Below are positions 1 to 11,749 of a DNA stretch of 11,749 nt, one piece after another. A model generated the notes under the pieces. That model saw only the letters and a list, made by a program, of their open reading frames with translations, did no database searches and was not told the DNA's origin. The stretch comes from an uncultured bacterium (GTDB taxonomy: Bacteria; Abyssobacteria; SURF-5), in the NCBI GenBank assembly GCA_964510165.1, contig CAZEBC010000038.1, positions 1 through 11,749 of the forward strand, in the 5' to 3' direction. The position numbers were made by a program, and so were the translations under genes. Numbering within the stretch: position 1 is the first letter of the stretch; every line of letters begins with the position of its first letter.

Positions 1-21
1 ACAAGGAAGGAGCAATTCTGA

Positions 22-339
22 ATGGTTGACATGGGGAAGATACTGAAGCAGGCGAGGCAGTTGCAGGAGAAGATGGCCAAGCTGCAAGAGGAACTCGCCA
101 GCAAGACAGTCGAGGCCACCACGGGCGGCGGCATGGTCAAGGTGGTCGCGAACGGCAAGCGCGAGATTCAGAAGATCGAGATATCGCGGGAAGTCGTGAA
201 TCCGGACGATGTCGAGATGCTGCAGGACCTGACGCTTGCCGCCGTGAACGAGGCCCTGCGCAAGGCCGAGGAACTTGCGACCTCCGAGATGGGCAAGATC
301 GCGGGAGGCCTCAATCTGAAAATCCCGGGACTGATGTAG
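22..339 (+). CDS. ybaB: YbaB/EbfC family nucleoid-associated protein
   Basis: 105 aa with [15 protein letters not shown] start, [11 protein letters not shown], and [17 protein letters not shown] motifs typical of YbaB; AGGAAGGAG SD upstream. Confidence 0.95.
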
Positions 340-366
340 CCGGGCACACCAACGCGGGAGCCGCGA

Positions 367-1296
367 GTGAACATCATATTTCTTGGGACACCCCTCTTCG
401 CGGCGCCGACGCTGACGCGCCTCGCGCACACGCGCCATCAGATACTCGCCGTGCTCACGCAGCCCGACCGCCCCGGCGGACGCGGCATGGAACTCTCTCC
501 CCCACCCGTGAAGACGGCCGCGGTCGCGCTCGGATTCCGGGTGCTCCAGCCCGAGAGGGCATCGTCACTCCCCATCCTCGCCGAAATCAGGAAGCTTTCC
601 CCCGACGCGGCGGTAGTCGTCGCGTACGGTCAATTGCTCACGCGCGAGTTCCTTGGCCTGCCCAGGTTCGGCTGCATCAATCTGCATCCCTCGCTCCTGC
701 CCCGCTACCGGGGCGCAAGCCCGATCCAGTCGGCCATTCTGGCGGGCGATAGAAAGACCGGCGTCACCACGATGCTGCTCGATGAAGGCATGGACACCGG
801 CCCGATCCTGCTCCAGAGGGAGGTGGAGATAACGGACGAGGACACCGCGGGATCGCTGCACGACAAGCTGGCTGAGGCAGGCGCGGAACTGATGGTCGAG
901 ACGCTTGACGCGGTGGAATACAACGCCGTCATTCCGCGTCCGCAGGACGAGGCGCACGCGACCATCACGAAGAAAATGCAGAAGGCGGACGCGCGCATCG
1001 AGTGGCGTCAACCCGCCGAGCGGATACGGAATCTTGTCCGCGCGATGAATCCGTCACCAGGCTGCTGGACCACGCTTGACAACGAGATGTTAAAGGTATG
1101 GAGAGTCGAGGTCTGCGATTATCCCGATGAAGGCAGGCCCGGGCAAGTGGTGTCCGCGCGCGATGAGCTTGTCGTTCAGGCGGGCGACAGGGCGCTCCAC
1201 ATCATAGAGCTTCAGGCGGCTGGTTCACGACGGATGACCGCCGGGGAGTTTTTGCGCGGCCACGTGATAAAGGAAGGAACTATTCTGGGTATGTAG
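367..1296 (+). CDS. fmt: Methionyl-tRNA formyltransferase
   Basis: GTG start; IFLGTPLFA, TQPDRPGGRG, VVAYG, INLHPSLLPRYRGASPI, GMDTGPIL motifs; 309 aa. Confidence 0.97.
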   Translation: MNIIFLGTPLFAAPTLTRLAHTRHQILAVLTQPDRPGGRGMELSPPPVKTAAVALGFRVLQPERASSLPILAEIRKLSPDAAVVVAYGQLLTREFLGLPRFGCINLHPSLLPRYRGASPIQSAILAGDRKTGVTTMLLDEGMDTGPILLQREVEITDEDTAGSLHDKLAEAGAELMVETLDAVEYNAVIPRPQDEAHATITKKMQKADARIEWRQPAERIRNLVRAMNPSPGCWTTLDNEMLKVWRVEVCDYPDEGRPGQVVSARDELVVQAGDRALHIIELQAAGSRRMTAGEFLRGHVIKEGTILGM

Positions 1297-1355
1297 GGGC
1301 GGCCCTACGGGCATGACGCCGAATGCGGGTGGGCGAACACAAGGTTCACCCCTGC
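1293..1355. repeat. Degenerate inverted pair of GTAG-type REP-like elements
   Basis: GTAGGGGCGGCCCTAC (1293-1308) faces GGGCGAACACAAGGTTCACCCCTGC (1331-1355), whose reverse complement GCAGGGGTGAACCTTGTGTTCGCCC is a G(T/C)AG foot plus imperfect palindrome. Confidence 0.6.
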
Positions 1356-1373
1356 GGGATGCTTGTATTGACT

Positions 1374-2723
1374 ATGCCGCGACAGAAAGTTGATCCGATA
1401 CGGGAAGATGGGCTGAAGATATTGCGCCGCACCGAGAGCGCGCTTTCGTTCCCGAAAATCCTGATCGAATACTCGGTCGAGCGAATGGCGCCGACCGCGC
1501 GAGAGAGGGCCTTCGAGTACCAACTCGTCATAGGCACGCTGCGGCAGCGCGGGACGCTCGATTGGGCGCTCGGGAAACTGTGCGACATTCCGGTCGAGCA
1601 ACTCACCCCCTGGATTCGGAATATCCTCAGGATGGGCCTGTACCAGATTCTCTTTCTCGACCGGGTTCCGCAGTCGGCGGCGGTGGACGAATCGGTGAAG
1701 CTGGCGAAGCGATATGGCCATCGGGGAACCGCCGGCCTCGTCAATGCGGTCTTGAGGAACGCACGCAAAGAGGATTTGCTGAGGGAACTGAATTCTCTTG
1801 ACGAGGAGTCCGTCCCCAATCTTGCCGCGAAGTATTCGCATCCGGAGTGGCTGGTGGAACTGCTCATCGCTGAATGGGGAAAACAGCGTGCGGTCGAGAT
1901 CATGAGGAGCAATAACGCAATACCCCCGCTTACTGCCCGTGTCAACACGCTGCGCACATCGAGGGAAACTTTCTTGCGCGAACTCGATGCCGAGGGAGTT
2001 CAGGCGAAGCCGCTCCCCCACGTGCGCGATGGAATTGAGTTTGGGCCGTCCTCAGCCCCATGGCGACTGCCGGCGCATGAGCGCGGCCTGTTCTATCTGC
2101 AAGACGCAAGCTCAATGCTGGCCGCACTGTGCCTCGGGGCTGAGCCGGGACAGACAATCCTGGATGCGTGTTCCGGACCCGGCGGCAAGGCCGTGCATCT
2201 GGCGGCGCTCATGCGAAACAAGGGAAAGATTTACGCGCTGGACCTGTATGAGCACAGGCTCAATCTCGTCCGCGAGAACGCAAGCCGCCTCGGGGCCGCC
2301 ATCATCGAGCCTCGCCTGCAAGACGCGACCCTGGATTTGTCAAAGGATTATGCGGGAGTGGATGCCGCTATTGTGGATGCGCCGTGCTCATCGCTGGGCG
2401 TCATCAGGAGGCGCGTTGACCTCAAGTGGCGGCTGCGGCCCGAGCAAATAGTCGAGCTCGCGCGTCTTCAGCGCAGCATTCTGGGGCGCGCGGCCGAATG
2501 TGTGCGTTCCGGCGGGGTTCTGCTTTACTGCACCTGCACCATAACGCGAGAGGAAAACGCGGGCGTCGTGAAAGGGTTTCTTGAGGGTCATGCGGACTTC
2601 GAGCTGGACCGGAAGTTTCCGGCAGGCATCGCGCGGTACCTGACCGAAGACGGATTGGTTCAAATACTGCCGGGCGTGGAGAATATGGACGGCTTTTTCA
2701 TTGCGAGGTTGAGACGATTATAA
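1374..2723 (+). CDS. rsmB: 16S rRNA m5C967 methyltransferase RsmB/Sun with N-terminal NusB-like domain
   Basis: NusB-like N-terminus (ILRMGLYQI, AAVDESVKLA, GLVNAVLR), KYSHPEWL, LDACSGPGGK, DAPCS and YCTCT catalytic Cys motifs, MDGFFIARL end. Start placed at ATG 1374 because the 1323 extension reads through the REP-like element. Confidence 0.93.
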   Translation: MPRQKVDPIREDGLKILRRTESALSFPKILIEYSVERMAPTARERAFEYQLVIGTLRQRGTLDWALGKLCDIPVEQLTPWIRNILRMGLYQILFLDRVPQSAAVDESVKLAKRYGHRGTAGLVNAVLRNARKEDLLRELNSLDEESVPNLAAKYSHPEWLVELLIAEWGKQRAVEIMRSNNAIPPLTARVNTLRTSRETFLRELDAEGVQAKPLPHVRDGIEFGPSSAPWRLPAHERGLFYLQDASSMLAALCLGAEPGQTILDACSGPGGKAVHLAALMRNKGKIYALDLYEHRLNLVRENASRLGAAIIEPRLQDATLDLSKDYAGVDAAIVDAPCSSLGVIRRRVDLKWRLRPEQIVELARLQRSILGRAAECVRSGGVLLYCTCTITREENAGVVKGFLEGHADFELDRKFPAGIARYLTEDGLVQILPGVENMDGFFIARLRRL

Positions 2724-2729
2724 TATAAT
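2701..2729 (+). promoter_or_regulatory. Candidate sigma70-type promoter TTGCGA-N17-TATAAT
   Basis: TTGCGA 2701-2706, 17-nt spacer, perfect TATAAT 2724-2729 (a second overlapping TATAAT at 2719-2724) in an AT-rich patch of a GC-rich region. Confidence 0.55.
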
Positions 2730-3723
2730 GGTTTTTATGCAATCTATCGGCAGGGGAACGCACAAGAAGCTTCTTGAACTCGCGCCGGTGAGGTTCATGG
2801 TGGGACTGGCGGCCTTCGCGGCGTCGGCGGCCATCTTCGGTCTTCTTTCCCTGAATCTCTTCATAAAACACGGGGAGAAGGTGGCCGTGCCCAACGTGGT
2901 CAACAAGAGTGTTGTCGAGGCGCTCGATATCCTGAGCGAGCGCGGCCTGGAACTGAGAAAGACGGGAGCGCGCAACAGTTCCGTGATTCCCGAGAACTAC
3001 ATTCTCTCGCAGGACCCCCTGCCAGGAACCGTGGTGAAGGAAGGGAGGCCGATTTCCGTCGTTATCAGTCTGGGGAGCAAGGTATCAACAGTTCCAAACC
3101 TTGCGGGGAAATCGCTGCGCGAGGCCCGGGTTGAACTGAACGGGGCAGGCCTGAAGGTGGGTCGGTTCGCGAAGATGCACCACTTAAGCGAGGCCGATAC
3201 CGTTCTGGCGCAGTCGCCAACTCCAAACCAGCAAGTTGACCGGGAAACGCCAGTGGACATCCTGCTGAGCCTCGGCCCGCGCCCTCGCGATTTCAAGATT
3301 CCGAACCTCGTAGGCCTGCCGCTGGACAAAGCGAGCAAGATTCTCGACGTGATGGGAGTGACCGTGGGCGACGTGACCTCGAAGATAAACTTGTCGCATG
3401 CGCCGGGCATCATCCTCGAGCAGGACCCTCTGCCCGGCTCGCTGGTGGCGGAAGGCTCATCGGTCTCTCTTGTAGTGAGCGCGCTCACTGCGGACGGCGA
3501 GAAGGCAGACCGCAAGCTCACGCTGCTACTCTACCGGGTGCCGTATGGGTTCTGGGAGAAGAAGGTTCGCATCGAAGTCACGGATCCGGACGGGACGAGA
3601 ACGGTATACGACGAAATGGACCAGCCGGGCAGCACGATAAATCTGGCTATCGGATACACCGCGCAATGCACTATCAGAATCTATGTCGACGGCGTTTTGG
3701 AGACAGAAAGGACGGTCCGGTGA
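2728..3723 (+). CDS. Membrane-anchored PASTA-domain protein (TM + 3 PASTA + beta-rich C-terminal domain), no kinase domain; start could be ATG 2737
   Basis: Hydrophobic segment FMVGLAAFAASAAIFGLLSLNLFI, then three repeats starting VPNVV / VPNLA / IPNLV with QDP/QSP/QDP cores. Confidence 0.9.
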   Translation: MVFMQSIGRGTHKKLLELAPVRFMVGLAAFAASAAIFGLLSLNLFIKHGEKVAVPNVVNKSVVEALDILSERGLELRKTGARNSSVIPENYILSQDPLPGTVVKEGRPISVVISLGSKVSTVPNLAGKSLREARVELNGAGLKVGRFAKMHHLSEADTVLAQSPTPNQQVDRETPVDILLSLGPRPRDFKIPNLVGLPLDKASKILDVMGVTVGDVTSKINLSHAPGIILEQDPLPGSLVAEGSSVSLVVSALTADGEKADRKLTLLLYRVPYGFWEKKVRIEVTDPDGTRTVYDEMDQPGSTINLAIGYTAQCTIRIYVDGVLETERTVR

Positions 3724-4388
3724 AGGTTCTCATTGCCCCATCAATCCTGTCGGCCGATTTCGGAAGGCTCGCCGAGCAGATAAAGGCGGTCGAGGAGGCG
3801 GGGGCCGACATGCTGCACCTCGACGTCATGGACGGCCACTTCGTGCCGAATATCACCTTCGGGCCCGCCGTCGTGGGCGCCATAAAGTCGGTCGCCACCG
3901 TGCCGCTTGACGTGCATCTTATGATCGAAAAACCGGATGACTACCTGGAAGATTTCGTGTCGGTCGGAGCGGACATCCTGACCGTGCACGCCGAGGCGTG
4001 CACGCACCTGCACAAGACGGTCCACCAGATCAAGGAGTTCGGGATCAAGGTAGGCGTATCGCTGAATCCATCCACTCCGGTCGAGACACTTGCGTACGTG
4101 ATAGACGATATCGACCTCGTGCTCGTGATGTCGGTAAATCCGGGGTTCGGCGGGCAGAAGTTCATCCCGCGCTCAATCGAGAAGATCGCGCACGTCAGGA
4201 AGGTCGCGGGCGCCAAGGCCGACGTGCAGGTGGATGGCGGCATAACTCCCGCCAACGCGGGCAAGGTCGTCAGGGCGGGCGCCAACATACTGGTGGCAGG
4301 CTCATCGGTTTTTGGCTCCCCGAACTACGCTGAAGCGATACGCGCTCTTCGGGGCACTGCGGACGGCAACGGTCATGAAAGAAACTGA
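3720..4388 (+). CDS. rpe: Ribulose-phosphate 3-epimerase
   Basis: GTG start overlapping upstream TGA (GTGA); IAPSILSADF, HLDVMDGHFVPNITFG, DVHLMI, VMSVNPGFGGQKF, QVDGGI, VAGS motifs. Confidence 0.97.
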   Translation: MKVLIAPSILSADFGRLAEQIKAVEEAGADMLHLDVMDGHFVPNITFGPAVVGAIKSVATVPLDVHLMIEKPDDYLEDFVSVGADILTVHAEACTHLHKTVHQIKEFGIKVGVSLNPSTPVETLAYVIDDIDLVLVMSVNPGFGGQKFIPRSIEKIAHVRKVAGAKADVQVDGGITPANAGKVVRAGANILVAGSSVFGSPNYAEAIRALRGTADGNGHERN

Positions 4389-4824
4389 AGGCGGACATTG
4401 CGAACTGTCGCTCACGATCCCTTCGGTTCCCAGATTGCTTCGTGTTGTGCGCTGCGTAATGGCCGAAATGGCCAACCTCGGGGGCTTCGGCTTGAAGGAC
4501 CGCGACAAGATATGCCTGGCGGTTGACGAGGCGTGCTCCAACATCATTCGCCACAGCTACGAAGGCAAGACCGACGGCGAGATCATCATAAAGTGCACGG
4601 TGGACACCGACAGCATGACCATAAGCATCAGGGATTTCGGTCAGAAGTTCGATGTTTCAAAGGTCAAGCCGAGAAACCCTGAGACGGCGGGGCCCGGCGG
4701 TCTGGGCATTCACATGATGAGGAACATTATGGATAGACTCGATTATGACTGTTCCCATGAATGCGGAACAGAACTGCGCATGGTGAAATACCTTCGCGCG
4801 CGGGAGGCCGGCGATGAAAGTTGA
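4375..4824 (+). CDS. RsbW/SpoIIAB-like anti-sigma factor Ser kinase (HATPase_c fold)
   Basis: N-box LAVDEACSNIIRHSY, G1 IRDFGQKFD, G2 GGLGIHMMRNIMD, GTELRMVK end; ATG 4375 overlaps the end of rpe. Confidence 0.9.
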   Translation: MKETEGGHCELSLTIPSVPRLLRVVRCVMAEMANLGGFGLKDRDKICLAVDEACSNIIRHSYEGKTDGEIIIKCTVDTDSMTISIRDFGQKFDVSKVKPRNPETAGPGGLGIHMMRNIMDRLDYDCSHECGTELRMVKYLRAREAGDES

Positions 4825-5143
4825 GGCCAGGCACGAGGGCACGGCAGTAGTGATAGGGGCCTCGGGCGACGTTGACCTCTACAGTTCGCCTGAATTGAGG
4901 AAGGCGCTTGTTGACGCGATTGACAGGAAACTGTCACCCATCGTGGTGAATTTGTCGGATGTCACCTACATTGATAGTTCGGGCGTCGCGACGCTTGTCG
5001 AGGGCCTTCAACTGAGCGCAAAATACGGGGGCAAGTTTCGGCTGGTCGGTCTCAACGACCACGTGTTCGAGGTGTTCAAGCTCGCGCGCCTCCAGCGGGT
5101 CTTCACGATTCATGATTCTGTGGACGAAGCGCTCAGGAGTTGA
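4814..5143 (+). CDS. STAS-domain protein (RsbV/SpoIIAA-like anti-sigma antagonist; possible MlaB equivalent)
   Basis: 109 aa; GDVDLYSSPELR, VVNLSDVTYIDSSGVATLV with the conserved phospho-acceptor DS(S)G, VFEVFKLARL..VFTIHDSVDEAL. Confidence 0.92.
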   Translation: MKVEARHEGTAVVIGASGDVDLYSSPELRKALVDAIDRKLSPIVVNLSDVTYIDSSGVATLVEGLQLSAKYGGKFRLVGLNDHVFEVFKLARLQRVFTIHDSVDEALRS

Positions 5144-5150
5144 ACCGGGG

Positions 5151-5948
5151 ATGATCGCCTCTTTCCTGGGCTATATGGGCAACCGAACCCTCTCGCTGGC
5201 CCACGCGGCCCGACGGCTTGGCCGACTCACGCTGCAGGCGCTCGATTGGAGTTTCATAGCCCCGCTGGGCAGCCGAGGCATCAGGGGAAGAAGCGTCATC
5301 AGCCACATGGTGGCCGTGGGCTTCAACTCGATTCCCATCATCTGTTTCATCTGCGCGCTGGTCGGCGCAATCCTCGCGATGCAATCCGCCTACCAACTCG
5401 ACCAGTTCGGCGCGGTCCGCTATGTGCCGCCGCTTGTCGGTGTGGGGATGACCCGCGAGCTTGGGCCGCTGATAGCCGCGATAATCATGGCGGGCCGGAG
5501 CGGGTCGGCGTTCACCGCCGAAATCGGAACCATGGTGGTCAGCGAGGAAGTGGACGCGCTCGAGACGATGGCGATGAACCCCATCAAGTTCCTCGTGACC
5601 CCGAAGCTGCTTGCGATGATGGTGATGCAGCCATGCCTCACGGTCATAGCCGACCTGGTGGGCATACTCGGCGGTTTTTTGCTTTCGACGTATACTCTCG
5701 GAATCAATCCGCAGCAATACTATAATTACACGGTCGATTATCTCGTGATGAAGGATATCCTGACGGGCGTGATCAAGAGCGTCGCCTTCGGGGTCATCAT
5801 CGCGATGGTCGGCTGTCATTACGGGTTTCTCGTGACCGGAGGCGCCGAGGGAGTCGGCAGGTCAACTACGGCCTCGGTCGTCACCTCAATTTTCCTTATA
5901 ATTGTCGCGGACTGCGTGTTTACCGCGGTCTTTTACTTTGCGGTGTAG
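5151..5948 (+). CDS. mlaE: MlaE-family ABC transporter permease
   Basis: RELGPLIAAIIMAGRSGSAFTAEIGTMVVSEEVDALETMAMNP, GAEGVGRSTTASVV; multiple TM segments; ATG 5151 lies 7 nt after the STAS stop. Confidence 0.93.
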   Translation: MIASFLGYMGNRTLSLAHAARRLGRLTLQALDWSFIAPLGSRGIRGRSVISHMVAVGFNSIPIICFICALVGAILAMQSAYQLDQFGAVRYVPPLVGVGMTRELGPLIAAIIMAGRSGSAFTAEIGTMVVSEEVDALETMAMNPIKFLVTPKLLAMMVMQPCLTVIADLVGILGGFLLSTYTLGINPQQYYNYTVDYLVMKDILTGVIKSVAFGVIIAMVGCHYGFLVTGGAEGVGRSTTASVVTSIFLIIVADCVFTAVFYFAV

Positions 5949-5953
5949 GAGCT

Positions 5954-6766
5954 ATGGACAGGAAGCATACAACTTTGGTTGACGAACGGACATCGCCAAA
6001 AATCAGGGTTGAGGACGTTGTCGTCCGGTACGGCTCAAGGCTGGTGCTCGACCACGTCTCGCTTGATATCATGCCCGGCGAGACCATGGCGATTGTGGGA
6101 GAGAGCGGGTGCGGCAAGACCACATTTCTCAAGTGCCTGCTCGGACTGCTCGCTCCCGACGAGGGCACGATATCCTACGACGGCGTCGACATAACAAGGG
6201 TTTCGAAGGATGAGCTAGACGCGATCCGGAAGAAGATAGGCGTGCTCTTTCAGAGCGCGGCCCTATTCAATTCGATGACGCTCGCCGACAACGTGGCACT
6301 TCCGCTCAGGGAACACACGAAGCTGGAAGAGTCGGTCATAAACATCATGGTTAAGATGAAACTGGAGTCGGTCGGACTGACCGGCGCCGAGAGGCTCTAT
6401 CCGGCGCAACTCAGCGGCGGCATGAAGAAAAGGGCTGGGCTGGCGCGCGCGCTGGCGATGGACCCCGAAATCCTGTTCTTTGATGAGCCATCGGCGGGAC
6501 TCGACCCCCGTGTCTCGGCGGACATTGATTCGCTGATCCTGAAGTTGAAGCGGGCATTCGACATCACGATGGTGGTAATCACACATGAGATACGGAGCGC
6601 GTTCACCATCGCCGACCGCATCAGTCTGTTCCACGGGGGCAAGGTCGCCTTCGTCGGGAATCCCGAGGAGATGCGGCGGAGCGAAAATGAACTTGTGAGG
6701 CAGTTCGTCGCGGGAGCGCCGCACGGGGACGGCGAGGGCCGCGGCGACTATCTGGAAATCGACTGA
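5954..6766 (+). CDS. mlaF: MlaF/Mkl-family ABC transporter ATP-binding protein
   Basis: Walker A GESGCGKT, Q-loop LFQSAALF, signature LSGGMKKRAGLARAL, Walker B ILFFDEPSAGLDP, H-loop ITHE; AGGAG SD. Confidence 0.93.
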   Translation: MDRKHTTLVDERTSPKIRVEDVVVRYGSRLVLDHVSLDIMPGETMAIVGESGCGKTTFLKCLLGLLAPDEGTISYDGVDITRVSKDELDAIRKKIGVLFQSAALFNSMTLADNVALPLREHTKLEESVINIMVKMKLESVGLTGAERLYPAQLSGGMKKRAGLARALAMDPEILFFDEPSAGLDPRVSADIDSLILKLKRAFDITMVVITHEIRSAFTIADRISLFHGGKVAFVGNPEEMRRSENELVRQFVAGAPHGDGEGRGDYLEID

Positions 6767-6781
6767 CGTGCGTGAAATACC

Positions 6782-6798
6782 AATCGCGAATCGCGATT
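6782..6798. repeat. 17-bp inverted repeat AATCGCGA-A-TCGCGATT in the mlaF-mlaD spacer
   Basis: Read directly; also a tandem AATCGCG x2. Confidence 0.55.
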
Positions 6799-6817
6799 TG
6801 GGGAGCGAGAAGAGGAC

Positions 6818-7810
6818 ATGGCATACCGCGCCGAAGAAGTCAAAGTGGGACTCGTTGTGGTGATATCCCTGCTGATCCTGGCCGGGTTCATCCTGGCCAT
6901 CCTGGGAATCAGGCTGGGACAACCGATGCAGGTATATACGGCCACCATGCGGTTTGCAGGCGGAATAGACCCCGGCACAATAGTCAGGTTTGGCGGTATG
7001 GACATCGGGCAGGTCACGGGCGTAGGCGTTTACCCGGAGGACAACACCCTGATAGAACTCACGATGAGAGTGAACGAGGGCGTCCCCATCAAGACGGACT
7101 CCGTAGTCTTCATCAACACCATTGGCTTTCTCGGCGACTATTATTTGGAGATATCCACCGGCTCGCAGGATGCGCCGCTGCTTCCCCCCGGCAGCGTCAT
7201 CAAGAGCCGGGAGATAGTGACGTTCCACGATGTCATCGCTCGCGCGCAATCGGCTGTCGAGCGGCTCGACGCCGCCCTCGTCATCATTAACGATAAGATT
7301 CTGGCTGAGCACATGCCGGAGCTGCGCCGCCGGGTCGAAACCATCACCGACAAGATGACGGAATTGCTGACCGACGCGGACCAGCTATTCAATGAGCAGA
7401 ACCGCAAGAACATAGGCGAAGCCCTCGCTGAGCTCAACGCCCTGCTTCGCGAAAACAAGGATGACCTGAAGGAGACCGTGGCCAACTTCCGGCTGGCGTC
7501 TGAGCGGCTCGAATCGCTCGCGGGCACGCTCGATTCCATCACGCAAGATAACCGCGACGATGTCGAATCGCTCATAAAGGACATCCGCGCGACCGCCGAC
7601 GAAATTCGCGGGGTCGCGGACAGGGTGGGCCAGCTCGTGGCTGAAAACGCGGGCGACATAGCGGTCACGGTTGACAACCTCAAGGCCGCGTCGTCCAATG
7701 CCCGCGATTTCAGCGAGACCATCTCCGATGAGCCGTGGCGCCTCATCTGGCGGACTCCCCACCCCGAGGAGAAGGCCATTAAGAAGGAGACCGGGGCCGA
7801 TGTCCGTTAA
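6818..7810 (+). CDS. mlaD: MCE/MlaD-family protein with one MCE domain and a long C-terminal helical region
   Basis: EVKVGLVV + N-terminal TM, GIDPGTIVRFGGMDIGQV, INTIGFLGDYYLEISTG MCE motifs, then a long heptad-like helical tail ending EPWRLIW; AGAGGA SD. Confidence 0.9.
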   Translation: MAYRAEEVKVGLVVVISLLILAGFILAILGIRLGQPMQVYTATMRFAGGIDPGTIVRFGGMDIGQVTGVGVYPEDNTLIELTMRVNEGVPIKTDSVVFINTIGFLGDYYLEISTGSQDAPLLPPGSVIKSREIVTFHDVIARAQSAVERLDAALVIINDKILAEHMPELRRRVETITDKMTELLTDADQLFNEQNRKNIGEALAELNALLRENKDDLKETVANFRLASERLESLAGTLDSITQDNRDDVESLIKDIRATADEIRGVADRVGQLVAENAGDIAVTVDNLKAASSNARDFSETISDEPWRLIWRTPHPEEKAIKKETGADVR

Positions 7811-8408
7811 GCAAAGAGGCTTTATCATATTCGGCCTTGCACTGACGTGCCTTGCCGCCTGTTCCGCCAGGATTCCGCCGACAAACTACTATGTCCTCGG
7901 CTTCACGGATTCCCAGACACAGAATCCCCTTGAGAGCCGATTCCCTTATACCCTGCTGGTGGAGCCTTTCGAGTCGAACTCGGTCTACCTGCAAAAGAAA
8001 ATCGTGTGGCGTTCCGGCCCGAACGAGATTGGATACTACCCATACGAGAAATGGGCCGCGCTTCCCTCAGAAATGTTCACCTACCGATTGTACAGATACG
8101 CGCAGGAATCCGGACTGTTCCAGCGCGTGTATTCAATTGATGCTCCCAGGCCGACCGACCTGAGGCTCGGCGGCAGAATCATGGCGTTTGAGGAACTTGA
8201 TACCCCCGAGGGACGGTTCGGACATGTGAGCGTGTCGGCGGAACTTGCCCGAGCCGACGGGACAATAATCTGGAACGGCGAGAGCAGCCATAAAATACGG
8301 ATGGCAGAGCAGACGCCGGAAGCCGTGGTCAACGCAATCGCCGCCGCGACCGAGGCCGTTGTCGCCGAAATGCTTTCCTCGATCGAGCAGTTGCTGGCGC
8401 AGATGTGA
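7800..8408 (+). CDS. PqiC-like ABC-transport auxiliary lipoprotein
   Basis: ATG 7800; signal peptide with lipobox LAAC (Cys21); NYYVL, IVWR..YY.YEKWA.LPSEM, LGGRIMAFE pattern; located after the MCE gene. Confidence 0.82.
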   Translation: MSVKQRGFIIFGLALTCLAACSARIPPTNYYVLGFTDSQTQNPLESRFPYTLLVEPFESNSVYLQKKIVWRSGPNEIGYYPYEKWAALPSEMFTYRLYRYAQESGLFQRVYSIDAPRPTDLRLGGRIMAFEELDTPEGRFGHVSVSAELARADGTIIWNGESSHKIRMAEQTPEAVVNAIAAATEAVVAEMLSSIEQLLAQM

Positions 8409-8421
8409 CGGGGCTAGTCTC

Positions 8422-8449
8422 AACCACCAAGGCACGAAGGACACCAAGA
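8422..8449 (+). repeat. Short triple repeat CAC(C/G)AAG (AACCACCAAGGCACGAAGGACACCAAGA)
   Basis: CACCAAGG 8425-8432, CACGAAGG 8433-8440, CACCAAGA 8442-8449. Confidence 0.55.
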
Positions 8450-8457
8450 TTGACAAA

Positions 8458-8506
8458 CCGGTAATATTGGGGACACCATGCCAAATGGTGTCCTCAATAT
8501 TACCGG
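8458..8506. repeat. 22-bp-stem hairpin (REP-like or terminator-like)
   Basis: CCGGTAATATTGGGGACACCAT-GCCAA-ATGGTGTCCTCAATATTACCGG; 21 of 22 pairs are Watson-Crick, the other is G-T; no U-tract. Confidence 0.85.
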
Positions 8507-8539
8507 ACGATGCGCAACTCAGCGAGGAGAAGAATCACT

Positions 8540-9823
8540 ATGAACCTAAGAACAAGGGCGATGGTCGCTCTTGTTTTCTCGCTCCTGATAATCACTGGGA
8601 GCTTTTCCAACGCCTCAGCTGACGGTCCCGGACCTGCCGACGCCGCGAACGTGACGCTTCTGGGACATCTCGACATTGAAGGAGGCGGGATGGTGGATGT
8701 GCACAAGGGCATCGCGTATATCGGCCATATGGAGCCCCCGTTCGGCACAACCATCGTCAACGTCTCCGACCCTGCCACTCCAAGAATTCTCGCCAGGCTC
8801 AAGGCCGAGCCCGGAACTCATTCACACAAGGCGAGGGTATGCGGAGACACGATGATAGTCAACCGCGAGCAGTGGGCTGGCTCGATATGGGGATATATCT
8901 TTGGTTCGCTGTTCAACCGGCCGAGGGTCGGCCTCGCGATTTTCGATGTTTCAAACCCCGCCGCTCCCAAGGAAACCGCCTTCATGAAGACGGGCGGCGT
9001 GAGCCTCAAGAACGCTCCGGCGGGAGTGCACCGGTTCGAGTTTGACTGCGAGCGCAATCTCGCCTGTATAAGTTCGACGGCCGACGGTTATCGGGGCAAT
9101 ATCGTATTGATCGTAGACCTTGCCGACCCGAAGAACCCGCGAGAGGTGGGCCGATGGTGGCTGCCCGGCCAATGGCTCGAGGGCGGCGAGAAGCCCAAAT
9201 GGAAGAGGACCGACTACCACGTGCATCATCCCAACAGATTGGGAGACCGTCTCTATGTGCCGCTCTGGTTCGGCGGGTTCGCGATCGTGGACATCTCGGA
9301 TATCAGCAACCCGAAAACCGTGACGCATGTGAACCCGCAGCATTCCTCTCCCATCCACACGACACTTCCGATAGACCACGAGATCATGGGCCGCAAGTGG
9401 CTGCTCCTGTTTGATGAGGACATCACCGACGAGTGCGAAGACCCGCCCGCCTCGATGTGGCTGGTTGACATCACGGATGAGAAACAGCCGGTCATCGCAG
9501 CATCGTATCGCGCGCCCGAAGGCGGCAAACACAGCTTTTGCGATGGGCGCAAGGGCAAACGCTTCGGCGCTCACCAGCCACATGAGCGCGTGGGAGAGGA
9601 CAACCTCGTGTACTCGGCCTGGTTCTCGGGAGGGCTTCGCATCATTGACATCTCGAACCCATACAAACCTCAGGAAGTCGGGCATTATGTCCCGGAGCCG
9701 GTGGCGGGATACGAATTCCCGCAGAGCAACGACGTGTTTGTGGACGACAGAGAAATGATTTACCTGATTGACCGCCACAACGGTCTCGACATTCTGAAGT
9801 TTTCACGACCAGAGAGCGAATAG
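8540..9823 (+). CDS. Secreted LVIVD-repeat beta-propeller protein
   Basis: GAGGAG SD then ATG 8540; Sec-type signal peptide ending ASA; repeats TTIVNVSDPATP, LAIFDVSNPAAP, VLIVDLADPKNP, FAIVDISDISNP, MWLVDITDEKQP, LRIIDISNPYKP. Confidence 0.88.
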   Translation: MNLRTRAMVALVFSLLIITGSFSNASADGPGPADAANVTLLGHLDIEGGGMVDVHKGIAYIGHMEPPFGTTIVNVSDPATPRILARLKAEPGTHSHKARVCGDTMIVNREQWAGSIWGYIFGSLFNRPRVGLAIFDVSNPAAPKETAFMKTGGVSLKNAPAGVHRFEFDCERNLACISSTADGYRGNIVLIVDLADPKNPREVGRWWLPGQWLEGGEKPKWKRTDYHVHHPNRLGDRLYVPLWFGGFAIVDISDISNPKTVTHVNPQHSSPIHTTLPIDHEIMGRKWLLLFDEDITDECEDPPASMWLVDITDEKQPVIAASYRAPEGGKHSFCDGRKGKRFGAHQPHERVGEDNLVYSAWFSGGLRIIDISNPYKPQEVGHYVPEPVAGYEFPQSNDVFVDDREMIYLIDRHNGLDILKFSRPESE

Positions 9824-9848
9824 AAGATGAAACGAAAGGAGAACGCTC

Positions 9849-10583
9849 GTGGATTACAGTGGCTATAAGACCATCATGGTTGAGCGCAAGGGTTCGATCC
9901 TGCGCCTGACGCTTAACAGGCCCGACAGCCTGAATGCGGTCACGCCGACCATGCACGCCGAGCTTGCCACCATCTTCGCAGATATACGAAAAGACGATGC
10001 GGCGGATGTGGTCACCCTCACCGGCGCGGGCCGGGGCTTCTGCGCGGGCGCCGACCTGAAAGAGCCTATCCCGGACAAGCAGACCGCCGAACGCATATTC
10101 CATGAGGCCCGGGACATCATCGTCAATATCCTTGAACTCGACAAGCCGATAATCTCCGGCGTAAACGGGCCGGCTGCCGGGCTGGGCGCCACGCTGGCGC
10201 TCTTCGCGGATATCGTCATCGCATCGGAGCGCGCACGCATCGGCGACACCCACGTCAAGATCGGTCTGGCGGCTGGCGACGGCGGCGCCGTCATCTGGCC
10301 TATCCTGGTCGGGGTCAACAAGGCGAAGGAACTGCTGATGACAGGCGAAGTCATCAACGCACAGGAGGCCCTCCGCATAGGGCTGGTCAATTATGTCGTT
10401 CCCCACGAGGAGCTGGATGAAGCCGTCATGGGAATGGCGCAGAGGCTCGCGACTGGAAATACGCTTGCCATCCGCTACACAAAGAAGGCAGTAAACCAGT
10501 ATGTCAAATGGATGCTGAACCAGGTATTCGACTATTCGCTCGCATTGGAGTACCAGTGCGCGTTGAGGGCTTTCGCTCAATAG
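9849..10583 (+). CDS. Enoyl-CoA hydratase/isomerase (crotonase) family protein, C-terminus apparently shortened
   Basis: GTG start with AAGGAG SD; LTLNRPDSLNA, LTGAGRGFCAGADL, KPIISGVNGPAAGLG, AKELLMTGE, EALRIGLVN motifs. Confidence 0.88.
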   Translation: MDYSGYKTIMVERKGSILRLTLNRPDSLNAVTPTMHAELATIFADIRKDDAADVVTLTGAGRGFCAGADLKEPIPDKQTAERIFHEARDIIVNILELDKPIISGVNGPAAGLGATLALFADIVIASERARIGDTHVKIGLAAGDGGAVIWPILVGVNKAKELLMTGEVINAQEALRIGLVNYVVPHEELDEAVMGMAQRLATGNTLAIRYTKKAVNQYVKWMLNQVFDYSLALEYQCALRAFAQ

Positions 10584-10610
10584 TGGCGATCCGTTCTTTT
10601 CGCAAAGCCG

Positions 10611-11749
10611 TCACTCCGCGTCCTTGGCGCATCGAAATCCTATCGTGCTGCTTGTCACGTCGGGCCTGTAGCTCTTTCGGTGCGCAGCCCGAACGGATTG
10701 GGCGTCCGAGTTCCAGCAACCTCCGCGCACGACGCGGTAGTGGCCGTTCTCCGGCCCTTGCGGGTCCCGGTATGGCCCATATGAATAATAGTCCTCATCA
10801 TACCAGTCGGCGCACCATTCCCATACATTGCCAGCCATGTCATACAGTCCATAGGGACTTTTCCCGCGCTCATAGTGTCCGACAGGCGACGTAAGCGCGA
10901 ATCCGTCATCTGTGTCGCTGTCACTCCAGGCAAAACTCGTGTTTGCGTCCGCGAAGTTGCAGAGGGTCCCATCGGGGACCGTGTCTCCCCAGGGATACTT
11001 TCTGCCATCAGCGCCGCGGGCCGCCTTCTCCCATTCAGCCTCGGTTGGGAGTCGTTTGCCCGCCCACTCGGCGTAAGCCTGAGCGTTCCTCCAACTGACA
11101 AATGTGACGGGGTGATCCTCTTGCCCTGGTTCATATGTCCCGTTCTTCCAGTGTCTAAGATACTCGGCATTGGCATCGAGCCTGCCGTCGTATCCACTAG
11201 CGTCCAGGAAGGCCTTGTACTGGCTGTTCGTGACGGGATACCTATCGATATAGAAGGGCTTTGTGAAAACGAAGCGCACTGGAGTTTCTTCCGCGGTAGC
11301 GCCGCTGCCCATTTGGAAATAGCCTTCCGGCACATGCACAGATCCCTCTGGCGCCGCCTTTGGCGATATCGCGATGAAAGGATCTTCGTTGCTCGAGACT
11401 CTTGCCGCCTCGTAAGCAGGTAAGTATGCCGGATCGATGGGCTTCCAGATGTAGTCTTCAGGAAGACCGACAGGCTCTTCTTCCGTGTCCGTTCTGGGTG
11501 GAGAAACGAAGAAGACCTTTTGGCCACTCTCCACGGCTTTGCTTACCGCGGCATTCAAATCTTCTCTTGTAAAGTTGTATATCTTACTGAATCCGTATTC
11601 CCGCAGAGAAAGGGCGGTTGAGCGAGAACCGTTGAGAAGGAGCAAAGAGTTGACGTATACCGGGCTGATCGGGGAGATGACGAGCGAGTTTCCATCATCA
11701 TACAGTTGCAGGAACCTGGAAATCGTGTAATGGTCAGCGGAAACGCCCC
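10611..11749 (-). CDS. 5'-partial protein with C-terminal FGE-sulfatase (SUMF1/EgtB/PvdO-like) domain
   Basis: FQMGS, FYIDRYPVTNSQY, HPVTFVSW.NAQAYAEWAGKRLPTEAEWEKAARG, YGLYDMAGNVWEWC.DWY, RVVRGG.W, IGFRC; frame stays open from 11645 to the window end. Confidence 0.9.
   Translation of the reverse strand, partial: GVSADHYTISRFLQLYDDGNSLVISPISPVYVNSLLLLNGSRSTALSLREYGFSKIYNFTREDLNAAVSKAVESGQKVFFVSPPRTDTEEEPVGLPEDYIWKPIDPAYLPAYEAARVSSNEDPFIAISPKAAPEGSVHVPEGYFQMGSGATAEETPVRFVFTKPFYIDRYPVTNSQYKAFLDASGYDGRLDANAEYLRHWKNGTYEPGQEDHPVTFVSWRNAQAYAEWAGKRLPTEAEWEKAARGADGRKYPWGDTVPDGTLCNFADANTSFAWSDSDTDDGFALTSPVGHYERGKSPYGLYDMAGNVWEWCADWYDEDYYSYGPYRDPQGPENGHYRVVRGGCWNSDAQSVRAAHRKSYRPDVTSSTIGFRCAKDAE

What the first reader, a model, noticed from the sequence alone, without database searches (positions are those of the whole stretch)
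4375..8408. Sigma-less kinase/STAS partner-switch embedded in an MCE (Mla-like) transporter operon: a possible phospho-regulated lipid transporter
Seen: RsbW-like kinase, STAS, mlaE, mlaF, MCE gene and PqiC-like lipoprotein follow each other tightly (11-nt overlap, 7-nt gap, 5-nt gap, 51-nt gap, 11-nt overlap). There is no sigma factor or PP2C phosphatase in the window, and the order is kinase then STAS, the reverse of rsbV-rsbW-sigB and spoIIAA-AB-AC. The kinase N/G1/G2 boxes look intact and the STAS keeps the Ser after Asp (Ser55, nt 4976-4978), equivalent to SpoIIAA Ser58. Known: E. coli MlaB is a STAS protein that binds MlaF and is needed for its ATPase activity, and it has a functionally important Thr at this position; no cognate kinase is encoded in the E. 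coli mla operon. Inference: this STAS acts as MlaB and the adjacent kinase switches transport on/off, or the transporter sequesters the STAS and signals envelope/lipid status to a distant sigma factor.
Basis: partly seen in the sequence, partly recalled or inferred. Interest (0 to 1): 0.82.

Follow-up and report, generated by a model that had tools for sequence, protein, structure and literature searches.

The report
Kinase-switched subunit on lipid transporter
A serine kinase and its small target protein, of the kind that normally control a sigma factor, sit at the head of an envelope lipid-transporter operon in several bacterial phyla, and the target is predicted to dock on the transporter's ATPase, which suggests (untested) that these bacteria switch lipid transport by phosphorylation, an idea long proposed for E. 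coli without any kinase to test it.

Summary
Observation confirmed. An RsbW-like kinase, a STAS protein (Ser55), mlaE, mlaF, a long MCE protein and a PqiC-like lipoprotein lie at the stated spacings. The block is conserved. Among the 80 closest STAS loci, mlaE follows in 77 of 78 evaluable, the kinase precedes in 74 of 79, and a PP2C phosphatase lies upstream in 58 of 72. Surveys started from the kinase and from MlaF agree. No SigB/F/G sigma reached the cut-off in 60 carrier genomes. A STAS-MlaF model scored 0.81 against a best control of 0.06, with Ser55 in the interface; likeness to solved MlaFB may contribute. Without an adjacent kinase, Ser is kept in only 2 of 10 STAS proteins. Best reading (0.62): the STAS is an MlaB-like subunit, and a kinase/phosphatase pair gates the transporter through it. 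No binding, phosphorylation or transport effect has been measured. Seven literature searches found no description. This scan noted the same module on other genomes many times.

The parts
4375..4824 (+). RsbW/SpoIIAB-type Ser kinase (HATPase_c_2), 149 aa; the only short stand-alone member of this family found in the genome
   Evidence: Pfam 101.8 bits; closest solved relative RsbW 6m36, E 1.8e-28 for the alignment profile; 1 strong match among 14 in the genome, the other 13 score 35 bits or less and lie in frames of 360 aa or more; catalytic and ATP-box residues invariant in 71 of 71
4814..5143 (+). Single-domain STAS protein, 109 aa, RsbV/SpoIIAA-like in sequence; proposed MlaB-like subunit of the transporter
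   Evidence: TIGR00377 87.9 bits over cut-off 53.45; MlaB model NF033618 only 25 of cut-off 90; complex model with MlaF 0.81 vs best control 0.06
4976..4978 (+). Ser55, predicted phosphoacceptor (aligns with RsbV Ser56 and E. coli MlaB Thr52)
   Evidence: Position; alignments; touches MlaF residues 132, 135, 136 and 170 in the model
5151..5948 (+). MlaE-family permease, 265 aa, no fused STAS
   Evidence: PF02405 269.6 bits; TIGR00056 over cut-off, NF033619 (E. coli-type MlaE) 180 of 315
5954..6766 (+). MlaF-type ABC ATPase, 270 aa, with LSGGM signature, hydrophobic helical-subdomain patch and C-terminal extension
   Evidence: Best solved relatives are MlaF chains 7d06, 6z5u, 6xbd; extension and patch compared
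6818..7810 (+). Long single-MCE protein, 330 aa: N-terminal hydrophobic helix, MCE domain at residues 38-115, long helical tail (probable periplasm-spanning needle)
   Evidence: PF02470 52 bits; length matches Brucella MpcD, 331 aa (PMC12436622 passages); needle role inferred
7800..8408 (+). PqiC/DUF330-like lipoprotein, 202 aa, lipobox-like cysteine at residue 21
   Evidence: PF03886 35.1 bits; lipobox read by eye from the sequence
3720..4388 (+). rpe (context only): overlaps the kinase start by 14 nt; this junction is specific to the window's family
   Evidence: TIGR01163 over cut-off; same junction in 5 of 5 family loci with upstream DNA, absent in G010, G013, G023

Best explanation
The six genes encode an envelope-spanning MCE lipid ABC transporter (MlaE, MlaF, a long MCE needle and a PqiC-like cap; Mpc-type architecture) with its own partner-switch. 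The unphosphorylated STAS protein docks on the helical subdomain of MlaF, as E. coli MlaB does, and stabilises or activates the ATPase. The RsbW-type kinase binds the same STAS face and phosphorylates Ser55, which lies inside the MlaF interface; this should release or block the STAS and turn transport down. A sensor PP2C phosphatase reverses it. The phosphatase is GAF-, HAMP- or FHA-GAF-linked and adjacent in most relatives; in this genome the likely one is the unlinked REC-GAF-PP2C at G000:C89:7156-8751. The transporter therefore takes the place of the sigma factor as output. SHOWN: gene content, conserved linkage, intact motifs, no SigB/F/G found. MODELLED: STAS-MlaF contact with Ser55 buried. 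INFERRED: phosphorylation of Ser55 by this kinase (about 0.9), binding in vivo (about 0.85), control of transport, its direction, the lipid substrate, and the identity of the phosphatase here.
For: (1) Linkage from three starting points. STAS-centred: mlaE in 77 of 78, kinase in 74 of 79, PP2C in 58 of 72 evaluable loci. Kinase-centred: the 18 best of 30 fetched loci from 401 genomes all have STAS then mlaE, and 3 of the next 12 do too. MlaF-centred: 27 of the 29 high-scoring loci with enough upstream DNA or a visible STAS carry a STAS. (2) Complex model 0.81 vs best control 0.06; the mark was reached by 116 of 157 solved and 2 of 215 mismatched pairs; runs agree in 100% of contacts; partner pLDDT at least 89; Ser55 touches MlaF 132, 135, 136, 170. 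The site is the helical subdomain, where MlaB binds MlaF (PMC7367683 section 9). (3) STAS residues 21, 55 and 90 are in the modelled MlaF interface and align with RsbV Asp23, Ser56 and Ile91, which contact RsbW (PMC7340262 passage; alignment), so the two partners should compete. (4) With an adjacent kinase the phosphosite is Ser in 16 of 16; without one it is Ser in 2 of 10 (6 Thr, 2 Ala); in STAS-MlaE fusions 0 of 7. (5) The two STAS-less mlaF paralogues of this genome have a polar residue at MlaF position 135 and tails of 12 and 8 residues, against a median of 23 in the module and 26 in E. coli. (6) 0 of 60 carrier genomes have SigB/F/G over cut-off. (7) Kinase, module STAS and module MlaF are all present in 7 of 10 family genomes and all not found in the other 3. 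(8) A phosphomimetic Thr52Glu reduces MlaB-MlaF binding in E. coli (PMC7367683).
Against: No experiment. The complex pass may come from likeness to solved MlaFB structures, and it had no close-decoy control such as another STAS protein. By sequence the STAS is an anti-anti-sigma type and fails the MlaB model. Five of 79 loci keep STAS-mlaE with no adjacent kinase, and their genomes hold only lower-scoring kinases (112 bits or less); they keep Ser, although the search pattern selected for it. One locus (L117) has kinase-STAS without mlaE. ECF-type sigma genes lie on the opposite strand downstream in 4 of 80 loci. E. coli Thr52Ala is non-functional yet stays bound, which the authors say is hard to reconcile with simple phosphoregulation. 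Veillonella MlaF has a short C-terminal extension without any MlaB (PMC10665443 passage), so the tail alone proves little. The candidate phosphatase was not found in 1 of 7 carrier family genomes (G005, 98% complete). The Ser-versus-kinase counts are not phylogenetically independent.
Confidence: 0.62

Rival explanations
1. Reverse flow: the transporter is the sensor. MlaF holds or releases the STAS depending on its state, and the freed STAS or kinase acts on a distant target (a non-SigB sigma factor or another enzyme). Transport itself is little affected.
For: The same linkage and the same modelled STAS-MlaF contact fit this reading. The kinase keeps Arg26, equal to RsbW Arg23. The genome has six sigma-70 family genes. 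ECF sigma genes lie near 4 of 80 loci.
Against: The module carries its own sensor phosphatase with varied input domains, which points to signals flowing into the STAS. No conserved output gene other than the transporter was seen with my limited query set. STAS-MlaF pairs persist where the kinase is absent.
Confidence: 0.14
2. The STAS is an MlaB-like subunit under phospho-control, but the polarity is opposite or subtler: phosphorylation activates the pump or only tunes assembly, or the free STAS inhibits MlaF.
For: MlaF Lys136, invariant in 77 of 77, touches Ser55 in the model and could hold a phosphate. E. coli Thr52Ala abolishes ATPase activity without loss of binding (PMC5016091 passage).
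Against: Ser55 also touches invariant Asp170 and two hydrophobic residues. Thr52Glu weakens binding in E. coli. In SiaC-SiaD and HenR-All4160, phosphorylation switches the output off. Kinase-less loci tolerate Ala at this site in 2 of 10.
Confidence: 0.13
3. An ordinary anti-sigma/anti-anti-sigma pair for an unlinked sigma factor, kept in the operon only for co-expression, with no physical link to the transporter.
For: The STAS is closer to TM1442, RsbV and SpoIIAA (E 1.7e-22 to 1e-13) than to MlaB (E about 2e-4). Phosphatase-kinase-STAS is the standard composition of such switches.
Against: 0 of 60 carrier genomes have SigB/F/G over cut-off. The complex model passes. Residues 59, 60, 62 and 63 on the modelled MlaF face differ in all 19 non-module STAS matches examined. 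STAS stays next to mlaE or mlaF when the kinase is absent or the order changes (L147).
Confidence: 0.09
4. Chance adjacency in this genome.
For: Here the block is appended to a housekeeping run and lacks an adjacent phosphatase.
Against: The same order recurs across distant lineages with different upstream genes.
Confidence: 0.02

Closest known systems
E. coli MlaFEDB with STAS subunit MlaB (PMC7367683, PMC5016091; PDB 6XGY, 6XBD)
   Same: MlaE and MlaF core; LSGGM signature; C-terminal extension on MlaF; a STAS protein on the MlaF helical subdomain, with the Ser/Thr at the interface (modelled here, solved there).
   Different: Dedicated kinase, and usually a phosphatase, in the operon; STAS is RsbV-like with Ser, 109 aa, encoded upstream of mlaE (MlaB is a 97-aa minimal STAS with Thr, last in the operon); no mlaC in the block; long MCE protein plus PqiC-like lipoprotein.
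Brucella abortus MpcEFDA, Mla-Pqi chimeric system (PMC12436622)
   Same: Order E-F-long MCE-PqiC-like lipoprotein; MCE length 330 vs 331 aa; a STAS domain upstream of the permease domain.
   Different: In Brucella the STAS is fused to MpcE and the word 'phosphorylat' does not occur in the paper's main text; here the STAS is a free protein with a conserved Ser and a cognate kinase.
B. subtilis RsbU-RsbV-RsbW-SigB and SpoIIE-SpoIIAA-SpoIIAB-SigF partner switches (PMC7340262; PDB 6M36, 1TH8)
   Same: Same three protein families; catalytic Glu, Arg23 equivalent and phospho-Ser conserved.
   Different: No SigB/F/G in the locus or found in 60 carrier genomes; order phosphatase-kinase-STAS followed by transporter genes; STAS face 59-63 is module-specific.
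Non-sigma partner switches: Pseudomonas SiaABCD, HsbR-HsbA-HsbD, Sinorhizobium Bgr (PMC8457831), Anabaena HenR-All4160 (PMC13555669), CapK-CapS (PMC13373217)
   Same: A STAS or STAS-like protein whose phosphorylation state controls a co-encoded or fused effector; in SiaC-SiaD the unphosphorylated form binds and activates, which is the logic proposed here.
   Different: Known outputs are diguanylate cyclases, a glycosyltransferase, a repressor or a nuclease. None of the papers I saw has an ABC transporter as output. The STAS here has no room for a DNA-binding domain (profile covers residues 1-105 of 109).

Membership tests
MCE-type (MlaE/MlaF) ABC transporter | MlaE permease, MlaF-type ATPase with LSGGM signature and MCE protein in one cluster | tested here: met
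MCE-type (MlaE/MlaF) ABC transporter | Transports lipid or another hydrophobic substrate across the envelope | not testable with these tools
   Inferred from family only
E. coli-type Mla pathway (MlaFEDCB) | Short MlaD and periplasmic shuttle MlaC in the operon | tested here: not met
   MCE protein is 330 aa and is followed by a PqiC-like gene; no MlaC family hit among the 14 window proteins. The genome was not searched for mlaC or mlaA.
MlaB (NF033618) | Sequence reaches the MlaB family cut-off | tested here: not met
   25 bits against cut-off 90
MlaB (works-like test) | Binds the helical subdomain of MlaF through its helical face with the Ser/Thr in the interface | tested here: inconclusive
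   Model passes, 0.81 vs best control 0.06 (mark reached by 116 of 157 solved, 2 of 215 mismatched pairs), in that geometry; prediction only, possibly by likeness to solved MlaFB
Mpc (Mla-Pqi chimeric) architecture | mlaE, mlaF, long single-MCE protein, PqiC-like lipoprotein | tested here: met
Mpc (Mla-Pqi chimeric) architecture | STAS fused to the N-terminus of the permease | tested here: not met
   STAS ends with a stop at 5141-5143; MlaE is 265 aa
RsbW/SpoIIAB-type Ser kinase | HATPase_c_2 fold with catalytic Glu, N-box Asn, G1 Asp and G2 glycines | tested here: met
   It is below the RsbW and SpoIIAB equivalog cut-offs (82.9 of 145; 58.3 of 135), so it is a family member, not an orthologue.
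RsbW/SpoIIAB-type Ser kinase | Phosphorylates the cognate STAS protein | not testable with these tools
   Inferred from coupling and motif conservation
Sigma-controlling partner switch (Rsb/SpoII) | Cognate SigB/F/G-class sigma factor in the locus or genome | tested here: not met
   0 of 60 genomes over the TIGR02980 cut-off; the search did ring over cut-off in 1 of 14 control genomes
Sigma-controlling partner switch (Rsb/SpoII) | Kinase sequesters some sigma factor (any class) | not tested
Partner switch (three-part) | Cognate SpoIIE-type PP2C phosphatase | tested here: inconclusive
   Adjacent in 58 of 72 related loci, absent from this window; unlinked candidate on C89 found in 6 of 7 carrier and 0 of 3 non-carrier family genomes

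The most novel reading that the evidence does not exclude
A widespread and apparently old signalling circuit (sensor PP2C, RsbW-type kinase, STAS) whose direct output is an ABC transporter: phosphorylation removes the STAS subunit from the ATPase and shuts an envelope-spanning lipid conduit. E. coli MlaB and the STAS fused to Brucella MpcE would be relics of this switch that lost their kinase, which would explain why MlaB keeps a Thr at a phosphosite nobody has seen phosphorylated. The evolutionary direction is not tested here: the one tree I built places E. coli MlaF on a long, unreliable branch.
Probability: 0.4. Interest if true: 0.88.

Novelty: new variant of a known kind. Interest (0 to 1): 0.76.

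Why it matters
Two structural papers on MlaFEDB name phosphorylation of MlaB as an open possibility with no evidence and no kinase (PMC5016091, PMC7367683). This operon supplies a naturally matched kinase, substrate, ATPase and, in relatives, phosphatase. All are small soluble proteins, so the question can be tested in vitro. If confirmed, it adds ABC transporters to the outputs of partner-switch circuits and shows that inter-membrane lipid traffic can be gated after translation by a dedicated sensory pathway. It would also give a function to a STAS/kinase subfamily that databases label as anti-sigma regulators in genomes where no such sigma factor was found.

Tried and rejected
A single-protein scan of genome contigs with the kinase found nothing (42 pattern matches, none confirmed); the alignment scan replaced it. 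No RNA holder was listed for the block, so no reads were laid. The promoter and terminator scan gave counts at shuffle level (3 vs 2.7; 7 vs 7.9) and was not used. Pairwise identity correlations between STAS, MlaF and kinase (0.43 to 0.58 over 71 loci) only reflect shared inheritance and were not used. The enrichment of conserved STAS residues in the modelled interface (13 of 16 vs 13 of 93) is inflated, because one search pattern covered residues 54-63; only positions 21-29 and the kinase- and MlaF-centred sets are free of that bias. The MlaF tail was downgraded as evidence after the Veillonella passage. The MlaF tree groups rows by phylum label but cannot place E. coli MlaF or root the module. 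The other three STAS domains of the genome were rejected as substrates: the one beside mraZ lacks the Ser, the one on C14 has a different motif, and the one on C268 is part of a 731-aa membrane protein. A CapK/CapS-type transcriptional role was rejected because the STAS has no extra domain. The Leptospira paper (PMC13066512) was irrelevant.

Full report
OBSERVATION. Each reaches its Pfam cut-off. Ser55 is at 4976-4978. The kinase start overlaps rpe by 14 nt. The kinase is the only strong, short HATPase_c_2 match among 14 in the genome, which is 97% complete. The genome has 4 STAS matches, 3 MlaE, 3 SpoIIE matches of which 2 are strong and 6 sigma-70 region-2 matches. From their sequences I read the sigmas as RpoD-like, group-2-like, three ECF and one FliA/WhiG-like; these labels are my recall, not a tool's.

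CONSERVATION FROM THE KINASE. In 41 genomes, 20 had a match. The 10 best of 30 fetched loci (own genome included) all had STAS then mlaE, and none of the other 20 had mlaE within 1.5 kb. A profile of 71 kinases run over 401 genomes matched 67 at E 1e-25 or better. Of 30 fetched loci, the 18 best (155 bits or more) all had STAS then mlaE. Ten of these 18 were rows of the alignment and two more look like loci already in it. Of the next 12, three had the module with a phosphatase-kinase fusion, one ended at a contig end after the STAS, and eight had other contexts.

CONSERVATION FROM THE STAS. mlaE followed in 77 of 78 evaluable loci (2 contig ends dropped; L117 is the miss). The kinase preceded in 74 of 79 (1 dropped; 5 misses). 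A PP2C lay upstream in 58 of 72 kinase-bearing evaluable loci, abutting the kinase in 55. Two of the 80 duplicate loci already held (L045, L048). The phosphatases carry GAF, HAMP or FHA-GAF inputs (9 sampled), and G023 has a GAF-PP2C-kinase fusion. By submitters' labels the kinase-bearing loci come from Acidobacteriota, Methylomirabilota, Nitrospirota, Nitrospinota, Tectomicrobia, Gemmatimonadota/Glassbacteria and Calditrichota/KSB1, plus the window's lineage. Rows labelled Cytophagia or Deferribacteres nest among KSB1/Calditrichota rows and are probably mislabelled. I did not verify these labels.

CONSERVATION FROM MlaF. Of 80 metagenome loci: 16 had kinase plus STAS, 10 STAS only, 7 a STAS-MlaE fusion, 2 a STAS at the contig edge, 20 no detected STAS, and 25 too little upstream DNA. 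Among the 38 scoring 340 bits or more, 27 had a STAS, 2 had none and 9 were unevaluable. The phosphosite was Ser in 16 of 16 with a kinase, in 2 of 10 without (6 Thr, 2 Ala) and in 0 of 7 fusions; E. coli MlaB has Thr. Fisher's test gives p about 3e-5, but several kinase-less rows look like one clade, so this overstates. Against it, five kinase-less loci of the STAS survey keep Ser (selected by the pattern), and their genomes hold only other kinases of 112 bits or less.

CO-OCCURRENCE IN THE FAMILY. Seven of 10 family genomes carry the kinase, STAS and MlaF of the module. All three were not found in G003 (77% complete), G004 (92%) and G009 (94%). A REC-GAF-PP2C at G000:C89:7156-8751, downstream of a GAF hybrid histidine kinase, is the top genome hit for all 54 operon phosphatases that returned a hit (55 queried; 28-34% identity in the five rows printed). 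It was found in 6 of the 7 carriers and 0 of the 3 non-carriers. It is a candidate only.

NO SIGMA-B CLASS OUTPUT. TIGR02980 reached its cut-off in 0 of 60 carrier genomes (10 handles plus 50 genomes chosen from the 80 loci; completeness known for 10 only). Four had sub-cut-off matches of 141-147 bits. ECF-type sigma genes lay on the opposite strand in 4 of the 80 loci (one confirmed by Pfam). Other sigma classes are not excluded as partners.

STAS-MlaF CONTACT. The complex job (77-row alignments each) scored 0.81 in three runs against a best control of 0.06. The mark was reached by 116 of 157 solved complexes and 2 of 215 mismatched pairs (counts hold only roughly with my alignments). Runs agreed in 100% of contacts and partner pLDDT was at least 89. 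MlaFB has been solved, so the pass may reflect likeness. The interface uses MlaF 118-136, 169-170 and 201-202, and STAS 21-29, 54-63 and 90-91; Ser55 touches MlaF 132, 135, 136 and 170. In E. coli, MlaB binds the MlaF helical subdomain with Thr52 near the centre (PMC7367683 section 9). The module's MlaF matches E. coli MlaF in this region better than the two STAS-less paralogues do, and has a C-terminal tail of median 23 residues (range 18-33, 77 rows) against 26 in E. coli and 12 and 8 in the paralogues. MlaF position 135 is hydrophobic in 26 of 26 loci with a free STAS and evaluable upstream DNA, and polar in 12 of 20 without a detected STAS; four of the other eight have MlaE frames of 390 aa or more and may be undetected fusions. 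The 19 non-module STAS matches differ from the module on the 59-63 face. RsbV Asp23, Ser56 and Ile91 contact RsbW (PMC7340262) and align with STAS 21, 55 and 90, so kinase and ATPase should compete for one surface.

MECHANISM. Most likely (0.62): unphosphorylated STAS binds and enables MlaF; the kinase phosphorylates Ser55 and removes it; a sensor PP2C restores it. Thr52Glu weakens MlaB-MlaF binding and MlaF is lost from the complex without MlaB, which fits 'phosphorylated = off'. Thr52Ala is inactive but bound, which does not fit a simple switch. Rivals: transporter as sensor (0.14), opposite or subtler polarity (0.13), unlinked sigma switch (0.09), chance (0.02).

COMPARISON WITH WHAT IS KNOWN. 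The transporter matches Brucella MpcEFDA in layout but has a free STAS. The regulator matches Rsb/SpoII switches in parts, and SiaABCD in proposed logic. The STAS is not a member of the MlaB family by sequence but probably works like one. Seven searches of the held library listed no paper describing a kinase or phosphatase linked to an MCE operon; subscription journals are mostly missing from that library. What I saw of each paper: PMC7367683, passages, part 2 of the text and section 9; PMC5016091, PMC1810536, PMC10665443, 10.1101/064360, PMC8457831, PMC12436622, PMC13066512, PMC5561183, PMC8256260 and PMC7340262, passages only; PMC13555669 and PMC13373217, abstract and outline. No supplements were read. 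The neighbourhood surveys in PMC1810536 and PMC5561183 mention STAS but no cognate kinase in the passages returned.

EARLIER SCAN NOTES. Sixteen earlier findings on other genomes report the same module with the same reading. I looked them up after my surveys and the complex job; they are unchecked AI notes and are not counted as support.

VERDICT. A real, conserved module; a new variant joining two known systems; mechanism plausible, modelled and directly testable, but unproven. Interest 0.76.

Noticed in passing
G000:C9:45480-45800 (L033:5373-5846, minus strand): A STAS protein without the phospho-Ser sits between mraZ and rsmH at the head of the cell-division cluster; a match of similar score (about 71 bits) occurs in G001, G003, G004 and G009, whose contexts I did not check.
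   Followed up: partly
window 2728-3723: A protein with three PASTA domains and an N-terminal hydrophobic stretch but no kinase domain lies between rsmB and rpe, conserved in the family; it recalls the fmt-rsmB-kinase-rpe order of Firmicutes (recalled) without the kinase.
   Followed up: no
G000:C89:7156-13230 (L206): A signalling run on one strand: sigma-54 response regulator, HDOD protein, GAF hybrid histidine kinase, REC-GAF-PP2C. Candidate upstream pathway for the module.
   Followed up: partly
L128, L129, L137, L139, L141, L142, L144: In this group of metagenome loci a PP2C-like gene lies downstream of the PqiC-like gene, in either orientation, instead of upstream of the kinase.
   Followed up: no
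L043:93-1265 and 1338-2429 (G023): Downstream of the MCE gene lie an ABC substrate-binding protein and a 391-aa protein with a second, N-terminal STAS domain.
   Followed up: no
L147:2939-7100: Rearranged order: GAF-PP2C, kinase, STAS, mlaF, mlaE, MCE; the STAS sits directly before mlaF.
   Followed up: no
L117:5753-6327: A module-type STAS with a truncated kinase (82 aa) and no mlaE downstream, the one exception in the STAS survey.
   Followed up: no
window 8510-10583 and 10611-11749: An LVIVD-repeat protein and an enoyl-CoA hydratase follow the block, then a convergent FGE-sulfatase-domain gene. In family relatives a convergent gene of about 580 aa follows the lipoprotein directly (amidase with LysM in L037), so these genes are not part of the module.
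   Followed up: partly
L031 (G000:C112) and L032 (G000:C259): Two further mlaE/mlaF clusters without STAS; one has a 485-aa protein with no Pfam match between mlaF and mlaE, the other a TPR lipoprotein-like gene after the MCE gene.
   Followed up: partly
L135:1325-3734: An ECF-like sigma gene and a PAS-PP2C gene lie directly upstream of a Ser-bearing STAS and mlaE, with no kinase.
   Followed up: no
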